A DNA stretch of 11,952 nt, taken from positions 1-11,952 of the forward strand of contig JBGSIV010000091.1 of NCBI GenBank assembly GCA_041742355.1, written 5' to 3'. A program made the translations under genes and the position numbers. This DNA is from Candidatus Zixiibacteriota bacterium (GTDB taxonomy: Bacteria > Zixibacteria > MSB-5A5 > GN15 > FEB-12). The notes beneath the pieces are model-generated. The model worked only from the letters and a program-made list of their open reading frames with translations, was not told the DNA's origin and did no database searches. Of this stretch, positions 1 through 11,952 are shown one piece after another (position 1 is the stretch's first letter; every line of letters begins with the position of its first letter).

Positions 1-609
1 GCTCCAGCGCGACCAGCGCAGGAGCCCGAGCCCCTCGGGCGTCCCGCGCAGGAAGATCAAGGCGTCCTTCAAATCGGTCGTGCGACCGTCATACTCGACC
101 GCGAGGTAGAGCCGTGCTTTCGGATCGGCCAGCAGCCGGATCTCGCTCACAGCCGCGCCGGTCTTCGGCAGAAGCGGGAGCGGAGCGCTCTGGTCGCCGT
201 TGGAAACGAATACGTCGGCTACTTTCGCCCGCACCAAGCGTTCCGGACGTTGCGGCGTGAAGAAGAACAGGCCACCGTTGTCGCGCAGCTCCCGGTAAAA
301 AAACCGCGTCGTGGAATCAATATCGACCACGGGATCGGACAATTCGCATTTCATCACGGTGAACGCCGGCACCGGCCAGCGCCGCACTTCCGGGCACACC
401 GAGCGGATGAGCGACTGTGTCGCCACCTCCCAGATCCGGTCGACACGGGAGTCGATGCGCGCGAGTTGGCCGGAGTACATGTGCAGGAGGATCCGCAGGA
501 TCGGATCCATCCGTTCCGGCGATTCGGAGATCTCCGGGTTCCACGCCCGCAGTTCGCGGAACATGTCGCGGAAGATCTGCTCTCGGCTCTGTGAATCGGT
601 CGTCGTCAT
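1..609 (-). CDS. tssF: T6SS baseplate subunit TssF, N-terminal 203 codons (runs off the left edge; not in the ORF track)
   Basis: Hand translation from ATG at 609 is open to position 1: MTTTDSQSREQIFRDMFRELRAWNPEISESPERMDPILRILLHMYSGQLARIDSRVDRIWEVATQSLIRSVCPEVRRWPVPAFTVMK. The 'DP-x-x-x-LL' helix, the 'LI-x-x-x-x-P...P-x-PA-x-TV' pattern and the later 'FFFTP' and 'LYLAV' segments match the TssF N-terminus. It lies directly after tssE, with AGGA upstream of the ATG. Confidence 0.85.
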   Translation of the reverse strand, partial: MTTTDSQSREQIFRDMFRELRAWNPEISESPERMDPILRILLHMYSGQLARIDSRVDRIWEVATQSLIRSVCPEVRRWPVPAFTVMKCELSDPVVDIDSTTRFFYRELRDNGGLFFFTPQRPERLVRAKVADVFVSNGDQSAPLPLLPKTGAAVSEIRLLADPKARLYLAVEYDGRTTDLKDALIFLRGTPEGLGLLRWSRWS

Positions 610-634
610 CTATGTCCTGTTGGGTGCCCCCAGC

Positions 635-1009
635 TCAGGCCAGCCGGTAGACCGCCTCAAATTTGCGTTCTTCGCCGTTGTCTTTGTATGTCCCGGTGAC
701 CCTGACCACCATCCCCAGCCGCGCCGCCAGCTCGGCCTCGGAGGGCGAGAACGAGATCGACACGTTGTACAGCCGCTTCTCGAAAGCATCGAGCGCGTTG
801 CGCAGGGCCGAGCGGATATCGGCTTTGTTGGAAGAGAAAATGTCGCCGTACTCGCGTTCCCAGATCTCGCAGCCGAACTCCGGCAGGAAAGGCATCCGCC
901 CGAGCCGGGTCGAGAGAATGAGGCCGACCGAGTGCGTGATCGACTGCAGCAAATCCCCCCGGTTGAGATAGCCGTTGCGCAGCACGAGAGGCAGGGAGAG
1001 GTATTCCAT
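635..1009 (-). CDS. tssE: GPW/gp25-family baseplate protein TssE (124 aa)
   Basis: Begins 'YLSLPL', followed by 'SITHSVGLILSTRLGRMPFLPEFGCEIWE' and 'IRSALRNALDAFEKRL', which are gp25 motifs. The 'Y-x-x-LPL...FGC-x-IWE' form resembles Bacteroidota-type TssE. Located between vgrG and tssF. Confidence 0.9.
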   Translation of the reverse strand: MEYLSLPLVLRNGYLNRGDLLQSITHSVGLILSTRLGRMPFLPEFGCEIWEREYGDIFSSNKADIRSALRNALDAFEKRLYNVSISFSPSEAELAARLGMVVRVTGTYKDNGEERKFEAVYRLA

Positions 1010-1015
1010 ACGCGG

Positions 1016-2794
1016 TTAGTTGAGATTAATGACGGCGCCTTTCACCGTCACGGGGCCGCTCGCTTTAAGATCGAGGGTAGCGTTTGCTTTGACCTCGGCC
1101 GAGGCGCTCGCTTCCTGCTTGAGGTTCGCGCCCGCCTTGATTTCCGTGTCAGTGCCCGACTTCAAAATCAGCTTCTGCCCGGCGTCGACCGTGATATTCT
1201 GTCCCTTGAGGGTGATATCCCCTTCGGTCGAAATCGTGATGGCCTTCTTCGCGGCATCCAGCACGATCTCGCACTTCTTGTCCTTGGTGATGATCTCGAT
1301 CTTCTCGGCGCCGCCTTCGTCGGTGAGCACTATCCGGTGCCCCGACTTGGTCGTCAGCCCCTTCTTCATGTTGTCCTTCGCGACCAGGTCCGCGTCCGGC
1401 ATCGCGTTCTTGTTGTAGAGCGCGGCAATCGCGATCGGGGCGCTGGGATCACCGTGCTCGAATCCGACCAACACTTCATCGTTGATCTCGGGCAGCATAT
1501 AGAAGCCGTGCTTGTCGCCGGCGTGTCCGGTAGTGAAACGCATCCAGTCCGATTCGAGCTGGGTCGGCCAATTGAACTTTACTTTTATCCGCCCCAGCTT
1601 CTCCGGGTCGTCGACATCCGTGACCACCGCGGTCTGCAACTCCGGTTGCGGCGCGGGGAGTCGCCGGGGCCGCGGGTAGGCCGTCGCCAGCGGCGTGCCG
1701 CTGAAGATGTTGTAGTATTTCCCCCCGCTGATGAAGTGCTCGACATGTTCGACGAAGTAGACGTCCGCGACGCCGTCGAGTCCTTCCACTTTCAGCCTCG
1801 TTCCCGGCCGGATTGCCGGGAGAGACGCCTGCCCGACACACCGCACCATCTGGGCGAGGTTATGCCCCCGCTCCCACTTCATGTAGTTGTCCAACAGCGC
1901 CTGCTCGTGCGCGGTCATCCCCACATCGGATATCCCCATTCCCTCGTAGATCTCCTTCGCGGCCTTTTCTGATTTCGACGGCAGGTCGCCGAGCGACCGG
2001 TTCATGCGCACCGCCTGCTCATCGGAGACATACAGCTTCCCCATCGCCGGGTTGTAGCTGGCTGAGCTGTAGCGGAAGGGGCCGGTGCCGAGATTGAGCG
2101 AAAATGCCCCGAGCATCTCGTTCCACTTGACCGTCTCGGACGATTTCGAATTGTCCGCCGCGACACAGGTGATACTAGAGCCGTCGTAGACCGTGTACAG
2201 CCCGTGCAGCGCGGCGAGCCGCACGACAAAGTCAAAATCCGTTTCGTGGTACTGGATGATGTACGGGAACTTGCTCTGGGTCGCCTCGATCGAACCCGAT
2301 GTGACCTTGTATTGCCCGATCACCTGGCTGATTGCGTCCGACGCTTTCATCTGCTCGAACACCCGGTTCTTCGGCGCACCGTCGAGGAGAACCGTCGGAC
2401 TCTTCGCCACGATCACGGCCTCGCCGAACTGGTCGACCGAGCTCTCGAAGCGGACCTCTGTGACCGTCCCGGTAAACGACAGCAGCTTGTCGTTGGCGAC
2501 CTGCTGGTTGGCCGAGGATGTCTTGAGCGTCAGCGGCTTGCCCAGGATCCCCGAGAGTTCGTCGACCGAGATCGTCTCGCCGCTCTGATCGCCGACCCGG
2601 TGCAGGCCGATCGTAAGCTGGTGATGGTCGTTGATCGGCTGGACGAGGTGGAAGTACTGGATCTCCCGGGCGAAGGACTTACCGCTGACGGTAATCTCCG
2701 CGCCGAGATTGATCCCTATCTTCATGGCCGACTCTACGTCCCTGGCTCCTTTTGAGCCCGCTCTGCCGGCAGCACCGTTGATATCGACTGTCAT
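1016..2794 (-). CDS. vgrG: VgrG/TssI spike protein (592 aa; gp27-like hub, gp5 OB-fold and short beta-helix, no C-terminal effector extension)
   Basis: 'QYHETDFDFVVRLA' (gp27/GPD-like region), 'AVVTDVDDPEKLGRIKVKF' and 'GFYMLPEINDEVLVGFEHGDP' (gp5 OB-fold), then beta-helix repeats ending 'GAVINLN'. AGGAG lies close upstream of the ATG at 2794; an alternative start is the ATG at 2725. Confidence 0.95.
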   Translation of the reverse strand: MTVDINGAAGRAGSKGARDVESAMKIGINLGAEITVSGKSFAREIQYFHLVQPINDHHQLTIGLHRVGDQSGETISVDELSGILGKPLTLKTSSANQQVANDKLLSFTGTVTEVRFESSVDQFGEAVIVAKSPTVLLDGAPKNRVFEQMKASDAISQVIGQYKVTSGSIEATQSKFPYIIQYHETDFDFVVRLAALHGLYTVYDGSSITCVAADNSKSSETVKWNEMLGAFSLNLGTGPFRYSSASYNPAMGKLYVSDEQAVRMNRSLGDLPSKSEKAAKEIYEGMGISDVGMTAHEQALLDNYMKWERGHNLAQMVRCVGQASLPAIRPGTRLKVEGLDGVADVYFVEHVEHFISGGKYYNIFSGTPLATAYPRPRRLPAPQPELQTAVVTDVDDPEKLGRIKVKFNWPTQLESDWMRFTTGHAGDKHGFYMLPEINDEVLVGFEHGDPSAPIAIAALYNKNAMPDADLVAKDNMKKGLTTKSGHRIVLTDEGGAEKIEIITKDKKCEIVLDAAKKAITISTEGDITLKGQNITVDAGQKLILKSGTDTEIKAGANLKQEASASAEVKANATLDLKASGPVTVKGAVINLN

Positions 2795-2827
2795 AGCTCC
2801 TGCTCGCCTTCCACCCGGTCATAGGGC

Positions 2828-2854
2828 GCCGGGCGGGGTTGTGGCCCGCCCGGC
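2828..2854 (-). other. GC-rich RNA stem-loop just downstream of tssD, without a U-tract
   Basis: GCCGGGCGGG (2828-2837) is the exact reverse complement of CCCGCCCGGC (2845-2854), giving a 10-bp stem and 7-nt loop. On the minus strand it is followed by GCCCTATG rather than poly-U. Confidence 0.7.
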
Positions 2855-2867
2855 TGCATGCCATTAC

Positions 2868-3272
2868 CTACTCTTCCCACCGATTGTCGATTTCGGCGTC
2901 GCCGATCGACAGCTTGTGGCAGGAAATCTCGAAATACTCGAATACCTGGTCGTCCGGTTTGTCCTTGATGTGCGGAACGGACTCCACGTACTTCGTGATG
3001 AAGCCCTCTTCCCAGGTCAGTTCCTTCATCATGGCGTCATCGGGATTCTTGAAGACCACCTTTCCGGCTTTCCAGTTGGGCTTGGAGGAGTCCATCGCCC
3101 AGCGGGCGATGTCACTGGTGGAGTCGGATTCGCGGGTAACCTTGATTACGCCGGCGTGGGCGCGGTCGGAAGGCCGACCGGTCTCGTCTTTCGCCGTATA
3201 CAGCTCGTACGAAACGGCGTATACGTTCTTGTAGACCACACCGTCGATCTCAAGTGCCGGTCTGCGTGCCAT
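2868..3272 (-). CDS. tssD: T6SS tube protein TssD (Hcp), T6SS-iii type (134 aa)
   Basis: 'YELYTAKDETGRPS...AGVIKVTRES...WAM...KAGKVVF...MKELTWEEGFITKYVES...IS...L-x-IGDA-x-x-DNRW' is the pattern of the Bacteroidota-type TssD family. Strong RBS AAGGAGA at 3279-3285. Lies between tssC and vgrG. Confidence 0.93.
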   Translation of the reverse strand: MARRPALEIDGVVYKNVYAVSYELYTAKDETGRPSDRAHAGVIKVTRESDSTSDIARWAMDSSKPNWKAGKVVFKNPDDAMMKELTWEEGFITKYVESVPHIKDKPDDQVFEYFEISCHKLSIGDAEIDNRWEE

Positions 3273-3305
3273 AGGGTATCTCCTTCTTCAACTTGTTGAA
3301 AAGCT

Positions 3306-3332
3306 ATGTGAAACGCTCTGTTTGCTTCACAT
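3306..3332 (-). promoter_or_regulatory. Inverted repeat (hairpin or operator) in the tssC-tssD intergenic region
   Basis: ATGTGAA (3306-3312) pairs with TTCACAT (3326-3332) across a 13-nt spacer, extendable by G-U and C-G pairs in the minus-strand RNA. A second inverted repeat, TTCAAC-TT-GTTGAA (3287-3300), sits just upstream of the tssD RBS. Confidence 0.45.
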
Positions 3333-3358
3333 CTGCTGCGGCCGCCCCCGGACCGGTG

Positions 3359-4795
3359 TTACTTGTCCTTCACGTTGGTCTGGTTGTTCTCGTTCCACGC
3401 GGTGAATTCAATGTTGAACGTCCGCGCCGGATACTTCGGATTCAGGCTGACCTTGATATCGATCTCCTGGCGCTTGCGCATCTCGTCGTCGGCGAAAATC
3501 TCGACCTTGTAGTCCTGCAGGATATTGTCGCCGCCCGAGATCGCCTTCATAAACTTGTCGATATCACGGCGCATGGCGTCGATGAACTTCTGGTCGATGA
3601 CGCTGAATGTCTGCTTGTTCAAATAATTGCGCAGCGTCTTGTAGACGTAGTCGTACGTGCGGCGGATCGAGTAGACGTTAAACGTCTCCTTGTTGAAAAG
3701 CGTCGCCGCACCCATCGCCACCGCCTGCCCCTCGAAATTCACGATCGGGTTGACCCCCTTTTCGTTGATCTTCGAGGCGTCGGGCTGGTTCGCCTTGAAC
3801 CGAATATACTTCGCGTCGTTGATCTTGCCGTGCTTGAACCCGGCCATCGGCTGCTGCATCCCGACCGTCACATCCCCCTGGTACATCTTGCCCGCGACCG
3901 CCGCCGACGGCGGGATCCAGACATCCTCGTCCTCGTACTGGTTGGCCTCCCGGGCCATGACGTAGTTGGCAAACAGTGCGATATACTGCTTATAGGCGTC
4001 GGAACTCTGGAGGCTGGCGTAGTTAGGATCATCCAGCATCTCCATCACTTCCTCGAACGATTCGAAATTCGGCAGGTCGGTCAGCACCTGGACCTTGTTG
4101 GGCATGCCGATCTGGCGGCCGAAATTGTCGATCGCCTCGACACTGCCAACATACCCCGGCACCACGAGCATGCCGAACGCCTCCTTGACGCTCCACTCGC
4201 GGTAGAGATCCGAAATCGCCTTGCCGAGCGCCTCGAACTTCTCCTTGTCGTCGGGGTTCGCCAGTTCCTCGCCCGAAACATTGGCAAACCACGCATTCAC
4301 CTTCTCGTCGGGCTCCTGCTGGGCGTTCGCGAAGAACTTGTCGATCGCGCGGTACGTCGTTTCGATCTCGCGGCTCTCGCGGTGGACCTTGCGCATGTTC
4401 TTCTCGAGATTCTTCTCAAGCTTCACCGCTTCGTCGGTGATCTGCTTGCGGACGTCGTCGAGATTGTCGCTAGTGGCGAGCGCAGCCACCCACATCTCGA
4501 GCCGCAGTTTCAAAAGCGCGCGCTGCTTGGCGAATTCGGGCTTGTTCAGGAATTCCTTGCGCTGGAAATCCTTCTTCGGATCGAGCCACTCAACCCCGCG
4601 CACGAGATCCCCTTCGGCCGTCTTGAACGACGGCAGCAGGGCCGCGAGCTTCTTGAAATCGGAAAACTGATCGTCGAGAATCGACGCAAACTCCTCGTCG
4701 GACACCTTCTCGACCTCTATCGTCGGCCTGGCGGCCGGCGCCGGCTGCGCATCGGAAGCCTGCGACTGAGTATTGATTTTTTCTTCTTCACCCAT
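3359..4795 (-). CDS. tssC: T6SS contractile sheath large subunit TssC (DUF5458/T6SS-iii type), 478 aa; true start 4795 rather than 5107
   Basis: 'REIETTYRAIDKFFANA', 'LVVPGYVGS', 'ANYVMARE', 'IPPSAAVAGKMY', 'QQPMAGFKHG', 'GAATLFN', 'YSIRRTYDYV' and 'PKYPARTFNI' resemble Bacteroidota-type TssC. ATG at 4795 is preceded by GAGGT (4801-4805), which overlaps the tssB stop. The longer ORF-track start overlaps tssB in another frame. Confidence 0.9.
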   Translation of the reverse strand: MGEEEKINTQSQASDAQPAPAARPTIEVEKVSDEEFASILDDQFSDFKKLAALLPSFKTAEGDLVRGVEWLDPKKDFQRKEFLNKPEFAKQRALLKLRLEMWVAALATSDNLDDVRKQITDEAVKLEKNLEKNMRKVHRESREIETTYRAIDKFFANAQQEPDEKVNAWFANVSGEELANPDDKEKFEALGKAISDLYREWSVKEAFGMLVVPGYVGSVEAIDNFGRQIGMPNKVQVLTDLPNFESFEEVMEMLDDPNYASLQSSDAYKQYIALFANYVMAREANQYEDEDVWIPPSAAVAGKMYQGDVTVGMQQPMAGFKHGKINDAKYIRFKANQPDASKINEKGVNPIVNFEGQAVAMGAATLFNKETFNVYSIRRTYDYVYKTLRNYLNKQTFSVIDQKFIDAMRRDIDKFMKAISGGDNILQDYKVEIFADDEMRKRQEIDIKVSLNPKYPARTFNIEFTAWNENNQTNVKDK

Positions 4796-4803
4796 TATGC
4801 ACC

Positions 4804-5244
4804 TCACTCGCTCAGCAGATCGATGTAGTACCGGGCCACCTTCAGAAGCGCCTGCTTCGTTTCCGGATCGGCCAGCGCTTTCTGCAGGGACTTGTTCTTC
4901 TTGAGCTGCGATTCGAGATCGTTGAGAATCTCCTTGCCGTAGTACACCCTCGACAGGTACTCGTTCTTCTCGATCAGCTCCTTGGGCGTGAAATCCTTCA
5001 TCGCCCGGATGTGGAACTCGGCGTTCACCGGTTCGCCCTCGGTCGTCTCCAGTCCCACTTCGAATCCCGGCTGGAATTTGTCGAACACCTCTTTGAGGTT
5101 GCTGCACCGCACCGGGGCCACGTCGGCGTCTTCCTCGCTGTTCAGCTTGGCGGCGTAGAGCGTCTTGTTCGACGGGAGCAGCTCCACCGGCAGGCCGTCA
5201 TCGCGCTGGACCTTTTCGGTCGCGCCGAGAACAAATTTCGCCAT
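4804..5244 (-). CDS. tssB: T6SS contractile sheath small subunit TssB (T6SS-iii type), 146 aa
   Basis: 'LPSNKTLYAAKL...NLKEVFDKFQP...VGLETTEGE...EFHIRAMKDF...L-x-x-QLKKNKSLQKALADPETKQALL' resembles Bacteroidota-type TssB. RBS GGAGG at 5250-5254. Directly upstream of tssC. Confidence 0.88.
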   Translation of the reverse strand: MAKFVLGATEKVQRDDGLPVELLPSNKTLYAAKLNSEEDADVAPVRCSNLKEVFDKFQPGFEVGLETTEGEPVNAEFHIRAMKDFTPKELIEKNEYLSRVYYGKEILNDLESQLKKNKSLQKALADPETKQALLKVARYYIDLLSE

Positions 5245-5281
5245 CAGGTCCTCCGTCTATTTCAATTGCTGTTACTTCTTG

Positions 5282-6379
5282 TCACCTGGCGGGCGACGTC
5301 ACAAACGTGAACGCCCCGTCAGCCACATCGACAAACACGCGGTCCCCGGCCACCACCTTGCCGGTGATAATGTCGAGCGAGAGCTTGTTGACAATATCCC
5401 GCTCGATAATCCGCTGGATCGGCCGCGCGCCGAGTTCGAACGTGTAGCCGTCTTCGGCCAGTTTCCGGCAGGCCACCGGCGTCAGCTCGGCCGTGATATG
5501 CTGGTCGGCCAGGAGCTTGTTGAGCCCCTCGAACTCCAGCGCCGCGATCTTCTCCACCTGATCCATAGTGAACGTGTGGTAGATGATAATATCGTTGAGC
5601 CGGTTCAGAAGCTCCGGCCGGAATTTCTTGAACAGGAAAGCGCGCACCTGGTCCATGTCGACCGGCCGCCCTTCGCGGTCGGCATCGAGAATCATCTCGG
5701 CCGCGTAATTCGAGGTCAGCACGACAATCGTGTTGGAGAAATCGACTGTGCGGTTCTGACCGTCGGTCAGTCGGCCGTCGTCGAGCAACTGCAGCAGGAT
5801 GTTGAACACATCAGGGTGCGCCTTCTCAACCTCGTCGAGCAGCACGATCGAGAACGGCTTGCGCCGCACCGCCTCGGTGAGCACCCCGCCAGCCTCGTAG
5901 CCGACATAGCCGGGCGGCGCACCGATCATCTTAGCGACCGAGTGCGGCTCCATGAATTCGGACATGTCGAGCCGCACCATGGCGTTTTTGTCGTCGAAGA
6001 GGAACTCGGCGAGTAGCTTCGGCAGGTAGGTCTTGCCGGTACCGGTGGGGCCGAGGAACAGGAACGATCCCACCGGGCGATTGGGCAGCTTGAGCCCCGC
6101 GCGCGACTTGCGCACCGCGTTGGCCACCACCTTGATCGCCTCTTCCTGCCCGATAATCCGCTTGGACAGGAAGGCTTCCATATTCACCAGACGGTCCTTC
6201 TCGGCCGTCAGCATTTTCGACACGGGAATCCCGGTGCGGCGGGCGACCACCGCGGCGATATCCGGGTCATCGATTACCGGCTGCAGCGTGTCGACCACTG
6301 CCTTGATCTGCCCAAGCGTTTTGACCCGCTCGTCGAACTCCTTGCGGAGGATCGCGATGTCCTTCATATCCTGGTTCAT
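5282..6379 (-). CDS. tssH: TssH/ClpV C-terminal half (second AAA+ module and D2-small domain), 365 aa; start 6379 rather than 6514
   Basis: 'IAAVVARRTGIPV', 'IIGQEEAI', Walker A 'GPTGTGKT', pore loop 'GAPPGYVGY', Walker B 'IVLLDEVEKAHPDV', 'FRPELLNRL' and sensor-2 'GARPIQR'. The ATG (6379-6377) overlaps the TGA (6378-6376) of the N-half as ATGA, preceded by GGAGGAG at 6384-6390. Confidence 0.9.
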   Translation of the reverse strand: MNQDMKDIAILRKEFDERVKTLGQIKAVVDTLQPVIDDPDIAAVVARRTGIPVSKMLTAEKDRLVNMEAFLSKRIIGQEEAIKVVANAVRKSRAGLKLPNRPVGSFLFLGPTGTGKTYLPKLLAEFLFDDKNAMVRLDMSEFMEPHSVAKMIGAPPGYVGYEAGGVLTEAVRRKPFSIVLLDEVEKAHPDVFNILLQLLDDGRLTDGQNRTVDFSNTIVVLTSNYAAEMILDADREGRPVDMDQVRAFLFKKFRPELLNRLNDIIIYHTFTMDQVEKIAALEFEGLNKLLADQHITAELTPVACRKLAEDGYTFELGARPIQRIIERDIVNKLSLDIITGKVVAGDRVFVDVADGAFTFVTSPAR

Positions 6380-7827
6380 TTCGCTCCTCCCGTCGCTTCC
6401 ACCCGGTGCCCCCAGCTCTCCTTGAGCCGGTCGACCGTTTCGTTGAACGCGAGCACGGCCGCATTGAGCGCCGCGAAATCCTCCGGTGCCTGGTCGGGTT
6501 TCTTCCCCTCGCACTTCTTGAACAACGCCTCGATCTCCTCGACCTTCTTCGCCGCCGCGGGCAACTGCTTGCAGGCGTACTCCGCCTTGACTGCGAACTC
6601 GGATGCGGCTTCGTCAACAATGTCCAGCGCGACATCGGGCAGGTTCCGCTCGCTCAGGTACCGCTTCGCGTAGCGCACCGCCCCGGTGAGAGCCGCCTCG
6701 GTATACGTTATTTTGTGGTGCGTTTCGTACTTGGGGACCACGCCCTTGAGAATCCGCACCGAGTCATCGTAGCTCGGCTCGCCGATAACGACGCGCTCGA
6801 ACCGGCGGTCCAGCGCCTTGTCCTTTTCGAGGTATTTCGCGTACTCTTCCTGCGTGGTCGCGCCGATCAGGCGAATCTGCCCTCGTGCGAGCGCCGGCTT
6901 GATCAGGTTGCCGGCATCCATGCCACCCCCGCCGCCCGCTCCCATCAGGGTGTGAACCTCGTCGACAAACAGGACTATCCGCCCGGCCGACTTCACCACC
7001 TCGCTCACCAGCGCTTTGAACCGCTCCTCGAACTCCCCCTTGTATTTCGCCCCGGCCACGAGCGCCCCCATGTCGAGCTCCATGACCTTGACACCCTGGA
7101 GCGCTTTGGGCACCCGTTCTTCGATAACCGCCTGGGCGAAGCCCTCGACTATCGCCGTCTTGCCCACCCCGGCGCCGCCTACCAGCACCGGGCTGTTCTT
7201 CCGACGACGCAGCAGGATCTGGACAACCTGCTGGATCTCCTTGTCCCGCCCGATACACGGATCAAATTCACCTGCCGCCGCCCGGTTGGTCAAGTCCTCG
7301 CAGTAGCGGAGCGTCCCGGCGATCTCCTTGGCCGGGGCGCCATCGGGAGCGGTCTTGGTCGACACCTTTCCGCCCGTCATCTCGGCAACCGACTTGCTCT
7401 CGGCGATCGCCCGGTAGAAGTCTTCTTTGGTAACACCGACCTGCTCGCGCACGTAGCCCGAGAGGCGGGATTTCGGATCAAACGCCGCAATAAGGATATG
7501 CTCCGGCTCGACCAAGGCATCGAACAGCCGGGCCTTCTCCTCCAGCGCCTGGGTCAACACCGACTGCACCGCCGGGGAAACCGGCGGGTTCTCCTTGGCC
7601 GTGGCACGCCCCGGCTGGTCTTTCAGGTACGACTCAAGGATCGACTCGACCAGCCCCCGCCCCTTGCCGAGTTGATTGAGGATCGATTCGACCTCGGAGC
7701 CTTCGTGGCGAATCACGGAAACCAGGAGATGTTCGATCTCGATTTCCGCGTGGCGAAACGCCACCGCCACCTCGCGGGCATTCTTAATGACCGCCCTCGC
7801 ATCCGATGAGAAATTGGCAATATCCAT
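6376..7827 (-). CDS. tssH: TssH/ClpV N-terminal half (two Clp-N repeats, first AAA+ module, start of the middle coiled coil), 483 aa
   Basis: Clp-N repeats 'EIEIEHLL' and 'VEPEHIL', 'DPCIGRDKEI', Walker A 'GGAGVGKT', pore loop 'AKYKGEFEER', Walker B 'LFVDEVH', Arg finger 'ALDRRF' and 'RNLPDVALDIVDEA'. Its position as the first gene ahead of tssB-tssC supports ClpV rather than housekeeping ClpB. Confidence 0.9.
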   Translation of the reverse strand: MDIANFSSDARAVIKNAREVAVAFRHAEIEIEHLLVSVIRHEGSEVESILNQLGKGRGLVESILESYLKDQPGRATAKENPPVSPAVQSVLTQALEEKARLFDALVEPEHILIAAFDPKSRLSGYVREQVGVTKEDFYRAIAESKSVAEMTGGKVSTKTAPDGAPAKEIAGTLRYCEDLTNRAAAGEFDPCIGRDKEIQQVVQILLRRRKNSPVLVGGAGVGKTAIVEGFAQAVIEERVPKALQGVKVMELDMGALVAGAKYKGEFEERFKALVSEVVKSAGRIVLFVDEVHTLMGAGGGGGMDAGNLIKPALARGQIRLIGATTQEEYAKYLEKDKALDRRFERVVIGEPSYDDSVRILKGVVPKYETHHKITYTEAALTGAVRYAKRYLSERNLPDVALDIVDEAASEFAVKAEYACKQLPAAAKKVEEIEALFKKCEGKKPDQAPEDFAALNAAVLAFNETVDRLKESWGHRVEATGGAK

Positions 7828-7881
7828 TGTGCCCCGGCTGTTGCGGTGTTCACGACCGTATGCGGCCTATTTCCTTCGCGG

Positions 7882-7896
7882 TTGGCAATTGTCCAA
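7882..7896. promoter_or_regulatory. Imperfect palindrome over the predicted transcription start; candidate operator
   Basis: TTGG-CAATTG-T-CCAA has TTGG/CCAA arms and an internal CAATTG palindrome. It lies 5-19 bp downstream (minus strand) of the -10 box. Confidence 0.35.
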
Positions 7897-7900
7897 TTTT

Positions 7901-7930
7901 ATGATACCCGGAAGTTTTAGTCATTGTCAA
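7901..7930 (-). promoter_or_regulatory. Sigma70-type promoter for the tssH-tssB-tssC-tssD-vgrG-tssE-tssF operon
   Basis: The minus strand reads TTGACA (7930-7925), an 18-bp spacer, then TATCAT (7906-7901): a perfect -35 and a 5/6 match to the -10. It sits in an AT-rich patch of the longest intergenic gap, 73 bp upstream of the tssH ATG. Confidence 0.75.
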
Positions 7931-7976
7931 GCCGTTTGCCGGGTGCTTCGCCGCCTTCCGGCATTCTGCCTGCCGC

Positions 7977-8732
7977 TCACTCTTCATCGGCATCAGTATC
8001 GGCGGTATCCGGGCTCGCCGCGCCCGACTTCTCCGAGCGCCAGTCCTCCGGAAACCACTGGTTGAAATCGATTGCCTCTTCGAGTTCGAAGTGGCGTTTG
8101 TAAACAATCATGATAATCCCGCTGGTCGTCCGCACCGCGTCGAGCCGGTCGGCCCAGCCCTCCATCTGCGCGAGCGTCTTTTCCGGCGCCGATGACATCA
8201 CCTGCGCCGAACCGGTGTCGGCGCCGAGGTAGCGGAACACTGGCGATTCCATGGCGAAGAAGGTCTCGGCCAAACGGGCCGCCTGTTTGAGGGGATCGGT
8301 CCCACCGAACGAGCGGGGATCGTAGGCGCTGAACCGGATCTTGTAGAACCCGGCCCCTTCCTTTACATCGACCGTGCATCCCGCAGCCCGATAGGTGTGA
8401 CGAACCAGATCGAAATCGAGGGAATCCGGCCCCGCAAGATGGTAGGCATGCGTGGCCTCTTTGGTATCGAATGGCCCCATCCCCTCTCGAAAGACATCCC
8501 TGGCCCAGTTGATGCTCTTGAAGTAGACATGCCCCGGGATTTCGGCAAAATCCGCCACGGGAACGTAATCGACCTCGCGGTACCCCCCGACGACGCGGAG
8601 GACGTCCGTTCGGAATTCAGCCATCGGATCCGTTTCTGCCATGCGACCTTCTTTCCTCGGCCCGTCGTTACGCCCGCCGCATGCCGCCCACAGCAGCATG
8701 CCCAGGACAAGCACGGCGGTCGCCCGCCTCAT
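7977..8732 (-). CDS. Predicted lipoprotein (251 aa), candidate immunity protein; start 8732 rather than 8756
   Basis: MRR-ATAVLVLGMLLWAA-C18-GGR gives a basic n-region, a hydrophobic h-region and a lipobox-like WAAC. The ATG (8732-8730) overlaps the TGA (8731-8729) of the upstream gene as ATGA. Acidic C-terminal tail; no family recognised. The immunity role is inferred from position. Confidence 0.75.
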   Translation of the reverse strand: MRRATAVLVLGMLLWAACGGRNDGPRKEGRMAETDPMAEFRTDVLRVVGGYREVDYVPVADFAEIPGHVYFKSINWARDVFREGMGPFDTKEATHAYHLAGPDSLDFDLVRHTYRAAGCTVDVKEGAGFYKIRFSAYDPRSFGGTDPLKQAARLAETFFAMESPVFRYLGADTGSAQVMSSAPEKTLAQMEGWADRLDAVRTTSGIIMIVYKRHFELEEAIDFNQWFPEDWRSEKSGAASPDTADTDADEE

Positions 8733-10168
8733 TCCACCGGATGCGGATACTCCCACACCCTCGTCACTTTCTTTTTCGTCCCGCCCTGCGCGTACACAAA
8801 TTCGTATTCGGCCAACCCCCAGAAGACCAGAATCAGCGTCCGCTCCAGTTCGGCCACCGCATCGGGATCATTCGCGTCGACCTGGCCGATCTTCCCCACG
8901 CCCCCGCCGAACCAGGCCACCTGCGCACTCCCCGCACCGTCGTCGTAGGTGAATTTCATGTACGCTTCGAAATTGTTCCAGCCCACCTCGGCCTGCGTGT
9001 ACGCTTTCCCCACCTTGACCTCCCGGTCAACCAGCGCGTAATTCTTCTTCTTGTCCGGCCCGGTGACCCGCGAACCCCGATCCTTGATGACCGGCGTCAT
9101 GTAGTCGGAGGCATCGGCGTTCACGTATTTGACTTCGGCCGTCCCGGGGAGGCCGATCTGATTCTTGAGCCCCCGGATGAACCGGACGATCGCCTGGCAT
9201 TCTCCACCATACTTCTCGAATTCGGCCAACGGCCACGCCCCGCCCACCGCCCCCTTCATGTACGCCGAAAAACCGGCCTGCGTCATGCGATTCTTAAGAT
9301 CCTTGTGCTTATCGAGGTACTTCTGCTGCTTGCGGGACAGCATGTCAAACGACAGGATATACGCCGGGAATCGTTTGAACCACTCCTCGATGATATCGAG
9401 TACTTCCACCGCATCCCCGGTGGCGCAATACCATCTGGTCGCGGTCGTCATGCGGCGGGTGGTGACGCCGTCCTCCGGGCGGCCGTCCTCGATAGGCGCG
9501 GCGCACGTGGTATAGAGCACGTGCGGGCCGGAGGTCCCGGCCACGTACTCCCCGCCTTCGATCGCCACCTTCCACGAAATCGACGGAATCGTTACTTCGC
9601 CCATCAGATTCGGCAGAGGGCCGTCGGCTGTGACCTCCACTTCCTTCGTCCCCGGCGACAGGGTAATATCCCCCCGAAAACTGCTCCACGCATCTTTCCC
9701 GACACCGATCAGCCTGCCTTCCACCTGCTTGCTCGATCGGGTCCGCACGTTTACCCGTGCTTTCAACTGCAGCGTCGATGCCGTATCGACCGACACCGGG
9801 CGCGCCCGGTTGGGCCGCCATTCCGGCGCCGGTATCAGCGGACCGGTGTTCGCCCAATCCGCATCGTTCTCTTTCATCAGGCCGTGATCGGAGAGGAACT
9901 CGAGGCTGAGCAGAATCACATCGGTCGTTCGCCCGAAAAACTTCGCCAGTCTGCCGCTGGCCGCTTTCCCCGTGTTGGCCCGCTTGCCCGGAATCCACAC
10001 GTGGTCACCGACATAAATGACATTCGGATCCGGGCGTAATTCCCGGAAATCCTCATTCTTCTCATGGTTGTAGATGTCATCCCAGCGCTTCAGACCGAAC
10101 CGTTTGGCCAGCCGGCTGAGCGTATCGCCCCGCTTCAGGACATACCAGAATCCGTCGCCGTTCGCCAC
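8729..10168 (-). CDS. LysM-domain protein with a C-terminal transglutaminase/papain-like Cys motif (479 aa); candidate T6SS effector
   Basis: N-terminal LysM 'YVLKRGDTLSRLAKRFG...IYNH..N....RPDPNVIYVGDHVWIP', a beta-rich middle region, and 'GECQAIVRFIRGLKNQIGLP' (Cys324). No signal peptide. The GTG start directly follows the upstream TAA, with GGAGGAG just before it. Confidence 0.8.
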   Translation of the reverse strand: MANGDGFWYVLKRGDTLSRLAKRFGLKRWDDIYNHEKNEDFRELRPDPNVIYVGDHVWIPGKRANTGKAASGRLAKFFGRTTDVILLSLEFLSDHGLMKENDADWANTGPLIPAPEWRPNRARPVSVDTASTLQLKARVNVRTRSSKQVEGRLIGVGKDAWSSFRGDITLSPGTKEVEVTADGPLPNLMGEVTIPSISWKVAIEGGEYVAGTSGPHVLYTTCAAPIEDGRPEDGVTTRRMTTATRWYCATGDAVEVLDIIEEWFKRFPAYILSFDMLSRKQQKYLDKHKDLKNRMTQAGFSAYMKGAVGGAWPLAEFEKYGGECQAIVRFIRGLKNQIGLPGTAEVKYVNADASDYMTPVIKDRGSRVTGPDKKKNYALVDREVKVGKAYTQAEVGWNNFEAYMKFTYDDGAGSAQVAWFGGGVGKIGQVDANDPDAVAELERTLILVFWGLAEYEFVYAQGGTKKKVTRVWEYPHPVE

Positions 10169-11077
10169 TTACTCCTCCCCCTCGAACGGATCGATCACTT
10201 CGAATTCGGGGAATTCCACGCGCACCGCCCCCGGCGGGATATCCGTCTCGCGGGCGCGTCCCTCCGCATCGAGCGTCCCGTCGCGCGTGCTGCCGTCCGC
10301 CAGGTACAGCGTGTACTTCGCATCGGCGACAGGCTGCCCGTTCTCGTCAGCCAGCACGATATCTAACCAGTCCTTGAACACCAGCAGCTTCGATTCCTGC
10401 TTCTTCCCGAAAACCGCTCCGCCGTAGTTCACGGTGAAAAAGTACTCCGGCGGATTATAGCTGCCGCCGTACTCTTCCTTCTCCTCTTTCGTGGGAATCT
10501 CGTCGGTATCCTCATGGTACTCATACTCCCACTGCAGTTCAATCTTGCTGTCCTTCACCACGGCCGGCAGTTCCACGATCTTGTCATGTACCCCGCCGGC
10601 ATCGTACTCCCGGATCGTCACGAGCACCTCTTCCCCCGGCCCGATCCCCTTTTCGACCTCGGCCGACAGGGTCAGCACATCCCCGCGCCGCGCTTCGCTG
10701 GCGCTCCACTTGAGGTTCTTGATCACGACTGGCGGCGCCACCGGAATGCGGTCCGATTCTCCCTTGAGGCCGTTTTTCGACAACTTCACCTCGAAGTACA
10801 ATTCGTCCTCGGGATCGAGATCTTCCGGGATCGCGATTTCATCGCGGAACCGATCGCACCGCATCACCCCCTTGACCGTGCCGATCTTCTTGCCGCCGTC
10901 GATTCGCACCGTCACCTCGACCGGGGCGCCGAAGCCGACGAACGAGGTTCCCACCTCGAAATCCGCCTTCTGACCGCAAATGGCGCTCGGCGACACCCAG
11001 ACCGCATACAGCAGGGCGGACTCGACCTTCGCCGTTTCCTGTTTATCGGTGTTCTTGTTGAACGAGAGTTCCGGCAT
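10169..11077 (-). CDS. Acidic protein with two tandem beta-sandwich-like repeats and a C-terminal transthyretin/carboxypeptidase-regulatory-like domain (302 aa); start 11077 rather than 11257
   Basis: The C-terminus 'WLDIVLADENGQPVADAKYTLYLADGSTRDGTLDAEGRARETDIPPGAVRVEFP' has the pattern of the prealbumin/transthyretin-like domains found on VgrG/PAAR extensions. The ATG shares one base with the upstream stop (TGATG) and is preceded by GAGGAAG. Confidence 0.75.
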   Translation of the reverse strand: MPELSFNKNTDKQETAKVESALLYAVWVSPSAICGQKADFEVGTSFVGFGAPVEVTVRIDGGKKIGTVKGVMRCDRFRDEIAIPEDLDPEDELYFEVKLSKNGLKGESDRIPVAPPVVIKNLKWSASEARRGDVLTLSAEVEKGIGPGEEVLVTIREYDAGGVHDKIVELPAVVKDSKIELQWEYEYHEDTDEIPTKEEKEEYGGSYNPPEYFFTVNYGGAVFGKKQESKLLVFKDWLDIVLADENGQPVADAKYTLYLADGSTRDGTLDAEGRARETDIPPGAVRVEFPEFEVIDPFEGEE

Positions 11078-11529
11078 CAGTCTTCCTCGGGTGACTCGTA
11101 GGTCCCCGGCACCAGTTCCTCGATCAGGTCGCGGACATGATCGCCGAGCATCTGGTACGAACGCTTGCTGAACTGGACGGTGAACATGAATCCGACTCCC
11201 CCCGCCAGCACGAACACGTACATGTGGAGCACCGTCACGCCTTCCCCCGGCGCCCACTTGTAGACGAACTCCCAGGCCGGATTGCCGTCCTCGACCGTGA
11301 TCTCCTCATGCTTGAGCACCTCGATCCCGTCCATCGCACCGACAATCGGCACCGTGCGGTCGCGCACGAACTCCTCGAGATCCTCGGTGCGCGGGTGGCG
11401 GTCAAGCGTCATCATGAGCAGGTGGGTGCGGTCATCGACCTCCGGGCCGGAGAACGTGAACACCGTCTGGTCCTCCCATCCGCGCGGGAGGTCGAGCGTA
11501 TATGGTTTCTTCTTGCTGCCCACGGTCAT
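11077..11529 (-). CDS. DUF1795/DcrB/PsbP-fold protein (EagR-like T6SS chaperone/adaptor), 150 aa
   Basis: 'LDLPRGWEDQTVFTF', 'LEEFVRD' and 'EEITVEDGNPAWEFVYKW...VLHMYVFV...GFMFT' fit the DUF1795/Mog1p-PsbP pattern and size. ATGA overlap with the upstream gene at 11526-11529. Confidence 0.72.
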   Translation of the reverse strand: MTVGSKKKPYTLDLPRGWEDQTVFTFSGPEVDDRTHLLMMTLDRHPRTEDLEEFVRDRTVPIVGAMDGIEVLKHEEITVEDGNPAWEFVYKWAPGEGVTVLHMYVFVLAGGVGFMFTVQFSKRSYQMLGDHVRDLIEELVPGTYESPEED

Positions 11530-11952
11530 TTCTCCAGCGTCTTGAGGAAAACCCGCACCTGCTCGATTTCATCATCCGTGTACCGGCGCGTATTCGAAGC
11601 GGCAAAGGCAAACTCGTCCGGATACCACGCCACGACCAGGGTCGCCGCGGCATCCGCCACCCGCGCGTAAACCGCCCGGTTCACGCTGCCGATCATGTAC
11701 GCCTCCCCGGCGTCATCGAGCGCGGGAAGCAGGTACTTCGCCAGCGTAGAATCGTTGATATACCTCAGATCCTGAATCGCCCCGTAGCGCACCGACGATT
11801 CCGGCGTAGCCAGCGGGCGGGTGAACGCGCTTTTGTCGCCCTCTCCCAGCCGGGCCAACGCCAGTTGCAGGGAGCGGATCACCTCCGGATCAGCCTCGGT
11901 CTTGAGCCGATTGCGCATCGGATCCACGGCGGCGCGATCGTCGAACCGCCCC
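11526..11952 (-). CDS. HEAT/PBS-lyase-like repeat protein, C-terminal part (frame open to the right edge)
   Basis: The frame extends past the track's GTG to the window edge: 'GRFDDRAAVDPMRNRLKTEADPEVIRSLQLALARLGE...ESSVRYGAIQDLRYINDSTLAKYLLPALDD...RVADAAATLV', which reads as HEAT-like helical hairpins. Confidence 0.65.
   Translation of the reverse strand, partial: GRFDDRAAVDPMRNRLKTEADPEVIRSLQLALARLGEGDKSAFTRPLATPESSVRYGAIQDLRYINDSTLAKYLLPALDDAGEAYMIGSVNRAVYARVADAAATLVVAWYPDEFAFAASNTRRYTDDEIEQVRVFLKTLEK

Follow-up and report, generated by a model that had tools for sequence, protein, structure and literature searches.

Two overlapping genes encode the halves of a ClpV-type unfoldase in a type VI secretion locus of Zixibacteria, probably as the result of an ancient gene fission

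The DNA analysed, hereafter called the window, is a stretch of 11,952 nucleotides (positions 1 to 11,952 of contig JBGSIV010000091.1, GenBank assembly GCA_041742355.1) from a Candidatus Zixiibacteriota bacterium. It contains a clpV/tssH in two parts which, like all features located below, lie on the minus strand. The first gene (6376..7827) codes for an N-half of 483 amino acids with the Clp_N domain, NBD1 (AAA and AAA_lid_9) and an M-domain helical hairpin, and its translation ends in ...WGHRVEATGGAK. The second gene (5282..6379, ATG at 6379) codes for a C-half of 365 amino acids, starting with MNQDMKDIAILRKEF, which consists of one N-terminal M-domain helix, NBD2 (AAA_2) and ClpB_D2-small. 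The two reading frames are offset by one base. In the junction context gggaggagcgaaATGA the stop codon of the N-half (TGA, 6378-6376) shares bases with the start codon of the C-half (ATG, 6379-6377), giving an ATGA overlap (6376..6379) indicative of translational coupling. It is preceded by a Shine-Dalgarno sequence, GGAGGAG (6384..6390), within the last codons of the N-half, the GGAGG core of which (6386-6390) is located 6 nt before the ATG. Two further ATGA overlaps (TCAT on the plus strand) are present at the gene junctions at 8729-8732 and 11526-11529. A run of five G (6413-6409), situated 30 nt before the junction, encodes the W-G of a WGHR motif (N-half residues 472-475, 6403..6414) just before the break; over 36 aligned sequences R475 never varies and W472 and G473 hardly do. 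Both ORFs, the Shine-Dalgarno sequence, the recurrent ATGA and the G5 run had been described in an earlier, sequence-only reading of this DNA, and all were reproduced. When the frame of the C-half was extended upstream to a GTG at 6514, the translation was G/R-rich and no homology was found for it.

The split pair is located directly upstream of tssB-tssC-hcp-vgrG-tssE in the same window, with tssB (4804..5244, Pfam T6SS_VipA), encoding the small subunit of the sheath, 37 nt downstream of the C-half gene. Of 46 loci compared, 44 have tssB as the next gene, and the remaining two are interrupted by a contig end. The T6SS carries TssC of PF17541 and TssD of PF17642, which we take to be the families of the Bacteroidota-type T6SS-iii. 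Separate single-chain paralogues of 875 and 828 amino acids are encoded in the same genome; the former is a ClpB-like ORF on another contig (C160), so the split protein is not the housekeeping ClpB disaggregase of this genome. Gene context and homology suggest that the split Hsp100 acts as the sheath recycler of the T6SS.

The Pfam domains (Clp_N, AAA and AAA_lid_9 in the N-half, AAA_2 and ClpB_D2-small in the C-half) make up the complete class-1 Hsp100 set of N-domain, NBD1, middle domain and NBD2, divided between two chains. The Walker A motifs are GGAGVGKT in NBD1 (N-half residues 217-224, 7156..7179; G217, G220, V221, G222 and K223 invariant) and GPTGTGKT in NBD2 (C-half residues 110-117, 6029..6052; G110-G113, G115, K116 and T117 invariant). 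The catalytic residues K223, D289/E290 and R341/R342 of the N-half and K116/T117, D182/E183, Y158, N224, R260 and R319 of the C-half, assigned to motifs as in ClpB, were invariant in 36 aligned sequences, which bears out the proposal that the ATPase motifs are retained in both halves.

The NCBIfam ClpV1 profile (TIGR03345) was matched at positions 4-476 by the N-half and gave 390.6 bits for the N-half and 312 bits for the C-half, even the sum of which is below the cut-off of 884.95. The ClpB profile (TIGR03346) was covered from 2 to 460 by the N-half (427.1 bits) and from 504 to 852 by the C-half (463.2 bits), with 461-503 unmatched, and again the sum is below the cut-off (1232.1). Since neither cut-off is reached and both halves score higher with the ClpB model than with the ClpV model, the name ClpV rests on the gene context. 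The canonical single-chain ClpV/TssH (TIGR03345) likewise combines an N-domain and a middle domain with two AAA+ modules, and its gene lies beside tssB/tssC in a T6SS cluster. In the canonical system the N-domain binds the N-terminal helix of TssC, and the contracted sheath is taken apart by the hexamer. Unlike the canonical protein, a single polypeptide of approximately 850-900 amino acids, the protein described here consists of two polypeptides (ORFs of 483 and 365 amino acids) broken within the M-domain, is below the equivalog cut-off and is fitted better by the ClpB model.

A search of related genomes, which had been proposed as a check on the split, showed that close homologues are overwhelmingly split. 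An orthologue was present in 26 of 40 relatives, as short open frames in 24 and fused in two. Of the 110 genomes with an orthologue in the phylum-wide search, 105 had a short open frame of 251-471 amino acids, at least three of which (G003, G169 and G159) end at a contig edge where the split cannot be judged, and five had a fused frame of 810-890 amino acids. The 41 split loci that were read in detail represented four families as well as a second order, with many genera among them, and the break was at one alignment position in all 41. The stop/start arrangements were nevertheless of eight kinds (ATGA in 21 loci, TAATG in 13 and others in 7), forms seen being ATGA, GTGA, TTGA, TAATG, TGATG, TAAnnnATG and TAGnnATG. 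All but one of the 41 have the C-half in the -1 frame; in the exception, L014, both halves are in the same frame with a TAA between them. A GGAG/GAGG/AGGA core was found at -18 to -4 in 37/41 loci, compared with 1250 of 7936 control windows (15.8 %) within the same genes. L128, a strongly diverged copy whose halves show 41 % and 56 % identity, has its break at this position too and is likewise followed by tssB; in one locus, L123, the N-half is broken. On either side of the break, the last residues of the N-half and the first of the C-half vary among the aligned loci. The dN/dS ratio of each half, determined for eight pairs, was 0.02-0.11, pointing to strong purifying selection on both halves.

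In public gene calls, 26 N-half-only proteins of 459-490 amino acids without the AAA_2 domain were found, of which four had Clp-type names (two of these assigned to Zixibacteria) and one was labelled 'AAA family ATPase', the organism given in its record being Candidatus Deferrimicrobium sp. A scan of contigs from other genomes gave one close match, at 73 % identity ('FCB group bacterium'), and 79 loci of at most 56 % identity, which were taken to be ClpB-type paralogues. Representatives clustered at 50 % identity were mostly ClpB, with one fragment representative of the split family (P0009) and a few candidate NBD2-only proteins of about 373 amino acids (P0081, P0063).

AF2 models of the halves had a mean pLDDT of 79.4 for the N-half and 81.0 for the C-half. 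According to DSSP, the N-half has an M-domain hairpin with helices at residues 396-439 and 448-469 (6421..6642), and the C-half has an N-terminal helix at residues 8-31 (6287..6358), which would be given in trans to the M-domain. The M-domain of ClpC is a short two-helix hairpin, and it matches the hairpin modelled here. Residues 4-463 of Bacillus subtilis ClpC (PDB 3j3s and others), a region that includes this hairpin, align with the N-half over its whole length. The spacing from the hairpin to NBD2 differs, being about 7 residues in ClpC and about 41 in the split protein, including the extra helix in trans. NBD2 aligns to ClpB almost without gaps, and the ClpP-docking insertion is therefore presumably absent. 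Residues 464-523 of Escherichia coli ClpB correspond in the alignment to just about 38 residues of the split protein, the M-domain of which is some 22 residues shorter. The four-helix M-domain of ClpB, including motif 2, the Hsp70-binding wing, is not matched by the models, which have the two-helix hairpin and one helix. The sequence-only reading placed the break in the middle coiled-coil region; more precisely, it falls in the loop that follows a two-helix hairpin like that of ClpC and not midway in an M-domain of ClpB length. Residue 35 of the C-half aligns with residue 520 of Thermus thermophilus ClpB, and the man-made cut in the engineered split version of that protein is reportedly at the M/NBD2 border, at about residue 520. 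The natural break would be approximately 35 residues earlier, and thus one M-domain helix travels with NBD2.

In the predicted complex of the two halves, the C-half helix at residues 5-32 packs on the N-half helices at 415-439 and 451-472, the interface residues of which have heptad-like spacing, and the predicted interface takes in the NBD1 lid as well as the M-domain helices. The runs shared at least 95 % of contacts, with a partner pLDDT of 80. The ipSAE was 0.64 (0.64, 0.64 and 0.66 in the runs) versus 0.00 for the best control; solved complexes attained that mark in 116 of 157 cases and mismatched pairs in 2 of 215, but this score may reflect the model's memory of single-chain ClpB/ClpC structures, i.e. 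likeness of fold and not binding. The earlier suggestion that the halves reassemble through an intermolecular coiled coil agrees with this prediction.

The halves could also be real, separate proteins that are no longer one machine, for example a C-half working as a single-ring unfoldase and an N-half as an adaptor or regulator. Single-ring Hsp100 relatives such as ClpX and Skd3 do exist, and the tail after WGHR is disordered (pLDDT 53) when the N-half is modelled alone. Separate functions are nevertheless quite improbable, since the genes lie side by side and are coupled in every case, all catalytic residues are kept in both halves, the predicted interface spans the NBD1 lid and the M-domain helices, and lineages in which the halves have become fused again retain the domain order and linker length unchanged.

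Programmed recoding, by a -1 frameshift or by stop readthrough, would yield one full-length chain and make the two genes an artefact of annotation. That the C-half is in the -1 frame in all but one of the 41 split loci, and that a purine-rich stretch adjoins the overlap, is as such a mechanism would have it. No conserved slippery heptamer was present at the split junctions, however, and the junction forms are so varied that no single recoding mechanism fits them all. The start codon and the well-spaced Shine-Dalgarno core in 37/41 loci are instead the signature of re-initiation, and the sequence variation at the end of the N-half and the beginning of the C-half is as expected of free chain termini, making recoding a very improbable explanation.

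The junction was also checked in independently built Logan contigs from four runs, with bridging defined by a 31-letter rule. Only run X1 bridged it, with a contig of 1169 nt covering 5861-7029 that had 0 differences and 0 gaps, although X1 may be the source sample; the contigs of X2 (6236-6386) and X3 (6226-6376) stopped short. No indel relative to the window sequence was listed in the contigs of the four runs. None of the 21 runs found was listed as holding RNA. That an assembly or sequencing error or a recent pseudogenization, i.e. a one-base indel, has split an ordinary single clpV is thus hardly credible: the frames are one base apart and a G5 run is near the junction, but that run encodes the conserved W-G, the X1 contig is without gaps, L014 is split in frame by a TAA, the dN/dS ratios are low, and the break recurs across many genera with differing stop/start forms. 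Both observations against fission that the sequence-only reading had named were looked for, and the contigs contained no indel and the close homologues are overwhelmingly split. Its proposal that the pair stems from an evolved fission rather than from gene decay is upheld by the common break in 41 loci, the varied junctions, the dN/dS values and the position of tssB in 44/46 loci. The pair is very probably a natural two-gene ClpV derived from an ancient fission in Zixibacteria, with overlapping cistrons for a putative two-chain hexameric unfoldase.

In quick trees, from which the number of fusions was counted, fused forms were nested within the split clade at approximately four places and the tree required at least four changes. 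Grouping the fused forms together was rejected by an AU test (delta lnL 111.6, p 0.0002), for which the group was chosen after a first tree had been inspected. The nested position of the fused forms and the rejection of a single origin argue that fission is ancestral and re-fusion secondary. A single fission would then have preceded the divergence of the studied orthologues, with some four later re-fusions undoing it. Three-frame translations of the five fused junctions contained no remnant of the split termini. The existence of five re-fused relatives implies that the covalent link is tolerated, and the split may thus be selectively neutral and not adaptive; the split is tolerated and may not be required.

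With the two-chain reading, one mRNA would carry both overlapping cistrons, and a ribosome finishing the N-half at the TGA would restart at the overlapping ATG, aided by the Shine-Dalgarno sequence in the last N-half codons. Such coupled re-initiation would be expected to give near-equimolar chains. The first chain would provide the N-domain, the NBD1 ring and the two-helix M-domain hairpin, and the second the NBD2 ring, the third M-domain helix and the segment that contacts the NBD1 lid. A three-helix bundle and the lid contact are predicted to hold the chains together, and a hexamer of heterodimers would, judging from gene context and homology, work like single-chain ClpV, threading TssC and dismantling the contracted TssBC sheath.

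A natural motor with several ATPase domains encoded by two adjacent genes is known in EccCa/EccCb of the ESX-1 type VII secretion system. EccCa/EccCb resembles the split ClpV in being a two-gene motor, but belongs to the FtsK/SpoIIIE ATPase family, unrelated to Hsp100, and to another secretion system. The role of ClpV in recycling the contracted sheath is described in PMC4239648 and PMC5048182. An engineered split ClpB of T. thermophilus (NBD1-M plus NBD2; Beinker et al. 2005, J Biol Chem, pmid 16162497), cited in PMC4239642, resembles the Zixibacteria pair in having the class-1 Hsp100 AAA+ modules on separate chains that, by the title of that study, still cooperate. ClpB is recruited to the Francisella T6SS for sheath disassembly, according to PMC7182274 and PMC9068650, and there too, by these accounts, the T6SS is served by a ClpB-like Hsp100 and not a TIGR03345-type ClpV. 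The Francisella protein is the single-chain housekeeping ClpB, whereas the genome studied here has a dedicated third, split Hsp100 in the T6SS operon beside ClpB-like and ClpC-like paralogues. Neither a split ClpV/TssH nor a T6SS in Zixibacteria was mentioned in a literature search covering few subscription journals, and look-ups in the text of PMC2660368 and PMC4239648 were also empty.

The halves appear in public records as 'AAA family ATPase', 'Clp protease N-terminal domain-containing protein' or 'ClpA', and T6SS finders expecting one TssH may therefore call such systems TssH-less or broken. A further, rather unlikely reading is that the third helix given in trans is not neutral, either because it could be swapped onto the hairpin of a neighbouring N-half and staple the hexamer or because the NBD1 and NBD2 rings could assemble and exchange separately. 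If either were true, the recycling motor would be switchable, being on only with both chains present, and the repeated re-fusions would represent lineages that gave up this control. Tandem AAA+ unfoldases (ClpB, Hsp104, ClpA/C, ClpV, p97 and NSF) are studied as single chains, and it is still being worked out how the covalent link and the middle domain let their rings communicate. An unfoldase made naturally as two chains, selected across a phylum and with matched re-fused relatives, would parallel the engineered split ClpB. It would allow one ring to be labelled, mutated or titrated at a time, and the contribution of the covalent link and of the M-domain to be asked.

The N-half of the split ClpV/TssH (P0001; 6376..7827, minus strand) was translated as an open reading frame of 483 amino acids, ending in ...RLKESWGHRVEATGGAK and TGA. 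The C-half (P0003, 365 amino acids, minus strand) extends from an ATG at 6379 to 5282, and this ATG overlaps the TGA of the N-half as ATGA. A GGAGGAG motif is located at 6390-6384 on the minus strand, its GGAGG core ending 6 nt before the C-half ATG. Extension of the C-half frame upstream to a GTG at 6514 added only G/R-rich residues without resemblance to Hsp100 proteins. Pfam domains Clp_N, AAA and AAA_lid_9 were identified in the N-half, and AAA_2 and ClpB_D2-small in the C-half. The N-half corresponds to positions 2-460 of the NCBIfam ClpB profile and 4-476 of the ClpV1 profile, the C-half to positions 504-852 and 497-837, respectively. The observation made in the sequence-only reading, that two overlapping genes with a Shine-Dalgarno sequence at their junction carry one AAA+ module each (AAA and AAA_2, respectively), was thus confirmed in all its details.

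The pair is at the head of a T6SS operon, with tssB (4804-5244, minus strand), tssC, hcp/tssD, vgrG and tssE downstream of the C-half on the same strand; tssC matches PF17541 and hcp/tssD PF17642. The listed tssC ORF (GTG 5107, 582 amino acids; region 3359-5244) overlaps tssB by approximately 300 nt, and its Pfam TssC match starts only at residue 168; translation of tssC probably begins at an internal codon close to the end of tssB. Upstream of clpV (7977-11951, minus strand) are five tightly coupled ORFs with few or no family matches and with ATGA overlaps at 8729-8732 and 11526-11529, which had been noted earlier. The 479 amino acid ORF has a weak LysM match, the 150 amino acid ORF is DcrB-like, another is a HEAT-repeat fragment, and those of 259 and 362 amino acids had no family match. 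No TssJ/L/M-type membrane complex was recognised within the window.

A C-half orthologue (72-85 % identity) was found in 26 of the 40 relatives searched, in an open frame of 295-416 amino acids in 24 and fused in two (855 and 890 amino acids). All ClpB/ClpC-type paralogues (approximately 46-51 % identity) of the 40 relatives that were not cut by a contig end were in frames of 815-910 amino acids. In the phylum set of 285 genomes, a match with E ≤ 1e-125 was present in 116, of which 110, the window included, had orthologues with at least 71 % identity. The open frame was 251-471 amino acids in 105 of the 110, at least three of the short frames (G003, G169, G159) ending at a contig edge where a split cannot be judged, and 810-890 amino acids in five (G018 and G150, of one genus, G026, G081 and G184). 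Four of the genomes with a split are from a different order within the class.

The 46 loci that were read include the window, one 'FCB group bacterium' contig, four fused loci and the divergent locus L128; the last five were chosen deliberately, and the set, with 41 split and five fused loci, is not an unbiased sample. As had been proposed for checking, the split recurred at the same alignment position in related genomes, in all 41 split loci, while the form of the junction varied: ATGA (TGA/ATG overlap) in 21, TAATG (TAA/ATG overlap) in 13, GTGA in three, TTGA and TGATG in one each, TAA + 3 nt + ATG with both halves in the same frame in one (L014), and TAG + 2 nt + ATG in one (L123), the N-half of which is itself broken. 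The tssB gene directly follows the C-half in 44 of the 46 loci, a contig end cutting the other two.

The N-half match of L123 (G179:C43:3169-7230) is interrupted: query 1-339 and query 359-482 match separately, and the frame of the former contains a stop. The copy may be decaying, or may have been misassembled in a genome fragmented into 610 contigs. One TAG stop was present within the C-half match G158:C540:10781-11836. Three cluster representatives of 373-414 amino acids (P0081, P0063, P0095; approximately 48-50 % identity to the C-half), in which the match begins about 30-50 residues from the N-terminus, may be NBD2-only Hsp100 chains, and so further cases of a natural split, or else gene calls that are truncated. 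The source names of close N-half homologues were 'candidate division Zixibacteria' and 'Candidatus Zixiibacteriota'. P0166 (484 amino acids), a homologue consisting of the N-half alone, has the NCBI source 'Candidatus Deferrimicrobium sp.', outside Zixibacteria: either the split T6SS gene was acquired horizontally or the contig was binned wrongly.

In eight pairs, pairwise dN/dS was 0.034-0.113 for N-halves and 0.024-0.089 for C-halves. The retention of catalytic motifs claimed earlier held in both halves: residues which we take to be the Walker A/B, pore-loop tyrosine, arginine-finger and sensor residues were invariant in the 36-sequence alignment of each. Of the 41 split loci, 37 have a Shine-Dalgarno core at -18..-4 relative to the C-half start codon, versus 15.8 % of control windows from the same genes; lying within the N-half end, it accounts for the conserved glycine-rich N-half tail. 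A Logan contig of 1169 nt from sequencing run X1, which may be the source sample of the window, covers 5861-7029 with zero differences.

The N-half aligns with Escherichia coli ClpB 13-463 and Bacillus subtilis ClpC 4-463, and C-half residues 29, 35 and 34 align with E. coli ClpB 524, Thermus thermophilus ClpB 520 and ClpC 471, respectively. Approximately 60 E. coli ClpB residues (463-524) thus correspond to approximately 38 here (10 + 28), inside which the break falls. The AF2 model of the N-half has helices at 396-439 and 448-469, then a low-confidence tail; that of the C-half begins with a helix at 8-31, followed by a loop and the NBD2 fold. By these alignments and models, the M-domain consists of a ClpC-like hairpin and one extra helix, and the cut in the gene is in the loop between them, right after the conserved WGHR motif (N-half 472-475). 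The earlier placement of the break in a middle coiled-coil region stands as regards helices on both sides, but the M-domain is shortened and the cut is in a loop after the hairpin.

A complex of N-half residues 155-483 with the C-half, predicted from a 36-row alignment of each, gave ipSAE values of 0.64, 0.64 and 0.66, compared with 0.00 for the best control; of 157 solved complexes, 116 attain the ipSAE mark, as do 2 of 215 mismatched pairs. Contacts agreed between runs to at least 95 %, with a partner pLDDT of 80. C-half residues 5-32 were predicted to contact N-half 415-439 and 451-472 with heptad-like spacing, and C-half 34-57 the NBD1 lid (N-half 372-411). The pass may be model memory, since single-chain ClpB and ClpC structures have been solved, and the prediction shows that the pair resembles a cut Hsp100, without implying binding. 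The proposed intermolecular coiled coil is matched in the predicted helix contacts, as likeness rather than binding.

In a maximum-likelihood tree computed quickly from 46 rows, for which ClpB-like and ClpC-like paralogues of the same genome served as outgroups, split L128 was sister to all other orthologues and the five fused rows were at four places within the split clade, the starred branches forcing at least three changes; a 30-row tree (LG+G4) needed four. The AU test rejected the fused rows as one group (delta lnL 111.6, p 0.0002), a group chosen after the first tree had been inspected. Genus g10 contains both split (G012, G082) and fused (G081) members. Fused proteins retain WGH[RK] and the linker length, and their linker sequences showed no relatedness to one another or to the split termini. 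The economical reading is one ancient fission followed by approximately four re-fusions.

L128 (G139:C177:4000-11000; 2170-4628, minus strand) is another clpV pair, a second one that has diverged deeply (N-half of 463 amino acids, 41 % identity; C-half 356 amino acids, 56 % identity), with the same split site and ATGA overlap, then tssB at 50 % identity, suggesting that the fission is older than its divergence or that the phylum has a second T6SS lineage. The branches of the fused relatives (L125, L126, L127, L020, L129) exceed those of neighbouring split rows in length (0.41-0.56 for terminal branches and 0.7 for the G018/G150 stem, versus a median of 0.2, in the 46-row tree), and G018 and G150 have only 56 % identity to the window in their N-half part, which hints at faster change following re-fusion.

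That the halves function independently is disfavoured by the strict coupling of the two genes, the catalytic sites kept in both, the predicted interface between the chains, and re-fusion restoring the same domain order. For a programmed frameshift or readthrough yielding one chain, a conserved slippery site is absent among the junctions, the geometries of which cannot share one mechanism. An assembly error or pseudogene splitting a normal clpV is refuted by a fixed break position with differing junctions, a pattern that error or fresh pseudogene cannot make, by dN/dS of 0.024-0.113 across both halves, and by the Logan contigs, in which no indel was seen. Two overlapping cistrons with a conserved start and Shine-Dalgarno sequence, purifying selection on both and sheath-gene synteny are shown.

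EccCa/EccCb of ESX-1 is an analogue in a different ATPase family. Searches of openly accessible articles turned up neither a split ClpV nor a T6SS in Zixibacteria. The engineered split ClpB (Beinker et al., 2005) is the closest precedent in principle. Gene context and domain content suggest a ClpV/TssH, although the pair does not reach the TIGR03345 cut-off and is not a single chain. The other Hsp100 paralogues of the genome (open frames of 875 and 828 amino acids, 40-41 % identity to the N-half) are single-chain and on separate contigs, and the pair is thus the third Hsp100 of the genome, specific to the T6SS cluster. Its shortened M-domain, without most of the ClpB motif-2 wing, would argue against an Hsp70-dependent disaggregase role. 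For the two overlapping cistrons, termination-reinitiation at the overlap would give roughly equimolar chains. These may be joined by the lid contact and by a bundle of three M-domain helices, as heterodimers that form a hexamer; this hexamer would unfold TssC, recycling contracted sheaths as ClpV does.
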